Program-made: the position numbers and the translations under genes | NCBI GenBank assembly: GCA_944324465.1 | Contig: CALUWI010000001.1 | Span: forward strand, 33,023 to 97,022 | Direction: 5' to 3' | Length of the DNA stretch: 64,000 bases | Origin: an uncultured Mucispirillum sp. | Lineage (GTDB): Bacteria; Chrysiogenota; Deferribacteres; Deferribacterales; Mucispirillaceae | Part shown: positions 1 to 64,000 of the stretch, one piece after another | Numbering within the stretch: the stretch's first letter is position 1 | Layout of the letters: each line of letters begins with the position of its first letter | The notes under the pieces: generated by a model | What the model was told of the DNA's origin: nothing | The model's database searches: none | The model's input: the letters and a program-made list of their open reading frames with translations, nothing else

Positions 1-565
1 TTAAATATGGGTTAAAAAGTATTTTTTCGCCAATATTAACTGGATGAACTTGAAATTCTGCATCATAAGCAGGCACACCATGGCTCATCATATATTTTTT
101 ATTATGAATATCAGAATAATCTTTTACAGCAGAAAACACACCTTTATTTACAAGACTTCCTACTATAAAAAGCTCATTATTATAATAAAGCACAACTTCT
201 GCCCCTTTATACCCTAATGCTCTTTTTGAAAAATCTGCAGGAATAAGAACTACACCGTATATTTTGCCGCCGCGGATTAATCTCTCTGCCTTATCCATGC
301 TTGGCACTTTCTCTATAATATTAACATAGGGAGAAGCCTGTATAATGCCTGTTAATTCTAATGATAATGCACTGTTATCTTCATCTATCACTGCAATAGG
401 TATTTCTCTTATTACAGGATTAGAAAAAACACCTATTAAAATAGTGCATAAAATAACTGGAGTAATAAGGATAAAATAAAACAGTTTCCTGCGTGTATGC
501 AGCAGAAAATACCATTCTCTTTCAAAAAAATATTTTACAGTTTTAAAATATTCTAATAATCCCAT
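1..565 (-). CDS. ABC-2 type transporter permease (YbhS/YbhR-like), runs off left edge
   Basis: Manual translation from ATG at 565: MGLLEYFKTVKYFFEREW...NPVIREIPIAVIDEDNSALSLEL...YGVVLIPADFSK, open to position 1; directly follows the HlyD gene. Confidence 0.85.
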   Translation of the reverse strand, partial: MGLLEYFKTVKYFFEREWYFLLHTRRKLFYFILITPVILCTILIGVFSNPVIREIPIAVIDEDNSALSLELTGIIQASPYVNIIEKVPSMDKAERLIRGGKIYGVVLIPADFSKRALGYKGAEVVLYYNNELFIVGSLVNKGVFSAVKDYSDIHNKKYMMSHGVPAYDAEFQVHPVNIGEKILFNPYL

Positions 566-570
566 TTTTA

Positions 571-1557
571 TTACTTATGCTTTATATTAGAATAAAATAC
601 AGCAGTCATACCAGCTCTTAACCCTGGAATTTTATGCTGTGGATATGCTTTTACTTCAAATGTTTTTAAGTCAAAATCGGCACTTGTTTTTGTAGCACTC
701 CATACTGCATAGCTGCCTGCAGGAGCAATATATCTTACTTCTACAGGATATACCTGACTATCAGATAATGCAGGGATTTCCACATTTATAACTGTACCCA
801 TACGGATATCTTTTAATAAGTCTTCGCGGATATAAAAAGTAACCCATGTATCTTCTAAATCTACAAGAGTAATAACAGGAAAACCGGGAGTAACAAGCTC
901 GCCCTGTTCAACCACAACTGTTGATACTTCTCCGTCTATTGGTGAATAAAGTATTGTATCTTCAAGCAGTACCATTACTTCCTGCAGTACACCCTGAGCC
1001 TGTTCTTTTAATGCCTCTGCAGCTGTTTTATCTTCCGGTCTTGCACCAATTTTAGCCATTTCATAATTTGCTTTTGATGCTCTCACATCGTTTTGCAGCA
1101 CTTTCCATTGAGTTAATGCCTCATCTAAACTTTGAGTAGTAACAACACCATCATCATGCAGAGATTTTACTCTTGAATAAGTTTTAAAAGCATACTGTTC
1201 TGCTGCTACTGCTTTTTGATATACATTATAAAGAGCAGTAATTTCTTCCTGTCTTGCTCCATCATCTACTTTTTTCTGCTGAGCTTCTGCTGCTTTTACT
1301 GCTGCCACTGCCTGAGCTTCTTTTGCTTTTAAAGTAGGTGAATCAATAGTGGCTAAGACTTCGCCTTTTTTCACCTGCTGCCCCTCTATAATAGGAAGCG
1401 ATGCGATATTTCCAGGCACTTTAGCTGCCACCTGTACTTGTTTTGCATGAACTTCGCCTTGTATTGTTAATGGAACAGGTCTTGTTGCATACCATACACT
1501 AACTGCAATAATTGCACCTATTACAATAAAAGCAACGGAATAATAAATATATTTCAT
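571..1557 (-). CDS. HlyD family efflux membrane fusion protein
   Basis: N-terminal TM, VQVAAKVPGNIASLPIIEGQQVKKGEVLATID lipoyl-like half motif, coiled coil, SPIDGEVS..VEQGELV. Confidence 0.92.
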   Translation of the reverse strand: MKYIYYSVAFIVIGAIIAVSVWYATRPVPLTIQGEVHAKQVQVAAKVPGNIASLPIIEGQQVKKGEVLATIDSPTLKAKEAQAVAAVKAAEAQQKKVDDGARQEEITALYNVYQKAVAAEQYAFKTYSRVKSLHDDGVVTTQSLDEALTQWKVLQNDVRASKANYEMAKIGARPEDKTAAEALKEQAQGVLQEVMVLLEDTILYSPIDGEVSTVVVEQGELVTPGFPVITLVDLEDTWVTFYIREDLLKDIRMGTVINVEIPALSDSQVYPVEVRYIAPAGSYAVWSATKTSADFDLKTFEVKAYPQHKIPGLRAGMTAVFYSNIKHK

Positions 1558-1636
1558 AGAAGTTATCTCCTTGTAATTTTTTATTTAATTATTTAAAATA
1601 TACTATGCCAAAATAAATTTGGCTGCTGCTCTCCAA

Positions 1637-3043
1637 TTATTTAAGTCCTGGCTCAATAAATGCTTTTGCCCTGTATGATTCAAAGCTGTCAAACATACCA
1701 GATGTTGAAAGCATATTAATTAATGCCATATCAAATTTATAAGCAGCCTGTATTGCAGACATTTTTGAATTTGATAATGCAAGCTCTGCATCTACCACAT
1801 CTAAACTTGTAGCCATACCTTGATTAAAAGCTTTCTGCCTTGCTCTTAAATATTCTTCTGTAAAAGCAAGTGATTTAAGTGATGCTTCATAATCTGCTCT
1901 GGCATTTTCCATTGTTATATACTGCTGTTCAACAAGTGTTCTTATATCTTTTTCTGCCCTTGCTGCTAACAGTTTCGTACTTTCTTCTGTAGTTTTGCTT
2001 GCCTTTAACTGATGATAATTCTGCAGGCCGTCAAAAAGATTTAATGACATCTGCACTCCAACCATATAATCTGGTGAAATACTTGATAGCTGATAATCAT
2101 AAATATTTACCATACCAAAAGCATTTATTTTCGGAATAAATGATGATGTGCTGTTAATCACTCCTGCATGAGCAAGTTTTTTAGCAGTCTGCACCTGTTT
2201 TAATTTTGCATTAGTAGTAGAAGCCATATCCTGAAAATACATTAATGCTTCAATATCTTCTGCTTTTATAATAAACAGCGGTGTTGATGGAGTTATATTA
2301 TCATCATTGCTGCTAAGCATTGATTTAAGTGATGATTCTACAAGACGAGCCTCTCTGATAGATGTATCAAGTGATTTTTCTGCCTCAGATAATGCCATTT
2401 CTGCATGCAGTCTTTCCACTTTTGCAAGCATACCAGCTTTTTCCAGCTTTAATGCTTTATTATAATGTTCCTGCATAGAATTTCTTACATCCTGCTTTAA
2501 TGCAATAATATCCTTAATAAAGCGAAGTGTAAAATATTTTTCTGCCATAGCAATACCAAGTTCATCATGACGGATAGTTTTGCCATATTTTGCCATTTCT
2601 AAATTTGCACTGGCTGCCTTATTTGCTGCATATATTTTACCGCCAGTAAATACAGGCCAAATCATTGCAGCATTTAATGAAAAAAACTGGTCCTGCTGAA
2701 CTACCTGTTCCATAGATGATGGCAGGTTCAGTGGCGGAAGTGGAAGCGGCAAACTGCCTAATATGCCATTTAATGTATTATTAATAGGTGTTAAGTCCAC
2801 ATCCATAGTTAAATCATTACCAAAATAAGCATAAGCTGCATTTAAAGATATGCGTGGCGAATAAAGACCTAAAGCAGCCTTTTTCGCATATTCTTTCTGT
2901 TTATAATCAGCTTCTGCCTGTGCCATACCTTCATGTGTGCCGTAAAGGCTTTCCAAAGCCTGACTGAATGTTATATCTGCACCATAAGAATAAGTGCCTG
3001 ATACAAGCAGCATTAATATTAATAATATCTGGACTTTCTTCAT
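1637..3043 (-). CDS. TolC family outer membrane efflux protein
   Basis: Signal peptide, two TolC-like repeats, GMATSLDVVDAELAL motif; upstream of HlyD. Confidence 0.9.
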   Translation of the reverse strand: MKKVQILLILMLLVSGTYSYGADITFSQALESLYGTHEGMAQAEADYKQKEYAKKAALGLYSPRISLNAAYAYFGNDLTMDVDLTPINNTLNGILGSLPLPLPPLNLPSSMEQVVQQDQFFSLNAAMIWPVFTGGKIYAANKAASANLEMAKYGKTIRHDELGIAMAEKYFTLRFIKDIIALKQDVRNSMQEHYNKALKLEKAGMLAKVERLHAEMALSEAEKSLDTSIREARLVESSLKSMLSSNDDNITPSTPLFIIKAEDIEALMYFQDMASTTNAKLKQVQTAKKLAHAGVINSTSSFIPKINAFGMVNIYDYQLSSISPDYMVGVQMSLNLFDGLQNYHQLKASKTTEESTKLLAARAEKDIRTLVEQQYITMENARADYEASLKSLAFTEEYLRARQKAFNQGMATSLDVVDAELALSNSKMSAIQAAYKFDMALINMLSTSGMFDSFESYRAKAFIEPGLK

Positions 3044-3185
3044 ATATTCCTTACCATTAAAGTAATTTTTAATTCATATGAGATTTATTATATACTTTCC
3101 TGAATTTTTTTCTACTATTTTTTTGTTGATTACATAAACAATAAATATTATATTGTTTTATTATAGACACAAGGTATATTATTGT

Positions 3186-3728
3186 ATGATATCAGGTTTA
3201 AATTTCTTAGCAGTATTAGATGATAATTTCTTTAAAGATAAAATATTTGAAACAGCAGAAATGCTTGACGGCACTGCTGAAATTATATGGTTTAGATTTA
3301 AAGATTATACTAACATTCAAAATAAACTTATCAATATCAGAAAGACAGTAAAAAAAAGTATTCTTACATTAAGCAGTGATTATATGCTGGCAGAAAAGTA
3401 TGGCTTTGACGGTGTACATCTTAATAAAAATACTATTAATTATTATTATAATATTAAAAAAGATACAAAACTTATGGTAGGTTATTCAAGCCACTCTGCA
3501 GATGAAATTAATAAAATTAATGCTGATTATTATACATTAAGTCCTATTTTTTATACTCCAAAAGATTATGAAGTTACTCCATTAGGTATAATAGATTATA
3601 ATAAATCAAAAAAAGTATTTGCTCTCGGCGGTATTAATCTTGAAAATTTAGATAAAATAAAAGACCATTTCTACGGCTTTGCAGGTATAAGAATAATTAA
3701 TGATATAATAAAACATTATAATTTATAA
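3186..3728 (+). CDS. Thiamine-phosphate synthase / TenI family protein
   Basis: GFDGVHL, VGYSSHS, DYYTLSPIFYT, VFALGGI motifs; ATG at 3186 preferred over the ORF-track TTG at 3153. Confidence 0.8.
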   Translation: MISGLNFLAVLDDNFFKDKIFETAEMLDGTAEIIWFRFKDYTNIQNKLINIRKTVKKSILTLSSDYMLAEKYGFDGVHLNKNTINYYYNIKKDTKLMVGYSSHSADEINKINADYYTLSPIFYTPKDYEVTPLGIIDYNKSKKVFALGGINLENLDKIKDHFYGFAGIRIINDIIKHYNL

Positions 3729-3784
3729 AACATAAATCAACTATTGCTTATTCCAAAGGTGTATTATATTTGAAACAGCTTTAA

Positions 3785-5815
3785 CTATTTACTAATTTTA
3801 ATCATATAAGATTTGAATATATCTTCATTCATAAAATCATCATCTATTTTACCATTTTCACATTTCCATATTTGCCAGTTATCTCCATTTTGAATTGGCA
3901 GATAAAAAATATAACCCGTCATCTTGCTGGCATAAACATATGCTTTTTTTATTTTTTCTATCTTTTCCTTATAAAATTCATCATCTAAATCATAAGATGA
4001 ACTTTTATTTACACTTTTTACTTCAAATATATGCACTTTATCTTTTTTATCTTTAAAAATAAAATCTGGATAGCTTGTATGTTTTCTAGTATGGTAATAA
4101 TCATATTTAATGTTTGATTTATCTATAAAATTCTTACCAAATAAATATACTCTTTCCGCCTCTATTTCAATAAACTTACAACATTTTTTTCTTAATCCAT
4201 TTAATATCTTGAAAAATGATTTTTCTGCATCGCTGTCAAAACTATATTCTTCATCATCTGTATACCATATCCAATCATCTACTGTTACAGTATGTCCATT
4301 ATCGTAAAAATAACTATCATAATCTTGTCTAAAATTATATTCCTCTTTTATCATGCCATATTTTTCATAATCTTCTACTGTTGTCATTATTTTTTCTTTT
4401 ATTTTATTTAGATTAAGCATAAATTCAAACCATTTATTGTAATCTGTAACATATTCATAATATTTATCTTTTACTTTATCATTAATTTTATTAAGTTCTT
4501 TATACATATTAAAAATTGATTTATTAGAATATGCTGTTTTATCTGCAACTATACAATCCAATATATCTATATTACTTAAAGGGACTTCTTCTAGTTCAAT
4601 AATTTTGAAGGGTCTAAATTCTTTTACTATTTCATTACCTGCAATAAAATTTATCCCTCGTAATTTTGTTATTACTTTTTTCTTAATATTTTCCTGCGGT
4701 TTAATACCATAAACATAGGCTTTGCTAAAAATATTTTGTTCAATTGGGTTTAATTTTTCAAAATAAGTAAGACATGGATTTCTTCTAACTCTGCCTATTA
4801 CCTGTTCATCTAACTGTTTTGATTTAGAATCTCTTACTTGGTAAAGCATACATGCTCTTGGCATATCAAAACCTTCTGTTATTACCATTTTAAATATGAC
4901 TACATCTATAAAAGAATTATTTTCTTTTACATAATTATACCATTGATTTTTATTTTTCATTTTTTGTAGATTACTGTTAGTCTTATAACCGCTTGTCTTA
5001 TCTATATCAGAAAAATATACCCAGTTTAAACTTTTACTCTCAACAATTTTTGTTATTATATTAATCTCTTCTTCTGCCTTATTCTTATTTGATATTTGTA
5101 TTATAAATGCTGGATTTATTCCGCTATTATGATAAATTTCTCTTATTTCCTTGAATTTATTTAAAGCATTATTCAAATCTTCTTTTAATTCAGTATCAAA
5201 ATTTATATATTCAACATCTTTTATTAAATTAACACTTACTGCCTCATCTTCTGTGATTACAACATCATATTCATCATTTACAGGTGTAGCAGAAAAATTA
5301 ATAGTTTGATAAAAATAATCTGATATTTTTTTAAGGTTATTTGTAGCAATATGACATTCATCTCTTACTAAAATTATTTTCTTTTTCTTTTTTAAACAAT
5401 TATCTAAAAAATTTTGTAAAACTCTTTCTTTATATACCCTGCTGTTTTCTGTATACTGGCTTGTTGGAAGAACAAATATATTACATGTATCATCAATATA
5501 TAAGCTGTATTCTGTATTTTTAGTATTTTCATTACCACTGCTGATATAATAAGGTCTTAATTTTGTATATTTATTTAATGCTAAATCATCAAATTTATTA
5601 TAACTTTGTCTGGCAAGTTTTCCTTTTGATAAGATAGATACTACAAAAATAATATTTTCATCATCTGCTATCATCTTATTCATAAGATTAGCCATTATAT
5701 GAGTTTTACCACTTCCAGTAGGTGCTTTTACAGTAATTGATTTATTACCTTTTTTTGCAAGATTAAAAATAGATCTAACTGTCCTTTCCTGCAATTCTAT
5801 TATTTCACTTTTCAT
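3785..5815 (-). CDS. res: Type III restriction enzyme Res subunit (SF2 helicase + PD-(D/E)xK nuclease)
   Basis: APTGSGKT Walker A, RDECH, FSATP, ITEGFD, QVIGRVRR, C-terminal YPDFIFKD...IFEVKS; overlaps the mod stop. Confidence 0.88.
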   Translation of the reverse strand: MKSEIIELQERTVRSIFNLAKKGNKSITVKAPTGSGKTHIMANLMNKMIADDENIIFVVSILSKGKLARQSYNKFDDLALNKYTKLRPYYISSGNENTKNTEYSLYIDDTCNIFVLPTSQYTENSRVYKERVLQNFLDNCLKKKKKIILVRDECHIATNNLKKISDYFYQTINFSATPVNDEYDVVITEDEAVSVNLIKDVEYINFDTELKEDLNNALNKFKEIREIYHNSGINPAFIIQISNKNKAEEEINIITKIVESKSLNWVYFSDIDKTSGYKTNSNLQKMKNKNQWYNYVKENNSFIDVVIFKMVITEGFDMPRACMLYQVRDSKSKQLDEQVIGRVRRNPCLTYFEKLNPIEQNIFSKAYVYGIKPQENIKKKVITKLRGINFIAGNEIVKEFRPFKIIELEEVPLSNIDILDCIVADKTAYSNKSIFNMYKELNKINDKVKDKYYEYVTDYNKWFEFMLNLNKIKEKIMTTVEDYEKYGMIKEEYNFRQDYDSYFYDNGHTVTVDDWIWYTDDEEYSFDSDAEKSFFKILNGLRKKCCKFIEIEAERVYLFGKNFIDKSNIKYDYYHTRKHTSYPDFIFKDKKDKVHIFEVKSVNKSSSYDLDDEFYKEKIEKIKKAYVYASKMTGYIFYLPIQNGDNWQIWKCENGKIDDDFMNEDIFKSYMIKISK

Positions 5816-7443
5816 TATCAGCTACCCAGCCATTTCTTTTTTTATATTCTTCATCGCTCTCTACTTTCCTGCAGGTTATTTCAAACTCACTGCATATCCA
5901 GTCTATTTTATCATGGATATTGCCTTTAAAATCTTTATTATATAATTTTTCATCTATTTCATTAAATATATGTTGGCTGTCTGTTGATTTTTGTTTTATT
6001 TCAGTTACTTCTAAACCATCTCCATAAGGTTTATTTTTTTCTAACCATTTAAAATTATCTGTGCCGTCATAACAAGAGCCAGTCATTACTCTTTTTAATC
6101 TTTTAGAAGTAACATCATAAGCTATACCATTTGGGTTAATTTCTGTTTTTTCATTATTTGTAACTAAAATAAACTGCCTTTTACCACCATCTTCTCTATT
6201 TAGCTCCATTACTGCATGCCCTGTGGTGCCACTTCCTGCAAAAAAATCTAGGATAATATCTTGTTCGCTAGTATCTATACTTGGGGAAGTAGAAATTTTT
6301 AGTAAATGTTTAATAAGTTCAATAGGTTTAGGTGTGTCAAAAACTTTTTGATTATTAAATATAGATAAAATTTCTTTTGTAGAATCTGTGGATGTTCCGT
6401 ATTCTGTAAAAAGTGTTCGTGTTTTTATTATTTTTTCTTTTCCTTTCATTTCATCAAAATATATTACTTCATAAGGTGTTAATCTGCTTTTAGAATCTTC
6501 TTGCCAAAATATATGTTCATCATCTAATGTTTGAGGTTTTTTTCTCCAACAACCATCTGCCCCATTTGGTGCTACAGGAAAAAAGTCATTTCCATTTGGA
6601 TCTTTTATAGGATAATAAAGTGTAGGTCTATCGGTTCTCAAAGAGTGATTTCCCCATTTTTCAAGCTTTAAAATTTTTGCTTTTTTACCGTTTATAATTC
6701 TATTAAAATCGTTTTCACGATACTCTTCCGTAATATCGTTTATATCCCAATCTAATTTTTGATAGCATAATATATACTCGTGTTCTTTTGCAAAGTATTC
6801 TGAATCTTGACTGCCACCTTTTTTCTTTTGCCATATCAAACTAGCCACAAAATTCCTTTCCCCAAACACTTCATCAAATAAGCATTTTACATATGCCTGA
6901 TTTCTGTCATCTATACTGCAAAATATTACTCCGTCATCTCTTAACAATTGTTTTGCAAGCATAAGTCGTGGATAAAGCATAGATAAAAGGTTATCTCTTG
7001 TTATAGCATTATCATAATTAGTTTTTGCAAATTCGCCTAAGTGGTCCTTTCCATAAGGTGGGTCAATGTAGATTACTTTGATTTTTCTTTTATAGGATAT
7101 TAATAAATTTAATAGAGCTGGATAGTTATCACCAATAATCAGCTTATGAGTTTCCCCCCCCCCTATCAGCACAATTAAAACTTAAATCACTATTATATTT
7201 TAAATAATTTATAGTTTTACCGTCATTTTTTTCAAGCCTGACATCAAAATGAAAACCTGTCCTTTTATATGTTGTGCCTAATATTGATAGTTTTAAAACA
7301 TCATCTTTTGTATCAGCATTATTAATTAATTTAATTAAAAATTCTGCATTTTCTGTTTCAAGAATACCATCGTTTTTTCGTTTTTCTATTTCGTTTATTA
7401 TTTCTTCTTTAAACTCATTCAATGTTAAATCGTTATTATTCAT
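5805..7443 (-). pseudogene. mod: Type III Mod adenine methyltransferase split by a frameshift at a G10 tract (phase-variable, OFF state as assembled)
   Basis: ORFs 7144..7443 (ends DRGGGNS*) and 5805..7172 (GGGETHKLIIGDN, IYIDPPY, DFFAGSGTT) join in frame if the tract is G9 or G12; G9 gives 545 aa. Confidence 0.9.
7154..7163 (-). repeat. G10 homopolymer (C10 on + strand) inside mod
   Basis: tttCCCCCCCCCCtatcagc at 7151-7170. Confidence 0.95.
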
Positions 7444-7471
7444 ATTTCCACCTAATTTTGTATTATATACA

Positions 7472-8092
7472 CTAATTTTTAAGCCTTAAAATACTTAATC
7501 CCAGAGTTATAAATATTATCCCTGCGATTTTATTTAAATAATATGAAAATTTAGACTGCCTTAATGTGTTTGATATTCTAGCTGATGCCCACACTAAAAA
7601 CAAGCTCCATAATGAGCCTATGAAAATAAATGTAAAACCTAATATTAAAAAAGGAACTGGACTTTCAGCATTGCTTTTTACAAACTGGGGAAGAAGTGCT
7701 AAAAAGAAAAGTGCCACTTTTGGATTAAGAAGGTTTGTAAAAAGACCCTGCCTGAATACTAAAAAAAATGATGATGATGCATTTTCTTTATTAATATTGA
7801 TACTTGATTTTGATTTTAAAGCCATAATACCAAGATATATTAAATATGCTGCACCTGCAATTTTTACAATATTAAATAAAAGTGCAGATGTCATTAATAT
7901 TACAGAAAGACCAAAAGCCGCTAAAGTTGTATGCACAAATAAGCCGCACACAATACCTGCAACTGATGCAATACCCTGCCTGTATCCACCTGCTATTGAT
8001 TTTGTTAATATAAAAACAGTATCTGCTCCCGGTGTTAGTGAAAGCATAATTACCGCTAATATAAAGCCATAGTAATTTGTAATATCTGCCAT
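7472..8092 (-). CDS. LysE/RhtB family amino acid exporter
   Basis: SLTPGADT, GAAYLIYLG, GLFTNLLNPKVALFF motifs. Confidence 0.92.
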   Translation of the reverse strand: MADITNYYGFILAVIMLSLTPGADTVFILTKSIAGGYRQGIASVAGIVCGLFVHTTLAAFGLSVILMTSALLFNIVKIAGAAYLIYLGIMALKSKSSININKENASSSFFLVFRQGLFTNLLNPKVALFFLALLPQFVKSNAESPVPFLILGFTFIFIGSLWSLFLVWASARISNTLRQSKFSYYLNKIAGIIFITLGLSILRLKN

Positions 8093-8109
8093 GTTACTGC
8101 TCCAATCAA

Positions 8110-9309
8110 TTATTGAACTAAAGAGTTCATAGAGAAAAGCGGCTGCATAATAGATACAACAATAAAACCTACAAGCACACCAATAATAACAATAAATATG
8201 GGCTCAATAGCTGAAATAAATGATGTTAAAAACTTATCAACATTTTTAGAGTAAAATTCATTAACACGCTCTAAAAGTTCAGGCATATTGCCGGAAGATT
8301 CACCAGTTGAAACAGCTGCAGGAAAAAGCTCTGGGAAAATACCTGCATTTCTAACTGCAACAGAAAATTTTGTACCAGCCTGTACCGCTTCCCTTACTTG
8401 AGATACTATATCAAACATATATTTATTATCAATAACAAGAGAAGCATAATGCAGAGCATCTGTTAATGGCAGCCCTTCTTTTAACTGAAATGATAATACA
8501 TGGGCAAATTTAGATACAGATACATGTGATACAAGATTTATTTTAAACAGCTTTTTATCCACTGCAAGTCTGAATTTGTTATTATTTTTATAAAGGTATC
8601 TTAAAGTAAATATAATAAACATTATAAAAAGCAGCAGAACAAGACCATATTCGCTTACAAAATCAGAAACTTTTAATAAAAACTGAGTAGATGCTGGTAT
8701 CTGCTGTTTCATTGATGCAAAAATAGATTCCATTTTAGGCACAACAAAGGCAAGTAAAAACCCAAGTACTGCAAATCCCATAACAAGTATTGTCATAGGA
8801 TAAACCATAGCTGTTTTTATTTTATCTGTATTTTTTCGCTTATCTTCTTCATATACTGCAATATCTGCTAAAACGGCAGCCAGCTTGCCCACCTGTTCTG
8901 ATGCTTTTATAAGGTTTACATACATTGGTTCAAAGATTTTCGGATATTTTGAAAGACTGTCTGAAAACCGCATACCTTCAGAAACTTTTGATGCAGATTC
9001 TAATAAAGTATTTTTTAAATGCTGTTCTTTTGTACTTTTGGCAACAATTTTTAATGCTTCTACAAGTGGTATACCGCTTCTTAAAAGCAGAGAAAGCTGA
9101 AAAAATGTGTCTGATAAATTAAGTTTTTTAGCAAATGCTTCCTGCAGTTTTGCAAAAAACGGCTGTTTTTCCCTCATATCAGAAATAGAAGAAACAAATA
9201 TCCCTTCTGATAAAAGTTCACTTGTTAGTGCCTGTCTGCTTACTGCTTCACGGACACCTTTTACTTCTTTTCCTGTTTTAGATATACCTTTATAGCTGTA
9301 TGCTGCCAT
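8110..9309 (-). CDS. gspF: Type II secretion inner membrane platform protein F
   Basis: LLRSGIPLVEAL, ASEQVGKL, YP, GESSGNM, IEPIFIV motifs; follows gspE. Confidence 0.92.
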   Translation of the reverse strand: MAAYSYKGISKTGKEVKGVREAVSRQALTSELLSEGIFVSSISDMREKQPFFAKLQEAFAKKLNLSDTFFQLSLLLRSGIPLVEALKIVAKSTKEQHLKNTLLESASKVSEGMRFSDSLSKYPKIFEPMYVNLIKASEQVGKLAAVLADIAVYEEDKRKNTDKIKTAMVYPMTILVMGFAVLGFLLAFVVPKMESIFASMKQQIPASTQFLLKVSDFVSEYGLVLLLFIMFIIFTLRYLYKNNNKFRLAVDKKLFKINLVSHVSVSKFAHVLSFQLKEGLPLTDALHYASLVIDNKYMFDIVSQVREAVQAGTKFSVAVRNAGIFPELFPAAVSTGESSGNMPELLERVNEFYSKNVDKFLTSFISAIEPIFIVIIGVLVGFIVVSIMQPLFSMNSLVQ

Positions 9310-10766
9310 TAATCAACCTTTGTAACAGAAAGCACTTCTGATGGTGTTGTTATGCCTTTTTTCACAAGCTCTGCACCATATTCAAACATAGTGCGGAAAC
9401 CTTCTTTCCGTGCTGCTTCTTTTATATCATAGCTTGATGCTCTTTTATTTATCAAACTTCTTAAACTGTCAGTGATTTCAAGCATTTCAAATATACCTAT
9501 CCTGCCTCTGTAACCTGTATTAAAGCAGTTAGGGCAGCCTTTGCCTTTTATATAGCTGTTTAATTCTAAACCTGCTCTAGCAAAAGTAGATTTTATATAA
9601 TCATCTGCCTGCACTTCTTCCTGACAGTGTGGACAAATTTTTCTAACTAACCTTTGACCTATTACAATAGCAAGGGAAGAAGATATTAAAAATGGCTCTA
9701 CTTCCATTTCTATAAGCCTTGCAATAGCTGTTGGCGAGTCGTTTGTATGCAGTGTAGATAAAACTAAGTGACCAGTTAATGATGCCTGAATAGCTGCTTC
9801 TGCTGTTTCATTATCACGAATTTCACCAACTAATATAATATCAGGGTCCTGCCTTAAAAATGTTTTAATTGCAGCGGCAAAAGTTAAGTTTACAGCTGGA
9901 TTCATCTGCACTTGTGTTACATTATCAATATGATATTCAACAGGGTCTTCTATTGTAACTACATTTTTATTATCCCTGTTCATTGCAAGAAGAGATGCAT
10001 AAAGAGTTGTTGTTTTACCACTTCCTGTTGGACCTGTAACCAGTATAATACCATTTGGTTTATCAAGATACGGGCGGAATTTATCATAAAGCTCACCGTC
10101 TAAACCTATCTGCTGCAGAGATGTAAAATCTGAAGAACGCTCTAATATACGAAGAACGGCTTTTTCACCGTTAATAGATGGCATTGTAGATACACGAATA
10201 TCTATAACACGGTTACCGATTTTTAAGTTAATCCTGCCGTCCTGTGCTCGTCTTGTTTCTGCCACATCAAGCTGACCTATAACTTTTATACGGGCAAGTA
10301 TTGGGTCATGAACGCTTTTAGGATATGTTTTTAATGTATTTAAACAGCCATCCACTCTAATACGGATTAAAAAAGCACCATCTCTGCCTTCAAAGTGAAT
10401 ATCACTGGCACCATTTTTTACGGCACTGATAATAATTTGATTTACAAGCCTGATAACAGGTGCATCATCATAAGATGAAGTTAAAATATTTGCATCATCT
10501 TCTAATTCATCATTTTCATCATCTGAGCCCATATCATCTACTTCACCGCCAAAGCTCTCAAGTATTTCTAATATATGCCTTTTTTCTGTATATTCATAAT
10601 CTGGATTAATACCAAGAGAAAAACTCATAAATTTTGCTTTCTGCAGTCCTGCATCATCAGCATAATAAAATTTGATATCCCCATTATCTGCACTAACAGG
10701 GACAAAATCACTTTTATCTGGAAATTTCATATACTGAGATTTTACACTGTCAAAATCCATGCTCAT
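9309..10766 (-). CDS. gspE: Type II secretion ATPase E
   Basis: ASDIHFE, GPTGSGKTTTLY, TIEDPVE, LRQDPDIILVGEIRD, CPHC...CPNC zinc motif. Confidence 0.95.
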   Translation of the reverse strand: MSMDFDSVKSQYMKFPDKSDFVPVSADNGDIKFYYADDAGLQKAKFMSFSLGINPDYEYTEKRHILEILESFGGEVDDMGSDDENDELEDDANILTSSYDDAPVIRLVNQIIISAVKNGASDIHFEGRDGAFLIRIRVDGCLNTLKTYPKSVHDPILARIKVIGQLDVAETRRAQDGRINLKIGNRVIDIRVSTMPSINGEKAVLRILERSSDFTSLQQIGLDGELYDKFRPYLDKPNGIILVTGPTGSGKTTTLYASLLAMNRDNKNVVTIEDPVEYHIDNVTQVQMNPAVNLTFAAAIKTFLRQDPDIILVGEIRDNETAEAAIQASLTGHLVLSTLHTNDSPTAIARLIEMEVEPFLISSSLAIVIGQRLVRKICPHCQEEVQADDYIKSTFARAGLELNSYIKGKGCPNCFNTGYRGRIGIFEMLEITDSLRSLINKRASSYDIKEAARKEGFRTMFEYGAELVKKGITTPSEVLSVTKVD

Positions 10767-10769
10767 ATA

Positions 10770-12989
10770 TTATTCACCTTGGCTTTCTGGGCTGATAATA
10801 CCTGTATCTTCATTTTCATTATTATTTAAAGGCTGATTTACAGGCTCTGCCTGATTATCAACAGCAGCAGGAGTTAACAGCTTAGTATTTTCTTCTACTG
10901 CTTTTTCATCTTCCTTAGCTGTTTTTTCAGCTGCTTCTTTTTCAGCTTTTTTTATTGCTTTTTGTCTTTCTTTTTCAGCCTTTTTCTCTGCTTTTTCTCT
11001 CTGAGCTTTTTCTCTATCCCTCTGGCTTTGAGTTTTCTGTGCTTCCTCTGGAGATAAGCCTTCTATTTCATTTTTAAGCTGAATAGACCTGCCTGTATCT
11101 GTAAAGGCTCCTTTATTAAATTCCTTATCACCTTGACGGTTAAAGTCTTCCATTGTAGCACGCTTGCCTTCCATAAGTTTTTTATTATCTTCAATAGTAT
11201 CAATAATATGTGCTGTTATGAAAAGCATAACATTTGTTTTTTGTGTTGTTGTAGTCTGGTTTTTGAAAAGCCAGCCTAAAATAGGTATCTGCGAAAGACC
11301 TGGAATACCTGATACTGTAGTAGTTGAGTCATCTTTTATCATACCTGAAATAACCATAATAGAATGGTTTTTCAGTTTAACTGTAGTATTTGTTGTCCTT
11401 GTAAGAGTAGTAGGTGCTGTAGAGCTTACTGCTGAGCCTGAAACCTTTTTAATTTCCTGTTCAATAGCAAGAGTTACCATATCATCACTTGAAATCTGCG
11501 GAGTAACTTTTAACTTTACACCAACATCTCTGTAATCAAAAGTTTGTATAGGGTTGTTATTTGAGTCATATTTTGTACTTGTCTGATACGGCATATTTTC
11601 ACCAACAAATACTTCTGCTGCTGAGTTATTTAATGTAAGTATCTGTGGATTTGAAATAATATTTATACCGCTTGATGACCTGACAGCAGAAACAAGTGCA
11701 CCAATAGATGGGAATTTTGCACCCTGAAATGATATAATATTACCAATTACACCAATACCAAGCCCTGCTGCACCAATACCAGAAATAGTTGATGCACCTT
11801 GAGTAAGAGAAGTAATAACACTTCCTAAACCGCCTGTATTTGCACTGCTGCCCACAAGTGCTCCAGACTCACTTCCTGCACCCATAAACCATTCAACACC
11901 AAACTGAGAACTTTTATCTATACTTGTTTCTAATATTAATGCTTCCACATATACCTGACGGCGTGGCACATCAAGTTTAGATATTAAAGAATCTAAGTTA
12001 TCATATAACTCTTTATCGCCTATTGCTAAAATAGAGTTTGTTGCGTTATCTGATGATATGCTTACTTTTGAATTAGATGATGATGTGGTAGCTGCTGTGC
12101 CTGTTTTACCTGCCTGCTGAGAAAGAGATGAAACCAGTTTTGATAAAACTTTTTCCACATCCTCTGCCCTTGCATTTTTTAAATAAAATACTCTAGGCTC
12201 TGTATTTATTGCCATATTTTTAGAGTCAAGGTTGTCTATTATTGTAGATATTCTTTCATAATCTTTTTTAGTGGCTGCAATAATTAATGTATTAGATATA
12301 TCATCTGAAATAATAACAGGTGATGTTGGGTTAATAGAGTTTTTTGCAAGCTCATTAAAAAATTTAGTAATCTGCTGCTCTATTTTACTTGCAATACTAT
12401 ACTGCAGTGGAAGTGTATAAAACTCATAGCCTGCAGCTACATTATCTACTTTATTAATTAAAGCTGTCATTTTTGCAATACGGGAAGCATCATCTCTAAC
12501 AACTATTATATTTAAACCTTTTACAGCTTCCACATAACCAGTTTTAGATTTCATTCTGTTTAATACTGGAAGAATAGTGGCAGCATTATAGTTATCAAGG
12601 GACATAACAGTAGTCATATACCCTTTTGCATTTCTGCCCACACCAGTCATTTTTATTTCTTCATCAAAAGCCTGCATATCTTTTTCGGCTACAATCTGTA
12701 TGCTGTCCCCTTTTGTGATAGGCTGATAACCATTTAACTTCATAACAGAATAAAAAATATCAAGAATTTCTTTTGCATCCATATTCTTTTGAGAAGAAAT
12801 AGTTACATTACCCCGTAAATCTGCCTCATTATATATAACATTTTTACCAGTAAATTCAGATACAAATGTAATAAAGTCTTTCATTGGCACATTTTTAAAG
12901 TTTACCGCATAATCGTTTTGCTGAGCATAAGCACTGCAGGCAAAAAATACTGCAAAAAGGAATTGTAATAAAAATAGTTTCTTTCTCAT
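10770..12989 (-). CDS. gspD: Type II secretion secretin D
   Basis: Signal peptide, N0 domain VNFKNVPMKDFI, LDVPRRQVYVEALI, YRDVGVKLKVTPQI, IPGLSQIPILGWLFK. Confidence 0.95.
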   Translation of the reverse strand: MRKKLFLLQFLFAVFFACSAYAQQNDYAVNFKNVPMKDFITFVSEFTGKNVIYNEADLRGNVTISSQKNMDAKEILDIFYSVMKLNGYQPITKGDSIQIVAEKDMQAFDEEIKMTGVGRNAKGYMTTVMSLDNYNAATILPVLNRMKSKTGYVEAVKGLNIIVVRDDASRIAKMTALINKVDNVAAGYEFYTLPLQYSIASKIEQQITKFFNELAKNSINPTSPVIISDDISNTLIIAATKKDYERISTIIDNLDSKNMAINTEPRVFYLKNARAEDVEKVLSKLVSSLSQQAGKTGTAATTSSSNSKVSISSDNATNSILAIGDKELYDNLDSLISKLDVPRRQVYVEALILETSIDKSSQFGVEWFMGAGSESGALVGSSANTGGLGSVITSLTQGASTISGIGAAGLGIGVIGNIISFQGAKFPSIGALVSAVRSSSGINIISNPQILTLNNSAAEVFVGENMPYQTSTKYDSNNNPIQTFDYRDVGVKLKVTPQISSDDMVTLAIEQEIKKVSGSAVSSTAPTTLTRTTNTTVKLKNHSIMVISGMIKDDSTTTVSGIPGLSQIPILGWLFKNQTTTTQKTNVMLFITAHIIDTIEDNKKLMEGKRATMEDFNRQGDKEFNKGAFTDTGRSIQLKNEIEGLSPEEAQKTQSQRDREKAQREKAEKKAEKERQKAIKKAEKEAAEKTAKEDEKAVEENTKLLTPAAVDNQAEPVNQPLNNNENEDTGIISPESQGE

Positions 12990-13882
12990 CTAATTTCCAC
13001 AAACAATGATTTTTTTTCATTATTTCTCAGCATATCTACATTTAATGCTGATATATCATCAACTTGAGAGAACATATTAAATAATGCTGCAGGATTTGTA
13101 AGCTCGCTGCCATTAATTCTGGTAATAACATCACCTACTTTTAAGCCCAGCTTTAATAATGGCGATTCAGGCTTTAACATAGCCACTCTGTAGCCTACAA
13201 AATTGCCATCTTCATAAAAAGTGGCAACCCTTGCACTTTGAAGCACTTTATTTATATCTTTCAAGTCATTTTTCAGTTCATCTCTAGGAACAGTAATATT
13301 TATATTTGCACCACTGTCCTGTATTTTTACACCAGTATTTAGTGCCTGTGCTGTCTGTTTTTTAGGAATAGACTGCACAACTGCACCATTATCTATAACT
13401 ATTGAATATCTTTTTTTATCCTTTTCTATAGTGGCAAAGCTGAATGATAAATCAACTAATGTAATGCCTTCTTTAGTTTTACCAAGAGAGATACTTACAG
13501 TATTATTATCAAGATTAATTGTAGCTATACCTGCATGATTAACTTCATCATAAATAATACCTATTAAAGCAGCTTTAAATGGGGGCGGTGGATTTAATGG
13601 AGCACCATCTTTTGTAACAATTGGTTTACCATCTTCGCCAATTTCTGCACCAGTATTAGCAACCTGTGCAGGAGTAACATCTAATAGAAAGATATTTTTA
13701 GCAATAATATCTTCTGCTGCTTTATGTACATCTAAATTATCTTTTTCTACTTTTTTTATCCTTGGTACAGGCAAAGGTTTTGGTGCCATAAAAGCACTTC
13801 CTGCTATTACTGAAATTAAATAACCTGCTGCTATACCTATAACTATAGGATAAACTATATAAGGAAGTTTAAAATTTACCAT
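12986..13882 (-). CDS. gspC: Type II secretion protein C with C-terminal PDZ domain
   Basis: N-terminal TM, HR-like domain, PDZ (LGLKVGDVITRING); upstream of gspD. Confidence 0.85.
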   Translation of the reverse strand: MVNFKLPYIVYPIVIGIAAGYLISVIAGSAFMAPKPLPVPRIKKVEKDNLDVHKAAEDIIAKNIFLLDVTPAQVANTGAEIGEDGKPIVTKDGAPLNPPPPFKAALIGIIYDEVNHAGIATINLDNNTVSISLGKTKEGITLVDLSFSFATIEKDKKRYSIVIDNGAVVQSIPKKQTAQALNTGVKIQDSGANINITVPRDELKNDLKDINKVLQSARVATFYEDGNFVGYRVAMLKPESPLLKLGLKVGDVITRINGSELTNPAALFNMFSQVDDISALNVDMLRNNEKKSLFVEIR

Positions 13883-13946
13883 GCTATATGAAATATCAAT
13901 TTATCACATAAATTGCAAACATTTTTTTATATCATCATCACTTTCT

Positions 13947-14387
13947 CTATAATTTCTCAACAAAAAAAATTGTTAAATCATTAAGAGGATATGCTATAAA
14001 TACATTAATATTAAAGAAACTGTGGAATAAGACAGGCAGTAATAAAGTTTTATACTTATCATATAAATATCCAAAAAATAAAGAAGGAAAAAATACCAGT
14101 AAATATATAAATGCAAAATCATTTAATATTAAATGGATAAATGTAAAAATTGATGATGATATAATACTGCCGTATGAAATGTGTAGAAAAATACCAGATT
14201 TTAAAAAATTATTTATACTTTTTTGAACTAATCCTCTGAATATAAACTCCTCTAATAAAGGCGAAGCAAAAAGAAAGAGAACAATATTATATAATGATAT
14301 ACTTGATATACCGTAAAGATAAATACAGCATACAAAATATACAGATACAGCAGTAAAAATAATTATTGGCAAAATATATTTTTTCAT
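13947..14387 (-). CDS. CPBP (Rce1/CAAX-like) glutamic intramembrane protease, minimal form
   Basis: PLLEEFIFRG, FTFIH, FFPSLFFG, LFHSFFN motifs in a 146-aa hydrophobic protein. Confidence 0.85.
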   Translation of the reverse strand: MKKYILPIIIFTAVSVYFVCCIYLYGISSISLYNIVLFLFASPLLEEFIFRGLVQKSINNFLKSGIFLHISYGSIISSSIFTFIHLILNDFAFIYLLVFFPSLFFGYLYDKYKTLLLPVLFHSFFNINVFIAYPLNDLTIFFVEKL

Positions 14388-14496
14388 ACATTATATGTAT
14401 CGTACAATTATTTGAAAAATTAAATGATTTATTGATTTTTTTAATGTTTTATGATATTTTTTGATAAATTTAATAAATAGAAAGAGGTTGTTAAAT

Positions 14497-14946
14497 ATGG
14501 AAAAAAGAAGAATGCGTCCAGGGTTTACACTGATTGAGCTTATGGTTGTTCTTGTTATTTTAGGTCTTTTAGCTACATTTATCGGACCAAAAATTATGAG
14601 TGCACCAGATAAAGCAAGAGTAACAAAAGCCATAAATGACATAAAAGCCTTAGAAAGCGGCTTAAATATGTATAAACTTGATAATGGTAACTACCCTACT
14701 ACAGACCAAGGTCTGCAGGCACTTGTTGAAAAACCAGAGTTAGAGCCTATACCTAACAACTGGAGCCCAGGTGGATATCTTTCAACAACTACTGTTCCAA
14801 AAGACCCATGGGGTAACGACTATATTTACAGAAGCCCAACAGAAGATGAAAACAGAGATTATGAAATCATCACTTTCGGAGCAGACGGCCAGGAAGGTGG
14901 CGAAAACTATAATGCAGATATTGCATCATATACTATAGGACAGTAA
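14497..14946 (+). CDS. gspG: Type II secretion major pseudopilin G
   Basis: G|FTLIELMVV prepilin site, [28 protein letters not shown]; ATG 14497 after a gagg RBS. Confidence 0.96.
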
Positions 14947-14955
14947 TTTTATTAT

Positions 14956-14992
14956 AAAGGGAAAGGGGGCAGCTCTACTTTCCCTTTGTTTT
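14956..14992 (+). terminator. Intra-operon stem-loop after gspG
   Basis: aaagggaaag (14956-65) / ctttcccttt (14978-87) followed by gttttt. Confidence 0.65.
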
Positions 14993-14998
14993 TCATAT

Positions 14999-15442
14999 AT
15001 GCATAAAATACATAAATATAAAAAAGCATTTACCTTAATGGAAATAATGATAGTTATGCTTATTATAGGCATAGGGCTTATGAGCTTAACTCCTAAATTT
15101 ACATCAAAAAGTGTAGGTGTAGACCCGCAGCTTGATTATCTGGATAAGCTCATAAAAACAGAATGGGAACGCTCTATAGAACTGGGGCAGCCTATAGTTA
15201 TTACAGGTTTTAAAGGAAGTGCTAATTTATTAAATCACGACAAAGAAACTAAAACAATACCTGATATTAAAGAAGTAACAGATGCAGTAATTAACCGCTA
15301 TCAAACTCAAGGTAATGAATATGCAATCAGAATATATCCTGACGGAATGTGCGATTACTTTGAATTAACCTTAAATGATGGCAGAATAATAGAATCTATT
15401 CCACTGCTTATGGCTACAAGGTATAAAAAAACTGAGGAATAA
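14999..15442 (+). CDS. gspH: Minor pseudopilin H
   Basis: A|FTLMEIMIV prepilin site; position after gspG. Confidence 0.75.
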   Translation: MHKIHKYKKAFTLMEIMIVMLIIGIGLMSLTPKFTSKSVGVDPQLDYLDKLIKTEWERSIELGQPIVITGFKGSANLLNHDKETKTIPDIKEVTDAVINRYQTQGNEYAIRIYPDGMCDYFELTLNDGRIIESIPLLMATRYKKTEE

Positions 15443-15813
15443 TGAAGCAGAATAAATTAAAAAAAGGCTTTACTCTTTTAGAAGTAATGATTGCTCTTGC
15501 AGTATTAAGTATTAGTATGCTTGGTATTTATTCTCTACAGAATATGTCATTAAAAACATTAATTTCTGCTAAAGAAAAAATGTTTGTTATAGAAAGAGGA
15601 TATGACAGAATAAGCCGCCAGATTAATTTTCCTAATAAAGCCTATGAAGAAGTGGAAGATTATAACGGTACATTAGTTTATTATTCCTTTTTAAAAGAAT
15701 CATCAGGCGTACCAATGGTGCAGAAAATCACAATGACCGTTTCCACCAGTAATGCAAGCACTACATTTGTTTATTATGAAAAAGCCTCAGGCGGCACAGG
15801 GTTTGGAATGTGA
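15442..15813 (+). CDS. gspI: Minor pseudopilin I
   Basis: G|FTLLEVMIALAVL; 123 aa; gene order. Confidence 0.8.
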   Translation: MKQNKLKKGFTLLEVMIALAVLSISMLGIYSLQNMSLKTLISAKEKMFVIERGYDRISRQINFPNKAYEEVEDYNGTLVYYSFLKESSGVPMVQKITMTVSTSNASTTFVYYEKASGGTGFGM

Positions 15814-16334
15814 TGAAAAAAGGCTTTACTCTTTTAGAACTTCTTATTGCTGCTGCCATATCTTCCATTGTGGCTCTTGGTGTATTTTCCATTTTTTCAT
15901 CTATTGCCAATATGCGTGACAGCTCTATTACTCAAAGCAGAAATATTATTCTGCAGGAATCTCTTACAAGGCTTATAAACAGAGATGCCAGAATGATGAT
16001 AGGAAGCTCTATATCTCTTGATAAATCAGGTCAGGTATATAGGCTTAAATTTTCAACACAAAATAGTATGCGTTTTAATAAAGCACTGCCTGTAGATGTT
16101 ACATATTATATAGATGATGAAAACTATCTTGTAAGAAAAGAAGAAAATAACGATACAGCTTTCAGTATGGAAATGCGGATAATTCCAAATGTAACAGAAT
16201 TTTCTGCCACTTTTTATGACGGCACAGAATATAAAGAAGATGTTGTTGCTAATGCTAAAATGATGAATATTACTGTAAAAATAAATGAGCAGCAGATAGT
16301 TATACCAGTAGCTCGAACAATGGATAATACTTAG
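15810..16334 (+). CDS. gspJ: Minor pseudopilin J
   Basis: G|FTLLELLIA; gene order. Confidence 0.8.
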   Translation: MMKKGFTLLELLIAAAISSIVALGVFSIFSSIANMRDSSITQSRNIILQESLTRLINRDARMMIGSSISLDKSGQVYRLKFSTQNSMRFNKALPVDVTYYIDDENYLVRKEENNDTAFSMEMRIIPNVTEFSATFYDGTEYKEDVVANAKMMNITVKINEQQIVIPVARTMDNT

Positions 16335-17246
16335 ATGAATAAAAATATGAAAAAAGGCTCTATTTTAGTTACTGTATTAATTATTATTGCAGCCTGCACT
16401 ACATTAGTATTATTTATACATGAAAAAACAATGAATGCTTACGGCACAGTTATTACTCTGCAAAATGATTATCAGGGTGCAATATATGCAATGACTGCAG
16501 TACAGGCATTAGAAATGGCTTTTCAGTATGATGAAGAAACTTATGATTCATCATCTGATATATGGGCACAAATTCCGCCTATACCACTTGATAATGGCTT
16601 TATGACAGTTTATATGACACCACTTAACTCAAAAGTGCCATTAGCAGGTCTTGTATCAAATGATGAAAAACTTAGGGAAAGAACAGAAAATGCAGTTACC
16701 ACCCTTTTGTCTGAACTAGAGCTTACAGAATCAGATATTTATGAGCTTAAAACATGGGTAGGCTCATCTGACCCCACAGGCGAAAGGTTTGATGAAAACA
16801 GTGCACCATATAGTGCAAAATCATCACAGCTGCAGACTTTAGCTGAACTTGCCTTTATTCCATCATTTAAAGATGAATATAAAAAGCTGACTCCTTATGT
16901 TTCAATAGCAGGCGACAGCAATAAAATAAATTTAAATATGGCTTCAGCGGAAGTGATAAAAGCTTATGTTCCTGAACTTGAACCTTATGTGGAAGATATT
17001 ATTTCCACAAGAGAAACAGAGCCTTTTAAAGATGTTTCAGCAATATATCAGTTAATGGGTTCTGCTATGCAGGATGAGTACAGCAAGATTTTACCATACA
17101 TTAATGTAAAATCTTCTTTATTTTATATTAAACTTGAATTAAATATAGGAGATGATAATATTTACTATCATCTGCTTGTCCAAAGAAACGGCACAAATGT
17201 TTCCCCTGTTAAATATATTGAGGGGAATAGTATAGACTATTTTTAA
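16335..17246 (+). CDS. gspK: Minor pseudopilin K
   Basis: G|SILVTVL without E5, LQTLAEL, KINLNMASAEVI motifs. Confidence 0.85.
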   Translation: MNKNMKKGSILVTVLIIIAACTTLVLFIHEKTMNAYGTVITLQNDYQGAIYAMTAVQALEMAFQYDEETYDSSSDIWAQIPPIPLDNGFMTVYMTPLNSKVPLAGLVSNDEKLRERTENAVTTLLSELELTESDIYELKTWVGSSDPTGERFDENSAPYSAKSSQLQTLAELAFIPSFKDEYKKLTPYVSIAGDSNKINLNMASAEVIKAYVPELEPYVEDIISTRETEPFKDVSAIYQLMGSAMQDEYSKILPYINVKSSLFYIKLELNIGDDNIYYHLLVQRNGTNVSPVKYIEGNSIDYF

Positions 17247-17261
17247 TTTTGGAGCATTATT

Positions 17262-18275
17262 TTGAGTAACTCTGAAAATAACTATTATTTAAAAGATGGA
17301 TTACTTTATAAACTGACTGGTGCGTCAATGTACCGTGTAAGCAGTGATGATGTAATTGGCGACAGCAGTAAATCTGCCCTGCTGATAGATGATACTTACT
17401 TTTTTTATATAGGCATGGAAAATATATCTACAAGTGCAAAAAAACTGCATGCTATTGCTGCAAACTATTTAAATGTGCTTTTCCCTGCTGATATGGTAAA
17501 AGAGTATGGAGTATTTCAAAATTCTGGCAAGACTATAATATATGTTATTAACCAGACACTAATAGATATTATATCTGAAAATGCAGAAATATTTACAGGC
17601 TTTAAGAAAATATCTACACCATTTTTAGAGCAGTGCATAAAATACAATGAGTTTATTTTTTCAGACGGCAGTAAAAAATACAGACTTTCTGAAAATATGG
17701 TATCGTTAATAGAAGATAAAGATGTAGACTGTATCACAGCAAAAGATTTGTTTGAAACAATGCAGACAGTAAAATATTCTATGATGCTTCCTGGGGTTGT
17801 TAGAAAATCTGCTATGAAACTACCACTTGCTGCCCCTGCTGCACTGCTTGGAATTATTTATCTTGTTATGATTATAGGAAGTATCAGCGAAATAGCTGCC
17901 TATAACAGAATAAATAAATATTATGAAGATGCACTTTCAAAAGTATATAATAATTTAGGTGTTGCCTCATCTAAAGACCCTTACGGCTCACTTGTGCAGC
18001 AGTCTAAGTCTGTTACTGCAGCAGGAACAAGTGAAAGAATATTAAGTATTTTAAATAACTTAAATGATGCTGGCATTGAAGGTATTATGTTTGATAATAT
18101 TAATATCCGTGATGATGATATTAGAGTATCAGGCACAGCCACAAGCTTTGCTCAGGTTGATGAAATTAAAAGAATTATGGAAAATAAATTACAGTCTACA
18201 GTAAATGTAGATGATACTAAAAAAACAAAAGACGGTATTTCATTTACAATGAAATATACAAAGGCTCAAAGGTAA
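17262..18275 (+). CDS. gspL: Type II secretion protein L-like
   Basis: Cytoplasmic domain, single TM and periplasmic PilN/GspL-like domain (IRVSGTATSFAQVDEIK); gene order. Confidence 0.65.
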   Translation: MSNSENNYYLKDGLLYKLTGASMYRVSSDDVIGDSSKSALLIDDTYFFYIGMENISTSAKKLHAIAANYLNVLFPADMVKEYGVFQNSGKTIIYVINQTLIDIISENAEIFTGFKKISTPFLEQCIKYNEFIFSDGSKKYRLSENMVSLIEDKDVDCITAKDLFETMQTVKYSMMLPGVVRKSAMKLPLAAPAALLGIIYLVMIIGSISEIAAYNRINKYYEDALSKVYNNLGVASSKDPYGSLVQQSKSVTAAGTSERILSILNNLNDAGIEGIMFDNINIRDDDIRVSGTATSFAQVDEIKRIMENKLQSTVNVDDTKKTKDGISFTMKYTKAQR

Positions 18276-18278
18276 TAT

Positions 18279-18938
18279 ATGGAAAAATTAAAAGAGATTT
18301 TTCATAAACTAAAAACTACTGAAATTAAATTTAAAAAGCCTGATTTTAGTGCTTTAAAAGAAAAAGCAGCATCTAACAATATTTCTGAAAGTTCAGCAGG
18401 TAAATTCAGCCTGCAAAGTTTAAGAAATATTTCATTACAGGATATTAAAAATTTTGATGTCCGCAGTTTTTATATCCGCTATAAACAGCAGATATTAACA
18501 TCATTTGTTGTAGTTATGGGCATATTTTTCCTATTCTACTGGACGAATGCTTTTCTCAGCTCCAAAATAGAATCAGCAAAAACAGCATCAGATAATACAT
18601 ATAAAAAACTGGAAAAAGTTGCAAATATGGCAGGTCAGATTCAGTTTGCAAAATCAACAGGCATTAATGCTATGACACAAACCCTGCTTGTATATATCCA
18701 AAATACAGGCTCTACCCTTGGAATATCTGATAAAATAGTGAATTTAAGACCTGTTGGTGCTTCAAAAGGTATTGAGCATGTTACATTAAGGCTTGAAAAC
18801 TTGTATTATGATGAATTTATCAAATTTATTGCAGATATTGAAAAATATGATAATTTAAGCATAAAAGTTATTAACTTTAATAAAAGATATGATAACCCTA
18901 AAATGATTGATTCTTCTATTGAAATAGTAAAAATGTAA
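18279..18938 (+). CDS. gspM: Type II secretion protein M-like
   Basis: Single TM, coiled coil, ferredoxin-like C-terminus; follows gspL. Confidence 0.6.
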   Translation: MEKLKEIFHKLKTTEIKFKKPDFSALKEKAASNNISESSAGKFSLQSLRNISLQDIKNFDVRSFYIRYKQQILTSFVVVMGIFFLFYWTNAFLSSKIESAKTASDNTYKKLEKVANMAGQIQFAKSTGINAMTQTLLVYIQNTGSTLGISDKIVNLRPVGASKGIEHVTLRLENLYYDEFIKFIADIEKYDNLSIKVINFNKRYDNPKMIDSSIEIVKM

Positions 18939-18958
18939 CCATTAATAAGGAATTAATA

Positions 18959-19675
18959 ATGAATAAAAAACAAATTATATTTTCTGTTCTTGCTTTTTTT
19001 GCAGCATTTATACTTACTTTAATAGTAACATTTCCACTAAGCTCTGTTGCATCAAAAATAATAGCAGATACTGTTACAAAAAACAAAATTGATTTAAGAT
19101 ACGATAAAATTGATATCACTTTTTTTGGTGCATCTGCATCAAATATTCAAACAGGGCCGCTTGTTATAAAAAATGTAGAACTTAATTATAACCCGATTGG
19201 TCTTTTGTTTAAAAGAATATCGTTTAAAGCAGATTCCCCTGCATTTATGCTGACAGGTAAACTTTCAGGCAATGAGCTAAATGCTGATATTAAAGCATCT
19301 GTTGCAGGAATTGCACAAATTACAGGCATGACAGGAAGCGGCACAGTAAACGGAAAAATAGAATATAATATAAAAGATGAAAAAGGCGTTGTGAATGTGG
19401 AAAGTCCTAATAAAGTATCCTTTAATCATCCATTAATGCCTGTAGCTGTTGATTCTTTAAAAGGTCAGGCAGATATTAATAAAAATAAACTTACTATTAA
19501 AAACTTATCTGCAAAAGGTGCAAACTCATTAAATGTAACTGGATATGTTGATTTAAATAAACAGAAAATAGATACATCTGTGTTAAATATAAATGGTGAA
19601 GCATCTATGGGCAATTATCCGTTAAAATTTGCATTAACAGGCCCTGCCCGTGCTCCAAAATTTTCCATAAAATAA
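18959..19675 (+). CDS. gspN: Type II secretion protein N-like
   Basis: N-terminal TM with VTFP, beta-rich repeats; terminal position in the gsp operon. Confidence 0.6.
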   Translation: MNKKQIIFSVLAFFAAFILTLIVTFPLSSVASKIIADTVTKNKIDLRYDKIDITFFGASASNIQTGPLVIKNVELNYNPIGLLFKRISFKADSPAFMLTGKLSGNELNADIKASVAGIAQITGMTGSGTVNGKIEYNIKDEKGVVNVESPNKVSFNHPLMPVAVDSLKGQADINKNKLTIKNLSAKGANSLNVTGYVDLNKQKIDTSVLNINGEASMGNYPLKFALTGPARAPKFSIK

Positions 19676-19686
19676 GAGGTTTAATT

Positions 19687-20457
19687 ATGATTAGTGTTAA
19701 AGGAAGGCTGGTATTAATAACTGGTGCAACTTCTGGTATAGGCAGAGCCTGTGCAGAAATATATGCACAAAATGGTGCAAATCTTATAATTACTGGAAGA
19801 CGGGATGACAGACTTGCAAAAATACAAAATGAGCTTGAAAATAAGTATAAAATAATAGCAACACCATACTGTTTTGATGTAAGAGACAGAGAAGCAGTTG
19901 CAGCATTTGGGCAGGAACTTAAAAATAAACACTTAACACCTTATATTTTCATAAATAATGCAGGGCTTGCAAAAGGAATATCTGCTATTCAAGATGGCGA
20001 CATAGATGACTGGGAAGATATGATAGATACAAATGTAAAAGGCTTTTTATATATGGCAAGAGCCATACTTCCTTTAATGATAGAAAAGAATGAAGGCACT
20101 GTTATAAACCTTGGCAGTATTGCGGGCAGTCAGGTATATCCAGGCGGTAATGTTTATAATGCTACAAAACATGCTGTAAGAGCATTAAATCAGGCAATGA
20201 ATATGGATATGCTTAAAACAAATATCAGAATATCTACTATTGAACCAGGGGCAGTTGAAACAGAATTTTCACTTGTTCGTTTTAATGGTGATAAAGAAAA
20301 AGCAGATAATGTTTATAAAGGTTTTAAACCACTTTCACCTGCAGATATTGCTGATATTATTTACTTTATGACTACTCTGCCAGAACATATTAATATACAT
20401 AACCTGCTTGTAACTCCTACAGCACAGCGTTCTGCATCACTTTTTAACAGGCAGTAG
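19687..20457 (+). CDS. SDR family NADP-dependent oxidoreductase (YdfG-like)
   Basis: ITGATSGIG, INNAG, YNATK, IEPGAVETEF. Confidence 0.92.
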   Translation: MISVKGRLVLITGATSGIGRACAEIYAQNGANLIITGRRDDRLAKIQNELENKYKIIATPYCFDVRDREAVAAFGQELKNKHLTPYIFINNAGLAKGISAIQDGDIDDWEDMIDTNVKGFLYMARAILPLMIEKNEGTVINLGSIAGSQVYPGGNVYNATKHAVRALNQAMNMDMLKTNIRISTIEPGAVETEFSLVRFNGDKEKADNVYKGFKPLSPADIADIIYFMTTLPEHINIHNLLVTPTAQRSASLFNRQ

Positions 20458-20672
20458 TTATTTTTCAGCAAAAATATTAATACAAATTTAAATATTTTAT
20501 ATTCTTCGTTATATTCTTAATGAATACAGCGAAGAATCATATTAATAATCAAATAAATATAGTATAATCATAATGCTAAAAAACAGCACTTCATACTTAT
20601 AAGAAATATTAATAATCCAACCAGAGAGATATACAGGACTATACTCTAAAAAAGAGGTATAATGGCAGAAAA

Positions 20673-21917
20673 TTATTTTAAATTATCAAAATAATAATAT
20701 ATAGTATTATTTTCAATTCTGCGGTACATTACTGCTTCAGTATTATTTTTAATAGGCGAAGCAAATTTCCCGCATTTTTTACCAGAGCAGTAAAATTCAC
20801 CGTAATTTAATACTATATTTTTATCAGAACATTTTTTAGGCATTACAGATACTTTTGTTTCCTTTCCCTTAATATTCTGATAAATATTTCCGCTGAATGA
20901 TTTATAATATAAAGTACTGCCGGAAATACATGCTTTTGGCAATTCATAGCTCATAGATAAAAATCTCTGCCACACTGTTTCAAGGTAATATATTTGTATA
21001 TTTGACTTATCAAGAGTAATAAATGTAGTAGATGTAGAAGCAAATTTATCTTTTACTGGTAAATCGTGATATATTTCACTGTCAGTAATTAAAGTTGTAC
21101 CGCAAAGACCAGATACACTGTACGGACTTGCTGTGCAGTCTGTATTATCGCTTATTTTTACAGTATCATTATCCAGCACAAAAAACTTTTTATTATCTTT
21201 TAATGTACCGTAAAATCTGCCTTCAGAATGATATATTTCATTATACCCTGATGGTATCTGGCCAGATAACACAAAAGCCTTCATACTCTTATCGTAAGTC
21301 AGCACATAGCCATTTTCCTGCAGCAGAACTGGTGCACCATTTACATATCCTGCAGCTTTAATTAAAAGTCCTGTATCTCCACTATAGAGTTCATCCCCAT
21401 TATATGAGTTTCTTAATGCTGCCTTAGAGCCAACCCACTCTATAATGTAATTAGGTACTATTTCTATACTGCCATTTAACATTCTAGGATATGTGCCTAC
21501 ACTTGCACACTCTGCAGCAGAATACACATCAACTTGACTGCTGTTATATATAACTGCTTCAAGTCCATATGTTCTTACATTATCATAAGTTTTTTTTAGA
21601 TAAAGTCCAGGACAGCTTGCAACAGTAAAGCCTATTTCATCAGGCTTTAAAACAGCTATCATATCTTTGCCTGCTGCTATTGATGTAACATTACTGTCAC
21701 TGTATATTCTTTGATATGTTTTACTAAAGCTGATTAGAGAATTTCTAATCATAGAAGATTCTGGAATTTTTACTTCAAAATCTTTTGGATTTGAAGGCTC
21801 AGCTTTTACAGGACTTACTACCTGCAAAAGCTGACCACCAGTAATAACTTTTTGTTTTTCTGCACAACCATATAATAATAAAATCATACTGGCTGCAATT
21901 AATACAGATTTTTTCAT
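20673..21917 (-). CDS. Hypothetical lipoprotein (possibly beta-propeller-like)
   Basis: Lipobox LYGC at aa 15-18; beta-rich; no family recognised. Confidence 0.7.
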   Translation of the reverse strand: MKKSVLIAASMILLLYGCAEKQKVITGGQLLQVVSPVKAEPSNPKDFEVKIPESSMIRNSLISFSKTYQRIYSDSNVTSIAAGKDMIAVLKPDEIGFTVASCPGLYLKKTYDNVRTYGLEAVIYNSSQVDVYSAAECASVGTYPRMLNGSIEIVPNYIIEWVGSKAALRNSYNGDELYSGDTGLLIKAAGYVNGAPVLLQENGYVLTYDKSMKAFVLSGQIPSGYNEIYHSEGRFYGTLKDNKKFFVLDNDTVKISDNTDCTASPYSVSGLCGTTLITDSEIYHDLPVKDKFASTSTTFITLDKSNIQIYYLETVWQRFLSMSYELPKACISGSTLYYKSFSGNIYQNIKGKETKVSVMPKKCSDKNIVLNYGEFYCSGKKCGKFASPIKNNTEAVMYRRIENNTIYYYFDNLK

Positions 21918-21929
21918 TATACTTTATTT

Positions 21930-23081
21930 TTAGTCAATAAGCCTGTTGTTTGGCTGTTTTTTAAGCTGGTCCCAGCCGATAACTACTTCTATTACATGAC
22001 GCTGGTCTGAATACTGACCTGCATAAGCACCAAGTTCTTCTGTATAATAAGCATAGTTTATACGAAGTGCCCAAATATTAACACCAGCACCTGCTGTCCA
22101 ATACCCTTGGTGAAGACCTGTACGGAGAAATATTCTATTCCAAAAACCTATTTCTGCACCTATATTTACCCGTTTGCCAAAGGAATCATCTGTGCCATTC
22201 ATAAATAATAAATCATTAAAATCTATAACTACATTAGATGAAATAAACTCCCAATTTGGCGAGATTGCAAGGCTTAAATTTAATGTAGGCTCAACTTTAT
22301 CAAGCCCTTCCGCCATAGACTGATACCCAAAATCATTAAATGAAAGACCTACTCTTGCATTTAATTCTTTTCTAAGCCATGGAAGTTCATACATTACACC
22401 AACACTTGCAAGAATACCCCAGCCTGTATTTTCTAATATATCAGTTACAATACTGTTTGTATCTAAATTTGCAATATCAACTGCTGTGTATGTAGCACTG
22501 TAACCCATACGGTAAAAACCCATTAAAGATACACCGAAATGCAGAGATTTATCTTTTAAAAATGAATGTGCATAAGTTAACACAGCACCAGCATCTGCAT
22601 GAACTTTTGCAGAAACTGTAGGCATTACTTTATTGTATGTAAGCACATTAGCATAGCTGTTTACAAATATACCAAAAGACCAGTTTTTATATGTAAATGC
22701 AGGGAAAAAAGTAATAGGACTGATATTATTATACTGCCCCATCATTCCATCTAATGTTTTTACAATAGTATCTGTATCTAAACCGCCTTTTAAAAACATA
22801 TTGCCAAGGTCTGTGGCATTTGAAACCATATTGCTGTTAGCACCAATGCTTAATGGAATAATATCAATATTCCACACGCTTTTATTCATAGCAAGACCTG
22901 CAGGGTTATAAAAAGCTGCATATTTATCATCACTTACACCAAAAAAAGCATTACCCATACCCATAGCACGCACAGAAGTCATCATTCTAGGATATTCTCG
23001 TGAAAATACTGCTTTTTGTGCATAGCTTGATGCAAATGGAATGATTACTAAAAGAGTAACTAAAATCGCTTTAAATTTCAT
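21930..23081 (-). CDS. Outer membrane beta-barrel of TraF-like/FadL-PorV-like superfamily
   Basis: Signal peptide, VRAMGMGNAFFGVSDDKYAAFYNPAGLA plug motif, LRTGLHQGYWTAGAG, alternating beta-strands. Confidence 0.7.
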   Translation of the reverse strand: MKFKAILVTLLVIIPFASSYAQKAVFSREYPRMMTSVRAMGMGNAFFGVSDDKYAAFYNPAGLAMNKSVWNIDIIPLSIGANSNMVSNATDLGNMFLKGGLDTDTIVKTLDGMMGQYNNISPITFFPAFTYKNWSFGIFVNSYANVLTYNKVMPTVSAKVHADAGAVLTYAHSFLKDKSLHFGVSLMGFYRMGYSATYTAVDIANLDTNSIVTDILENTGWGILASVGVMYELPWLRKELNARVGLSFNDFGYQSMAEGLDKVEPTLNLSLAISPNWEFISSNVVIDFNDLLFMNGTDDSFGKRVNIGAEIGFWNRIFLRTGLHQGYWTAGAGVNIWALRINYAYYTEELGAYAGQYSDQRHVIEVVIGWDQLKKQPNNRLID

Positions 23082-23083
23082 AT

Positions 23084-23977
23084 CTATCTTCCCCCATGAC
23101 CTTGTCCATTTCCCTGACCATTACCGCTGTTACCACCGCTGCCACTGTTATTATTCTGGCTTTCTTTAATACTTGTTATGTATTCTTTTAATTTATCTGC
23201 TGATACCTGATTTGTTACTTCATCAAGCAGACTGCTTTTTATTTCATTCACCATATCAACAGAGCCACCTATAAGACTTTCCATAGATGATAAACTGTCA
23301 AAGGCTGTATTTAATGTTAAGGTTAATTCTTCTAAATATGTATCATTTTCAGCATTAGCAAGAAACTCATCTACTGCTGTATTTATATCTATCTGCTCTA
23401 ATGCCTGCTGAAAGCCATTTTCACTGATTTCTATAGAAATATTATTTCCAGCTATAGAGCTTATAAGAGAAGAAACATTTACTGCTGAACCAATCATGCC
23501 AGCAAAACCGCATATAGAAGCAGTGCTGTTGTCAAGAGTGGTATTATTATTTTCTGCAATAGTTTTTCTTGTACCGCATATATCTACTGCTTTTAAATAA
23601 TATGGGCTTATAGATTTTAAATTTTCAGTAGTAACTTCAGATATACCGAGCATAGCAGCAACAACACCATATACATCAGATGTGCCTGCTTTACTAACCA
23701 TATCTATACCGCCAATAACATTAAAGCCGCCGCAGTATAATATGGCACTTAAAAATTTAAATGCATCATCTCTTGATAAAGATGCTCCAGTTGCATCAAT
23801 ACTGTTATAATAATTCATAACAGGTGCACAGTTATTGCTTATAAAATCAAAATCCACCTGGTCCTGTACAGCTTCTTTAGTACCAGTATCTGCAGCCTCT
23901 GAATATATGCTTTCTCCACAGCCGTATAAAGACACTGTAAAAACAAATAACAACAAATACAAAATATTATTTTTCAT
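23084..23977 (-). CDS. Hypothetical lipoprotein with Gly/Asn/Gln-rich C-terminal tail
   Basis: Lipobox LYGC; C-terminus NNNSGSGGNSGNGQGNGQGHGGR. Confidence 0.7.
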   Translation of the reverse strand: MKNNILYLLLFVFTVSLYGCGESIYSEAADTGTKEAVQDQVDFDFISNNCAPVMNYYNSIDATGASLSRDDAFKFLSAILYCGGFNVIGGIDMVSKAGTSDVYGVVAAMLGISEVTTENLKSISPYYLKAVDICGTRKTIAENNNTTLDNSTASICGFAGMIGSAVNVSSLISSIAGNNISIEISENGFQQALEQIDINTAVDEFLANAENDTYLEELTLTLNTAFDSLSSMESLIGGSVDMVNEIKSSLLDEVTNQVSADKLKEYITSIKESQNNNSGSGGNSGNGQGNGQGHGGR

Positions 23978-24000
23978 ATAATTCCCTACCTTGTATTATT

Positions 24001-25017
24001 TTAGCGAGAGTATAGTTTAGCCCCCGCACGAGAGCCAACAATATTTCCTAAATAATTAACACCTAATACATAATGTATACTTGGATTATATCTGTAAACA
24101 GCACAAAAATTATTAAATGCTGCATGATATTCTTTACCATTTACACCCTGTACTGTAAAAAGTATTGCTTTTGTATCATTTGACACTGGAAAAGGAAAAG
24201 ATACACCTGCATTTTTTAATGTTTTAACGGTTACTTTATAACCATTGCAAGGGGACTCTGTAACATATTTTTTAAACTGCTTTCCTTTTACACGCACTTT
24301 CATAGAAACAGGTTCACCAGTATTCCACCCTTTTTTCTTTAAAAAATTTGCAACACTGTATAAAGCATCTAAATGGTTGTTAATAATATCAATATGCTTA
24401 TCACCTGTACCGCTTACAGCATAAGTTAACACATTACTTGGCATAAACTGCGGTATACCGATAGCTCCTGCATAAGAGCTTTTAATATCAAAAATATCAG
24501 TATCACTTTTTCTAGCAAATAAAAATAATACTTCTAACTCTCTTTGAAAATATTCTGCACGCCTTGGATAGTAAAAAGCAAGGGTAGCAATAGAATCTAC
24601 AGCACGGAATTTCATAGGCGAATATCCGTAATTAGTTTCCATACCTATAATTCCTGCAATAATATGAGCAGGCACTCCATACTGCTTTTGTGCTTTTGCA
24701 AGCTCTGTTTTATGTTCCTTAAAATACTTTACACCTAAATCAATACGAATATCATTTACCATATTTTTTCTATACACTGCCCAAGTATTTACACTTTCGG
24801 CAGGCTTATTCATATATTTTGGAGTAAAGCCAGAATGCATTGTTTTATCAAAAACACCATATAGATAATCTTTACTAAACCCATGCTGAGTATTCATTTT
24901 CTTAACGAATGCATCAACATCTGGATTATTAGTAAACTTACCTGCAGTCAGTTCTGCATAAGATTTGTCAAAAATAGACAAACACAACAAAATTATCAAA
25001 AAAGTCAATTTTTTCAT
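24001..25017 (-). CDS. mltB: Lytic murein transglycosylase B
   Basis: IIGMETNYG, SSYAGAIGIPQFMPS, SVANFLKKKGW, YRYNPSIHYVLGV. Confidence 0.9.
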   Translation of the reverse strand: MKKLTFLIILLCLSIFDKSYAELTAGKFTNNPDVDAFVKKMNTQHGFSKDYLYGVFDKTMHSGFTPKYMNKPAESVNTWAVYRKNMVNDIRIDLGVKYFKEHKTELAKAQKQYGVPAHIIAGIIGMETNYGYSPMKFRAVDSIATLAFYYPRRAEYFQRELEVLFLFARKSDTDIFDIKSSYAGAIGIPQFMPSNVLTYAVSGTGDKHIDIINNHLDALYSVANFLKKKGWNTGEPVSMKVRVKGKQFKKYVTESPCNGYKVTVKTLKNAGVSFPFPVSNDTKAILFTVQGVNGKEYHAAFNNFCAVYRYNPSIHYVLGVNYLGNIVGSRAGAKLYSR

Positions 25018-25142
25018 AAGATTGTATATATCATAAATTTTATAAAAAAAAAAGAAAAATATAAATTATTCAGTAAAATTTTTCTTATTAATACTCATAT
25101 ATACTGTAAAGTATTTAACGGATAATTCAAAAAGCTAAGTTA

Positions 25143-25171
25143 TTGATTTTTTACTTATTATAATGTATAAT
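25143..25171 (+). promoter_or_regulatory. Sigma70-type promoter for rpe
   Basis: TTGATT (25143-48), 17 bp spacer, TATAAT (25166-71). Confidence 0.6.
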
Positions 25172-25196
25172 TATGGATATTATTTTGGAGGATTAA

Positions 25197-25841
25197 ATGA
25201 TAGTTTCCGCATCTATTTTAAGTGCAGATTTTGCTAATTTAGAAAAAGAAATTAAAGCTGTAGATAAAGCAGGGGCAGACTGGATACATTTAGATATTAT
25301 GGACGGTTCTTTTGTGCCAAATATTACTTTTGGTGCTCCTGTTGTGAAGGCTTTAAGAAAACATACTGATAAAATTTTTGATGTTCATTTAATGATTGAT
25401 AACCCGTCAAAATATATAGATGACTTTATTGACGCAGGGGCAGATATTATTGTTCCCCACTATGAAGCAGACAGGCATATTCAAAGAACTATATCTTATA
25501 TCAAAAGCAAAGGCAAAAAAGCAGGCGTTTCTTTAAATCCAGGTACACCTGTATCTATGCTTGAAGAAATACTTCCTTTCCTTGATTTAGTTCTTATTAT
25601 GTCTGTAAACCCAGGCTTTCCAGCACAAAGCCTTATTGAAACAAGTTATGATAAAATTGTGAAGCTGAAAACTATGGGCGAAAAATTAAAACATAGTTTT
25701 ATTATAGAAGTTGATGGCGGTGTTAATGACAAGACAATTGCAAGACTTGCCTCATCTGGAATGACTGCTGCAGTTGCCGGCAGTTATATATTTAAAGCCA
25801 GCGATTACAGCATACCAATAAACCTTTTAAAACGATATTAA
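25197..25841 (+). CDS. rpe: Ribulose-phosphate 3-epimerase
   Basis: SASILSADF, HLDIMDGSFVPN, DVHLMI, MSVNPGF, EVDGG. Confidence 0.97.
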   Translation: MIVSASILSADFANLEKEIKAVDKAGADWIHLDIMDGSFVPNITFGAPVVKALRKHTDKIFDVHLMIDNPSKYIDDFIDAGADIIVPHYEADRHIQRTISYIKSKGKKAGVSLNPGTPVSMLEEILPFLDLVLIMSVNPGFPAQSLIETSYDKIVKLKTMGEKLKHSFIIEVDGGVNDKTIARLASSGMTAAVAGSYIFKASDYSIPINLLKRY

Positions 25842-25853
25842 TCACTGATATAT

Positions 25854-25882
25854 AAGGGCTTTTTATAAAAAGCCCTTTTTTA
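25854..25882 (+). terminator. Rho-independent terminator after rpe
   Basis: aagggcttttt/aaaaagccctt palindrome followed by a T run. Confidence 0.75.
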
Positions 25883-25905
25883 TGTTTTTTCATATTTTAT
25901 ATTAC

Positions 25906-26011
25906 TGTTATAATTTTACAAAAATAATACAACAATTGATGTTTTTTTGTAGCATATTTAAAATTTTTCTGTTATACTCATTTTAGGGAGTATATTTTGT
26001 TGTATTATTTT
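25906..26011 (+). promoter_or_regulatory. Extended -10 promoter followed by a long nested inverted repeat (candidate structured leader or sRNA)
   Basis: TGTTATAAT 25906-14; perfect 15-bp IR 25921-35 / 25997-26011; inner 7-bp IR 25973-79 / 25988-94. Confidence 0.5.
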
Positions 26012-26095
26012 ACTGCATACCACATTCTATGGACTTTTCAGCAAAATATAATTCTTTATAAATCTGTTTTATATACAACTTAAAAGGAGGACCTT

Positions 26096-26458
26096 ATGGC
26101 TTATAATATTTTATTAGTTGACGATGAGGAAGATATCCGTTTTCTATTTTCTTCAGTTTTAAAAGAAGAAGGCTATAACACTTTTGAAGCATCTAATTCT
26201 GCAGAATGTTTCAAAATATTAGAAACAGAAAAAATAGACCTTTGCCTGCTTGACATTAAATTAAAAGGCGAAAGCGGTATTGATATTCTGCAGCGAATAG
26301 TTAAAGAATATAAAGGAATGAAAACTATCCTTGCCACAGCTTACTCTGCTTATCAAGATGACTTTTCAACATGGAGTGCAGATGGTTACTGGGTAAAATC
26401 TCAGGATACTGACTCTTTAAAAGAAGAAGTAAAAAAAGTGCTTGCTAAGGAAAACTAG
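26096..26458 (+). CDS. Single-domain response regulator (receiver)
   Basis: LLVDDEE, LLDIKL phospho-Asp, TAY, VK motifs; aggagg RBS. Confidence 0.93.
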   Translation: MAYNILLVDDEEDIRFLFSSVLKEEGYNTFEASNSAECFKILETEKIDLCLLDIKLKGESGIDILQRIVKEYKGMKTILATAYSAYQDDFSTWSADGYWVKSQDTDSLKEEVKKVLAKEN

Positions 26459-26550
26459 GCAGTAAGCCAGTTAATTATTCCTAAATAACAGTCTTTAAGT
26501 ATTAGTAAATGCCTTTTTATTACTTTTAAATTAAAGACTTTATTTAATTT

Positions 26551-26741
26551 CAGATTGTCGAAAAAATACATTTTTTCGCCAGTATTTTGCCAGCCTAATA
26601 ATGCTCGCCGCATTTTATTAGGCTGTAAGGGTAACTAAACTTGGATACACGCTCCAAGTTTAGTTAAATAAATTATTTTTTAACATAGATAATATTTCTT
26701 ATTATAAGTTTAAAATAATAAATAACTTTTTTGACAGTCTG
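26551..26741. mobile_element. MITE-like element copy 1 (191 bp)
   Basis: Imperfect TIRs cagattgtcgaaaaa / ttttttgacagtctg; both ends shared in inverted orientation with 29360-29558; internal hairpins 26592-26624 and 26633-26665. Confidence 0.75.
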
Positions 26742-26792
26742 ATTTGTTTAAAAAACAATTTAAAAATAAAGAAATATAAAGGTGGTACAATT

Positions 26793-29294
26793 ATGAAAGC
26801 AGTTGTTATGGCTGGTGGATTTGGAACCAGGATACAGCCCCTCACATCAAGTGTTCCAAAACCAATGATTCCTGTTTACAACAAACCTATGATGGAATAT
26901 ATCATAATGTCACTGCGTGATGCTGGCATTAAAGATATAGCTATCCTTCTCTACTTTAAACCAGAAATAATTAAAGCTCACTTTGGAGATGGTTCTCAGC
27001 TTGGTATTCATATAGAATACTTTACTCCAGATGATGACTATGGCACAGCAGGTGCAGTTAAAAAAGCAGAAAAATTTCTTGATGAACGCTTTATTGTTGT
27101 AAGTGGCGACTTAATTACTGATTTTAATATTCCTGAAATTATTAAATACCATGAAGATAAACACTCAAAAGCTACTATTACACTTACATCTGTTCCTGAC
27201 CCGTTACAATTTGGTGTTGTAATTACTGACAGCGATGGCAAAATAGTCCGCTTTCTTGAAAAACCAGGCTGGGGCGAAGTATTCAGCGACACTATTAATA
27301 CTGGTATTTATGTATTTGAACCAGAAATATTAAACTATATACCAGAAAACAAAAACTTTGACTTTTCAAAAGATTTATTCCCAAGCATTATGGCAAGCGG
27401 AACACATATATATGGATATAATGCAAAAGGATACTGGAGAGATGTAGGCAACCCTGACTCATACAGAACTTCTCTGCTTGAAATTGCCTCAGGCATGATT
27501 AAACTTCCATTTGAAGGCACAAAAGTTACTTTAAATGAAGGCATATTATACCACGGCGAAAACTTTAAAATGGCAGAAGGTGTTGAAATTACTGGCTTAG
27601 TTGTTGTTGGCGATAACTGCTCTTTTGGTGCTAATACAAAAATTTCTGACTGCTGTATGGGAAATGACTGCTCTATTGATGAAAATACTTCTATTTCCAA
27701 ATCTATACTTTGGAATAAAGTAAATATTGGAGCAAACTGCTCTATTACTAATGCAGTTTTCTGCGACAGTGTTCTTGTAGGCAGTAAAGTAAAATGCGAA
27801 CATGGTGTTATTATTGCAGAAGGCACTTCTATTGGCAATAATGTTGTATTTGAAAAAGACATTATGGCATGGCCTAATAAACAGGTGGAAGAAGGCTCTA
27901 TCGTTTCATCTAACCTTATATGGGGCGATAAATGGAAAAACTCTATATTTGAAGGCGGCAAAGTTAGTGCCAGAACAAATATTGAGCTTTCTGCAGATAT
28001 GGCAGCAAAACTTGGTGCAGCTTTTGGCTCACTTTTACCACAAGGCTCTAAAATCCTTACATCAAGGGACTATCATAAAGCATCAAGAATGCTTAAAAGA
28101 GCATTTTTAGGGGGACTGCTTTCTACTGGTGTTAATGCTGTTGATTTAAAAATGGAAGCTCTGCCTGCTATGCGTTATAAACTTTCTACTTTTGGAGAAG
28201 TTGGCGGCGTTCATTTCAGACAATCACCTAGCGACCCTACTCATACAGAAATACTTTTCTTTAATGATGCAGGGGACAGCATAGATTCTGGTGTAGAAAA
28301 AAATCTTGAAAGAGCATTTTTCAGAGAAAATTTCAGACGGGTAACACATAATGAAATAGGCGACATCAATGAAAAACAAATGGTTAAAGAATTCTATATT
28401 GAAGGGCTTTTAAGAAGTATAGACCAAACATCACTTATGGCTAAAAGCACTAAAATTGTTCTTGACCTGCTTAATGGTGTAACAGACCCTATCCTGCCTA
28501 AAATACTTAATAAAGTAGGTATTGATTCTGTTATATTAAATGCAAACCATGATGAGCTTAAACTTTCCCGCTCTGAACATCAGCAGGATGCTGCAATTCA
28601 GCAGGCTGCAAACATTGTTAAAGTATTAAATGCTGATGCTGGCTTTATTGTATTCCCATCTGGCGAACGCTTAACTGTTATTGATGATATGGGCGAAAAA
28701 TTAAACGGCCATAAACTGCTTATGCTTATGCTTTTATTAATAGATAAATCTGTCCTTAAAAAAGTAAAAGTTTATCTGCCAGCTTTTGCTCCTAGTGTGC
28801 TTGATAATAAACTTAAAAATGTAGAAGTTATACACGGCTCATTTACAGGCATTAAAGGTGCATTTTTAAGAGATTACTACTTTACAGGCAATTTAAGAAG
28901 TTTCATCTGCTTTACTGAGCATAACACTACACCTGATGCAATGTATGCTTCATTAAAAATAGTTGAAATGATGAATAAAATAGGCAAACCGCTTTCAGAA
29001 ATAGTTGCAGAAATACCAGAATATAAGTTCTATCACTCAGTAATTAACTGCCCTGTTGAAGTAAAAGGGTTTTTAATGAGAAAAATGAGTGAAGAAGCAA
29101 GAGACAAAGATGCATCTTTCTTAGACGGTATTAAAATACTGCTTGACGGCGGCTGGGCACACATGGTGCCAGACCAGTATTCCCCAAATGTTCATTTATA
29201 CATTGAAGGAAAAACAGAAAAAGCAGGCGATGCAATCCACAAAGAATTTGTTGATAAAATAAATAAATGGATTGCAGAACATGATGCAGAATAA
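26793..29294 (+). CDS. Sugar-1-phosphate nucleotidyltransferase (GDP-mannose pyrophosphorylase-like) with LbH repeats, fused to a phosphohexomutase-like domain
   Basis: MAGGFGTRIQPLT..PKPM, FLEKPGWGEVFSDTINTGIY, hexapeptide repeats, C-terminal PMM-like fold with degenerate metal site. Confidence 0.88.
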   Translation: MKAVVMAGGFGTRIQPLTSSVPKPMIPVYNKPMMEYIIMSLRDAGIKDIAILLYFKPEIIKAHFGDGSQLGIHIEYFTPDDDYGTAGAVKKAEKFLDERFIVVSGDLITDFNIPEIIKYHEDKHSKATITLTSVPDPLQFGVVITDSDGKIVRFLEKPGWGEVFSDTINTGIYVFEPEILNYIPENKNFDFSKDLFPSIMASGTHIYGYNAKGYWRDVGNPDSYRTSLLEIASGMIKLPFEGTKVTLNEGILYHGENFKMAEGVEITGLVVVGDNCSFGANTKISDCCMGNDCSIDENTSISKSILWNKVNIGANCSITNAVFCDSVLVGSKVKCEHGVIIAEGTSIGNNVVFEKDIMAWPNKQVEEGSIVSSNLIWGDKWKNSIFEGGKVSARTNIELSADMAAKLGAAFGSLLPQGSKILTSRDYHKASRMLKRAFLGGLLSTGVNAVDLKMEALPAMRYKLSTFGEVGGVHFRQSPSDPTHTEILFFNDAGDSIDSGVEKNLERAFFRENFRRVTHNEIGDINEKQMVKEFYIEGLLRSIDQTSLMAKSTKIVLDLLNGVTDPILPKILNKVGIDSVILNANHDELKLSRSEHQQDAAIQQAANIVKVLNADAGFIVFPSGERLTVIDDMGEKLNGHKLLMLMLLLIDKSVLKKVKVYLPAFAPSVLDNKLKNVEVIHGSFTGIKGAFLRDYYFTGNLRSFICFTEHNTTPDAMYASLKIVEMMNKIGKPLSEIVAEIPEYKFYHSVINCPVEVKGFLMRKMSEEARDKDASFLDGIKILLDGGWAHMVPDQYSPNVHLYIEGKTEKAGDAIHKEFVDKINKWIAEHDAE

Positions 29295-29302
29295 TTAATA
29301 TA

Positions 29303-29330
29303 TTCCTGTCCCTGAAAAAAGGGGCAGGAA
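29303..29330 (+). terminator. Stem-loop after the nucleotidyltransferase gene
   Basis: ttcctgtccc / ggggcaggaa 10-bp stem with one G-U pair; weak U tail. Confidence 0.5.
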
Positions 29331-29359
29331 ACATCTGTTATATTATAAAATTAGTAATA

Positions 29360-29558
29360 CAGACTGTCAAAAAAGTTATTGATTATTTTTAACTTATAAT
29401 AAGAAATATTATCTGCTATAGCCTAATAAAATGCGACGAGTGTTTTTTACGAGGGCACTTTTTCCCGACTGAATAAGGAGGAAAAAGAAAAAGTGGCTTG
29501 AGAGCATTATTAGGCTCATCAATTGACTGGCGAAAAAATGTATTTTTTCGACAATCTG
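29360..29558. mobile_element. MITE-like element copy 2 (199 bp) with 14-bp target site duplication
   Basis: TIRs cagactgtcaaaaaa / ttttttcgacaatctg; direct repeat taaaattagtaata at 29346-59 and 29559-72. Confidence 0.82.
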
Positions 29559-29644
29559 TAAAATTAGTAATATATAGTAGAATGCCGGTGAAGTAGTGTC
29601 CGGCTTAATTAGTTTTAATATATAAAAACATAAGGAAATATAGA

Positions 29645-31732
29645 ATGAAAAAGTTATATTTAAGTTTATTATGGCATCAGCACCAGCCTTATTATAAAAA
29701 TGACAGTGACGGCAGATTTTATATGCCATGGGTATATCTGCATGCCTTAAAAGACTATTATGAAATGGCTGCCCATGTTGAAAAATCTGGTGTTAAGGCT
29801 GTATTTAACTATGTGCCTTCCCTGCTTATTCAGTTGAAAGAATATACTGATTTTAATGCAGCAGATAATTTCCTTATACTTATGCGTAAACAAGTTGCAT
29901 CACTTACTCAGGAAGAACGCCAGCTTGTTTTAAACCAGTGCTGTATGGCAAATCTTCATACAATGATTAAACCTATTAAAAGGTTTTATGAACTGCATCA
30001 AAAAGTTGTTGCATCAAACGGCAATGCTGCAGATTTTTCAGATGCTGAAATATTAGATTTAGAAGTAGTATATATTCTTTCCTGGTGCGGCGAATATTTA
30101 AGACAGCAGGACGGTCATATACAATACCTTTTAAGCAAAGGCTCATCTTTTACAGAAGAAGATAAAATTGAGCTTTTAAAACATGCTGCAGACTGGGTAT
30201 CAAAAATAGTTGAAATACATAAAAGATTACAGGCAAATAATCAGGCAGAAATATCATGCACTCCTTTTTACCACCCTATTCTGCCTTTACTTATAGATAT
30301 TAATTCTGCAAAAGAAGTATGTCCAGATATGAATATGCCGGTATTTGAAGGCAATTTAGAAGATGATGCTGCATGGCATGTTAGAGAAGGACTTAATGAA
30401 TTTGAACGCCACTTTGGTTTCAGACCAAAAGGAATGTGGCCTGCAGAAGGCAGTGTAAGCCAGAAAGCTGCAGAAATGTTTGCAGGAAACGGCATCAGCT
30501 GGATAGCTACAGATGAAGAAGTTTTAGGCAACAGCCTGCAGATAAATATGAAAGACGGTGCAAACAGATACAGACTGTATCAAAAACATTTTCAAATACA
30601 TAACGGTCAGAAAATAAATATATTTTTTAGAGATAAAATGCTTTCTGACTTAATTGGCTTTACTTATTCATCATGGAATGAAGATGATGCTGTTAATGAT
30701 TTTATGCATCATTTAAGAAACATATATGATTCTGTTGATTTTTCTCCACATGTATCTGTTATATTAGACGGCGAAAATGCATGGGAATATTATAACCAGA
30801 ATGCTTATAACTTTTTTACAAAACTTTATGACAGGCTCACTCACACAGACTGGCTGCAGACTCAGACATTTTCAGAAGTAATAAATAATTATGATGTGCC
30901 AGAAGAAACACTCCATAATATTAAAGCAGGTTCATGGATTATGGGTAACTTTCGTATTTGGATTGGTCATCCTGAAAAAAATAAAGCATGGGAGCTTTTA
31001 AGCAAAACGAAACGCTCTATTGAAAAACATATATCAAATGCAGACGAAGCAGCTGCTGTACAGATTTATAAAGAATACCATGCGGCAGAAGGCAGCGACT
31101 GGTTCTGGTGGTATGGAGATGACCATTTCTCTATACAGGCAGATGTATTTGACAAGCTATTTAGAACTCATCTTGTTAATATATACAGGCTTTTAAAATT
31201 AAATGTGCCGTCAGAGCTTTTTACACCTATAAAAGCTACAAAAAATTCTGGAGTGATAACAAAACCTTCATCTTATGTATGCCCTAAAATAGAAGGTAAA
31301 ATCAGTAACTTTTTTGAATGGCTTGGAGCTGGCGAATTTGACTTAAAATCTGATGCAGGTTCAATGCATGCAGGTGGCGATACTCTGCAGCATATGCTTT
31401 ACGGTTTTGATGATAAAAACCTTTACTTCGCTTTAAAAAGTGATTTTTCATCACTGGAAGATACTGTATGCCAGATAGATGTATCTTTTGATGATAACAA
31501 GAAAACTTTTGAAATAGATTTAGAATGCAAAAAAAGTACATCAGGCGATGTAACTTATGCAATAGACCATATATTAGAAGCATCTATTCCTTTAAAATTA
31601 TTTAAGGGAGCTGAAAAAATATTTTTAGAATTTAAACTGGTAAAAAACGGTCTTGTTATTGAAAAAGCACCTCTTTATAACGCTGTAGAAATAAATATTG
31701 CAGATGATTTTAAAGAGGAATGGATAGTATAA
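29645..31732 (+). CDS. GH57 alpha-amylase/amylopullulanase-like
   Basis: WHQHQPYY, GMWPAEGSV nucleophile, ILDGENAWEYY acid/base, AEGSDWFWW. Confidence 0.92.
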   Translation: MKKLYLSLLWHQHQPYYKNDSDGRFYMPWVYLHALKDYYEMAAHVEKSGVKAVFNYVPSLLIQLKEYTDFNAADNFLILMRKQVASLTQEERQLVLNQCCMANLHTMIKPIKRFYELHQKVVASNGNAADFSDAEILDLEVVYILSWCGEYLRQQDGHIQYLLSKGSSFTEEDKIELLKHAADWVSKIVEIHKRLQANNQAEISCTPFYHPILPLLIDINSAKEVCPDMNMPVFEGNLEDDAAWHVREGLNEFERHFGFRPKGMWPAEGSVSQKAAEMFAGNGISWIATDEEVLGNSLQINMKDGANRYRLYQKHFQIHNGQKINIFFRDKMLSDLIGFTYSSWNEDDAVNDFMHHLRNIYDSVDFSPHVSVILDGENAWEYYNQNAYNFFTKLYDRLTHTDWLQTQTFSEVINNYDVPEETLHNIKAGSWIMGNFRIWIGHPEKNKAWELLSKTKRSIEKHISNADEAAAVQIYKEYHAAEGSDWFWWYGDDHFSIQADVFDKLFRTHLVNIYRLLKLNVPSELFTPIKATKNSGVITKPSSYVCPKIEGKISNFFEWLGAGEFDLKSDAGSMHAGGDTLQHMLYGFDDKNLYFALKSDFSSLEDTVCQIDVSFDDNKKTFEIDLECKKSTSGDVTYAIDHILEASIPLKLFKGAEKIFLEFKLVKNGLVIEKAPLYNAVEINIADDFKEEWIV

Positions 31733-31772
31733 AATAAAAAATTAAATAATACATAATATTATAGAGGTTAAT

Positions 31773-33818
31773 ATGAAAATACCATTTTTATTTGGAATTC
31801 ACTGCCACCAGCCTGCAGAAAATTTTTACAATGTAGTAGACTGGGCAATAAATGAAAGCTATGCACCATTTATTGAAGTGGCTTTAAAAAACAAAAAATT
31901 TAAATTCTCAGCCCATTACAGCGGCTGGCTTTTAGAATATATAAGAACACACAGGGAAGATGTTTTTAACAACCTTAAAAAAATCAACGATGAAGGCAGA
32001 GTTGAATTTTTTGCAGGCGGTTTTTATGAGCCTATCCTTTCTGCAATCCCAAGTGATGATAGAAAAGGTCAGGTGAAAATGCTTATAGATTATATTGATA
32101 ATTATTTTGGTCAAAAACCTGTAGGCTTATGGCTGACAGAAAGAGTGTGGGACCCTGCCGTTATTCCAGATATGGCAGAAATCGGCATAAAAAATATAAT
32201 AGTTGATGACTACCACTTAATAGCTGCAGGCTTTCCAAAAGAATCCTTAACAGGCTATTTTACTACTGAACAGGACGGATGCCTTGTAAATATTTTCCCT
32301 ATTGATATGGGGCTTAGATATTTAACACCATTTAAACCCCAGGAAGAAGTTATTAAGCATATATTAGATGCTAAAAACAGAAATGTAAAACTTATTTCAT
32401 GCTTTGATGATGGAGAAAAATTTGGTGTATGGCCAAATACTTATGACTGGGTATATACAAAAGGCTGGCTGAAAAACTTTATTAAGGCAATATCTTCTGA
32501 AAAAGAAATAGAATTTATGCATTATGAAGAAGCTGTGCAGAAAGTTAAGCCGTCAGGTCATGTATATCTTCCTATTACAAGCTATGAAGAAATGGGAGAA
32601 TGGTCACTTTTTGCTGATATTGCAGAAAAATTTGGCGAAATAAAAGAATATTTAAAATCATCACCTTTTAATCAGGATATTGAGCAGTTTTTAAAAGGAA
32701 GCGTTTGGAAAAACTTCCTTGTAAAATATCCAGAAAGTAACAGACTCCATAAAAGAACTGTTGATTTATCTGTAAGAGGCAGAAAATATAAAAATAATCC
32801 AGAGTTTAAAGATTTACTTTACAGAAGCCAGTGCAACGACTCTTTATGGCATGGTGTATTTGGCGGTCTTTATCTGCCTAATTTAAGGAATAATGCATGG
32901 GCTCCCCTTATTCAGGCTGAAGCAATGTATGAAAAACTTGAAAATATGAAACTGCCGTTAGTAGAACAGCCAGCAGATATTGACAGGAATGGATATGAAG
33001 AAGTTTATACAAGAGGCAAAGAGTTTAACTGCCTTTTTGAAACAAGGGACTTTGGTCAGCTTACAGCAGTGGAATTAAAAGATAAAAACTTTAACCTGCT
33101 TAATGTAATATCAAGAAAAAAAGAAGCATATCATGCTAAACTTTTAAAAAATATAAAACCAAGACAGGAAAATAAACAGGAAGGAACTGCATCTATTCAT
33201 GATATGGAATACTCTATTACTCCAGAAGAAGCAGATAGAATTATTTACGACTGGTATAATAAAAACTGCTTTGTAGACCATTTTATGGATAAATTCCAGC
33301 TTGAAACTTTTGAAAAATGCTCTTTTAGAGAATTCAGCGACTTTACAAACCAGCCTGCTGACAGTGTGGAAGTAAAAGATAATAATATACTCTTTAAAAG
33401 AAGCGGCGGTATTTACATTAATAATGAAAAAATAAATACCCAGATGGAAAAATCATATACTTTAAATAATAATGCAGTAGACTTTAATATTAAAGCTAAA
33501 GCATCTAAAAAAGTAGAATGTGATTACAGCTGTGAATTTAATTTTCATTTTGCTGATGTTTCACAAATTACTATTAATAATAAAGAATTTACAGAACACG
33601 GCACTATAAAAGCTAAAAAATTTGAAATTTATGACAAATATCTTAATAAAAAGATTGCAATTGAAGTAGAAAAAGAGATAGAATTTATCTACTTTACATT
33701 ATATACTGTTTCTCAGTCTGAAATGGGTATAGATTTAACAGTTCAAGGTATTACAGTTGCGTTTGGTATGCCATTTGGCAAAGAAGTAAATATAAAAGGT
33801 ACACTTAGTATAGGGTAA
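31773..33818 (+). CDS. GH57 4-alpha-glucanotransferase-like with C-terminal beta domain
   Basis: HCHQP, GLWLTERVW, FDDGEKFGVWP, QCNDSLWHGVFGGLYLPNLR. Confidence 0.92.
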   Translation: MKIPFLFGIHCHQPAENFYNVVDWAINESYAPFIEVALKNKKFKFSAHYSGWLLEYIRTHREDVFNNLKKINDEGRVEFFAGGFYEPILSAIPSDDRKGQVKMLIDYIDNYFGQKPVGLWLTERVWDPAVIPDMAEIGIKNIIVDDYHLIAAGFPKESLTGYFTTEQDGCLVNIFPIDMGLRYLTPFKPQEEVIKHILDAKNRNVKLISCFDDGEKFGVWPNTYDWVYTKGWLKNFIKAISSEKEIEFMHYEEAVQKVKPSGHVYLPITSYEEMGEWSLFADIAEKFGEIKEYLKSSPFNQDIEQFLKGSVWKNFLVKYPESNRLHKRTVDLSVRGRKYKNNPEFKDLLYRSQCNDSLWHGVFGGLYLPNLRNNAWAPLIQAEAMYEKLENMKLPLVEQPADIDRNGYEEVYTRGKEFNCLFETRDFGQLTAVELKDKNFNLLNVISRKKEAYHAKLLKNIKPRQENKQEGTASIHDMEYSITPEEADRIIYDWYNKNCFVDHFMDKFQLETFEKCSFREFSDFTNQPADSVEVKDNNILFKRSGGIYINNEKINTQMEKSYTLNNNAVDFNIKAKASKKVECDYSCEFNFHFADVSQITINNKEFTEHGTIKAKKFEIYDKYLNKKIAIEVEKEIEFIYFTLYTVSQSEMGIDLTVQGITVAFGMPFGKEVNIKGTLSIG

Positions 33819-33823
33819 GTATA

Positions 33824-34846
33824 ATGGGAGAATTAAGATATAATCCAGTGACAAAAAAATGGGCTCTTATTTCACCAGAAAGAGGAACTCATAGAAATTC
33901 TTATGTTACAAAAGATGCCATTACATCTATGCCCTGCCCTTTCTGTGATAAAGACGGCGGTATAAATAAAAAATTACGCAGTATTTTTACAATAAATCTG
34001 CCAGAAAGTTCTGCCCCTGCTTTAATAGTTACCCCTAATAAATACCCAGCTATGGGTATAGAAGGCTCGCTCAACAGGCAGGCTTATGGTATATACGATA
34101 AAACAGCTTCTATTGGAGCTCACGAAGTAATTATTGATTCTTTTAGACATGGTATTGATATATCAGGCTATACAGAAGATGAACTTAATAACTTATATAC
34201 TGCATTTAAATGCAGAATTGCTGATTTAGAAAAAGATATAAGGTTCAGATATACTGCAGCTTTTAAAAACATAGGTGCAGAAGCTGGAGAAAATATACAC
34301 CATCCCCATGCACAAATTCTTGCAATGCCTGTTGTTCCAAGTATTGTGGAAGAATATATGATTAAAGCAGCAGACTACTATAAAGAAAAAGAACGCTGTA
34401 TATACTGTGATATAATAAATCAGGAAAAACAGTATAAAGAAAGAATTATATTTGAAAACTATGAATTTATTGCATTTGCTCCTTATGCATCTGAGCACCC
34501 TTTTGAAATCTCTATATATCCAAAGCAGCATGAACACTGCTTTACAAATATTTCAGAAGGCTCAATAAGGCAGCTTGCAGATATTACACATGAAATATTT
34601 AGAAGACTTTCGCAGGTTTTAGGCAGCCCTGCTTTAACTCTTGCCTTAAGACTTGCACCATATAAAAATAACAGACCGGATTACCATGGATATATGCAGT
34701 ATTTAAAAGATGCTTTCCACTGGCATATAGATATTCGCCCAGTAGTTGCAAAATTAACCACAAGCAGCTGGGCAGCAAATATATGTATTAATCCTGTAAG
34801 CCCAGAAGATGCTGCTAAACATTTAAGAGAGGTTAATCAGTTATGA
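33824..34846 (+). CDS. GalT-like hexose-1-phosphate nucleotidyltransferase
   Basis: ELRYNP, CPFC, NKYPA, HEVII, HPHAQI nucleophile motif, CIYCDII. Confidence 0.85.
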   Translation: MGELRYNPVTKKWALISPERGTHRNSYVTKDAITSMPCPFCDKDGGINKKLRSIFTINLPESSAPALIVTPNKYPAMGIEGSLNRQAYGIYDKTASIGAHEVIIDSFRHGIDISGYTEDELNNLYTAFKCRIADLEKDIRFRYTAAFKNIGAEAGENIHHPHAQILAMPVVPSIVEEYMIKAADYYKEKERCIYCDIINQEKQYKERIIFENYEFIAFAPYASEHPFEISIYPKQHEHCFTNISEGSIRQLADITHEIFRRLSQVLGSPALTLALRLAPYKNNRPDYHGYMQYLKDAFHWHIDIRPVVAKLTTSSWAANICINPVSPEDAAKHLREVNQL

Positions 34847-36261
34847 ATATTATTCACATAACATCAGAGGTATTACCCTTTTCCTATGCAGGAAGTATGG
34901 CTGAAACACTATTTTGCCTGCCTTACTCAGAAAAAAGAGCAGGTCATCAGGTAACAGTATTATCGCCCCTTTATGCTTCAGTTGATACTCTTAAGCATAA
35001 TATAAAATCACTGCAGCTTAAAACATGGGTAAATGCAGGGTTTGCTGTATATGAGTTTGAACTTTTTGAAACTTATTTAAATGATGTTAGATATGTATTC
35101 TTTAAAAATGATGAACTTTTTAACCGTGCTGGTCTTTATGGTATGGTTAAGTTTGATTATGCTGATAATGATATAAGGTTTGGAACATTTTGTCAGGCAG
35201 CTTTAAACTTTATTAAATACCACAATATAGAAGCTGATATTCTGCACTGTCATAACTGGCAGACTGCATTAATACCAGTTTATAAAAAACTTCATTTTTC
35301 TGATTTAGAGTGTAAAGTTGTATTAACTATACATTCAGTGGATAATCTGGGTGTATTTAATAAATTTACATTAGAAGCACTTAATCTGCCATGGGATATA
35401 TATAACATTGATGCAATAGAATATTACGATAATATCAGCTTTTTAAAAGGCGGTATAGTATATTCTGATGCTATAACAACCTTAAGCCCAACCTTTGCCA
35501 GTGAACTGATAAAAGACGGCGGTGGCATTGGAGTAGAAGAAATTTTTCATAACCATGCTCATAAACTTACAGGTATATTAAACGGTATCTGTTCTATGAT
35601 ATGGAATCCTGAAAATGATACAAATATTGAAAAAAACTATTCAAGTAAAGATATAAGTGGCAAAAAAGTGTGTAAAAATGCACTATGCAGTGAACTTGGA
35701 CTTGACCAAAACCTGCCTTTAGTGGTATTTATACAAAAAATGCTGCCAGAAAGAGGGCTTGATTTAGTCCTGAATGCAGCAGAAGAATTTGAAAAAAACA
35801 ACATTAACTTAATTATCTTTGGACCAAACAGCAGTGATTACAGCAATAAAATCCAAGAAATAAAGGAAAAATATAATAAAAACATACGCATAATTGTTAA
35901 TGACCATGCCAATAAAAGCCAAAAAGAATATGCAGCAGCAGATATTGTGCTTATGCCATCAATGTATGAGCCATGCGGCTCCAGCCAGATGATTGGTATG
36001 CGGTACGGTGCAGTGCCTGTATCAAGAAATACAGGCGGACTTGTAGATGGTGCTCATGCTGCTGTTGAAAAAGGCGTTGGCATCATATTTGACGAATTTA
36101 GCGTAGAAGCCATGATGAAAGCTGTAATGAAAGCCGTATCCCTTATTACATCTGAAAAACATGATGAAGTTGTAAAAACTTTACTTCAAATTGATAATTC
36201 ATGGCAAAAAGCATCAGAAAAATATATCGAGCTATATAAACGATTACTGGAGGGTAAATAG
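34843..36261 (+). CDS. glgA: Glycogen synthase-like GT5 protein with atypical motifs
   Basis: HCHNWQT, LKGGIVYSD, GILNGI, PSMYEPCG, GAVPVSRNTGGLVD; the KTGGL motif is replaced by YAGSM. Confidence 0.8.
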   Translation: MNIIHITSEVLPFSYAGSMAETLFCLPYSEKRAGHQVTVLSPLYASVDTLKHNIKSLQLKTWVNAGFAVYEFELFETYLNDVRYVFFKNDELFNRAGLYGMVKFDYADNDIRFGTFCQAALNFIKYHNIEADILHCHNWQTALIPVYKKLHFSDLECKVVLTIHSVDNLGVFNKFTLEALNLPWDIYNIDAIEYYDNISFLKGGIVYSDAITTLSPTFASELIKDGGGIGVEEIFHNHAHKLTGILNGICSMIWNPENDTNIEKNYSSKDISGKKVCKNALCSELGLDQNLPLVVFIQKMLPERGLDLVLNAAEEFEKNNINLIIFGPNSSDYSNKIQEIKEKYNKNIRIIVNDHANKSQKEYAAADIVLMPSMYEPCGSSQMIGMRYGAVPVSRNTGGLVDGAHAAVEKGVGIIFDEFSVEAMMKAVMKAVSLITSEKHDEVVKTLLQIDNSWQKASEKYIELYKRLLEGK

Positions 36262-36264
36262 AAG

Positions 36265-37011
36265 ATGAAGCTGGATAAACTTACAAAAAAGGAATTGCTT
36301 GATTTGGCTGCAGCAAAAAAAGTTGCAGGTAGAAGCAAGATGAGTAAAGATGAGCTTATTAAAGCATTAGAGCCATTCTTTGCAGAACCTGCCCCTGCTA
36401 AAGATGCAGAAGAACTGCAGACTAAAAAAGCAGAGCAAAATGTAGGCTATACATATCAGGAATCAACAGGACAGCCTGCGAAAGTAAAGCGTGATGAGTA
36501 TCCTATCCCGCCATATTATGATAAAGATACTATTGCTTTTATGCCTGTTGACCCTTCAAAAGAATATGTATACTGGGAAATAAGTGACTATACACTTAAC
36601 CGCTTTAAAAGTGAATTAAAACTGTCTGAATCAAGGATTGTTTTAAAAATCTTTTCAAGCATAGATAACTATACAACAGAGGCAGCTTCTGTTTCTGTTG
36701 AAAAAATAGGAAACTGGTATTTTAATATCTATGCTCCTGATACTCTTTTATGGTCTGAAATAGGGTTAATTGACTCTAATGGTGCATTCCACCCTATTTT
36801 AAAATCAAACAAAGTGCGTATGCCATCTGATAAAGTTTCTGATATTGTAGACCAGGAAACTTGGATGACAATAGGCGGCAATATAGACAAACTCTATGAA
36901 CTTTCTGGAGTTGGTTTAAAAGATTTAAACAGCAGTGTTACTATTAATACAGAAATAGCAAAACACATATCACAACACATGGGCTCATCTGGTGTGTTGA
37001 AGGATAAATAA
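36265..37011 (+). CDS. DUF4912 family protein with Rho-N-like N-terminal helix
   Basis: LTKKELLDLAAAKKVAGRSKMSKDELI, MPVDPSKEYVYWEI, GNWYF; typical position before a GH57 branching enzyme. Confidence 0.8.
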   Translation: MKLDKLTKKELLDLAAAKKVAGRSKMSKDELIKALEPFFAEPAPAKDAEELQTKKAEQNVGYTYQESTGQPAKVKRDEYPIPPYYDKDTIAFMPVDPSKEYVYWEISDYTLNRFKSELKLSESRIVLKIFSSIDNYTTEAASVSVEKIGNWYFNIYAPDTLLWSEIGLIDSNGAFHPILKSNKVRMPSDKVSDIVDQETWMTIGGNIDKLYELSGVGLKDLNSSVTINTEIAKHISQHMGSSGVLKDK

Positions 37012-37013
37012 CT

Positions 37014-38591
37014 ATGAAACAAGGATATTGGATGCTGGTGCTGCATGCTCATCTTCCTTTTGTAAAGCACCCTGATTATGATTATTTTTTAGAAGAAAAC
37101 TGGCTTTTTGAAGCAATCACAGAAACATATCTGCCAATCCTTTTAAACTTAAAAAAACTGGAAGCAGAAAATGTGCATTTTAGATTGACTTCTTCTGTTA
37201 CCCCGCCTCTTGCAGAAATGCTTGCAGACCATAATCTGCGTGATAAATACATTAAGTATTTAGACAGAAGCATTGAGCTTGTGGGCAAAGAATTGTGGAG
37301 AACAAAAGATGACCCTCATTTCAAGCCGGTTGTGGAAATGTACCGTGACAGGCTTAATACATTAAAAGGCTTTTTAATTAATGATTTAGACGGCTGTGTT
37401 TTAAATGGATACAAATATTTTCAAGATAAAGGCTATCTTGAAATTATTACATGTGGAGCAACCCATGGATATCTGCCATTTATGACAAATGAAAAAGCCG
37501 TAAGAGCACAGCTTGAAGTAGCTGCCCAAACTCATGAAAAGCATTTTGGCAGACGCCCATTAGGTATATGGCTGCCAGAGTGTGCATATTATTCTGGGCT
37601 TGAATATAAACTGGAAGAAGCTGGTATTAAATATTTCTTTGTAGATACTCATGGTATTTTATACTCTAAACCAAGACCACGATATGGCACTTATGCTCCA
37701 GTTTATGCAAAAAATGGTGTTGCAGCATTTGGCAGAGATTATTTTTCATCAAAACAAGTGTGGAGCTCTAAAGAAGGTTATCCTGGTGATTTATATTACA
37801 GAGATTTCTACCGTGATATTGGCTATGATTTAGACTTTGAATATATTAAACCATATATATGCCCAGACGGCACAAGAGTATTTACAGGTCTTAAATATCA
37901 CAGAATAACAGGCGATTCTGAATATAAAGAAGTATATCAGCCAGATATTGCTTACAGCAAAACAATAGACCATGCAAAACACTTTGTGCAGGGCAGAGAA
38001 GCTCAGATTAATGAAGTTGGCGATATAATAGACAGAAAACCACTTATTATATCACCTTATGATTCAGAGCTTTATGGCCACTGGTGGTTTGAAGGACCTG
38101 ATTTCTTAATGAATGTATTTAGAGAAATGGATAAATCAAACACAGTAAAAGCTGTAACTGCTCTTGAATATCTTGGTGAGTTCCCTACTAACCAGGTAGT
38201 AGATGTAAACCCATCATCATGGGGCGATGAAGGCTACTATAAAGTATGGCTTAATGCTGGCAACGACTGGATATACCGCCACCTGCACTTTATGGCAGAT
38301 AATATGACTATACTTGCTAATAAATATAAAGACGGCACAGACACTCTTAAAACTCGCTGCCTTAACCAGCTTGCAAGAGAGCTGCTGCTTTGTCAGGCAA
38401 GTGACTGGGCATTCCTTATTACAACAGGAACAGCAACAGAATATTCTACTGAAAGAACAAGAGAGCATATATATAACTTTATGAAGCTTTATGGTATGCT
38501 TGAAGACAGTAGAATAGATATAGGATACCTTGAATGGCTTGAAAGTAAAAACTCAATCTTTCAAGGAATTGATTACAGAATATACGCTTAA
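37014..38591 (+). CDS. GH57 1,4-alpha-glucan branching enzyme (DUF1957)
   Basis: LHAHLPFV, GIWLPECAY, PYDSELYGHWWFEGP, LCQASDWAF. Confidence 0.93.
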   Translation: MKQGYWMLVLHAHLPFVKHPDYDYFLEENWLFEAITETYLPILLNLKKLEAENVHFRLTSSVTPPLAEMLADHNLRDKYIKYLDRSIELVGKELWRTKDDPHFKPVVEMYRDRLNTLKGFLINDLDGCVLNGYKYFQDKGYLEIITCGATHGYLPFMTNEKAVRAQLEVAAQTHEKHFGRRPLGIWLPECAYYSGLEYKLEEAGIKYFFVDTHGILYSKPRPRYGTYAPVYAKNGVAAFGRDYFSSKQVWSSKEGYPGDLYYRDFYRDIGYDLDFEYIKPYICPDGTRVFTGLKYHRITGDSEYKEVYQPDIAYSKTIDHAKHFVQGREAQINEVGDIIDRKPLIISPYDSELYGHWWFEGPDFLMNVFREMDKSNTVKAVTALEYLGEFPTNQVVDVNPSSWGDEGYYKVWLNAGNDWIYRHLHFMADNMTILANKYKDGTDTLKTRCLNQLARELLLCQASDWAFLITTGTATEYSTERTREHIYNFMKLYGMLEDSRIDIGYLEWLESKNSIFQGIDYRIYA

Positions 38592-38609
38592 TTTAATAAT
38601 GGGAGGCCT

Positions 38610-39248
38610 ATGCCTCCCAAAAATTTTTATAAAAGGCAGCCTATGAAATTTACACTTAATAATAAAGATAATTTTTTTAAAGATTTTGATAAAGCATATA
38701 TTGAACCGCCAAAAAAACTGCCATTATTTATAAGATTTGGCGGATGGATTTCAAAAAAAATAATAAAAAAAGATGTAATGATACCAAAACTTTTAGCATG
38801 GTATCCAAAAACTGCCATAAGCTCTGGCATTATGGAAAGCCTTGTAGCTCATGATGATAAAGAAATAAACAAAAGAATTTTAAAAATAATAAGAGTTCAG
38901 GTATCAGTTATGATTGCCTGCCCTTTCTGCATAGATATGAATGCTTTTGAGTTTGATAAAGCAGGTCTTACTATTGATGAAGTTAATGCAATAAGAAACG
39001 GCGACTATAAATTTCACTCTTTTTCAGAAAAAGAACAGCTTGTTATGGAATATGTTAACATTGTTACTAAAACACCTGTTATAATTCCAGAAGAAACAGT
39101 TGCAAATCTGCATAAACAATTTTCAGAAAGAGGTATTGTGATAATTGCTTCTACCATTGCTCAAGTAAACTACTGGGCAAGGCTTATACGCAGTCTTGGT
39201 ATTCCTGTTGCAGGATTTGGAGATATATGCAGAATAGAAAAGGCATAA
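38610..39248 (+). CDS. Carboxymuconolactone decarboxylase/AhpD-like protein
   Basis: VSVMIACPFCIDMN, FSEKEQLVMEYV, QVNYWARL; alternative start at 38643. Confidence 0.8.
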   Translation: MPPKNFYKRQPMKFTLNNKDNFFKDFDKAYIEPPKKLPLFIRFGGWISKKIIKKDVMIPKLLAWYPKTAISSGIMESLVAHDDKEINKRILKIIRVQVSVMIACPFCIDMNAFEFDKAGLTIDEVNAIRNGDYKFHSFSEKEQLVMEYVNIVTKTPVIIPEETVANLHKQFSERGIVIIASTIAQVNYWARLIRSLGIPVAGFGDICRIEKA

Positions 39249-39555
39249 TCTATTTAAAATGACTTATTCAACATTCCTTGACATTTTTCTTTAAAGTGTT
39301 AAACCTAACCGCTGATTTATGCTGAAAAATAGAGCATACTAAAACATAAATCAGCTTTTGTTTTATAATAATATATATATTTTCTTGATTTTCAGCTTTT
39401 TCTTTACGAGTGTAATATATTAGTATATGCAGTGTCAGCGAAAAAGTAAATTACCTATTGACACTACAATATATTTTTGGTTAATTAAATAGATATAATA
39501 GTTAATAAGTATGACATTTTAATTGTTTTTACTAATAAGAAGTACGGGGGCAAGT

Positions 39556-41553
39556 ATGAAAATCACACTGAAAGTGAAAATTTTTGCTATTATTATCTTA
39601 TTAATTACTATGGCTTTAATCATGGGGCTCTTTGCTTTTCTTTCTATGAAAAATGCAGCAAACACAACTGAAGATATGAGCCAGAAATATATGCATGTAT
39701 ATACGCTCAATACTACTATTGGTTTAAATGCCATGGATTTTAGAAGGTTCTTCTATATTATTCAAAGAACTCCTAACAATGCTAATCTGGAAATTATTAC
39801 TAATATTGGTAATAAAACTACTGGCGCTATGTCACAAATGCATACATTTATGCAGGATGAAACAAATAAAAACTTAATGCCTGATGTAGCTGCGATTGTT
39901 CCAGAATTTAATACAGCAGTAAATACATATATTTCTACTGCAGTAAATCAGCTTACTTTAAGAGTGCAGAATGCTCCAAAAGAAGATGAATTTATTAAAA
40001 ATATTGATAATTTTATTAAAGAATCAGATAATTTTAGAGATACTGTTAGGAAAATGATAAATAATGCAGAAACTCCAGAAGAAGCTATCAGATATTTTAG
40101 AAACTATGACAGAATATCTAATATCAGCATAGATATGGGAACTGTTAAAGATGATTTTTCTAATGCTGTAGCTTTAAACAGTTTAAAAGAGTTACTTCAT
40201 ATAGAAGCACTGCTGAAAAATATAAATAATAACCTTAATAACATTAGAGATAACTTAAATAATAGGAATTTAATCAATAATGTTACAGCAATGATTAATT
40301 CTTCAGAAAAACTGCTTAATAACTATAATTACTTAAAAGAAGTTTATACTAAAATGCAGGATATTGCTGTAAGCAGGGCTGCTTCTTTAAAAACTATGGA
40401 AGAAATGATTGATAAAGTAAGACAAGTAGTTAATACAATGACAAAAACTACTTCTGAAGATTCAATCAATTCTATATTAAAAGCAAATATAGTTATTTTT
40501 GTTCTGCTTATATTAATGATTGCAACAGCAGTATTTTCTCTCTTGACTGTTCAAAAAACAGTTCTTTCACCAATCAATATGTTTGTAAATACTGCTAAAA
40601 ACTTAACAAGCGGCGATAAAGACTTAACTATCAGACTTGCAACCAAAACTAAAGATGAGCTTGCAGAACTTGCTCTTTATTTTAATACATTTATTGAAAA
40701 TGTGCAGACTATTGTTAAAGAAGTAAAAGAAGCAGCTCAGGATGTTGCTTCAGGTAACAACCAACTGGCAGCTACTATGGAAGAATTTTCTGCCACATTC
40801 AGCTCTCAGGCAGAACAGGTTGATAATATTGTTGTTGATATGAATGTTATTAAAAATAATTCAGAAGAAGCAACTTCAGAAATGAACCAAAACTTACATA
40901 AAATAGATGAAACTACTCAAAGAACAATAGAAGGTCAGCATAAATTAAATAACATTAAAAATACAATGCTTGAAATCAGTGATAATACTAAACAGCTTTC
41001 TAAAACAATAGACAATCTGCTTGAAAGCTCTACTCAGATTGGTGAAATATTAACAGTTATTAATGATATTGCAGACCAGACTAACTTACTTGCATTAAAC
41101 GCAGCTATTGAAGCAGCAAGAGCTGGGGAAGCAGGAAGGGGTTTTGCTGTTGTTGCTGATGAAGTTAGAAAACTTGCAGAAAGAACTACAAAAGCTACAA
41201 GTGAAATAGAAAGCATTATATCATCACTGCAGCATGAATCTGAACAGGCAGCCGTAGCTATGAAATCAGCAGATACAAGCGTTTCAACAGGTGTTGATGT
41301 AATTGAAGAAACTGCCTCATCATTTAATCTTGTTGTTGATGGTGTAAATGATGTTACAAACTCTACTCACACTATGATGACAAGCTTTGAAGAACAATAT
41401 CATACAATACAGGATGTTACAGATAAAACACAGGCAATCGCAAGTGGTATTGAAGAAAGTAATGTAGCAGTAAGTGAGGTAACTGTTACAGTTGACCACC
41501 TGCAGGAAAGAACTGAAAAACTGAAAACATTAGTAGAACAGTTTAAATCATAA
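39556..41553 (+). CDS. Methyl-accepting chemotaxis protein
   Basis: TM, sensor, TM, HAMP ([12 protein letters not shown]), [38 protein letters not shown]; ATG 39556 preferred over TTG 39523. Confidence 0.95.
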
Positions 41554-41576
41554 TCATCTTTATAATACATATTTTT

Positions 41577-41613
41577 AAAACTCCATGCTTTATATAAAAC
41601 ATGGAGTTTTTTT
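41577..41613 (+). terminator. Rho-independent terminator after the MCP gene
   Basis: aaaactccatg / catggagtttt followed by a T run. Confidence 0.8.
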
Positions 41614-41658
41614 ATATTTTGCTTTACAAAATTACAGATTAAACATATTAATATTACT

Positions 41659-43950
41659 ATGAATAAGAAAAATTTATATAAAAATAATTATGATAAACTG
41701 GATATTTTAGATAAGCAGAATATATTAAATGAAATTGCAGCCCATTATGGTTTTACAGTAAAAAAATATGCTGAATTTGAAAAAAACGGCATAAGCCTTT
41801 ATACTGCTGTTTTTGATGATAAGGGCACAGAATTTGTATTTATCCCTGGTGCAAAAAATATATCTCTTGGCTGGAAAGCTGCCCTTTGCTCAAAAAAAGA
41901 AGATGCTTTTTTAATGGAGCAGATAAAAGATATTTTTCTTGATTACTTTCTTATGCCTGATAACAATTCAGATATTGTAAATATTAATAACAGGCAGCAG
42001 CTGCAGAAATTATTAGATAAAGAAGACTATAAACAGGCAGACATTCTTTTATCTAAAATGGTATATGATTTTATAGACGAGCATACTTCATTTTTAAGAC
42101 GAATTGATGTTGAGCCTATGCTTATGGAAAGAAAAAGCAACAGTATAAACTGGGTTTTTGTAAAAGAAATATCATCAAAAACAATTGCTGACAGCCCTAC
42201 ATATTTTAAAATATATCAGGAAATTATCAAAAGCAGTAAATCATTTATAATTAAGCAGAATATATCCAAATCAGGCACTAAAAAAATACAGAAATTTGAA
42301 ATAACTGAACATGGTTTAAATGTATATAAATATATAGATATGCCTTATGAAGAAATTCTTTTTAATTATACTTCAGAGGGATATTCTATACCAAACAGAA
42401 ACCAGTGGGAATATGCAGCTTCCGGTGGCTGTTCATTATTTCTGCAGAATAATGATATTTTACTTAATAAACACAGCAGCCTTCCTAATGCCTTTGGACT
42501 TTATATTGCTGATAATATTTATAAACCAGAAATAATCTCTGATGATAAATATACATATAAGGCTGGGGATAACGGCTACTTTCAAAAATATATCTCAAAA
42601 AAACTAAGCAGTTTTTCATTAAACCCTTTTTACAATGTTACTTCTAATTTTTTTGAATATACTGATAATAATGGACTGTATGCCAGAAAAGTCATTACTG
42701 TTGATTTGAAAAAACAGTTTAAGCCAGAAATTACTAAAAAAAATCTTAATAAATACATTACTGAAAATATGTCAGAAAATAACTTTGATAATATAATTTA
42801 TGCAGTAAACTCTGTAAAAAATCCTGATATATCTTTTAAAAATGTATTAAAAATAATAAATATTTACCATTCAAAAGGCTTTATTAATAAGGCTTATGAG
42901 CTGGTGGAAAAATATATTAATGAAGGCCAGAATAATCCAGAATTTTTATATCTGGCAGGTTTTACCGTTTTTAGATTACAGGATTATGAAAAAAGTGAAT
43001 ACCTGCTTAAACGGGCAGTTTTTTTGCGAAGAAATATGCCTGAATGTTATCAGCTTCTTTCATATATTTATCAAAAACAAAATAATAGAGAAGAAATGGA
43101 AAAAGCTCTGCATAATCTTTATGTTTTAGCTCCAGATGTGGCAGAAAGTATGATACATATTCTTATGCCAAACGGTGCAGCATTATATGATATGGATTAT
43201 GAAGACTTATGGGGCAGGCTTGTTTTAAGCCTTACTAAACAAGATAAAGAAAAGGTAAACTTATACACTATTACAAGTGAAGTAATACTGCTTGATTCTA
43301 CTATAAAGCTGATTATACATAAAGGTGTTGCCCATTATATTAAGTACATTAAGCCTACAGGCAGTAAATATTTAATGGAAATTTTTGATAAAATAGAAAA
43401 CTCATCATATATCAAAGATGAAACTTATTTATCTAAAAACGACTATAATCAGGCACTGGAAGAATTTAATGCCTGCAAAAATATTATTTATGAAGCTGAA
43501 AATATTACTGATTTAAAGGCAAATAAAGATTATCTGCAGGATTTAACTAACAATTTTTTTGATTATTTTCCAGCACTTATGAGCCTTGCTTATATTCATT
43601 ACAGCAACTGCAGACTTTTTGAAGCAGAAAAATTATTTGATGAAAACTATGCTCTTTGTGCCACTTTATATAAATCAAAAGAAATACCTATACAAATAGC
43701 TGATAAAATAAGAGTTCTGCTTGAAAACTTTATACTTTCTATCACCATGAATATTCTATCATATGGTCAAATTCAGCACTCCATTGATAATATTATAGAA
43801 GAAGTTAATAATATTAAAGAAGACTATTCTCCAAAAATAAATCAGGGAATTTTAGCAATAGAATTAAGTGTAACAAAAGATATTAAGTATATTTTAAACT
43901 GGTTTAATATAAATATAGAATTAAAAGATGCAATGCGAAAAAATAATTAA
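41659..43950 (+). CDS. Hypothetical protein: FGE/SUMF1-like N-terminal domain plus TPR repeats
   Basis: FVFIPG..ISLGW, IPNRNQWEYAASGG, PNAFGL; TPR-like NPEFLYLAG..YEKSEYLLKRAV. Confidence 0.6.
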   Translation: MNKKNLYKNNYDKLDILDKQNILNEIAAHYGFTVKKYAEFEKNGISLYTAVFDDKGTEFVFIPGAKNISLGWKAALCSKKEDAFLMEQIKDIFLDYFLMPDNNSDIVNINNRQQLQKLLDKEDYKQADILLSKMVYDFIDEHTSFLRRIDVEPMLMERKSNSINWVFVKEISSKTIADSPTYFKIYQEIIKSSKSFIIKQNISKSGTKKIQKFEITEHGLNVYKYIDMPYEEILFNYTSEGYSIPNRNQWEYAASGGCSLFLQNNDILLNKHSSLPNAFGLYIADNIYKPEIISDDKYTYKAGDNGYFQKYISKKLSSFSLNPFYNVTSNFFEYTDNNGLYARKVITVDLKKQFKPEITKKNLNKYITENMSENNFDNIIYAVNSVKNPDISFKNVLKIINIYHSKGFINKAYELVEKYINEGQNNPEFLYLAGFTVFRLQDYEKSEYLLKRAVFLRRNMPECYQLLSYIYQKQNNREEMEKALHNLYVLAPDVAESMIHILMPNGAALYDMDYEDLWGRLVLSLTKQDKEKVNLYTITSEVILLDSTIKLIIHKGVAHYIKYIKPTGSKYLMEIFDKIENSSYIKDETYLSKNDYNQALEEFNACKNIIYEAENITDLKANKDYLQDLTNNFFDYFPALMSLAYIHYSNCRLFEAEKLFDENYALCATLYKSKEIPIQIADKIRVLLENFILSITMNILSYGQIQHSIDNIIEEVNNIKEDYSPKINQGILAIELSVTKDIKYILNWFNINIELKDAMRKNN

Positions 43951-44008
43951 AAATATTCTTGATAAATTTATATATTCAAGCTACTATTTTTCTTCTGCGA
44001 GGTGAAAA

Positions 44009-45229
44009 ATGAAAGAAAAAAAATCAGATTATTTGCTTATAAAAATTATTGCAGCTGTTATTCTTGGTATAGTAATTGGATTTATTATTAAATCTACAAG
44101 CGGAGTATCTGAGGATGGCAGTATGTCTACTCAGCATGTTCTGATGAATATTGTTTTACCAATTAAACATATTCTAGGACAGGTAATATTTTTTATGGTG
44201 CCCCTTATTATTATAGGCTTTGTAACACCAGCAATTACAGGCATAAAAAATAATACAAGCAAAATGCTTGGTACAATGCTTTTACTTGCATATTTATCAT
44301 CAGTTCTTGCGGCTGCATTTTCTATGGTGGCAGGCTATCTTATAATACCACACTTAAATATAGAACAAAGCGTTACAAATATAGAGCTTCCTGAAATGAT
44401 ATTTAAGTTAGATATTGAACCGATGTTTCCAGTTATTACTGCCCTTTTCTTCTCAATAACTTTTGGTCTTGCAGTAATATATACAAACTCTACTTTACTT
44501 GAAAAAATGTTTAATGAGCTTAATAATGTAGTAATGCTGCTTGTAAATAAACTGATTATTCCTATACTTCCATTTTTTATATGTGCAACATTTATAGAGC
44601 TTACATATCTTGGCAAAATAACTGACCAGCTTCCTACATTTATATCTATGGTAGTATTAGTTTTAATTGGTCATGTTATCTGGCTTGCACTTTTATATAC
44701 TATTGGTGGCTTAATATCTGGTAAATCACCATTTAGAGTACTTAAACACTATGCTCCTGCATATTTAACTGCAGCTGGCACAATGTCTAGTGCTGCAACA
44801 CTTCCAGTTGCATTAAAATGTGCAGGCAAATCTGATGCTCTTGATAAAGATGTAGTAGATTTTGCAATTCCTATGGGTGCTACTATCCACTTATGCGGTT
44901 CAGTTTTAACTGAAACATTTTTTGTAATGGGTATAAGCTATATTCTTTACGGCTCACTGCCAGACCTTACTACAATGCTTGTATTCATCGTACTTTTAGG
45001 TATATTTGCTGTTGGTGCTCCTGGCGTTCCTGGTGGTACAGTGGCAGCATCTATTGGTATCATTACATCAGTATTAGGCTTTGATGCAACAGGTGTTGGC
45101 TTAGTAATGGCAATATTTGCTCTGCAGGACAGCTTTGGAACAGCATGTAATGTAACAGGCGATGGTGCACTTGCACTTATGCTGCAGGGAATATTTAAAA
45201 AAAATAAAGAGAATACTGTAAATGTATAA
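44009..45229 (+). CDS. Dicarboxylate/amino acid:cation symporter (DAACS, SstT-like)
   Basis: TMSSAATLPV, IPMGATIHLCG, APGVPGG, QDSFGTACNVTGDGAL. Confidence 0.92.
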   Translation: MKEKKSDYLLIKIIAAVILGIVIGFIIKSTSGVSEDGSMSTQHVLMNIVLPIKHILGQVIFFMVPLIIIGFVTPAITGIKNNTSKMLGTMLLLAYLSSVLAAAFSMVAGYLIIPHLNIEQSVTNIELPEMIFKLDIEPMFPVITALFFSITFGLAVIYTNSTLLEKMFNELNNVVMLLVNKLIIPILPFFICATFIELTYLGKITDQLPTFISMVVLVLIGHVIWLALLYTIGGLISGKSPFRVLKHYAPAYLTAAGTMSSAATLPVALKCAGKSDALDKDVVDFAIPMGATIHLCGSVLTETFFVMGISYILYGSLPDLTTMLVFIVLLGIFAVGAPGVPGGTVAASIGIITSVLGFDATGVGLVMAIFALQDSFGTACNVTGDGALALMLQGIFKKNKENTVNV

Positions 45230-46220
45230 ACTTTTTACTGTTATTGCTGTATTTTTTGTCATTTCAAGCTGTATTAATAAAATTAATGATAAAAATACAG
45301 CAGAATATAATATATATTCTGATAACTCAAACTGGCTTAGTCTGCCTGATAATATTACACATAACGCTGATGTATTTTATATATATCCAACAGTATGTGC
45401 AAGTGATACATCTAATATCTGCCCTGTAGATGATATACAAATGCAAAAATCTGCTCAAAGAGTAATAAAATTACAGGCTGCAGCTTTCAGTAAATATGCA
45501 AATATATTTGCACCATATTATACTCAGTATGATATTGAAGCTATTGAATATTCTAACTATAATGATATACAGAAAATTATGAAACAAAATATTCAAGGTA
45601 TAAATGAGATATATGCAGCATTAGATTATTACTTCAAAAACTATAATAATGGCAGACCATTTATACTTGTAAGCCACTCTCAAGGTTCAGCTTTAATGCA
45701 GTATGTATTAAGTGATTATATGAAAAACCATAAAGAATATTATAAAAATATGGTGGCAGCTTATGTGATAGGCTACCCTGTTACAAAAGAATTTATGGCA
45801 GCAAACCCCCATTTAAAATTTGCAGAAAATGCAGAAGATACTGGTGTTGTTATAGCTTTTGAAGTGCAGTCTCCAAATAAAGCTGGTATTGATGCATTAT
45901 ATACTGATAACAGGCTTGTAATTAACCCTGTTAACTGGAAAAGAGATGAAACTTATGCTGCAAAAGAAGAAAATCTTGGCTCTTTAGACCAGAAAACTTT
46001 AGAAATTACAACTCCAGGTATAGCAGATGCTAAAATAGACTTAAAAAAAGGTGTAGTTATATGCTCTACAATAGATGAGAAAAAATACCAGATACCTATA
46101 CCTTCTGTTTTTGGAACAGGCTCTTACCATGGGCAAACATTCCAGCTTTACTATGTAAATTTAGGGGAAAATGCAAAGCAGAGAATAGATAATTTTATTA
46201 ATAATAAAAAAATTAAATAA
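45222..46220 (+). CDS. DUF3089 family alpha/beta-hydrolase lipoprotein
   Basis: Lipobox ISSC, ADVFYIYPT, FAPYYTQ, GRPFILVSHSQGS, YH near the C-terminus. Confidence 0.85.
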   Translation: MYKLFTVIAVFFVISSCINKINDKNTAEYNIYSDNSNWLSLPDNITHNADVFYIYPTVCASDTSNICPVDDIQMQKSAQRVIKLQAAAFSKYANIFAPYYTQYDIEAIEYSNYNDIQKIMKQNIQGINEIYAALDYYFKNYNNGRPFILVSHSQGSALMQYVLSDYMKNHKEYYKNMVAAYVIGYPVTKEFMAANPHLKFAENAEDTGVVIAFEVQSPNKAGIDALYTDNRLVINPVNWKRDETYAAKEENLGSLDQKTLEITTPGIADAKIDLKKGVVICSTIDEKKYQIPIPSVFGTGSYHGQTFQLYYVNLGENAKQRIDNFINNKKIK

Positions 46221-46276
46221 ATTTATTATATTCTATTGACAAAATATTTTTTTTAATATATATAAATATCTCTAAC

Positions 46277-46359
46277 GCCGAAGTGGTGGAATTGGTAGAC
46301 ACGCCATCTTGAGGGGGTGGTGGGGCTTCCTCGTGCGGGTTCAAGTCCCGCCTTCGGCA
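46277..46359 (+). tRNA. tRNA-Leu (anticodon GAG)
   Basis: GCCGAAG acceptor stem pairing with CTTCGGC, D arm GGAATTGGTAGAC, anticodon loop TTGAGGG, long variable arm, GGTTCAAGTCC; CCA not encoded; TTGACA at 46236 upstream. Confidence 0.97.
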
Positions 46360-46366
46360 TACTATC

Positions 46367-46395
46367 AGGCAAAGCTCACAGGTTTTGCCTTTTTT
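46367..46395 (+). terminator. Terminator after tRNA-Leu
   Basis: aggcaaag / ttttgcct followed by a T run. Confidence 0.7.
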
Positions 46396-46452
46396 GTTAT
46401 ATATAAACTTTCACTTAATCTATTTATTTTATGATACAGAATAATATACTTT

Positions 46453-47190
46453 ATGAAAAATGCTGTAAACCGCGAAAAATACTATAAAATCTCTATATAC
46501 AGAATCTTATTTTTAATATTTTTATTCTCGCTTTCTATATGCCTTGTATCTGAAGCAAAAACTGTTGATTATTACTATTTAAATCAAGCAGAAGCACAGA
46601 GAAAAGTTGATGAATGTAAAAAATGGGAAAAAAATTTAAGCAATAAAGAAAAAAATTTAATTATGACAGCAATGTTTTCAGGTAATACTGCAGGGCTTTC
46701 AAAAAATACTATTAATATGCTTAATGAGTGTGAAACAGCAGAAAAAAGTATTAGTGCAAAATCATTTGTAAAATCAGTAGAATATTATAATACTCATTTA
46801 AAAGATGCTATGGAATATATTCACTTATGCAAAAATGATAATTCTTTACCAGCAGATGAAAAAGAACAATGCAGTAATGCTGTAAAAGCAGTAAAAGACT
46901 GTATTAATGGAGATATACCTGTACAGTCTTATGATAAAATCAGCCTTTTTCTTGGTTTAACAACTAGAACAGTAACTGAATTTGAGCAAAAACCAGAAGA
47001 AGCAAAAGCATTATTTAAAACATGCATTAATGCTGACGGCAGTCTTAAATCAAAAGAAGAACTGCAGAAAATAGATACTTTTAGATATGAAGAATGTTTA
47101 AATGCTGATAAAGCTATTAATAAAAACTGGATAGGAAGTAAAGATTTACGAGAAAAATTAATACAGTTTGTAAAAGATAATCAATTATAA
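46453..47190 (+). CDS. Exported protein with three tandem EexN/entry-exclusion-like Cys-paired repeats
   Basis: Signal peptide, then KTVDYYYLNQAEAQRKVDEC..ECETAEK; KSVEYYNTHLKDAMEYIHLC..QCSNAVK; RTVTEFEQKPEEAKALFKTC..ECLNADK. Confidence 0.55.
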   Translation: MKNAVNREKYYKISIYRILFLIFLFSLSICLVSEAKTVDYYYLNQAEAQRKVDECKKWEKNLSNKEKNLIMTAMFSGNTAGLSKNTINMLNECETAEKSISAKSFVKSVEYYNTHLKDAMEYIHLCKNDNSLPADEKEQCSNAVKAVKDCINGDIPVQSYDKISLFLGLTTRTVTEFEQKPEEAKALFKTCINADGSLKSKEELQKIDTFRYEECLNADKAINKNWIGSKDLREKLIQFVKDNQL

Positions 47191-47199
47191 AAATATTTA

Positions 47200-47365
47200 A
47201 ACCTTATTAAATTTTGTATAAGTGCTTAATTTTCCTATTTAATATCAAATCTATTTAAAGCAGGCTTCCAGTTTCTGATAGGCATAGTCCATTTGTTAGA
47301 AGCCTGTTTTATAGCTAAAAAGACAGCTTTAAAAGAAGTCTGTTCATCATGAAAGATTCTGTGAA
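47200..47365 (-). mobile_element. IS256-family transposase 3' remnant with probable right end
   Basis: Minus strand encodes RIFHDEQTSFKAVFLAIKQASNKWTMPIRNWKPALNRFDIK*, matching the IS256 C-terminal KWTMPIRNW motif; followed by ttatacaaaatt. Confidence 0.85.
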
Positions 47366-47515
47366 AATATTTTTATTTGGGTTATATGTATAAATTATAA
47401 TATATAATTTTTAAAAGCCTGCATGATATAAATTTCAAATAAAATTTAGCTTAAACAGGATTTATTCTTATAAAATAAAGCTGTATATTATATTATTCAA
47501 AAATTGCTGTTTTCA

Positions 47516-48274
47516 CTACTCATCATCTTTTATAATAAAAGTATTTCTATTTCCTTGAATTTTTTCTATTCGTTTTGCCCGCTCTATTTCCCATTCATCA
47601 ATCTTATCCTGCTTGTCCCACACTTCAAAAAGTTTACGCTGTTTATCTGAAATTGGCACATTATATGTTTTTTCCATATAAAAATAAGTTCTTGCAATAT
47701 CTCCCCTTATATCTTCCTTAGGCTCTGCTGCTTTATCTTTTACTTCAAAATCACATGCTCCATACTCTCTTTCTTCTCCATCAATTGTACCATAGCGAAA
47801 GTTATTTCTATCAGCATTTAATTCACCTACTGCAGGGTATAAGTTATACATATCTGCTTCCATTGCCTTAAATACATTATCTATTTTTTCACAGCATTTT
47901 CTCCCTTTGTATCTGTTTCCTTTGCTATTTATACATAATTCTTCACGCCAGCATTTGCGGGTATGACCAAAAGCCCAGGCAGGCACTACATGCTCCCATT
48001 CTATATATCTGCCTCTGTTTATATTTTTACGGGGAATATAGCCGCAGCTTTCTTCGTTTACTATAGCTTTTATACTTTTATCTACAAGTTCATAGCTGTA
48101 CTCACAGCCGCAGTAAAAACTGTACTGATAATCATAATACACCTGCTGCATAAGTTTCTTACTTTTTGAAAAAGATGTATTATTATGGGGTATAGTAACA
48201 TTATCATCACTAAAAGAATGTAATGCAGGAAAAAAGACAAAAAGTATTATTAAAAATAATTTTTTCATATTCAT
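47516..48274 (-). CDS. endA: Endonuclease I family periplasmic/extracellular DNase
   Basis: Signal peptide, YSFYCGC, IEWEHVVPA, EADMYNLYPAVGELNADRNNF, RGDIARTYFYM. Confidence 0.92.
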   Translation of the reverse strand: MNMKKLFLIILFVFFPALHSFSDDNVTIPHNNTSFSKSKKLMQQVYYDYQYSFYCGCEYSYELVDKSIKAIVNEESCGYIPRKNINRGRYIEWEHVVPAWAFGHTRKCWREELCINSKGNRYKGRKCCEKIDNVFKAMEADMYNLYPAVGELNADRNNFRYGTIDGEEREYGACDFEVKDKAAEPKEDIRGDIARTYFYMEKTYNVPISDKQRKLFEVWDKQDKIDEWEIERAKRIEKIQGNRNTFIIKDDE

Positions 48275-48410
48275 ATTTAATAATAAATCAGCATAACGAC
48301 ATTAGGTATCGCTTATATTAAATAAGTATAAAATACTTAAATATAAAAGTAATAGTTTTGAAAATAAATTCAAGATTAAAATTAGAATATTTGTTGATTA
48401 ATATAAAAAT

Positions 48411-48439
48411 ACCCTGTTTGTATATTTTACAAACAGGGT
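48411..48439 (-). terminator. Terminator downstream of ligA
   Basis: 12-bp IR accctgtttgta / tacaaacagggt with T run on the minus strand. Confidence 0.75.
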
Positions 48440-48478
48440 TAACATAAATAAAATATTTTAAGAGTTTTTTTATCTATT

Positions 48479-51651
<3,173 letters not shown>

Positions 51652-51855
51652 ATATCATTATCCTTATATTTTATTTAGTTTAGTGGCTTAATATAACATA
51701 ATTTATGTTTTATTCAAGGATATATTTATATTGCAGCCCTTTATACATAATCTCTGCACAAATATAAAAATAATTTATTACAATGCCATATATTGTCGCA
51801 AGTATATTTTATATTTATTTTTACAATAATAATTTTATAAAATGTAAAATAATAC

Positions 51856-51882
51856 TTGACAAATCCCCCCCCCATGTATAAT
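51856..51882 (+). promoter_or_regulatory. Consensus sigma70 promoter with C9 tract in a 15-bp spacer (candidate phase-variable promoter)
   Basis: TTGACA 51856-61, aatCCCCCCCCCatg, TATAAT 51877-82; AAGGAG RBS at 51901. Confidence 0.85.
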
Positions 51883-51912
51883 TGAGCACATTTTATAAAA
51901 AAGGAGAATTTT

Positions 51913-53202
51913 ATGAAAAAACTGAAAAACTTAACTTTTGCATGTCTGCTTATTTTAGGCTTAGCTGCATGTGCTGATGATAACAAATCATCAAATAATC
52001 CGCCTGTAATTGATAATACAGAAACTGTTACATTAGAATTTACTGGTAAAATCGGTGAAGGAACAGAAAACACTATTACTTTTACTAACCCACATGCTGT
52101 GGAAGCAGACCTTGAAGTATACATTAATCCTACAGACAGCACTATTAAAATTGATACTGTAAGTTCAACATGTGATAATATAGTAAATAATTATAACAGT
52201 TACAATGTTACTTCTAAATTAGCAGCTGGAGAGTCATGCGAAGTTAAATATACTTATACTCCAACTAACTTAGATACTGCATTATTAAAATTAAATGTAG
52301 ATTATTTCAAATCTATGGCAGCAATATGCCCAACACCAGATACTGTTCCTTCCTACGAGCAAGTTATGACAAGAAATAAATATGTAGACATGTATATTTA
52401 TAACTATGCAGTAGACAGTAACGGTAATAAATCACCAGAACACATTAATATTGAAATACCTGTTGAATGGTCTGTAACAGGCACTAATGCTGCTTCTTTA
52501 AATGCAGTTTCTCATACTTCCTCTTTTGACCTGTCTGCAAAACAAGGCAAATATTATATTAGTGGTATTTATGGTGCTTCAATACAGTCTAATAATGACA
52601 ACTGCACTATCACAGGTAATATGCTTAATGTAAAAGGCAGTAACAGCTGCTCTTTAACTGTTACAGCAACAGCAAACTATGTTTCACCTATTAAAATCAG
52701 TCCTGCAAATTTAGCAAATCCTTACTACAATATAAATGTAGAAATTAATGAAAAATATACTTACAGCTTATTAGAGCCTAATAGTATGTATGTTCCAACA
52801 TTTAGACCTGAATATATTGCAACTAATTTAAGTGGAGATACTTATATTTATGCAGGTGTACTGAGCAATAATGAAAAAATCACAAGTTATGAAATAACTG
52901 GCACAAATAAAGATAAATTTAAAGTTGTACCAACAAAACATAATGGCTGCACAGTAGTAACAAATAAAGAAATATCAATACCAGAAGGACAGGATAACTG
53001 CTTTTACACTGTTGAATTAACAGATATTTCTAAAACTGCAGAATATACTGCCGTATTAAATACAACATTAAGCGATGGTGCAACTCAAGTATATAATATT
53101 AATGGCACAGTAAGCCTGTTTACAATAGAAGAGGCTTTATCAAATTACTGTAAACAATCTTCTCAAAATAAAGAAGATAATAAACAATATAAATTATTCT
53201 AA
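51913..53202 (+). CDS. Surface lipoprotein with Ig-like beta-sandwich domains
   Basis: Lipobox LAAC; Thr/Asn/Ser-rich; LAAGESCEVKYTYTPT resembles ASH/choice-of-anchor D Ig-like domains. Confidence 0.7.
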   Translation: MKKLKNLTFACLLILGLAACADDNKSSNNPPVIDNTETVTLEFTGKIGEGTENTITFTNPHAVEADLEVYINPTDSTIKIDTVSSTCDNIVNNYNSYNVTSKLAAGESCEVKYTYTPTNLDTALLKLNVDYFKSMAAICPTPDTVPSYEQVMTRNKYVDMYIYNYAVDSNGNKSPEHINIEIPVEWSVTGTNAASLNAVSHTSSFDLSAKQGKYYISGIYGASIQSNNDNCTITGNMLNVKGSNSCSLTVTATANYVSPIKISPANLANPYYNINVEINEKYTYSLLEPNSMYVPTFRPEYIATNLSGDTYIYAGVLSNNEKITSYEITGTNKDKFKVVPTKHNGCTVVTNKEISIPEGQDNCFYTVELTDISKTAEYTAVLNTTLSDGATQVYNINGTVSLFTIEEALSNYCKQSSQNKEDNKQYKLF

Positions 53203-53229
53203 TAATTTATATAATCACCTAAACTTATG

Positions 53230-53256
53230 CCCCTGTAATCTATTACAGGGGTTTTT
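53230..53256 (+). terminator. Rho-independent terminator after the lipoprotein gene
   Basis: cccctgtaat / attacagggg followed by ttttt. Confidence 0.8.
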
Positions 53257-53308
53257 AGTTTTCTATTTTTAAAGTAACTTAAATATTTTATAGATTTTTT
53301 ATTTGTTA

Positions 53309-53456
53309 AAAAAGATTAAGCCATAAAAGAAGTATAAGGCTTAAAGATTTTTGAGTTAATCAAGGCGGATATTTTTTTGCCGATGCGAGTTTACATAGCT
53401 GGTAAATGAGCAAGGCAAAAAAATACCAACGCCGTATAAATCAAAAAGATTAAGCC
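53309..53456. repeat. REP/MITE-like palindromic element
   Basis: Perfect 12-bp IR tatttttttgcc / ggcaaaaaaata within ggcg..cgcc arms; 14-bp direct repeat aaaaagattaagcc at 53309 and 53443. Confidence 0.6.
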
Positions 53457-53458
53457 GA

Positions 53459-54766
53459 CTATGCTGTAAGAGATTTGCAGCACTCATAGATGATAGAATA
53501 CAACTCCTCAATATTCTCTACATCTACACTTGAAAATGCTATTCTAATATCTGTATGGTTTGTGCTTATTACACCTACACCATATTTATCAAGTAATGCA
53601 AGACGCAGAGTTTCTGCATCAACATTTTTTAATCTGATACACATAAAATAACCTGAATTAAATGGGTATGGAGTAAATTCATCTGCATATAAGCCTTTAT
53701 CAAAGATAGATTTTACTTTTTTGCATCTTTCTTCAATAATTGCATTCAATTTGCTTCTTTCTTCTGTAAAAGACGGTTCTTTTAATACATCTACTGTAAT
53801 AGACTGGCTTGGGTGTGGTGCACTTGATATTGTTGACCTTAAATAGCCTGTTGCTTTTGTTTCAAGTGCTTTAAAAAGTGCTGAGTTATCGCCTTTTATA
53901 GTTTCACCAAATGTAATAAAGCCTACACGGAAACCCCATGCAAAACTTTCTTTTGTAATGCCATCCACTTTAACGGCTAAAAGACGCTCACTTCTGCCTG
54001 CAAGTTTACTGAATAATGATTCTTTTAATACATCATCAAAAAATAAGCCGAAATAAGCATCATCGCTGACAGCTATAATGTTTATGCCGCTTTCTGCTAT
54101 TTCTACTAAGCCGTCGCTTAATTTTACTGCCTCATCTTCTGTTAAGGTATAGCCTGTAGGGTTATTAGGAAAGTTTAGAACTACGAAAACTTTTTTATTT
54201 TTCATACCACATTCTTTTACTGTTTTTAAAAGACCTTCCACATTATAACCGTTATTTACATTAAAAGTTTCATAAGTTGCTATTTCTGCACCTATTAATA
54301 TGCTGAACATTAAACGATAGTTGCCCCAGAATTTATCTGGAAGAACAACAAAATCACCTTTATTTAAAAATAATTCACCTGCTGTTGCAAGACCATTAGT
54401 CAGAGCATTACACACTACAGGATTACTCATTTGAATATTCTGTAAAGATGGATTTTCTGATTTAATTTTTGCTGCCCATAACTCTCTTAATTCTGGAAGC
54501 CCTGCTGCTGGAGCATAAGTGAAAAGATGCTTAGGAAGAATACCTTGAAATCTTTTATACATACTCATCAGGTACATTGGCTCGCCTTTTGCAGTAGAGA
54601 TACCTATTGTAGCATTAAATTTAGTTGCTTTTACTTTCGCTTCTGCACTTTGGCTTAATATACCTTTAGGCATAAACATTTCTTTGCCAACATTGGAAAG
54701 CATTTCTAAAATATGCGGGTTATTGGCTTCAATAACTTCATTTAAGCTTTTTGCTAATGGATTCAT
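53459..54766 (-). CDS. PLP-dependent aminotransferase class I/II
   Basis: LNFPNNPTGY, SDDAYFG, KVDGITKESFAWGFRVG (PLP Lys). Confidence 0.9.
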   Translation of the reverse strand: MNPLAKSLNEVIEANNPHILEMLSNVGKEMFMPKGILSQSAEAKVKATKFNATIGISTAKGEPMYLMSMYKRFQGILPKHLFTYAPAAGLPELRELWAAKIKSENPSLQNIQMSNPVVCNALTNGLATAGELFLNKGDFVVLPDKFWGNYRLMFSILIGAEIATYETFNVNNGYNVEGLLKTVKECGMKNKKVFVVLNFPNNPTGYTLTEDEAVKLSDGLVEIAESGINIIAVSDDAYFGLFFDDVLKESLFSKLAGRSERLLAVKVDGITKESFAWGFRVGFITFGETIKGDNSALFKALETKATGYLRSTISSAPHPSQSITVDVLKEPSFTEERSKLNAIIEERCKKVKSIFDKGLYADEFTPYPFNSGYFMCIRLKNVDAETLRLALLDKYGVGVISTNHTDIRIAFSSVDVENIEELYSIIYECCKSLTA

Positions 54767-54863
54767 ATATCACCTTTATAATTTAGGCAGAACATAACAT
54801 CTGTCTTATTATTTAATTTTTAACAATGAAAAATATAATATAAAATAAATCTTTAATCAATAT

Positions 54864-55787
54864 CTATTTTGATGCAAGAGTTTCTATTTCATTAATAAAA
54901 GCATCTTTATTATTAAATTCTATATCCATTTTCAGATAACCAAAAATATTTTGATATTCCTGCGGCAGTTTTACAAAATCTTTTTCTGTTGTAATAAAAA
55001 GTGCTGCACCTTTTTTTCTACCTTGAGTGATAATACCGTTAATAGATTTTTCTGAAAGCATTTTATGGTCTGCAAAGCCTGCAAAAAATCGTATATCAAG
55101 CCCTGCATTCTGCAGTGTATGATAAAAAGCATCATTATTTGCAACACCAGAATATGCTGCCGTTACTGCACCTTTTAAATATTTCAGCTCTACAACTTCA
55201 TTTTTTAATATTACTCTGTTAAATACTGTATTGCTGAAATATATACTCTGCTTATTAATAAAGCCTTTTACATTTTCTGGTATGTTATTATTTAATGCTC
55301 TTGTAAATACTATAATATCTGCACGGCTTATGCTTGAAGGGAATTCTCTTAAATATCCAAAAGGAAAAGGAAAACCTGTAGATATTGGTCTTTTATGGTC
55401 TAAAAGTAAAATATTTACATCTCTCTGCAGCTTTTTATACTGGTAGCCGTCATCTAAAATAGCAGCTGTTGCACCAAACTTATCTCTTGCAATCTCTAAT
55501 GACTGCTCTCTTTTTTTACCTGTAATCACAACTGCACTTGGCAGATTTTTTGCCATCATATAAGGTTCATCGGCAGCCATTGGCGGATGATGAAAAAAGT
55601 TACCTTTACCGTCACTTATAACATTTACATCATAACCAATCTTACCTTTATAACCTAATGATAATATTGCTGTTTTTTCGCCTTTTTTTATTAATTCCTC
55701 TGCTATCATTAATGTATGTGGAGTTTTGCCTGCACCACCCATTACAATATTGCCAACAGATATAGTTTTTATTCCATGATTTATCAT
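54864..55787 (-). CDS. lpxK: Tetraacyldisaccharide 4'-kinase
   Basis: ISVGNIVMGGAGKTP, ADEP, ILDDGYQ, PFGYLRE, TTEKDFVKL. Confidence 0.95.
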   Translation of the reverse strand: MINHGIKTISVGNIVMGGAGKTPHTLMIAEELIKKGEKTAILSLGYKGKIGYDVNVISDGKGNFFHHPPMAADEPYMMAKNLPSAVVITGKKREQSLEIARDKFGATAAILDDGYQYKKLQRDVNILLLDHKRPISTGFPFPFGYLREFPSSISRADIIVFTRALNNNIPENVKGFINKQSIYFSNTVFNRVILKNEVVELKYLKGAVTAAYSGVANNDAFYHTLQNAGLDIRFFAGFADHKMLSEKSINGIITQGRKKGAALFITTEKDFVKLPQEYQNIFGYLKMDIEFNNKDAFINEIETLASK

Positions 55788-56560
55788 TTATCTAAATCCT
55801 TATTTTTGTTAACTCTTATAATATCCCATAAAAAAGCATATTTTAAAAAGCCATAAACATAAGCACTGACTCCAGCAATAAAGCCTGGTATCCCGTCTAA
55901 AAACCCGCCCTTAATTATATAGATTTTCATAAAAGCTATAAATGGGCTGAAAATCATTTTACTTAACTTAAACTTTTTACCTTTTTTATAATAACTTTCT
56001 GCACTAAGGCGTGCATAACGGATAGTTCTTCTAAAATGGTCGTCAATATCTCTGTATGAATAGTGTATAATATATCCAGCTAAATGGGAAGTACTGCCAT
56101 TCACTTTCAGTTCCTCATGAACTATCTCACCTACCCATAAAGGATTAGCAGATGATTTTACAAGCCTTAGTTTTTCATCCTTCTGCCATGAATAATTCAG
56201 CAGTCTGCCAAGATAATAAGTTTTACGCCTTATGTAACAGCCATCTGATTTGCCGTTCTTTACTTCATCTATTATGGCTTTTTTTAATTCATCACCTACT
56301 ACTTCATCTGCATCAAGATATAAAATATACTCTTTTGTACATTTTTTAGTAAGAGAGTTTTTCTGCTCAACAAAGCCACGCCATTCTTCATTATATACTT
56401 TTGCACCATAGCTTTCAGCAATTGCACATGTATTATCTGTAGAATTGCTGTCTATAACAATAATTTCTGATGCAATATCTTTTATACTTTCTAATGTTTT
56501 TGCAAGCCGTTCTTCCTCATTATAAACTATTAATGCTACAGATAAATTAAGCCCCGCCAT
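55784..56560 (-). CDS. GT2 glycosyltransferase (LPS core, KdtX/WaaE-like)
   Basis: IVYNEE, VIDSNSTDNT, YLDADE, VHEEL, GFLDGIPG. Confidence 0.88.
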   Translation of the reverse strand: MAGLNLSVALIVYNEEERLAKTLESIKDIASEIIVIDSNSTDNTCAIAESYGAKVYNEEWRGFVEQKNSLTKKCTKEYILYLDADEVVGDELKKAIIDEVKNGKSDGCYIRRKTYYLGRLLNYSWQKDEKLRLVKSSANPLWVGEIVHEELKVNGSTSHLAGYIIHYSYRDIDDHFRRTIRYARLSAESYYKKGKKFKLSKMIFSPFIAFMKIYIIKGGFLDGIPGFIAGVSAYVYGFLKYAFLWDIIRVNKNKDLDK

Positions 56561-57593
56561 AAAGTTTCTCCAAGGCTTTTTCTGCTGCTTGACTTATTAC
56601 ATCATCAGTAATATTTGAAAATACTTTTGATTTATAATCCTTTTCTACATTATTAATATCAGGCACTATGTATGTTGTGTTTGCATCGTTGCCGTAAAGT
56701 CCCCAGCGGGTATAGGATAAAAATTTATATGCAGGATAAATACATACACATTTTTTACCCAGATTACCTGCAATATGGCTTGGTCCTGTGCTTGCTCCAA
56801 TATAAAGCCTGCATTTATCAATTAATGCTGCCAGCTCTAAAATAGATTTTGCAGTATATACATAAGTATTACTGCAGTGCTGAACAATATATTCTGCATC
56901 CTTTACATCACTTTCTGATGAAGATATAACTACCTGTTTATCAGGCCATTGTTCATGAATTTTATTAATAAGCTTAATATATTCATCTAACTTAAAATTT
57001 TTAGTAGAACCGCCAGAAAATGGGTGCACTACTACATAATTATAAATATTATTTGCATTTAAAAAAGCAACTATTTTATTATGGTTCAGTTTGCCGTAAG
57101 GTATTGGCTCAATAGTTATTTTCTGACCTGCAAAAAGTTCTTTATCCATGTGCCTTACTAAATCAAGATTATATTCAGCTTCATTTTTTACGGATTCTGA
57201 GCGGTGCTGCCTTATACCTTTATTATAAACAAACCAGGAAAGTGGCTTTGATAATGGACCTATCCTGTATTTTGCTCCACTTTTTAATGCCAGTTTTAAT
57301 ATCTGGCTGTTAGAATAAAGAGCAATAAAAACATCTGCATGTATCTGTTTTATTTTTGCAGTCAACTGTTCTTCGCTGTAATCATCAATAGATATTACTC
57401 CATCAATAAATGGAAACCCTTTTACTATTTCTGCATTATATCTTCTTACAAGCACATAAAGTTTGCTTTCAGGATACATTTTTTTAACCATAGATATAGC
57501 AGGAATAGAAAGAACTAAATCTCCTATTTTATCAGTTCTTGCAATAATAATATTTTTTGGTGCTTTTATTTTTCTGTGGAAGACACTAAACAT
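56547..57593 (-). CDS. GT9 family (heptosyltransferase-like) LPS glycosyltransferase
   Basis: RTDKIGDLVLSIP, VVHPFSGG, YIGASTGPSHIA. Confidence 0.9.
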   Translation of the reverse strand: MFSVFHRKIKAPKNIIIARTDKIGDLVLSIPAISMVKKMYPESKLYVLVRRYNAEIVKGFPFIDGVISIDDYSEEQLTAKIKQIHADVFIALYSNSQILKLALKSGAKYRIGPLSKPLSWFVYNKGIRQHRSESVKNEAEYNLDLVRHMDKELFAGQKITIEPIPYGKLNHNKIVAFLNANNIYNYVVVHPFSGGSTKNFKLDEYIKLINKIHEQWPDKQVVISSSESDVKDAEYIVQHCSNTYVYTAKSILELAALIDKCRLYIGASTGPSHIAGNLGKKCVCIYPAYKFLSYTRWGLYGNDANTTYIVPDINNVEKDYKSKVFSNITDDVISQAAEKALEKLYGGA

Positions 57594-57602
57594 TATATGC
57601 CC

Positions 57603-59354
57603 TTATTCTTCTGTTTTAAACTGCATTTCATATAGTTTTTTATATGTAGGGGAAGTTTTAATTATTTCTTCATGTTTGCCTATTGCTTCCACTCCGCCCT
57701 TATTAAATACTACAATCATATCAGCATTTAAAATAGTGCTTAATCTGTGAGCCACAACAAAAGAAGTTCTACCTTTCATTAAGTTATCAAGAGCTTTCTG
57801 CACAACCCGCTCACTTTCTGTATCAAGAGCACTTGTAGCTTCATCAAGTATTAATATTGCAGGATTTTTAAGCAGTGCTCTTGCTATAGTAATACGCTGT
57901 TTCTGACCACCAGAAAGTTTTACTCCCCGCTCACCACATAATGTATCATATTTTTCTGGGAAATTTTCTATAAATTCATCAGCATAGGCAGCCTTTGCTG
58001 CAGCTTTTATTTCTTCTTCTGTTGCACTTTCCCTGCTGTAGCTTATATTATTTCCTATTGTATCATTAAACAAAAAAGCATCCTGAGAAACTATGCTTAT
58101 ATTATGACGGAGAGAGAATAAATCATAATCTCTTATATCCACATTATCAATTAAAATCTGCCCTTCTGTTACATCATAAAACCTAGGTATTAAATGAGCC
58201 ATAGTAGTTTTGCCTGCACCAGATGGACCTACAAAAGCTACTGTTGAGCCTGCACGCACTTTAAATGATACATTTCTTAATGCATATATATCATCTTTAT
58301 ATATAAATGAAACATTCTTAAATTCTATATTTTTATTTTCTGCATCACACTGTTTTGTGCCTTTATTTTCAATAACTTCATCGCTTTCTTTAAACATTGC
58401 AAATACTCTGTCGCTTGCAGCAATTGCAGCCTGCAGAGCATTATTTGATGAAGCAAAAAGTTTTACTGGCTCATAGATTTGAATAAGGGCAGCTAAAAAT
58501 GCAAAAAATTCACCTGTTGTAACAGTGCCGTTTATAACCTGATAACCGCCTATAAAAAGTACGGCAGCAATACCAACAGAACCTAAAGCTTCTGTTAACG
58601 GAGAAGCAAGGTTGCCAGCTAAAACACTTTTATTTGCATATTTTATAGTTTGAGCATTTGCTTTTTCAAACCTTTCCATTTCTTTATCTTCTGCAACAAA
58701 GGCTTTTACTACACGCACACCGCTGAAAGATTCCTGAAGTACACTTGTAAGTATTCCCATACTTTCCTGACCTCGTGTGCTGTATTTTCTTAATTTTTTA
58801 CTAATTATGCTAAGGGGATATATAAATATTGGATATAAAATAATAGCAACAAGAGCAAGCTGCCAATTCATATATATAATAACACCAATAAGCCCTATCA
58901 TTGTTACAACAGCACGCAGCATATTTATAATAGTAGGAATAGATGACTGCACTAAATTAATATCGTTTGTAACACGGCTCATTAATGCACCAGTTGATTC
59001 TTCTGCATAATATTTTACAGGCAGATGTATCATTTTTTCAAAGGTTTCATTTCTTAATTTTTCAATAACCTTGTTACCTATAAAACTCATTAAAAAGCCC
59101 TGTAAAAATAAAAAGCCGCTTTTTGCCACATATATAAGCATAACTGCAAAAGGCAGCACAAAAAGATATGTATAGTTTTTAGCAATAAAAATGCTGTCTA
59201 ATACATATTTTACAGCAACAGCAAGTGCACCATTAGTAGATGCAGTAATAAGAGATGCTGCAACAGCAATTACAAGAAGAACTTTATATGGCTCAAAATA
59301 CGGCCACATTAACTTAAATACCCGTTTTATAGCAATACCCTCATAAATCAGCAA
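57603..59354 (-). CDS. msbA: Lipid A-core flippase ABC transporter
   Basis: TM domain plus NBD (GPSGAGKT, LSGGQKQR, LDEATSALD); next to lpxK/LPS genes. Confidence 0.88.
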   Translation of the reverse strand: MLIYEGIAIKRVFKLMWPYFEPYKVLLVIAVAASLITASTNGALAVAVKYVLDSIFIAKNYTYLFVLPFAVMLIYVAKSGFLFLQGFLMSFIGNKVIEKLRNETFEKMIHLPVKYYAEESTGALMSRVTNDINLVQSSIPTIINMLRAVVTMIGLIGVIIYMNWQLALVAIILYPIFIYPLSIISKKLRKYSTRGQESMGILTSVLQESFSGVRVVKAFVAEDKEMERFEKANAQTIKYANKSVLAGNLASPLTEALGSVGIAAVLFIGGYQVINGTVTTGEFFAFLAALIQIYEPVKLFASSNNALQAAIAASDRVFAMFKESDEVIENKGTKQCDAENKNIEFKNVSFIYKDDIYALRNVSFKVRAGSTVAFVGPSGAGKTTMAHLIPRFYDVTEGQILIDNVDIRDYDLFSLRHNISIVSQDAFLFNDTIGNNISYSRESATEEEIKAAAKAAYADEFIENFPEKYDTLCGERGVKLSGGQKQRITIARALLKNPAILILDEATSALDTESERVVQKALDNLMKGRTSFVVAHRLSTILNADMIVVFNKGGVEAIGKHEEIIKTSPTYKKLYEMQFKTEE

Positions 59355-59420
59355 ATATATTATGCTGAAAAAGTAATCTAAATCAAATTAAGCTGCATAA
59401 TGCAGTAATAGTAAAAAAAT

Positions 59421-59747
59421 TTATTTTTCATGGCAGTTTAAACATGTATTCAAAGATGCATGGTTACCATCTTTTGGCCATTCAGCATGACACTGAAAAC
59501 ATCTATCACCGCAGCCGCCCTGTGATAAAGAAAACTGTTTATTTTCTACAGGCTTATGACATTTTATACATGTTGTTAAAGATAAATGGTTAATATCACC
59601 AATTAATTTTGGGTGGCATGTCATACAGTCGCCTGCACATCCTGATACTGCATTCTGATAATAACCAGATACAAGTATAATTAAGGCAGCAGAGAGCATG
59701 ATAAAGATTCCAGCACTAAACTTCCTTTTTGTGTTGTTTTCAGCCAT
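59421..59747 (-). CDS. Small tetraheme c-type cytochrome
   Basis: N-terminal hydrophobic signal; four CxxCH (CMTCH, CIKCH, CFQCH, CLNCH); aagga RBS inside the hemW 3' end. Confidence 0.85.
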   Translation of the reverse strand: MAENNTKRKFSAGIFIMLSAALIILVSGYYQNAVSGCAGDCMTCHPKLIGDINHLSLTTCIKCHKPVENKQFSLSQGGCGDRCFQCHAEWPKDGNHASLNTCLNCHEK

Positions 59748-60766
59748 ATACCATCCTTTTCAAGTAGTCCATAATTAATGTTTGTTTCTATTTTATTTAG
59801 CAAACTTTTATTAATTTTGCCAAACTTTTTTTCAAGATTATATAAATTTATACCCTTTTTCATACGAAGACCAAAAATAATATCTTCTAATAATGCATCT
59901 TGTGCAGATATTATTTCCTGATTACAGGTATTATATGGATTTTTTATATATTCTTCAATACTTGTCCCATGATTATACCTTTTTCTTTTATTTTCTTCAA
60001 GTAAAACCATAGAATGAGCAGCAGAGCCTATACCCACATATTCTTCCCCCTGCCAGTAAAGGCAGTTATGCCTGCTGTGCATATCAGGAAGTGAAAAATT
60101 AGATGTTTCATATTTATAATATCCATTTTCAAGGCATATATTTTCTACTTCTTCAAAAAAAGTTTCATCTTCATCTACCCCGTCTTTTAAGTACCCAGTA
60201 TCTGCACAGTCATAAGAATAGGCAGATATATGGTGAGGGTGTATTGAAATAATTTTATGTAAAGTTGATATGCTTTTTTTACTGTCAGTATATGGAATAT
60301 CATAAATCATATCCATATTAAGCTGCTTTCCTGCTGCTAATATATTTTCTGCTGCATTCAACGCCTTTGCAGCATTATGAATACGGCCTAACAGCTTTAA
60401 AACATCATCATCAAAGCTCTGCACACCAAGAGATACTCTTGATATTGGGCTTGATTTTATCAGTGATATAAAATTATTATCAGTGCTTTCTGGATTTGCT
60501 TCAATTGTCCATTCCACACCTTTATAATTAATTAATTTTATGATATTATCAACCAATCTCCCTAAAAGCCTGTAATCAAGGGAAGATGGAGTGCCACCGC
60601 CAATATATACAGTATCAAACTGCTTATTTTCAAGTGTTGAGATTTCTGTAATTAATGTATCAACATACTTTTCTTTTATGCTTTCATCTGTATTTTTTTC
60701 AGAATAAAAATTACAGTATGGGCATAGACTGTTACAGAATGGAATATGTATATATAAGCCGCGCAT
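59681..60766 (-). CDS. hemW: Radical SAM heme chaperone HemW (HemN-like)
   Basis: LYIHIPFCNSLCPYCNF, YIGGGTPS, EANP, RVSLGVQSF, YETSNF, HNCLYW. Confidence 0.88.
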   Translation of the reverse strand: MRGLYIHIPFCNSLCPYCNFYSEKNTDESIKEKYVDTLITEISTLENKQFDTVYIGGGTPSSLDYRLLGRLVDNIIKLINYKGVEWTIEANPESTDNNFISLIKSSPISRVSLGVQSFDDDVLKLLGRIHNAAKALNAAENILAAGKQLNMDMIYDIPYTDSKKSISTLHKIISIHPHHISAYSYDCADTGYLKDGVDEDETFFEEVENICLENGYYKYETSNFSLPDMHSRHNCLYWQGEEYVGIGSAAHSMVLLEENKRKRYNHGTSIEEYIKNPYNTCNQEIISAQDALLEDIIFGLRMKKGINLYNLEKKFGKINKSLLNKIETNINYGLLEKDGIWLKTTQKGSLVLESLSCSLLP

Positions 60767-61302
60767 TACAGATTAGTTTTATAAAGAGAGTAAGCAGCAA
60801 TTGATAAACTTTGAGAAAATTCGCCAGATTTAAGCATTTCTCTAAGTTTAGCTTCTGTTACTGTTAGTGCTTCAGTATCTTCAAATAAATCAAGCTGCTG
60901 CACCCCGTCAAATGTACAGTCAAGAGCTGCAAAAACATTGCATTTATTAGTCATAAATGCAGGGTTTGGGTCCATAACACCAAGTGGTATAATTTTAGAA
61001 GATACTGCACCTGTTTCTTCCTGCAGTTCTCTTGCTGCTGCCTGCATAACATCTTCATTTTTATTAATACTGCCGCCGGGAAATTCTAAAGTATCAGAGT
61101 TTGTGCCTGCCCTGAACTGACGGACAAGTATAAACTCGCCCTCTTTTGTAACAGGCACAATTATTGCCCAGCTGCTCATATCCTGCACAGTAAATACCAT
61201 AGATTTATCAGCCACTTTATAATAATATTCTAAATGTCTGATAGAAAGAATAGTATCATTATATGCTTTTTCTTCTTTAATAAACTGCCAGTTCTTTTTC
61301 AT
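60766..61302 (-). CDS. NUDIX hydrolase (ADP-ribose pyrophosphatase-like)
   Basis: LVRQFRAG, LEFPGGSINKNEDVMQAAARELQEETG Nudix box. Confidence 0.92.
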   Translation of the reverse strand: MKKNWQFIKEEKAYNDTILSIRHLEYYYKVADKSMVFTVQDMSSWAIIVPVTKEGEFILVRQFRAGTNSDTLEFPGGSINKNEDVMQAAARELQEETGAVSSKIIPLGVMDPNPAFMTNKCNVFAALDCTFDGVQQLDLFEDTEALTVTEAKLREMLKSGEFSQSLSIAAYSLYKTNL

Positions 61303-61334
61303 AATATCAGCTTTACTTTTTTATAAATAAATTA

Positions 61335-61640
61335 TTATAAAATAATATTTCCGTTATTTGTGCCAGAAATAAGTTTAATATTAGAAGTTGCTTCAGTATA
61401 TTTATTTTGTAAATCTTCAGGCACTTTTTCTATTTCATATATTATTTTATCCTGAGCAATAAATCCTGTAAATTCGTTTTCAAAAGGAAATCCAAAAGGT
61501 ATTAATGCAACAGACATACCGCCGTTTTCTGCAGGTACAAATTGTAATGAACCTACATTTTTAATTCCTTTTTTTTCTTCATCATTAACGCCTATTACAA
61601 AATCACCGCTAACTAATTTGCCTAATCTAATTTCAGCCAT
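61335..61640 (-). CDS. Conserved hypothetical protein (small beta-barrel/Sm-like, unverified)
   Basis: ggag RBS; EIRLGKLVSGDFVIG...LIPFGFPFE...KYTEATSNI; in operon. Confidence 0.7.
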   Translation of the reverse strand: MAEIRLGKLVSGDFVIGVNDEEKKGIKNVGSLQFVPAENGGMSVALIPFGFPFENEFTGFIAQDKIIYEIEKVPEDLQNKYTEATSNIKLISGTNNGNIIL

Positions 61641-61656
61641 TTTTTACTCCTTAAAA

Positions 61657-62781
61657 TTAATGGAAACAGTGCTGAGCTGATAGGAATTTATTAAGTATTG
61701 ATTTACCTTCTTCTGTCAGCTGCACTTTATCCTGAACTATTTCTATTTTATTTTCTGCTTTTAATTTATTCATAATATAAGATACTTTCATTAACTTCCA
61801 TTTTAAAGAAGATGAAAGTTCCTCATTAATATGTTTTTCTCTACAGTCTATAATTTCTGAATTTAATATATCCATAATAATATATTCTTCAAGTCTTTTT
61901 TGTGTAGTAAGATTATCAAAATGTTTTTTCAAAAGCCCTTCTTCTGGAGAAAATAATACAGATACAATAAATAAAATACCTATAAATGATACAATTGTAC
62001 CAGAAATAGATACTTCATTAGGCCAGGCTATTCCAAAGCCTGCAAGGCAGGCAATAGATGATATAAATACAGAAACAAATGCTAATGTAGAAAGCCGCTT
62101 TGTATAAAAAAGAGCTGTTGCAGCAGGCCCTAAAATAAAAGCAGAAGTCATAAATATACCAGCTGTCTGAAATGATACAGATACACTTAATGATGTCATA
62201 ATTAAAAGAAGATAGTCAATAGTGCTTTCCTTCATTTCAATAGAAGCAGCATAGCTTTTATCAACACCATCTATTTTAAATTCCTTATAAAATATCATAA
62301 TTATTACAATATTAATAATTAAAACAAGAGAAATCGCATAAAGAGCATAAGAGCCTATATCCACACCAAAAACTCTTAACCTGTTAAAGTATGTAAAAGC
62401 AGTTTCTCCAAGATATATTATTGATAAATCAAAGTTTGTTGCATTATTAAAAGAAAAATTTGACGCAATCAGAATACCAAAGCATAAAAAAGCTGATGAT
62501 ATAATAATTGATAAACCTTTTGCCCTGAAAGATGTAAAATCTTTTAATTTTTTAATCAAAATCATGGCAAGCCCTGCAGTAAATGAGCCTAAAATAATCA
62601 CAAGGGGCGAAGAAAGATATGATGAAAAAATTAATGCAACAGCAATACCAAGCATAGCAGAACGGTTTGTTGTATCTGCTGCATAGTAATTTTTACGCAT
62701 TACTAAAAAAGCTCCTGGTATAGAGCATGTTATGGCAGAAAGTATAATAACTATAACTATTTCAAACTCTATAGAAAACAT
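61657..62781 (-). CDS. Mn/Zn-type ABC transporter permease with C-terminal winged-helix (DtxR-like) domain
   Basis: ABC-3 TM pattern, GPAATALFYTKRL; C-terminal ..KLKAENKIEIVQDKVQLTEEG. Confidence 0.82.
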   Translation of the reverse strand: MFSIEFEIVIVIILSAITCSIPGAFLVMRKNYYAADTTNRSAMLGIAVALIFSSYLSSPLVIILGSFTAGLAMILIKKLKDFTSFRAKGLSIIISSAFLCFGILIASNFSFNNATNFDLSIIYLGETAFTYFNRLRVFGVDIGSYALYAISLVLIINIVIIMIFYKEFKIDGVDKSYAASIEMKESTIDYLLLIMTSLSVSVSFQTAGIFMTSAFILGPAATALFYTKRLSTLAFVSVFISSIACLAGFGIAWPNEVSISGTIVSFIGILFIVSVLFSPEEGLLKKHFDNLTTQKRLEEYIIMDILNSEIIDCREKHINEELSSSLKWKLMKVSYIMNKLKAENKIEIVQDKVQLTEEGKSILNKFLSAQHCFH

Positions 62782-62783
62782 AA

Positions 62784-63683
62784 CTATTTTCTCCCTCTAA
62801 GCCATACACCAAGCAGACCTTTATATGGTGCAATAAGCAGTGAAATAAAAAACATTATAGAAAGAACGATTGTAATAGATATTCCAGAAGAAACATGGCT
62901 TATATTTCCTGCAATTACTGCCCCTATGCCGCCGCCTAGTCCGCCAAAAAAACCAGAAAGCAGTGTGATAGTAAAAAGCCTGTTGCTCCAAAGTCTTGCC
63001 GTAACAGCTGGTATTAAAAATATTGATACAGCTAAAAATACTCCCATTAATTTTACAGATAAAGCTACAAGGCACACTACAAATACATTTATTAAATGCA
63101 CATAAAACATAGTATGAAAATGGCTTGTTTTTGCTATATCTACATTAAAAATTACAACACGAAGCCTTCTGAAAAATAAAAGCAGCAGTACAATTACTGT
63201 TACAGTAATTATTCTTAAAAAATAAAATTCTTCATCAGTTAATGAAGTTGTTTCTCCAAATAAATATACATCTATACCAGAATCTAATGCACCGCCTGCC
63301 TGCCTGATACTTGTAACAAGAGTAATACCTACACCCAGCAGTACAGCAGTCATAAGGCTTTGTATAATATGGGGATGAAGCCTGTTTGTTTTATAAAGTA
63401 TATTTAATATTGTTATCATTATTAATATACCTAAAATAGAGCCTGTAAAAGAATATATATGCTTATCTACCTGACTGAATATATAAGGACTTATAGATAA
63501 TCCAAGGCTTGAAAGAAGAAATAAAAGCAGTGTGCCTACAAAAGAGCCGGCAGATAAAGCATTTATTTCTATACTTCTTCTCTGGTATGATATAAATACA
63601 CCAAGCATACCAGCACTAAGCCCAAGAAATACAGCACTTTTAAGCATAGTTTGGAAAAGAAATGAATTACTTATTTCTAGCAT
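62784..63683 (-). CDS. Mn/Zn-type ABC transporter permease
   Basis: YLFGE, LIPAVTARLWSNRL, ISSGISI. Confidence 0.85.
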   Translation of the reverse strand: MLEISNSFLFQTMLKSAVFLGLSAGMLGVFISYQRRSIEINALSAGSFVGTLLLFLLSSLGLSISPYIFSQVDKHIYSFTGSILGILIMITILNILYKTNRLHPHIIQSLMTAVLLGVGITLVTSIRQAGGALDSGIDVYLFGETTSLTDEEFYFLRIITVTVIVLLLLFFRRLRVVIFNVDIAKTSHFHTMFYVHLINVFVVCLVALSVKLMGVFLAVSIFLIPAVTARLWSNRLFTITLLSGFFGGLGGGIGAVIAGNISHVSSGISITIVLSIMFFISLLIAPYKGLLGVWLRGRK

Positions 63684-64000
63684 GGCTTTCTTCCATATAT
63701 AAACGGATATTTTTTATCATACCAGCAGACATTCCGTATGCTTTTTCAAAATTTTCTTCTGTTAATACATCTTCAGTTGTACCGCTTGCAATAAGCCGCA
63801 CATTTAAAAGAGATACCATATCAAAATAGCGGGGAATAGTAACAAAATCATAATGGGAAACAATAACTGTTTTCTTCTTGTGCCTTAATTCCTGCAGCAC
63901 ATCAATAATAATATTAATGCTTTCCTCATCAGCAGCAATCATTGGTTCATCCATTATATAAATTCTAGCATCCTGCACTAATGCTCTTGCAATTAATGCC
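63667..64000 (-). CDS. Metal ABC transporter ATP-binding protein, 5' part beyond the right edge
   Basis: ALIARALVQDARIYIMDEP Walker B, IVSHYD H-loop. Confidence 0.88.
   Translation of the reverse strand, partial: ALIARALVQDARIYIMDEPMIAADEESINIIIDVLQELRHKKKTVIVSHYDFVTIPRYFDMVSLLNVRLIASGTTEDVLTEENFEKAYGMSAGMIKNIRLYMEESHARNK

Follow-up and report, generated by a model that had tools for sequence, protein, structure and literature searches.

A probable phase-variable type III restriction-modification system, caught OFF, on a putatively acquired cassette of a chicken-gut Mucispirillum

In the phasevarions of Haemophilus influenzae and Neisseria, the genes modA, modB and modD carry tetra- or pentanucleotide repeats, and res is often inactive. 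Type III Res is unable to recognise DNA without Mod, as established for EcoP1I and EcoP15I. Mucispirillum, a commensal or pathobiont widespread in gut mucus, is used in mouse colitis models. In Helicobacter pylori, ModH5 is a poly-G-switched type III Mod that controls a regulon (PMC5700931). A survey of REBASE gives 17.4% (662/3805) as the share of type III mod genes that carry simple repeats, and its main text makes no mention of Mucispirillum or Deferribacteres (Atack et al., 2018, PMC5909438). No paper linking Mucispirillum to phase variation was found in the open-access literature that was searched.

The locus described here lies in a stretch of 64,000 nucleotides from an uncultured Mucispirillum, hereafter the window. 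It very probably represents a phase-variable restriction-modification (R-M) system of type III on a horizontally acquired 3.76-kb cassette of a chicken-gut Mucispirillum (Deferribacterota), captured while OFF. The mod switch itself is classical on/off phase variation, a known kind of system.

The mod and res genes and their cassette

A sequence-only reading of this DNA had proposed a type III mod gene split by a run of ten G residues, beside an intact res. Direct sequence and ORF listing agree on the split, and res is indeed a single uninterrupted ORF. The genes and their parts are as follows.

3785-5815, minus strand: type III res, 676 aa, intact (uninterrupted ORF; ResIII, REase_III)
5805-5815, minus strand: overlap of 11 nt between the mod 3' end and the res ATG (mod stop at 5805-5807, res ATG at 5815)
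5805-7443, minus strand: type III mod, whole extent, frameshifted here (OFF); 545 aa with G9
5805-7172, minus strand: downstream mod frame of 455 aa with all MTase motifs, from GTG at 7172; open only in the G10 state
7144-7443, minus strand: OFF-state N-terminal fragment of 99 aa with the PF27727/UCP028340 domain, from the ORF listing (ATG at 7443)
7154-7163, minus strand: G10 homopolymer, the switch (gene nt 281-290, codons 94-97; Gly-Gly(-Gly) linker)
7444-7471, minus strand: mod 5' leader inside the cassette; ribosome-binding site AGGTGG, 5 nt upstream of the ATG, and TATAAT-like box (putative promoter)

On the minus strand, the context of the tract reads ...GCTGATA-G10-AAACTCATAAG..., and the 99-aa ORF is closed by a TAA 8 nt past the G tract. 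When the tract length was simulated, one ORF carrying DPPY and FAGSG was restored by G9 (545 aa) or G12 (546 aa), as had been claimed, and G8 or G11 left a stump of 100-101 aa. With G10, the simulation and the ORF listing give the N-terminal ORF of 99 aa and the GTG frame of 455 aa. In the read-through Mod, DPPY is found at residues 128-131 and FAGSG at 402-406. Mod belongs to the beta class, in which motif IV (DPPY) precedes the target recognition domain (TRD) and motif I (FxGxG). It matches N6_N4_Mtase in Pfam (7e-38) and MTase_III in PADLOC (5e-79), where the best 11 matches are all type III models, and in the PDB Mbo45V (7dsu, 1e-57), 6k0w (1e-42) and EcoP15I Mod (4zcf_A, 7e-31). In an NCBIfam search all matches of Mod were sub-threshold and Res had none; a characterised homologue with the same TRD as Mod was not found. 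A natural ON form of 545 aa (P0002) is about 98-99% identical to the read-through Mod, and stumps of 98-101 aa are annotated with PF27727 in public gene calls. In an AF2 model, the N-domain and the MTase core are linked by a loop, residues 95-98, whose pLDDT is below 50. The promoter of mod is given as putative because a promoter and terminator scan at the locus scored no higher than shuffled sequences. A -35 element for mod, or read-through from lysE, would sit outside the cassette.

Res was assigned from Pfam (ResIII, 4e-18), PADLOC (REase_III, 1e-26) and its motifs, since no type III Res turned up in the PDB by sequence or profile search. The motifs GSGKT, DExH (D152-E153-x-H155), SATP and QxxGRxxR are invariant in 14 homologues, as is, at the motif level, a C-terminal PD-(D/E)xK endonuclease motif (P583-D584...E598-V599-K600). 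The fold of an AF2 model of Res (pLDDT 80) is that of an SF2 helicase, with a match to 4zcf_C at 7e-8; Foldseek placed generic SF2 helicases first and EcoP15I Res at rank 22. The two genes are adjacent and co-directional, and the mod-res order is common to all homologous loci. The start of res, which overlaps the end of mod, has no good ribosome-binding site, and the 11-nt overlap suggests translational coupling of the genes. Judged by these assignments, the mod-res pair is a type III R-M system.

Both genes reside on a cassette inserted between two convergent neighbours.

3153-3728, plus strand: TMP-TENI gene, neighbour of the cassette
3714-7471, no strand assigned: mod-res cassette, 3,758 bp, between the convergent 3' ends of the TMP-TENI gene and lysE
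7472-8092, minus strand: lysE, neighbour of the cassette

A contig of the X3 run (depth 11.4), from a co-occurring strain, is devoid of the cassette and joins position 3713 to 7472 via one T. GC content in 1-kb windows is 0.23-0.31 in the cassette, with a minimum of 0.23-0.25 over res, and 0.33-0.37 in the flanking genes. A Mucispirillum MAG from mouse gut, with a flank that is 93% identical, carries the cassette at this site too; neither a target-site duplication nor an integrase was seen at the cassette ends. The nearest mod-res relatives come from Helicobacter and Campylobacter assemblies and have poly-G at the same codon. The switch position is occupied by G9 in a homologue (87%) that lies on a conjugative element, by G10 in a Helicobacter MAG, by G13 in a Campylobacter MAG and by GGTGGA, with no tract, in a C. 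jejuni homologue. As part of the joint best explanation, the cassette has in all likelihood been acquired horizontally, and a switch tract would be able to move with its gene across phyla.

Tract length among gut samples and across the genome

Contigs of four runs read G10 (source), G8 (X3), G10 (X5) and G9 (X9); in 15 kb, the X9 contig has no indel besides the tract, and the X3 contig, 3.9 kb long, differs nowhere else at all. In public gut metagenome assemblies, the same mod allele has G9 (ON) in 10 samples, G10 (OFF) in 5 and G8 (OFF) in 2, each length being the Illumina assembly consensus for one sample, several of them at low coverage (3-10x) where homopolymer miscalls are possible. For this comparison, sixteen contigs from different samples were set against L074, itself one of the 10 with G9, over flanks of 500+1300 bases; fifteen had no mismatch and one had a single mismatch (the G8 contig compared was L085). 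All three lengths occur within one study series (SRR277481xx), and among near-identical contigs of 85 kb the per-sample consensus is ON in three samples and OFF in another. Among 90% protein clusters, the 545-aa (ON) class is found on ~26 contigs and the 455/454/391-aa (OFF) classes on ~39. The tract is thus not invariant among related strains, with G8, G9 and G10 on an identical background, and the proposal of a simple-repeat-switched type III mod, OFF in this window, is borne out by one allele with these three lengths in different samples. The ON/OFF states of contingency genes can be read straight from public metagenome assemblies. Some alleles also vary in the adjoining A run (G8A2, G8A4, G9TA4), which goes beyond simple G slippage. 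No RNA run contained the locus: shares of this DNA in RNA runs were at most 0.10 and came from mouse-gut relatives.

Poly-G tracts are not confined to this gene. Five G runs of at least 8 were seen in the window against 0.10 expected from the shuffled window. In the genome, 33 G/C runs of 9-11 were counted (G 19, C 14) against ~0.26 expected (~0.13 each); for lengths of 6/7/8/9/10/11, 7/0/2/24/8/1 were seen and 54/8.6/1.4/0.22/0.035/0.006 expected. Such tracts are found in another type III mod, in a type I hsdS, in glycan genes and in six molybdoenzyme genes, among others, and all three type I/III methylation/specificity genes of the genome carry poly-G. It is plausible, though in our judgement evenly balanced, that the mod switch belongs, as one node, to a poly-G contingency system of Mucispirillum (Deferribacterota) that is genus-wide and unreported, works despite MutS1/MutL and was partly imported from Campylobacterota, tract included. 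Such a system would span the two type III mods, hsdS, a cluster for surface glycans and six Tat-lipoprotein molybdopterin oxidoreductases, which are paralogous; if it exists, methylome and surface would be stochastic, and so would even the repertoire of respiratory enzymes.

MutS1 and MutL are both encoded in the genome and should keep the slippage rate below that of Campylobacter or Helicobacter. Among highly mutable tracts, G8-G10 lies at the lower end of the length range. For the molybdoenzyme genes, one OFF copy was checked, and its difference from ON is a 1-nt indel at the tract boundary and not a pure change in G count.

The OFF state and alternative explanations

Strand slippage in the poly-G of mod codons 94-97, at a presumed rate, would change the reading frame. 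With G9 or G12, full-length Mod of 545 or 546 aa would be made, in which the tract would encode a flexible Gly-Gly(-Gly) linker from the conserved N-terminal domain to the methyltransferase core; with G8, G10 or G11, translation would stop after ~100 aa. OFF most likely silences methylation and restriction together, because Res needs Mod and the res start overlaps the mod end without a good ribosome-binding site; a predicted loss of methylation accompanied by loss of restriction would keep the switch non-lethal. A population would then comprise ON and OFF cells with different methylomes, different resistance to phage or foreign DNA, and possibly different gene expression. Between the window and L042, dN/dS is 0.14 for the N-part of mod, 0.14 for its C-part and 0.137 for res, and both genes are, judged by these ratios, under purifying selection. 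Given an intact Res with a dN/dS of 0.137, defence would therefore still be a selected function.

Homopolymers of ~10 are prone to error and the source of the window is a metagenome assembly, but a true tract of G9 in a gene that is simply intact is hardly credible. An independent Logan contig of the source run, at 64.5x and without a difference over 16 kb, also reads G10, so that at the consensus level both independent assemblies of the source sample show G10 and not the G9 throughout that an assembly error would leave. With the surrounding sequence identical, G10 was read again in five other samples and G8 in further ones, and the gene callers of several archives report split ORFs. It is also very improbable that mod is a decaying pseudogene, with a chance frameshift in the G run of an R-M system on its way to being lost. 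Such decay would agree with OFF forms being somewhat commoner than ON forms and with loss of the cassette in some strains; however, among copies 97-99.8% identical nothing but the tract breaks the frame in 3.1-3.7 kb, ON forms are common, and dN/dS is ~0.14 in both mod halves and in res. The position of the tract is moreover kept across genera, and genome-wide, runs of at least 9 are maintained and runs of 6-7 purged.

Two further explanations accept the switch and concern what it does. The sequence-only reading had suggested that the GTG at 7172 could give an N-truncated Mod in the OFF state, which finds little favour here. If the 455-aa product were made and methylating with G10, OFF would be a second activity state and not a null one; the GTG frame is open through the tract solely for G10 and holds every MTase motif, and the upstream ORF ends 26 nt past the GTG, where termination-reinitiation is conceivable. 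This is nonetheless improbable, for no Shine-Dalgarno-like purine run lies within 20 nt upstream of the GTG, while AGGTGG precedes the true start. The N-domain of 95 residues (PF27727) that such a product would lack is conserved, with many positions invariant among 30 homologues, and is under purifying selection at a dN/dS of 0.14; no comparable start exists in the other OFF states, G8 and G11. Possible, though rather doubtful, is a phasevarion proper, in which epigenetic regulation would be the selected function, promoter-site methylation would reprogramme genes, and restriction would be secondary. Regulons are controlled by phase-variable type III Mods in every studied case, as presented in PMC5700931 and PMC5909438; ON and OFF are both common in nature, and the poly-G of all three methylation/specificity genes of this genome would also fit. 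On the other hand, Res is intact in every copy seen, with all helicase and nuclease motifs kept and a dN/dS of 0.137, and the cassette is dispensable, being absent from a co-occurring strain, which better fits an accessory defence island than a core regulator. Regulation of this kind is compatible with the preferred explanation, a phase-variable R-M system on an acquired cassette, and the two are not mutually exclusive; phasevarion is a candidate label for this mod. If the R-M systems of Mucispirillum flip ON and OFF, strains would differ unpredictably in methylome, transformability and genetic tractability, phage sensitivity and possibly expression, and the flipping would bear on gnotobiotic experiments and on gut phage-host dynamics.

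Comparison with described systems

The locus shares with EcoP15I (4ZCF) and Mbo45V Mod (7DSU) the placement of motif IV before motif I, an SF2 Res with a C-terminal PD-ExK and the mod-res order. Res is, however, short here (676 aa) and, with no PDB chain matched by sequence, has only a fold-level match (4zcf_C), and the prototypes are not phase-variable. With the modA, modB and modD phasevarions of H. influenzae and Neisseria it has in common a repeat frameshift in mod and the logic of a stochastic methylome, but the repeat is here a homopolymer and res is intact.

The poly-G phasome of C. jejuni (PMC4965091), with Cj0031 (PMC4889913), likewise comprises genome-wide G8-G11 tracts that include an R-M gene. 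Cj0031 is a single-polypeptide type IIG enzyme (PMC4889913), in contrast to the type III mod and res found here. The length spectrum of C. jejuni poly-G is bimodal, as in this genome. C. jejuni is not known to have MutS1/MutL-type mismatch repair, whereas this Mucispirillum genome encodes MutS1 and MutL.

H. pylori modH, the gene of the ModH5 phasevarion (PMC5700931, PMC4209511), also encodes a beta-class type III N6-adenine Mod with an in-ORF poly-G ON/OFF switch, in a spiral gut-mucus bacterium and with TRD alleles in a conserved backbone. It differs in that the host here belongs to another phylum (Deferribacterota), Res is intact and the cassette is strain-variable; similarity to the H. pylori Mod structure 6k0w is only moderate, with an E value of 1e-42 over the core. 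Like this gene, modU of Campylobacter upsaliensis and other type III G[n] mods carry a mononucleotide G tract (PMC5909438). Compared with the G[n] mods as presented in that REBASE survey (PMC5909438), switching at this locus is backed by many metagenome assemblies and not by the presence of a repeat alone.

The mod-res cassette and its reading frames

On the minus strand of the window, mod starts at an ATG at 7443 with AGGTGG upstream, as read from the sequence, and the ATG of res overlaps its 3′ end by 11 nt. The ORF listing bears out the sequence-only reading that mod is split by a G10 run and that res is intact.

3785-5815, minus strand: res, uninterrupted 676-aa ORF
5805-7172, minus strand: downstream mod ORF, 455 aa, GTG start
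7144-7443, minus strand: N-terminal mod ORF, 99 aa
7154-7163, minus strand: G run in mod (93 codons, then GAT-A-G10-AAACTCATAAG)

When the tract length is changed in silico, G9 and G12 each restore a single ORF (545 and 546 aa), as had been proposed, and the read-through Mod, with X placed at the break, carries DPPY (128-131) and FAGSG (402-406). G8 and G11 yield stumps of 100-101 aa, and G10 gives the N-terminal 99-aa ORF and the 455-aa frame from GTG. The earlier description of the locus is correct in all details. The Gly-Gly encoded by the tract is invariant in the alignment of Mod homologues and lies, in the AF2 model, in a loop (pLDDT <50) that connects the N-terminal helical domain to the first strand of the MTase core, so that the additional Gly of G12 over G9 should be tolerated.

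Mod matches Pfam N6_N4_Mtase (7e-38) and PADLOC MTase_III (5e-79), and its relatives with solved structures belong to type III Mods (Mbo45V 7dsu, 1e-57 over residues 8-489; 6k0w; EcoP15I Mod 4zcf_A). Res matches Pfam ResIII (4e-18) and PADLOC REase_III (1e-26); among 14 homologues drawn from neighbouring loci, Walker A GSGKT, D152-E153-x-H155, SATP and QxxGRxxR are invariant, as is the PD-ExK nuclease motif P583-D584...E598-V-K600. Its AF2 model (pLDDT 80) is an SF2 helicase, with EcoP15I Res one match among many helicases. By these family matches, invariant Res motifs and predicted fold, mod-res is a putative compact yet complete type III R-M system with intact catalytic motifs.

The source genome comprises 2.42 Mb in 31 contigs (31.7% GC), and the window DNA is present in chicken-gut metagenomes. 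Other genomes of the genus, and the proteins that share its 90%-identity clusters, bear the label Mucispirillum. The two genes form a cassette of 3,758 bp: a contig from another sample of the same study (public run X3) joins 3713 to 7472 with one T between at a depth of 11.4, and derives from a co-occurring, cassette-free strain. In 1-kb windows the GC content of the cassette is 0.23-0.31, with a minimum of 0.23-0.25 over res, vs 0.33-0.37 in the flanking genes. A TMP-TENI gene and lysE flank the cassette with their convergent ends, and a mouse-gut Mucispirillum MAG has mod at the identical site (flank 93% identical).

Tract length across samples and selection

Each tract length given here is a consensus call from an assembly, in some cases at low coverage. 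An independent Logan assembly of the source run gives G10 at 64.5x with 0 differences over 16 kb, which rules out assembly error as the cause of G10. Related strains differ in tract length, as the sequence-only reading had wished to see examined: the source has G10, X3 has G8 as the one difference in a contig of 3,925 nt, and the runs X5 and X9 have G10 and G9 (ON, that is, with the full-length frame), the latter as the sole indel in 15 kb alongside 88 substitutions. At the lysE / T2SS-F junction (window 7768-8119) the X5 strain also shows clustered small deletions (1-10 nt, 19 gaps in total), and its tract is unchanged.

Mod length classes in 90%-identity protein clusters
545 aa, ON: about 26 contigs
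455 aa, OFF (frameshifted): about 20 contigs
454 aa, OFF: about 6 contigs
391 aa, OFF: about 13 contigs

Tracts in the DNA of 25 contigs from these clusters
G9A3, ON: 10/25
G10A3, OFF: 5/25
G8A3, OFF: 2/25
G8A4, ON: 2/25
G8A2, OFF: 3/25
G9TA4, OFF: 3/25

ON and OFF alleles of the frameshift occur on one background. For sixteen contigs of the G8A3, G9A3 and G10A3 types, the 500 nt before and 1,300 nt after the tract were compared with those of the public contig L074; 15 had 0 mismatches, and the remaining one (L089) had one. G8, G9 and G10 are all present within one run series, SRR277481xx. Of four samples with near-identical 85-kb contigs, three have mod ON and one has it OFF.

Among copies that share 97-99.8% identity over 3.1-3.7 kb, no indel other than that in the tract changes the frame. 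Upstream of the tract (93 codons), dN/dS between the window and the homologous contig L042 is 0.14; it is likewise 0.14 downstream, and 0.137 in res. Such purifying selection excludes a decaying pseudogene and shows that it is full-length Mod that is under selection.

The OFF state and the function of the switch

In type III enzymes such as EcoP1I and EcoP15I, Mod is needed both for methylation and for Res to recognise DNA. Because both depend on Mod, the OFF state would by analogy be a safe double null, with neither methylation nor restriction. The overlap of the res start with mod and the poor ribosome-binding site of res suggest that res translation is coupled to mod, which may lower Res further in OFF cells. 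The proposal that OFF cells make an N-truncated Mod from the GTG at 7172 did not hold up and is unlikely, as no Shine-Dalgarno sequence precedes this GTG, the N-domain that the product would lack is conserved, and the frame is open in G10 only. The locus is also a candidate phasevarion, in which ON/OFF switching would reprogramme gene expression as well. Since res is intact and constrained and the cassette is dispensable, defence is probably at least one selected function.

Relatives, the wider poly-G repertoire and known systems

Three nearest relatives outside Mucispirillum carry the tract. An 87%-identical mod beside TraF/TraH conjugation genes has G9 at the same nucleotide (281) and is ON; a homologue in a MAG labelled Helicobacter (90% identity, residues 8-194) has G10 (OFF) and flanks unrelated to those of the source genome; and in a Campylobacter MAG, a 49%-identical mod with G13 (ON, 599 aa) accompanies a res of 672 aa. 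In C. jejuni homologues (69%) the same Gly-Gly is encoded by GGTGGA without a tract, so the switch moves together with one branch of the mod family. The 87%-identical mod-res pair (L047:1-9596, ENA ERZ17808816 contig) also adjoins a phage pRha-domain gene. This conjugation locus is a plausible vehicle for moving cassette and tract between gut bacteria. Campylobacterota are the most likely donors of the cassette; Loy et al. 2017 (PMC5285517) named them as the chief source, among proteobacteria, of the genes that M. schaedleri gained by horizontal transfer.

G/C homopolymer lengths in the source genome are bimodally distributed, and G runs of at least 9 occur in 12/12 same-genus genomes searched, with tens per genome in nearly all.

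G/C runs in the source genome, by length
5: observed 395, expected 343
6: observed 7, expected 54
7: observed 0, expected 8.6
8: observed 2, expected 1.4
9: observed 24, expected 0.22
10: observed 8, expected 0.035
11: observed 1, expected 0.006

Other loci with tracts (source-genome contigs)
C19:38089-39954: second type III mod (L092), 621 aa, G9 at codon 222, ON, beside a canonical 1,025-aa res
C14:43692-44879: type I hsdS (L093), 395 aa, G9 between two TRDs, ON, in an hsdM-rhuM-hsdS-hsdR locus
C9:111667-125330: glycan-synthesis locus (GT2, MBOAT, RgpF-like, GT9 heptosyltransferase-like), eight poly-G/C tracts in 14 kb
C1:20420, C1:110032, C10:84818, C15:45755, C23:4927, C25:7746: six paralogous molybdopterin oxidoreductases, about 1,000-1,190 aa, PF00384+PF01568

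With tracts in both type III mods and in hsdS, every type I/III R-M system of this genome has poly-G in its methylation or specificity gene. The glycan-locus tracts are in mixed ON and OFF states, and an EptA-like sulfatase-domain gene has an intragenic tract. M. schaedleri records of 281 and 141 aa share the 90% cluster of the GT2 gene, the shorter ending at about the tract codon. All six molybdopterin oxidoreductases carry a tract (two ON, four OFF), which in five codes GGG a few residues past a Tat signal (SRRSFLKG) and lipobox Cys; their public cluster mates fall into full-length and N-shortened classes, and the single OFF copy checked differs by a 1-nt indel at the tract boundary. Phase variation of respiratory enzymes, for which they are candidates, would be unusual. 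A recurring 'cat-G8/9-aatgtcaag' unit (window 51865-51873; C16:9007, C16:38250, C20:32282) has its poly-G/C run in a promoter spacer adjoining TTGACA, and such units look like promoter-type switches. Given this wider repertoire, slippage-driven switching is the natural reading of mod. Since MutS1 (859 aa, MutS_I domain) and MutL (631 aa) are both encoded (C16:39507-41837 and C4:42006-42260), the repertoire resides in a mismatch-repair-proficient genome; no description of it in Mucispirillum was found in the open-access literature.

The mod gene belongs to the well-known class of poly-G-switched type III mods, like H. pylori modH and C. upsaliensis modU, and a REBASE survey reports repeats in 17.4% of type III mods (PMC5909438). 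New features are its host phylum, the ON/OFF census taken directly from public metagenomes and the tie to a wider poly-G repertoire. As a set of poly-G phase-variable genes, this repertoire looks like a Campylobacter-type phasome, but it is found in a mismatch-repair-proficient member of the Deferribacterota, whereas Campylobacter and Helicobacter are not mismatch-repair-proficient in this sense.

Follow-up and report, generated by a model that had tools for sequence, protein, structure and literature searches.

Two insertions of a hairpin-rich MITE flank a resident gene in Mucispirillum, with target duplications probably set by the target hairpin

MITEs are small non-coding DNA transposons moved in trans by a transposase encoded elsewhere, and the classical bacterial examples include Correia elements, RUP and Nezha; a review of bacterial MITEs is available (PMC3184786). 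To our knowledge, only a few insertion sequences have been documented to duplicate whole hairpins on insertion, and the mechanism is unsolved. Within the IS1182 family, target duplications are reported to range from 0 to 60 bp. In the available parts of the published record, hairpin duplication is described for IS1630, an IS30-family element of Mycoplasma fermentans (Calcutt, Lavrrar & Wise 1999, J Bacteriol 181:7597; PMC7648426), with duplications reported as 19-26 bp (PMC2853133). IS1272, a member of the IS1182 family, recognises stem-loop targets by shape and not by sequence, and its authors' model includes a 5'-feet attack pathway that duplicates the entire stem-loop (Wan et al. 2017, PMC5678879).

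Here we have analysed a stretch of 64,000 nucleotides (the window) from an uncultured Mucispirillum species, in which two copies of one repeat family, elements 1 and 2, lie in inverted orientation on either side of a single gene (Table 1). The reading that we consider probable is that a Mucispirillum MITE inserted twice, independently, beside a resident gene, that the length of each target duplication was set by the target, and that the modules of the two copies differ by nesting and deletion.

Table 1. Features of the two elements and the bracketed gene, in window coordinates
Feature	Position	Strand	Description	Basis
Element 1	26551..26741	+	191-bp MITE, module order A-B-D-E	sequence comparison, folding
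Element 1 target duplication, left copy	26547..26550		ATTT	relatives: single ATTT at uninterrupted site
Element 1 target duplication, right copy	26742..26745		ATTT	
Module A	26551..26583	+	terminal inverted repeat plus its own inverted copy, forming a 33-35-bp palindrome	
Module B	26592..26624	+	hairpin, AGCCTAATAA ... TTATTAGGCT	
Module D	26632..26666	+	perfect hairpin with 14-nt arms (26632-26645 / 26653-26666)	
Module E	26687..26741	+	AT-rich right end terminating in the inverted repeat; outward TTGACA 5 nt from the tip	
Promoter-like hybrid site, element 1 tip and flank	26731..26759	+	TTGACA, 17 nt, AACAAT (10/12)	consensus match
Bracketed gene	26793..29294	+	833-aa nucleotidyltransferase / left-handed beta-helix / phosphohexomutase fusion	Pfam
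Promoter-like hybrid site, element 2 tip and flank	29342..29370	-	TTGACA, 17 nt, TATAAT (12/12)	consensus match
Element 2 target duplication, left copy	29346..29359		14 bp, direct repeat TAAAATTAGTAATA	
Element 2	29360..29558	-	199-bp MITE, inverted relative to element 1, order A-B (C nested)-E, module D missing	
Module C	29436..29501	-	nested structured repeat of about 65 bp in the loop of hairpin B; boundaries approximate	
Element 2 target duplication, right copy	29559..29572		14 bp, direct repeat TAAAATTAGTAATA	

The ends of the two elements agree exactly as the preliminary description had claimed. The left-hand ends (26548-26583 against 29526-29561) match at 97% around an identical core of 33/33 positions, and the right-hand ends (26687-26741 against 29360-29414) are complementary at 53/55 nucleotides (96%). 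The terminal inverted repeats are 16 bp long and imperfect, with CAGATTGTCGAAAAAA at one tip and CAGACTGTCAAAAAAG at the other (13/16 identical); the window contains the tip motif CAGAYTGTCRAAAAAA four times, whereas chance predicts 0.38, and none of 100 shuffles reached four. No open reading frame lies inside either element, and the frames of at least 50 aa that touch them (26455-26613 and 29409-29729, both on the minus strand) extend into the flanks. A search of Rfam over 26000-30000 gave no match at E up to 1. Six relatives carry uninterrupted sites, the closest being 96% identical in this region, and the nearest of them have one ATTT and one copy of the 14-mer. The duplications proposed for the two copies are therefore real target-site duplications of single-copy targets. 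Contigs from four independent chicken-gut runs contain the two elements at both sites. Elements 1 and 2 probably represent two independent insertions specific to the lineage of this species.

The two copies differ in their interiors. As previously described, the compact hairpin B is intact in copy 1 and a second hairpin is absent from copy 2, while the insert in the loop of hairpin B comprises about 65 bases instead of the 55 or so first estimated. A chassis carrying swappable cassettes, as had been suggested, does not describe these differences, which result from a repeat of about 65 bp nested within the hairpin B loop and from loss of hairpin D by deletion. The nested repeat, module C, is spread across the genus with many solo copies: it is found in 11/12 congeners, one of which has almost none of the MITE, and occurs solo, in tandem, inverted and nested, with compensatory variants in its stem. 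No open reading frame following its Shine-Dalgarno-like loop is consistent between copies. At one orthologous insertion, a 253-bp copy with modules C and D in one species corresponds to a 138-bp copy lacking both in this genome. Module D is the best-conserved part of the family, with one G-C pair replaced by A-T in 6/24 copies, and module A is also found as solo 35-bp palindromes adjoining terminators at other sites in the genome. For element 1 as single-stranded DNA, folding predicts three strong hairpins (z = -7.05). Unusually for a MITE, conservation is higher in the internal hairpins than at the tips. At the two inner ends of the pair, the element tips and their flanks together form putative promoters, as judged from consensus matches: that of element 1 would point at the start of the bracketed gene, 34 nt upstream of its ATG, and that of element 2 would point antisense into the 3' end of the same gene.

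Searches for both ends across the genome and its congeners returned further copies, which bears out the view of a non-autonomous family bounded by inverted repeats, in which both the internal hairpin modules and the duplication length vary. This genome holds about 11 recognisable copies, mostly at loci other than those occupied in congeners, and the family is present in 11/12 sister Mucispirillum species, a single genome giving as many as about 20 matches. The same inverted-repeat tips recur, with exact boundaries, in more than 40 copies. Other genera gave only weak matches of 25-38 bp, and plasmid, phage and JGI metagenome collections gave none; the family is seen only in the genus Mucispirillum. 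It is small and non-coding, has terminal inverted repeats and dispersed copies, and leaves duplications that were verified against empty sites, as is characteristic of MITEs. It also resembles the classical bacterial families in its multi-copy, intergenic distribution and its possible promoter and terminator signals. It departs from them in two respects: their duplications are short and of a fixed length dictated by the parent transposase, whereas those of the Mucispirillum family span 4-38 bp and equal the target hairpin, and the interior of the Mucispirillum MITE strings together hairpins that are conserved separately, with a nested second repeat among them.

The association between duplication and target structure was apparent across the family. 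Among 43 copies with both tips recognisable, we found 18 independent sites at which an 18-38-bp duplication folds as a terminator-type hairpin, mostly with a predicted dG between -9 and -18.6 kcal/mol. At most of these 18 sites no more than 1-2 nt separates the centres of hairpin and duplication, such that the duplication is symmetric about the dyad. At another locus in this genome (G000 C3:115816-116007), the element has a copy of a terminator hairpin on either side, whereas the corresponding site in three relatives holds a single one. This site and the two in the window give three duplications verified against an empty site, of about 30 bp, 4 bp and 14 bp. Where an AT-rich target lacks a strong hairpin, the duplication is short, at 4-9 bp (14 bp at element 2), and about half of the MITE copies have duplications that are short or undetectable. 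The orientation of the element relative to the upstream gene, at informative tandem-gene sites, was skewed 6 to 1 where the target was a hairpin and 10 to 3 among all such sites, a trend that is not significant. Duplication length thus probably varies because it is set by the target hairpin and not by the element.

A pathway of this kind may involve a transposase that links each end of the element to one foot of an extruded hairpin or cruciform, after which gap repair would copy the entire stem-loop to both sides of the element; at sites that form no hairpin, the same enzyme would make a short stagger. In its documented insertions, IS1272 removes the stem-loop without creating a duplication (PMC5678879), whereas the Mucispirillum MITE duplicates it. 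As far as the available parts of the IS1630 literature extend, the 19-26-bp duplications of that element overlap the 18-38 bp observed here and the likeness lies in duplication of the whole hairpin, with the difference that IS1630 is autonomous and encodes an IS30-type transposase whereas the Mucispirillum MITE is non-coding and only 113-260 bp long. The link to IS1182 drawn in the preliminary description holds as a fair analogy of behaviour, resting on palindromic or stem-loop targets and variable duplication length; it does not extend to the enzyme, as no IS1182-family transposase was found in 13 genomes of the genus.

We searched for the mobilising transposase among the Mucispirillum assemblies. 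No autonomous insertion sequence with CAGAYTGTC ends, as had been envisaged, was found in the 13 genomes, which are draft assemblies lacking IS interiors, so that absence is not proven. Pfam searches detected DUF772 (PF05598) in 0/13 genomes, and DDE_Tnp_1_6 (PF13751), DDE_5 (PF13546) and the ISL3 transposase (PF01610) in none of the five MITE-rich genomes searched; DDE_Tnp_1 (PF01609) was represented across the 13 genomes by one element only, which is degenerate and unrelated. Transposases of the IS1182, IS5 or IS701 type were likewise not detected in the genus assemblies searched. No pair of MITE tips was separated by 0.5-3 kb, the sole candidate from pairing single-tip matches being a chance match inside normal genes, and a 2.1-kb, 99%-identical repeat present in four copies proved to be a paralogous secreted-protein gene and not an insertion sequence. 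Resident elements of the IS30 family and of IS481-like, IS3-like, IS1595-like and degenerate IS4-like types have tips unrelated to those of the MITE. An IS256-family element located at contig ends was also considered: its tip resembles the MITE tip at 11/16 positions, but its abundance across genomes does not follow that of the MITE and five copies showed no visible duplication, and we did not adopt it as the parent. IS1182- and IS5-type elements of other Deferribacterales have unrelated ends, and the DUF772-bearing insertion sequences that we checked in G029, another Deferribacterales genome, end differently from the MITE, in TAGTTAGCCCTGAG.

Several alternative explanations merit consideration. 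The bracketing of a gene by inverted copies had suggested a composite transposon, or a segment that flips when the two copies recombine. The near-identical stretches of 33 bp and 55 bp shared by the inverted copies would be able to recombine, and three joints in the contigs connect the two element interiors on opposite strands, but the sides of these joints are short, at 34-43 nt, and such joints are expected from other genomic copies with different modules. The gene occupies the same syntenic place in 12/12 relatives, which lack the elements there, and the assembled orientation of the segment is the ancestral one. Separate, intact duplications of 4 bp and 14 bp border elements 1 and 2, an arrangement that a composite insertion would not produce; the pair is therefore not a composite transposon. 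A 3-kb unit of the gene with both elements was absent from all other loci in 13 genomes. Pfam found no recombinase domain in the four neighbouring ORFs tested, and the flanking ORFs encode a ribulose-phosphate epimerase, a response regulator, the transferase of the bracketed gene and a GH57 enzyme. In contigs from four metagenomes all junctions fitted the reference orientation, a result to which a rare inverted form would be invisible as short contigs break inside the repeats. We regard both the composite and the invertible arrangement as extremely improbable; the bracketed gene is an ordinary resident whose two flanking intergenic regions each received one insertion, and the elements did not bring it in. 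Insertion without a dedicated transposase, by template switching or break repair at hairpin-stalled replication forks with the duplications as by-products of replication slippage, would account for targets that are hairpins able to stall replication, for varying duplication lengths and for the failure to find a transposase. It is nevertheless highly unlikely given boundaries that are exact and formed by the same inverted-repeat tips at each of more than 40 sites, clean duplications of 4-9 bp at non-hairpin sites and symmetry of the duplications about the dyad. The constant tips, clean short duplications and dyad symmetry fit an enzyme that recognises the element ends.

The nature of this enzyme is the subject of the remaining alternatives. 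Single-stranded movement of REP/BIME-like or IS200-derived palindromes by an HUH tyrosine transposase (IS200 TnpA or RAYT), and not by a DDE enzyme, is suggested by elements that are chains of hairpins with maintained stems, by the solo palindromes of module A and by an abundant IS200-family element that itself lies directly after terminator T-tracts. The family shares with REP/BIME an extragenic palindromic character beside terminators, a mosaic modular make-up and stems maintained by compensatory change. HUH transposition (IS200/IS605, RAYT) yields no target duplication and needs no terminal inverted repeats, and REP elements as generally described lack terminal inverted repeats and regular target duplications, whereas the Mucispirillum MITE has both, verified against empty sites. 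In addition, the IS200 ends share no sequence with the MITE, and the only Y1 transposase seen is an IS200 equivalog, whose score on the REP-associated transposase model is 37 bits; no protein passes the cut-off of 80 bits. We therefore consider an HUH origin very unlikely. Cross-mobilisation by a resident IS30-family or IS481-like element draws on the presence of the former in 13/13 genomes with duplications of 14-15 bp, the length at element 2, on the membership of IS1630 in the IS30 family in the available part of its literature, on IS481-like duplications of about 25-26 bp, near the mean of the long MITE duplications, and on a motif, GATTG(T)CGAAAAA, common to the MITE tip and the interior of the IS30-type inverted repeat. 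This motif, however, sits 14 nt inward from the IS30 tip, and the tips themselves differ (IS30-type, GGTAAATTCTAAAAACGATTGC; IS481-like, TGTAAGATTATGAG; MITE, CAGATTGTCG), with the resident IS30-family element (NF033563, 206 bits) matching the MITE at 8/17 tip-aligned positions. Both candidate elements make fixed-length duplications at AT-rich sites without hairpins, and two genomes rich in them (G007 and G008) have almost no MITE copies, making cross-mobilisation unlikely. Finally, it is conceivable, if rather doubtful, that the MITE is moved by a hairpin-targeting transposase outside the known families, for example an atypical resident IS30-like or IS481-like enzyme acting on unrelated tips, with modules C and D as functional cargo. 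On this view the element would serve as a portable cassette, doubling the terminator at its landing site and carrying an outward -35 box.

Two independent insertions beside a resident gene, with duplications set by the target, remain the probable explanation for this locus. For annotation, a false lead is removed in that the sugar-nucleotide gene is not mobile cargo, and the MITE family explains breaks in Mucispirillum assemblies. With a short, abundant element, many dated insertions and matching empty sites in 13 species, the family offers a convenient system for study. Duplication of the whole hairpin implies that DNA shape, and not sequence, sets where the two strands are attacked. When the MITE lands on a terminator, an intact copy stays beside the upstream gene and the insertion is thus nearly harmless to that gene, which may explain the persistence of this family in Mucispirillum.

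The two window elements belong to a new family of MITEs (small non-coding transposons moved in trans) that makes hairpin-sized target duplications; searches for a parent element found none. As the preliminary description stated, they form an inverted pair with shared ends (55 nt at 96%, plus an identical 33 nt) and differing interiors: element 1 has two compact hairpins, while element 2 is without the second and its first hairpin has a loop enlarged by ~65 bases (~55 in the preliminary description). Direct repeats surround both, a perfect 14 bp at element 2 and ATTT at element 1. Across the window, the 16-nt tip motif has four occurrences against 0.38 expected, and all of them are at the elements' ends.

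A BLAST search covering all 31 contigs of the assembly (2.42 Mb, 32% G+C) found ~11 recognisable copies, plus truncated ones, ranging from 113 to 255 bp and differing in module make-up. Among 40 related genomes, the family was present in 11 of 12 congeners, with up to ~20 matches each, and outside Mucispirillum there were only weak matches of 25-38 bp. When prokaryotes were scanned for the exact pattern, with each species represented by one genome, all records matched were titled Mucispirillum; plasmid, phage and JGI metagenome collections gave no match, and a literature search found no published account of the family.

Each of the two window copies is a genuine insertion, made independently of the other. 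Synteny at the locus is kept in 12/12 congeners, every one of which lacks both elements, and uninterrupted sites were found in six relatives (the closest 96% identical), the nearest of which have a single ATTT and a single 14-mer. The bracketed gene, which encodes an 833-aa protein with nucleotidyltransferase, beta-helix and phosphohexomutase domains, is therefore ancestral at the locus. An origin of the gene and both elements as a composite transposon, proposed from the bracketing arrangement, is thus ruled out, because each element has its own target duplication. Runs holding window sequence came from chicken-gut metagenomes. Contigs of four runs, three of DNA and one of RNA and each from a different study, covered every junction between flank and element (four in all) as arranged in the reference and contained no empty-site joint, so both insertions look fixed in the source species. 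The suggestion of an invertible segment found no support in these contigs, unitigs that break within the repeats; three opposite-strand joints between element interiors, each side just 34-43 nt long, resemble copies elsewhere in the genome with a different module order.

Target duplications were surveyed in 43 copies with both tips, drawn from 13 genomes. Direct repeats of 18-38 bp flanked copies at 18 independent sites, and each repeat was a terminator-type hairpin (dG mostly -9 to -18.6 kcal/mol), with hairpin and duplication centres no more than 1-2 nt apart in most cases. At a control site (G000 C3:115816-116007), three relative species have one hairpin, while in the window's genome the element lies between two copies of it. 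Here (C3:115786-116037) the copy adjoining the upstream gene keeps a perfect stem and the distal copy has since acquired four stem-breaking changes, a pattern that fits selection on the terminator in use alone. At 14/15 hairpin sites the element lies 23-64 bp past the 3' end of a gene; its orientation relative to that gene was 6 to 1 in informative sites, a non-significant trend. Shorter duplications (4-9 bp, plus the window's 14 bp) occurred at ~9 sites where the DNA is AT-rich and lacks a strong hairpin. The preliminary interpretation was partly right: a non-autonomous family with variable duplications was borne out, a composite transposon and cassette swapping were not. A second terminator-associated element in the genus is an IS200-family element with a 148-aa Y1 transposase, which always starts directly past a terminator hairpin T-tract.

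The supposed swapping of cassettes amounts to nesting and deletion, since module C, the additional hairpin in element 2, is a repeat in its own right, one orthologous insertion that includes modules C and D (the second hairpin) measures 253 bp in one species but lacks both in the window's genome, where it measures 138 bp, and a D-less form is also present in run contigs. Module C is a genus-specific structured repeat of 62-70 nt, found in 11/12 congeners and 0/22 other genera of the phylum, with ~20 copies in the window's genome (solo, tandem and inverted, as well as nested in the window copy). Its stem covaries, at least six different stem sequences preserving base pairing; the loop they enclose is conserved, with the Shine-Dalgarno-like sequence TAAGGAGG on one strand and CCTCCTTA on the other, resembling the 16S rRNA 3' end. 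Rfam gave no match for the nested window copy, and no ORF after module C is consistent from copy to copy. One copy splits a CRISPR repeat and is accompanied by a 14-15-bp duplication. Separately, 66-bp-period arrays with a 36-bp repeat at contig ends look like CRISPR arrays breaking the assembly.

Within the MITE itself, module A, the left end, consists of the terminal repeat and, directly after it, the inverse of that repeat, and hairpins B (the first) and D are more conserved than the tips, with a few compensatory changes (24-copy alignment). The palindrome of module A is also found alone, adjoining terminator hairpins, once with a clear 4-bp duplication (CCTT); such solo palindromes may represent either minimal elements or what deletion left behind. 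In the right-hand tip, TTGACA lies 5 nt short of the end. Together with flanking bases, this tip makes up a promoter-like site at element 1 facing the gene start (10/12 consensus match) and at element 2 antisense into the gene's 3' end (12/12). These are the region's two best promoter matches, with no excess of such matches region-wide; as judged from sequence, promoters acting on the gene would be a lead only.

Coordinates and properties of the elements, repeats and resident insertion sequences (G000, genome of the window; G007, G009 and G012, related Mucispirillum genomes; C, contig; L, extracted locus)
Feature	Location	Length	Target duplication or remark
Element 1	window 26551-26741	191 bp	inverted relative to element 2
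Element 2	window 29360-29558	199 bp	inverted relative to element 1
Solo palindromes	G000 C6:43233-43267, C6:93771-93805, C7:32524-32558, C10:99539-99574	35 bp	two MITE terminal repeats, nothing between
Module C copies	window 29436-29501; G000 C31:2194-2256, C14:31547-31713, C3:70803-70946, others		
IS256 family		1449 bp	none visible (five copies)
IS256 derivatives	G012 C8:54704-55321, C11:43168-43945, C8:69398-70107; G009 C16:16486-17640	618-1155 bp	
IS30 family	G007 L149-L153; G000 C16 start, C30 end, C19 start (contig ends)	1170 bp	14-15 bp
IS481-like	G007 chromosome L187-L202 (e.g. C1:72600-75000)	~1.1 kb	~25-26 bp, perfect, 14/16 copies, AT-rich non-hairpin DNA
IS3-like		~1455 bp	
IS200 family	G000 C3 end, C4 end, C11 start, C18 end, C26 start, C28 start; L004:1725-2400		just after terminator T-tracts
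IS1595-like		~724 bp	
IS4-like remnant			resident element
Four-copy gene	G000 C1:103279-105485, C15:50211-52413, C25:838-2980, C10:89564-91636	~2.1 kb	outside window
66-bp-period arrays	G000 C22:23350-25499, C9 start, C31 end		

The autonomous insertion sequence with the MITE's ends that the preliminary description sought was not found among resident insertion sequences, in Pfam searches or in database collections. Several insertion sequences have collapsed out of the G000 assembly, as seen from contig ends, and were recovered from relatives; none of the resident IS256, IS30, IS481-like, IS3-like, IS200, IS1595-like or IS4-like elements has the MITE tips. Some have features of their own. The IS30-family element (NF033563, 206 bits) occurs in 13/13 Mucispirillum genomes, and its duplication compares with a typical 2-3 bp for IS30; the usual IS481 duplication is 4-15 bp, far under that of the G007 element, whose ends are TGTAAGATTATGAG ... 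GTTAGTTAAGA. Internally deleted IS256 derivatives, which keep both 26-bp inverted repeats, are a second non-autonomous family in the genus. A gene in four copies, 99% identical, with a signal-peptide-like start and a common downstream hairpin, looks like a secreted-protein family that has recently been amplified or undergone gene conversion.

Searches of Mucispirillum with Pfam models (13 genomes, or five MITE-rich ones for some models) gave no transposase of the IS1182/IS5, IS701 or ISL3 type. Membership of the IS30 (IS1630-like) and IS1182 families, the latter likened to the MITE on account of its variable duplications, fails on both transposase and tips. Duplication of hairpin targets is published for IS1630, an IS30-family element. 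IS1272, of the IS1182 family, chooses stem-loop targets by shape, and one branch of its authors' model duplicates the stem-loop (PMC5678879). In its hairpin-duplicating behaviour, the Mucispirillum MITE matches both IS1630 and IS1272.

What the first reader, a model, noticed from the sequence alone, without database searches (positions are those of the whole stretch)
46453..47190. Chromosomal protein made of three tandem entry-exclusion (EexN-like) modules
Seen: three divergent repeats with consensus [KR][ST]V-x2-[YF]...A-x6-C...C-x-[NT]A-x-K. Established, from recall: IncN-type Eex lipoproteins are single small domains with a TVEWY..H..E....L..C...C.NA pattern. Here the domain is triplicated, has no canonical lipobox (probable SPase I signal ending VSEA) and lacks a neighbouring T4SS. 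Inference: a domesticated multivalent exclusion protein, each repeat possibly blocking a different VirB6/TraG-type conjugation system, which would be a broad anti-conjugation defence.
Basis: partly seen in the sequence, partly recalled or inferred. Interest (0 to 1): 0.65.

Follow-up and report, generated by a model that had tools for sequence, protein, structure and literature searches.

The report
Orphan triple EexN-like envelope protein
A gut bacterium (Mucispirillum) with no conjugation machinery of its own carries a stand-alone, often-lost gene for a secreted protein made of three divergent copies of the small domain that IncN plasmids use to block entry of related plasmids; the homology holds, but an anti-conjugation role is untested.

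Summary
ORF 46453-47190 (+) encodes a 245-aa protein with a signal peptide and three divergent modules. Each module alone matches NCBIfam NF033894 (EexN family lipoprotein): 28.4, 24.2 and 17.9 bits, 50.6 bits together against a cut-off of 33. The module profile aligns to the studied EexN of plasmid R46 (hhalign E 2.8e-5, both cysteines aligned). AlphaFold2 predicts three helical hairpins; no solved structure resembles them.

The genome is a Mucispirillum (Deferribacterota). It has no VirB4, VirB6, VirB10 or VirD4 match. The gene is a single-gene cassette just after tRNA-Leu. It is intact in 3 of 13 species genomes of the genus, a pseudogene in one, precisely deleted in one and removed by a larger deletion in another. 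Where intact it is under purifying selection (dN/dS about 0.25). The window protein looks SPase I-cleaved; a 37%-identical three-module relative has a lipobox.

Trb-type conjugative elements circulate in the genus. An apparent inverse link between the intact gene and T4SS genes vanished on a second marker (1/3 against 4/5 genomes). My best reading is a recipient-side blocker of incoming T4SS, confidence about 0.4. I rate it a new variant of a known kind.

The parts
46453..47190 (+). Gene for the 245-aa triple EexN-like protein (stop codon included)
   Evidence: ORF list; NF033894 hit of 50.6 bits; about 13 homologues, all Mucispirillum-type
46453..46557 (+). Signal peptide, residues 1-35: basic n-region, 15-residue hydrophobic core, SEA before Lys36. 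Probably cleaved by SPase I, not a lipobox.
   Evidence: Alignment: Cys30 is Tyr in P0002, residues at -1 are I/M/T, SEA/AEA-K is conserved. AF2 pLDDT <50 for residues 1-33.
46558..46764 (+). Module R1 (residues 36-104): KTVDYY...C55...C93-x-TA-x-K, with an extra helix inserted between the two cysteines
   Evidence: NF033894 28.4 bits, profile positions 5-51; alignments; helices 38-43, 45-60, 64-76, 84-105
46765..46911 (+). Module R2 (residues 105-153): KSVEYY..H...C126...C141-x-NA-x-KA. The most canonical module, 38% identical to R46 EexN over the aligned part.
   Evidence: NF033894 24.2 bits, profile positions 23-62. C141 is Tyr in some orthologues.
46912..46962 (+). Linker (residues 154-170), low-confidence segment
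   Evidence: pLDDT <50 for residues 161-168
46963..47130 (+). Module R3 (residues 171-226): RTVTEF...C191...C215-LNADKA. The best-conserved module across orthologues.
   Evidence: NF033894 17.9 bits, profile positions 22-53; invariant columns cluster here
47131..47187 (+). Conserved C-terminal helix (residues 227-245), not part of the EexN profile
   Evidence: Helix 229-242; dN/dS 0.05-0.16
46396..47212 (.). Limits of the single-gene cassette, defined by the empty site in relative G062
   Evidence: blastn and alignment of the window against G062, where exactly this stretch is missing between the tRNA-Leu terminator and the endonuclease I flank
46277..46390 (+). tRNA-Leu(GAG) and its terminator hairpin, immediately upstream of the cassette
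   Evidence: ARAGORN; terminator scan 46367-46390. Same neighbour in G054, G057 and G064.

Best explanation
Shown: the gene encodes an exported, all-helical protein made of three old, divergent copies of the EexN entry-exclusion domain, a short 'TVxYY' helix followed by a helical hairpin carrying a conserved Cys pair. It is a stand-alone accessory cassette next to tRNA-Leu in one clade of Mucispirillum. The host genome has no T4SS.

Inferred: the protein sits in the periplasm or envelope of a would-be recipient cell. There it binds a surface or periplasm-exposed part of an incoming MPF-T type IV secretion apparatus, probably a VirB5- or VirB6-like component, since eexN lies between virB5 and virB6 in IncN plasmids. 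Binding would block conjugative DNA entry, contact-dependent T4SS damage, or both. Three modules would give either avidity or a wider range of targets. No step after 'exported EexN-like protein' has been shown.
For: Family match above the cut-off, with each module matching separately. Direct profile alignment to the studied R46 EexN, with both Cys aligned. The module profile retrieves a 97-aa single-domain lipoprotein, P0028, which itself scores 40.4 bits on NF033894. Export signal. A 37%-identical three-module relative has a classical lipobox, as true EexN proteins do. Purifying selection, dN/dS 0.25-0.30. Presence/absence polymorphism with three different loss routes, as is common for conflict genes: precise deletion in G062, larger deletion in G059, multi-lesion pseudogene in G057. 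MPF-T (Trb-type) conjugative elements circulate in the genus: VirB4 is 86-89% identical between clades whose LigA is about 76% identical. Precedents in the literature: exclusion genes expressed in recipients protect against T4SS killing without DNA transfer (PMC11045733); a 151-aa TrbK homologue excludes both IncP and IncN plasmids (PMC8923210); a soluble periplasmic protein blocks a T4SS by binding VirB5 (bioRxiv 10.64898/2026.05.09.723464; unrelated fold).
Against: No functional data exist. Each module alone scores below the family cut-off, and only one member of the family (pKM101/R46) has been tested experimentally. The window protein is not a lipoprotein, whereas EexN and TrbK are membrane-anchored. 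It is not in a T4SS operon. Intact gene and T4SS genes are not significantly exclusive: 1 of 3 genomes with the intact gene have T4SS genes, against 4 of 5 without (one-sided Fisher about 0.29). The T4SS-bearing Mucispirillum genomes contain no EexN-like module, so there is no sign that local T4SSs belong to an EexN-sensitive type. The gene is lost in most relatives, including one with no T4SS (G062). No fold match supports a mechanism.
Confidence: 0.4

Rival explanations
1. An envelope or secreted protein that reuses the EexN-type disulfide-stapled helical hairpin as a scaffold for a job unrelated to T4SS, for example binding a periplasmic, surface or host-mucus ligand.
For: No T4SS context in any of the three locus types seen: tRNA-Leu/endonuclease I, or ftsE/hydrogenase. 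Soluble rather than lipid-anchored. It co-exists with a T4SS cluster in G064. An extra conserved C-terminal helix and module insertions are absent from EexN. Homology is remote, about 30-38% over 38 columns.
Against: The only characterised relatives are exclusion proteins. Nothing in Pfam, PADLOC or PDB points to another function. The patchy loss pattern fits a conditionally useful conflict gene better than a housekeeping envelope protein.
Confidence: 0.35
2. A relic of a former plasmid or ICE integrated at tRNA-Leu, left behind after the element decayed, with little or no present function.
For: It lies directly 3' of a tRNA gene. It is pseudogenised or deleted in most close relatives. Many truncated versions are present in public data.
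Against: dN/dS of 0.25-0.30 over dS of 0.6-0.8 in three species shows long-term constraint. All six module cysteines and the three-module layout are kept in a 37%-identical orthologue group at another locus. No integrase, repeats or other element genes flank the cassette.
Confidence: 0.12
3. The resemblance to EexN is a chance or composition effect in a Lys/Glu/Asn-rich helical protein.
For: Individual module scores (18-28 bits) are under the 33-bit cut-off. The protein is low in complexity and AT-biased.
Against: Three independent matches fall on the same profile region, with both cysteines in register. No other ORF of the same genome matches the mature profile. There were 0 of 14 control genomes and 0 other Deferribacterota ORFs at E<=1e-4. 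The reciprocal retrieval found a bona fide family member.
Confidence: 0.05

Closest known systems
EexN, entry-exclusion lipoprotein of IncN plasmids pKM101/R46 (NCBIfam NF033894; Pohlman et al. 1994 as cited in PMC8923210)
   Same: Same domain by profile: xVxWY/YY helix, first Cys at the end of helix 1, second Cys in C-x-NA. Exported to the envelope.
   Different: EexN is 75 aa with one domain, lipid-anchored (LVAC lipobox), and encoded between virB5 and virB6 homologues on a conjugative plasmid. This protein is 245 aa with three modules plus a C-terminal helix, SPase I-type, chromosomal and stand-alone, in a genome without a T4SS.
TrbK of IncP plasmids and the enlarged TrbK of pKPC_UVA01 (PMC8923210)
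   Same: Small exported exclusion proteins encoded next to trbL/virB6. The 151-aa pKPC_UVA01 protein shows that a larger exclusion protein can have a wider range (it excludes IncP and IncN plasmids).
   Different: No sequence match to TrbK was obtained here. TrbK proteins are lipoproteins and plasmid-borne. I did not test whether the pKPC_UVA01 protein is modular.
Tpf/XAC2611 trans-intoxication protection factors (DUF4189; bioRxiv 10.64898/2026.05.09.723464)
   Same: Chromosomal, Cys-rich, soluble periplasmic proteins that protect a target cell from an incoming T4SS by binding VirB5. This is the mechanism I propose by analogy.
   Different: Unrelated beta-rich fold. They are encoded inside or beside the cognate X-T4SS locus and serve as self-protection, not as an orphan gene.
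Three-module lipoprotein relatives P0014/P0029/P0030 and two-module protein P0019 (uncharacterised metagenomic proteins)
   Same: P0014-type proteins share the same three modules in the same order at 37-40% identity, with all six cysteines and the C-terminal helix. They score 42-48 bits on NF033894.
   Different: P0014-type proteins have a classical lipobox (ILASC/ISASC) and lie between ftsE and a NiFe-hydrogenase gene in a Mucispirillum-like organism. P0019 has only two R1-like modules and is of unknown origin.

Membership tests
EexN family lipoprotein (NCBIfam NF033894) | Whole-protein score on the family HMM above the curated cut-off (33 bits) | tested here: met
   50.6 bits, E 1.3e-13. This is the sum of three domain hits of 28.4, 24.2 and 17.9 bits, each below the cut-off alone.
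EexN family lipoprotein (NCBIfam NF033894) | Small single-domain protein (profile 65 positions; R46 EexN 75 aa) | tested here: not met
   245 aa with three modules plus an extra C-terminal helix
EexN family lipoprotein (NCBIfam NF033894) | Lipoprotein signal peptide with a lipobox Cys | tested here: not met
   LSIC has Ile at -1 and the Cys is Tyr in homologue P0002. The conserved SEA/AEA-K suggests SPase I cleavage. The divergent relatives P0014/P0029/P0030 do have a lipobox. No dedicated predictor (SignalP/LipoP) was available.
EexN family lipoprotein (NCBIfam NF033894) | Conserved Cys pair bracketing the hairpin loop, with C-x-NA | tested here: met
   C55/C93, C126/C141 and C191/C215 align with the two Cys of R46 EexN. 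C141 and C215 are Tyr in a few orthologues. Disulfide formation itself was not tested.
EexN family lipoprotein (NCBIfam NF033894) | Encoded inside an MPF-T T4SS operon between virB5- and virB6-like genes | tested here: not met
   The neighbours are tRNA-Leu, a DUF3089 protein, endonuclease I and ligA. The genome has no VirB4, VirB6, VirB10 or VirD4 match. The R46 context is shown.
EexN family lipoprotein (NCBIfam NF033894) | Reduces entry of the cognate plasmid when expressed in recipients | not testable with these tools
   Needs mating assays
Anti-phage/anti-MGE defence systems in PADLOC-DB | Match to any PADLOC model | tested here: not met
   No hit at E<=0.1 for this protein or for endonuclease I

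The most novel reading that the evidence does not exclude
A host-encoded, multivalent 'orphan' entry-exclusion protein. A bacterium without any T4SS keeps a secreted array of three diverged EexN modules, each tuned to a different incoming MPF-T apparatus. It would be a stand-alone barrier against conjugative elements and T4SS-mediated killing in the gut mucus layer: a defence class acting at the envelope before DNA enters.
Probability: 0.22. Interest if true: 0.75.

Novelty: new variant of a known kind. Interest (0 to 1): 0.5.

Why it matters
Entry exclusion is known as a selfish function of conjugative plasmids and ICEs, encoded inside their own transfer operons. A chromosomal, stand-alone, triplicated and soluble relative in a T4SS-free gut commensal would be different. 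If it blocks T4SS, it would show that hosts can capture exclusion domains as an envelope-level defence against conjugation or T4SS attack, and that tandem modules can widen or strengthen exclusion. That bears on how resistance plasmids are kept out of gut bacteria, and on the unresolved question of which T4SS part EexN-type proteins recognise. If it does not block T4SS, it shows that the EexN fold has uses outside conjugation. Either way the protein is small and easy to express and assay.

Tried and rejected
- Pfam gave no domain; weak SieB, aRib and similar hits are below threshold and lie on the hydrophobic or low-complexity parts.
- PDB by sequence gave no hit.
- tblastn of the protein and of single-domain P0028 against 72,556 plasmids found nothing.
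- The JGI metagenome scan found no relatives. The GTDB genome scan found only Mucispirillum.
- Inverse association with T4SS: VirB4 alone gave 0/3 against 4/5. The TrbI search then found a T4SS cluster in G064, so I rejected this as evidence.
- 'Eex3 plus endonuclease I' as a linked anti-DNA islet: rejected as a unit, because G062 lacks only the Eex3 cassette and keeps endonuclease I, and the two genes are convergent.
- An EexN-like gene inside the Mucispirillum ICEs: none found.
- Flanking direct or inverted repeats, or DNA-level tandem repeats: none meaningful.
- Consensus promoter on the + strand upstream: none found by the simple scan.
- The contig of the nearest single-domain relative, P0028, is too short to show context.

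Full report
**1. What is there**

It follows a tRNA-Leu(GAG) gene (46277-46359) and that gene's terminator hairpin (46367-46390). It is convergent with an endonuclease I gene (47516-48274, - strand; Pfam PF04231), which lies downstream of ligA. Upstream of the tRNA are a DUF3089 protein and a 406-aa membrane protein whose family I did not test.

**2. The repeats and their family**

- Pfam finds nothing in the protein.
- NCBIfam NF033894, 'EexN family lipoprotein', hits the whole protein at E 1.3e-13 and 50.6 bits (cut-off 33), in three stretches.
- Cut into thirds, each piece hits only that family and only its mature region: 28.4, 24.2 and 17.9 bits, with E 1.1e-6, 2.3e-5 and 2.2e-3.
- Profiles of the three modules built from orthologues recognise each other, with hhalign E from 3e-5 to 5e-4.
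- A nine-sequence module alignment gives the consensus [AK][KR][TS]V-x-[YF][YF]-x5-[ED]A-x6-C...C-x-NA-x-KA.

I fetched plasmid R46, where eexN (75 aa) lies between virB5- and virB6-like genes. The module profile aligns to it at E 2.8e-5 over 38 columns, with both cysteines in register. Module 2 is 38% identical to it.

The match is specific. In the same AT-rich genome no other ORF matches the mature part of the profile. At E<=1e-4 the family rings in none of 14 control genomes, and in no other ORF of 68 Deferribacterota genomes.

Searching 5.8 billion proteins with the module profile returned fragments of the same family plus P0028. P0028 is a 97-aa single-domain lipoprotein (LTAC lipobox, KSVEYYKKH...C...C-LNADK) that itself scores 40.4 bits on NF033894.

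**3. Anatomy**

AlphaFold2 on the ten-sequence alignment gives mean pLDDT 78, and about 90 over residues 41-150. The model is all-helical. Each module is a short helix (TVxYY), then a helix ending at the first Cys, a loop, and a helix starting at the second Cys.

- R1 has an extra helix inserted in its loop.
- R3 has a small beta-hairpin in its loop.
- A conserved C-terminal helix (residues 229-242) follows R3.
- Foldseek against PDB finds nothing meaningful, and there is no sequence relative in PDB.

The N-terminus is a signal peptide. Cys30 (LSIC) has a non-canonical -1 residue and is Tyr in homologue P0002, while SEA/AEA before Lys36 is conserved. No dedicated predictor was available.

**4. 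Who has it**

Full-length homologues are very few. There were 13 in the word-indexed search and 11 in the exhaustive phmmer search of 1.8 billion representatives. Those that carry names are 'hypothetical protein' from Mucispirillum MAGs, including Candidatus M. faecigallinarum.

A 37-40% identical group (P0014, P0029, P0030) keeps the same three modules in order, all six cysteines and the C-terminal helix. So the triplication predates the split. These proteins have a classical lipobox (ILASC/ISASC). They lie between ftsE and a NiFe-hydrogenase gene in an organism whose FtsE is 85% identical to Mucispirillum FtsE. That is a different locus, again without T4SS genes. P0019 (186 aa) has two R1-like modules, and its origin is unknown.

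**5. An accessory cassette**

Among 68 species genomes of the phylum, only four, all in the window's genus, have the gene. A LigA tree places these four in one well-supported clade of eight genomes, with G054 basal. The gene at the tRNA-Leu site is therefore probably ancestral to that clade.

| Genome | State of the gene |
|---|---|
| G000 (window), G054, G064 | intact |
| G062 | exactly window 46396-47212 missing, between the tRNA terminator and the endonuclease I flank; everything else kept |
| G059 | larger deletion that also removes DUF3089 and endonuclease I |
| G057 | three indels and at least two nonsense changes; endonuclease I intact |
| G055 | gene absent; IS transposase beside the tRNA |

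Truncated versions like that of G057 occur on many public contigs, so that lesion pattern is real. Between the three intact orthologues dN/dS is 0.25-0.30 at dS of 0.6-0.8. So the gene is constrained where it is kept.

**6. T4SS context**

The window's genome is 2.42 Mb and 97.5% complete. It has no match to VirB4, TrbL/VirB6, TrbI/VirB10 or TraG/VirD4.

Other Mucispirillum genomes do carry conjugative elements. In G059 I annotated an ICE-like region with an integrase, ParA/ParB-KorB, TrbB-C-D-E-F-G-I, TrbL, SLT, an ArdC-primase fusion and topoisomerase III. Its VirB4 is 86-89% identical in genomes whose LigA is only about 76% identical. G057 has a 64%-identical VirB4. So at least two MPF-T lineages move within the genus. 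None of the five T4SS-bearing genomes searched (G055, G056, G058, G059, G061) contains an EexN-like module.

**7. The association test, and why I discount it**

With VirB4 as the marker, the three genomes with the intact gene had no T4SS, and four of the five clade members without it did. A second marker, TrbI, then revealed an SLT-DsbC-x-TrbI cluster running off a contig end in G064, which has the intact gene and is 75% complete. The corrected count is 1/3 against 4/5, one-sided Fisher about 0.29, and the genomes are related. G062 lost the gene and has no T4SS. This comparison neither supports nor refutes exclusion.

**8. Mechanism**

What is shown is an exported EexN-homologous protein, triplicated, under selection, dispensable, and without a cognate T4SS. 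What is inferred is that it acts in a recipient's envelope against incoming T4SS.

- Entry-exclusion genes expressed alone in recipients block plasmid entry, and also protect against killing by a conjugative T4SS that transfers no DNA (PMC11045733).
- In IncN plasmids eex lies between virB5 and virB6 homologues, and a double-sized TrbK homologue excludes both IncP and IncN plasmids (PMC8923210).
- A soluble periplasmic protein of unrelated fold protects Xanthomonas from a T4SS by binding VirB5 (bioRxiv 10.64898/2026.05.09.723464).

By analogy, three tandem modules could bind an oligomeric tip or platform component with avidity, or cover several T4SS types. I put this at about 0.4. The main rival is the same scaffold used for an unrelated envelope or host-facing role (about 0.35). 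An element relic (about 0.12) and chance similarity (about 0.05) are less likely, for the reasons given under each rival.

**9. Family membership**

The protein passes the HMM threshold and the Cys-pair/motif test. It fails three other defining features of EexN: small single domain, lipobox, and location in a T4SS operon. Activity is untestable here. It is best described as a new architectural variant containing EexN-like domains, not as an EexN.

**10. Limits**

My searches were keyed to this sequence, so independent multi-module EexN proteins elsewhere cannot be excluded.

Noticed in passing
L050:6900-19400 and L051:600-13300 (G059:C1, about 218.9-245.3 kb): ICE-like element in a close relative: integrase, ParA/ParB-KorB, TrbB-C-D-E-F-G-I, TrbL, SLT, a five-PKD-domain protein, an ArdC-metallopeptidase-Toprim fusion (1151 aa) and topoisomerase III. 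Its VirB4 is 86-89% identical across Mucispirillum clades whose LigA is about 76% identical, which implies recent spread within the genus.
   Followed up: partly
window 47516-48274 (-): The endonuclease I gene (signal peptide, PF04231) lies just downstream of ligA. It is absent from G059. In G055, G056 and G060 only a 58-66% identical copy exists at other loci, in G056 within about 8 kb of the T4SS VirB4 gene. The nuclease is therefore also a variable accessory gene.
   Followed up: partly
window 45222-46220 (+): The DUF3089 (alpha/beta-hydrolase-like) gene overlaps the end of the upstream transporter gene. It is absent in G059 and partly deleted in G057, so the whole tRNA-Leu neighbourhood is an indel hot spot.
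   Followed up: partly
L078 (G064:C134:1-5716): A T4SS-like cluster of different layout (META-domain protein, SLT, DsbC-like thioredoxin, 248-aa unknown, TrbI N-terminus cut by the contig end). It co-exists with an intact triple-Eex gene.
   Followed up: partly
L023 (G055:C1:2150089-2153184): In the complete genome G055 the same tRNA-Leu(GAG) is flanked by an IS transposase (312 aa) and an M20-type amidohydrolase. Synteny around this tRNA is rearranged.
   Followed up: no
P0019 (186 aa, Logan contig of 3.6 kb): A two-module relative (30% identity) with R1-type long modules and an SPase I-like signal, of unknown organism. It shows that multi-module EexN-like proteins are not limited to the three-module form.
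   Followed up: no

Follow-up and report, generated by a model that had tools for sequence, protein, structure and literature searches.

The window, that is the whole stretch of 64,000 nucleotides analysed here, belongs to an uncultured Mucispirillum MAG of 2.417 Mb in 31 contigs with a GC content of 31.7%. It carries a gene for a putative envelope lipoprotein, whose promoter contains an uninterrupted run of nine cytosines between its two hexamers. The sequencing runs in which the DNA of the locus occurs are chicken-gut metagenomes, and related loci are found in uncultured Mucispirillum MAGs from chicken gut and in Candidatus Mucispirillum faecigallinarum. As a separate observation, contigs from an RNA library that align in this region stop at 51780 and continue into different sequence; they come from another strain. 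The lipoprotein gene has a U32 peptidase gene upstream, which is divergent, and an aminotransferase gene downstream, which is convergent; it is therefore monocistronic and the promoter serves that gene alone. The features of the locus, in window coordinates and all on the forward strand, are as follows.

51826-51855 (+): A/T-rich stretch 5' of the -35 box; the closer orthologues conserve it, and TTTATAAAATGTAAAATAATAC is common to most orthologues; a possible UP-like element
51856-51861 (+): -35 hexamer TTGACA, perfect, preceded by C and invariant in 10 orthologous or paralogous promoters
51862-51876 (+): -35/-10 spacer, 15 bp
Between -35 hexamer and tract (+): AAT
51865-51873 (+): poly-C tract, C9, in the spacer of the promoter; presumably the element that is mutable by strand slippage
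Between tract and -10 hexamer (+): ATG trinucleotide
51877-51882 (+): -10 hexamer TATAAT, perfect
51889-51890 (+): transcription start predicted from promoter geometry, about 7 nt past the -10 box
51901-51906 (+): ribosome-binding site AAGGAG; GGAG nearly invariant, and G132-A133-G134 invariant in the alignment
51913-53202 (+): lipoprotein gene, an open reading frame of 429 amino acids with its ATG at 51913
53229-53262 (+): intrinsic-terminator-like element, a hairpin (53229-53252) followed by a T run

The promoter and its lipoprotein

The locus has its homopolymeric tract in the interval separating two recognisable hexamers, at -35 and -10, which is the arrangement of porA-type promoters. An earlier note on this DNA had described TTGACA and TATAAT 15 bp apart with nine C in the spacer, so placed that C11 would give 17 bp, and this is correct in every detail; C9, C10 and C11 at the locus correspond to spacers of 15, 16 and 17 bp respectively. 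The note had also called the C run unusual for its surroundings, and C/G runs of 8 or more are indeed far above chance in the window, with five overlapping matches (two tracts) against 0.10 expected and none of 100 shuffles having as many. The promoter is missing from a consensus promoter scan of the window because its spacer is 15 bp and the scanner accepts spacers of 16–18 bp. An extended -10 element was considered at the locus and rejected because the TG abuts TATAAT directly, without a spacer base; the orthologues show GTG, AAG, GT, GC or ACG at this place.

Alignment of ten orthologous or paralogous upstream regions reveals an invariant framework of CTTGACAA, the C run, TATAA, TTTT, (G)GAG and ATG. 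This footprint holds down to 47% protein identity, while the remainder of the intergenic region diverges. Such conservation bears on the possibility that the gene is transcribed from some other promoter in the 261-bp intergenic region and that the TTGACA/TATAAT pair is unused. A weaker match (9 of 12 positions) is present at 51755-51784; however, the tract promoter is the only one conserved among orthologues, the sequence upstream of it diverging, the distance from -10 box to ATG is constant in orthologues at 30–31 nt, and the same module stands at equal distance before about 100 unrelated genes. Transcription from elsewhere is, on this evidence, very improbable.

The N-terminus of the protein, MKKLKNLTFACLLILGLAAC, is a signal peptide with the lipobox LAAC, whose cysteine is Cys20 (codon 51970-51972). 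We defined a lipobox as [LVI][ASTVI][GAS]C ending an N-terminal signal peptide, as in substrates of Lgt and LspA; the protein conforms to this definition, and M1, K2, K3, C11, G16, A18, A19 and C20 are invariant in 38 homologues. Beyond the lipobox, a short low-complexity tether leads to Ig-like beta-sandwich domains arranged in tandem, in which pairs of Cys are conserved. An AlphaFold model based on 38 homologues (pLDDT 81.7, pTM 0.72) is all-beta after the disordered tether, and Foldseek relates it with a probability of 1.0 to tandem Ig-like domains of ASH/HYDIN/CFAP65-type, DUF11 and choice-of-anchor D proteins, the TM score being only about 0.2 because the domain arrangement differs. By fold, then, the product resembles the tandem beta-sandwich repeat proteins (Ig-like, ASH or PapD-like), and lipobox, all-beta model and Foldseek matches together bear out the Ig-like lipoprotein that had been proposed from the sequence. 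The search against Pfam produced nothing above cut-off for this protein (the best scores were 15.8 bits for Cep192_D4, where the cut-off is 35.5, and 19.1 for Methuselah_N, where it is 21.5), and nor did a search against NCBIfam. There are 159 homologues, the few bearing a source name being Mucispirillum, and the lipoprotein appears to constitute an orphan family limited to Mucispirillum-like genomes.

Tract length and the promoter module across the genus

C9 is the length in both assemblies of the strain itself; an independent ENA assembly shows it, and so does the Logan contig that represents the probable source run. Contigs of a second strain have no indel at the tract; C9 is also found in a strain of 94% identity and C8 in a strain of 89% identity. 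Among other relatives, one orthologue (P0054) has C10 and so a 16-bp spacer, a tandem paralogue (P0070; same protein in two samples) has both C9 and C10, and two further sets have C9 throughout (P0030 in 7 samples, P0057 in 10). Other orthologous tracts are C8 (L019) and C10 (L149), and in the orthologues the flanks stay unchanged from C8 to C11. An identical 432-aa protein (P0050) is encoded in ten assemblies, eight with C9, one with C8 and one with C11; in pairwise alignments of these the tract is the sole difference in about 1.9 kb, and the C11 allele yields a spacer of 17 bp. Across three same-protein orthologue sets C9 is present in 25 of 27 assemblies. The earlier note had proposed a length-variable tract, to be abandoned if the tract were the same in all strains, and it is not the same: the orthologous promoter P0050 occurs with C8, C9 and C11 in otherwise identical DNA, and other orthologues have C8 or C10. 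Length differences between otherwise identical strains, another property of porA-type switches, are thus present in this orthologue, and the strain of the window is represented by C9 only.

The note had further suggested looking for the same architecture before paralogous lipoproteins. The architecture does recur, at five loci of the MAG and at 97 loci in 13 genomes, but the genes are not paralogues. Besides the locus described here, four lipoprotein genes of the MAG are preceded by cTTGACA, 2–3 nt, C8–9, (a)TGn and a TAnnAT box; these four have no Pfam family in common, one being an RCC1-repeat lipoprotein and the remaining three lacking any Pfam match, and paralogy was ruled out. The general design of the module is cTTGACA, 1–4 nt, C8–11, 2–5 nt and TAnnAT. 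Its dimensions were taken from 97 loci retrieved from 13 related genomes of the family, similar places having been merged during retrieval, and are listed below.

Tract length: C9 at 79 loci (81%), C8 at 9, C10 at 8, C11 at 1
Spacer to the best -10 box: 15 bp at 64 loci (70%), 14 bp at 10, 16 bp at 10, 17 bp at 1, 19 bp at 4
Flanks, 5' + 3' of the tract: 2+4 nt at 51 loci, 3+3 at 15, 4+2 at 6
C before TTGACA: 82 of 97 loci

The flanks on either side of the tract compensate for one another, and the non-tract part of the spacer is therefore kept at 6 nt almost always. At least 48 of the downstream genes encode a strict lipobox (about 56 when judged by eye) and the rest encode mostly signal-peptide or small membrane proteins. 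A simplified pattern, TTGACA-N1-9-C8, is found in 11 of the 12 other genomes of the genus, at 4–12 distinct loci in each, the exception being a genome that is 57% complete. It is also found in one sister genus and is absent from three other genera of the family, while a reversed control pattern is almost absent. The module precedes about a hundred predicted envelope-protein genes across the genus, mostly lipoproteins, with 4–12 in each Mucispirillum genome.

It is scarcely credible that the tract lengths are an artefact of assembly or sequencing. Homopolymers are error-prone, to be sure, and the consensus of a MAG hides minority lengths; yet the same C9 was obtained from independent assemblies and assemblers (ENA scaffolds, Logan contigs), and a closed, single-contig genome of the genus displays C8 to C11 at the same kind of site, its nine module promoters comprising C8 once, C9 four times, C10 three times and C11 once. 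This spread is wider than in the MAG consensus, as it should be if a clone had been drawn from a mixed population.

Poly-G/C tracts elsewhere in the genome

The distribution of G/C runs in the MAG is bimodal with a gap. There are 395 runs of length 5, 7 of length 6 and none of length 7, followed by 2 of length 8, 24 of length 9, 8 of length 10 and 1 of length 11, that is 35 runs of length 8–11. To judge from the assembled sequence, this gapped distribution is the signature of selected hypermutable tracts and of a contingency-locus genome. The MAG has properties by which a phasome is recognised, namely an excess of long homopolymers, a gap in their lengths, and an association with surface, restriction-modification and glycosylation genes. 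All genomes of the genus that were searched, and one sister genus, are rich in C/G runs of 9 or more, which are rare in most other families of the order.

Tracts within coding sequences are present in two mod-like DNA methylases and a type I hsdS gene. Seven are clustered among glycosyltransferase, MBOAT and RgpF genes, and others lie in a GntR-aminotransferase gene, an NnrS-like gene and no fewer than five molybdopterin oxidoreductases with Tat signals. At their assembled length some of these genes are in frame and some are frameshifted, the in-frame length being mostly 9. One of the two methylase genes lies in the window and holds its second tract:

7154-7163 (-): G10 on the gene strand, splitting a DNA-methylase (mod-like) gene into the open reading frames 7144-7443 and 5805-7172

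With G9 the same gene is a single open reading frame of 559 codons, which agrees with the earlier suggestion that this G10 tract is a second contingency locus of the window. Loss of mismatch repair of the kind seen in Campylobacter was ruled out in the MAG, in which MutS_I (in an 859-aa frame) and MutL_C (in a 631-aa frame) are present and intact.

The tracts of the two classes are of opposite polarity. In coding sequences the G is on the sense strand in 25 of 26 clear cases in the MAG, whereas the C is on the non-template strand in the approximately 97 module loci; a G-tract version of the module was found at only two loci in 21 genomes. So strict a polarity (some 97 loci against 2, and the reverse in coding tracts) could indicate that the main role of the C-tract is that of a fixed cis-element, for example one that a trans factor co-regulating an envelope regulon binds or recognises as a structural box, the length differences being incidental. 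The fixed geometry and dominant C9 are also in keeping with this, as is the presence of mismatch repair, and the dominance of C9 could mean a selected fixed length and not free switching. Against it, the tract is the sole polymorphism in an otherwise identical 1.9 kb, with values of 8, 9 and 11, tracts of equal length serve as frameshift switches in coding genes of the same MAG, and no candidate factor was identified. We consider it decidedly unlikely that this is the main role of the tract, while noting that a cis-element and a slipping tract are not mutually exclusive.

The state of C9, known switches and a proposed mechanism

Which expression state belongs to C9 was approached through the ordinary promoters of the MAG. 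Tract-free TTGACA promoters were surveyed upstream of 1,564 crude gene calls, allowing at most one mismatch in the -10 box. Pairs at 16, 17 and 18 bp number 11, 9 and 7 against 2–6 at other spacings, with the peak at 16–17 bp and 15 bp at background level; the few that have an extended -10 also cluster at 16–17 bp. The RNA polymerase of the MAG appears canonical. Since ordinary promoters peak at 16–17 bp, C9 with its 15 bp should be suboptimal and C10–C11 strong, and C9 is plausibly the low state and C10–C11 the on state. A change in tract length would thus carry the spacer across its optimum, as in porA-type switches, the optimum here being taken from sequence statistics.

The polarity could instead be reversed, or graded differently, such that C9 with its 15 bp would be the ordinary working state and C8, C10 and C11 would shift expression away from it, owing for instance to the extended -10 (TGn) of most module members or to properties of the RNA polymerase. 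Several observations fit this: among C9 loci the 15-bp spacer is kept by compensating flanks in 62 of 75 and none is at 17 bp, TGn precedes the -10 box at 57 of the 97 loci, the coding tracts of the MAG are mostly in frame at length 9, their usual ON length, and nearly all in-vivo assemblies have C9 as their consensus. On the other side, tract-free TTGACA promoters cluster at 16–17 bp with 15 bp at background, and the promoter of the locus and its orthologues have no extended -10. The 15-bp spacer of porA, too, is reportedly the inactive or lowest state (van der Ende et al. 1995). We think it unlikely that C9 is the working state, and prefer a module whose default would be no or low expression and whose ON variants would be rare, to one in which 15 bp works in context.

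Promoter homopolymers of this kind have precedents. In Neisseria meningitidis porA, a poly-G tract lies between -35 and -10, and shortening of the 17-bp spacer abolishes transcription, according to PMC7864442. The Mucispirillum promoter is similar in that a G/C homopolymer is situated inside the -35/-10 spacer of a sigma-70 promoter before an envelope-protein gene, where one-base slippage would shift the spacer around a 17-bp optimum. It differs in that the homopolymer consists of C on the non-template strand, the gene product is a lipoprotein and not a porin, the host is a gut commensal or pathobiont of the Deferribacterota, and the module is repeated before 4–12 unrelated genes per genome with its non-tract spacer fixed at 6 nt; the effect on expression is here predicted from sequence. 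The opc gene of N. meningitidis (Sarkari et al. 1994) has a promoter poly-C tract that gives graded expression of an outer-membrane protein, but there the C run coincides in part with the -35 region and may work by way of a regulator, again according to PMC7864442. Both cases involve poly-C in the promoter of an envelope-protein gene, although in Mucispirillum a perfect TTGACA lies upstream of the tract. Poly-G in or near the promoters of tprE/G/J, tprF/I, tp0126 and tprL modulates transcription in Treponema pallidum (PMC7864442). As in Mucispirillum, several envelope-protein genes per genome possess a promoter homopolymer there, but the position of the tract within the spacer is uniform in the Mucispirillum module.

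The vlp lipoprotein genes of Mycoplasma hyorhinis have poly-A in the promoter spacer and are switched on and off independently and in combination. They too are a set of lipoprotein genes, each with its own homopolymer-spacer promoter, but they are paralogues in one cluster, whereas the Mucispirillum genes are unrelated and dispersed and their tracts are poly-C. With regard to the genome as a whole, the phasome of Campylobacter jejuni comprises about 30 G/C tracts of 8–11 with a mode of 9 in a low-GC genome, mostly in glycosyltransferase, methylase and surface genes and with G on the sense strand; the tracts are mostly intragenic and Campylobacter is without MutS/MutL-type repair. The MAG is likewise of low GC, with about 30 tracts of 8–11 and a mode of 9. 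Mucispirillum adds a large class of promoter-spacer tracts, and unlike Campylobacter and Helicobacter the MAG keeps MutS and MutL. Neisseria and Haemophilus retain mismatch repair, and in this respect the MAG is like them.

Taken together, we judge it probable that the C9 tract is a slipped-strand-mutable spacer element of a sigma-70-type promoter, which alone drives a monocistronic lipoprotein gene and is one copy of a genus-wide module. Gain or loss of C during replication would change the distance between -35 and -10; C9, at 15 bp, is predicted to be weak or off, and C10 at 16 bp and C11 at 17 bp to be on. A population would then always be a mix of cells with different levels of the envelope lipoprotein, and the module at the locus would belong to a wider repertoire of some 35 poly-G/C contingency tracts in the MAG. 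We infer a high rate of slippage within a culture, transcription initiation at the tract promoter and the identity of C9 as the low state. The phase-variable promoter proposed in the earlier note is supported, in that its testable parts hold, and a role for the product as an adhesin or at the surface is putative.

A broader scheme may be entertained, which we hold to be doubtful. Under a genus-wide 'C9 + 6 nt' default-off lottery, 4–12 unrelated envelope proteins per genome would be silent in most cells and switched on independently by slippage of +1 or +2 C, and so produce a combinatorial envelope under pressure from IgA or phage. Such a lottery, combined with a strict C-non-template polarity opposite to the G-sense polarity of coding tracts, would point to a strand-specific constraint or a trans factor that is not known from Neisseria or Treponema.

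The mechanism, a classical homopolymer switch in the promoter spacer of the porA type, is known; we did not find it described for the Mucispirillum lineage, and full-text searches of the literature yielded no paper that connects either phase variation or homopolymeric tracts with Mucispirillum. The system differs from known cases in its occurrence in the Deferribacterota, its approximately 100 uniform loci (a 6-nt remainder and a C9 mode), its strand polarity and the presence of mismatch repair.

Mucispirillum dwells in the gut mucus of rodents, birds and humans. It is a strong target of the host's immune response and has been linked both to colitis and to protection against Salmonella. The approximately 35 tracts per genome include the lipoprotein promoter class, two DNA methylases, LOS-type glycosyltransferases and several Tat-exported molybdoenzymes, and if they switch stochastically, clonal populations would be heterogeneous in both antigens and metabolism. 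Gnotobiotic experiments with 'one strain' would then actually be using mixtures, and the consensus of a MAG would hide the expressed state. The module, with its fixed boxes and variable number of C, also offers a clean natural series for the rules of spacer length within a phylum in which transcription has received very little study.

Variation around the lipoprotein locus and its promoter module

The contigs of two metatranscriptome runs match the window exactly over 51500-51780 and then continue into unrelated sequence, from which it follows that another strain carries a different arrangement beside the U32 peptidase gene, the divergent upstream neighbour, and that the lipoprotein locus is therefore a spot that varies between strains. 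Promoter architecture also varies. In the genome assembly that contains the window (G000), a variant promoter at G000:C7:82051-82097 (locus L146) has TTGACA, 10 nt and then G9 placed directly against TATGAT, giving a spacer of 19 bp, and precedes a gene that does not encode a lipoprotein (MADKIKPEDNVSNMQNPN...); in a different species the orthologous promoter (L090) is of the common type, with C9 and a spacer of 15 bp. In some species a tandem paralogue lies immediately 3' of the lipoprotein gene (L006/L014 in G017:C36, L147 and L148), and its promoter contains five additional T's, with which a C9 tract yields a 19-bp spacer and a C10 tract one of 20 bp, thus placing it above, not below, the 17-bp optimum.

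Acidic or Ser-rich residues directly follow the lipobox Cys in many tract-controlled lipoproteins (CADD, CADS, CSDS, CAEE), as read from window 51970-52000 and the N-termini of the fetched module loci. In Bacteroidota, a lipoprotein export signal directs surface exposure, and these residues are reminiscent of it.

Coding tracts in methylation and glycan genes

Tracts within genes follow a strand rule opposite to that of the promoter spacers: genome-wide in G000 the sense strand of coding tracts is G in 25 of 26, whereas in the promoter-spacer tracts (97 of these loci being L049-L145) the non-template strand is C in approximately 97 loci against 2 with G. Three coding tracts concern DNA modification:

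Window 5805-7443, minus strand: mod-like DNA methylase gene (Pfam N6_N4_Mtase), G10 tract at 7154-7163
G000:C19:38089-39954: second DNA methylase gene, G9 tract
G000:C14:43692-44879: hsdS gene, G9 tract

The G10 run divides the mod-like gene into ORFs of 99 and 455 aa, and shortening it by one G restores a single open frame of 559 codons. Tracts in two methylase genes and hsdS make phase-variable methylation likely. A glycan-synthesis cluster (G000:C9:111600-125700; RgpF, GT2, MBOAT, GT2-like and GT9 heptosyltransferase genes) contains seven poly-G/C tracts in 14 kb and in this resembles the LOS and capsule loci that undergo phase variation in Campylobacter.

Molybdopterin oxidoreductase genes

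In at least five large Tat-signal molybdopterin oxidoreductase genes of G000, a lipobox-like motif ('...YGCSKDSGSEIIY-GGG...') is closely followed by a G9-G10 tract; some of these genes are in frame and others are not.

Tat-signal molybdopterin oxidoreductase tract loci
G000:C10:84665-88168
G000:C15:45696-48830
G000:C23:1527-5099
G000:C25:4476-7814
G000:C1:110032 region
G000:C1:17561-20428

If phase-variable, these enzymes of respiration or redox metabolism would be an unusual kind of gene to find at contingency loci.
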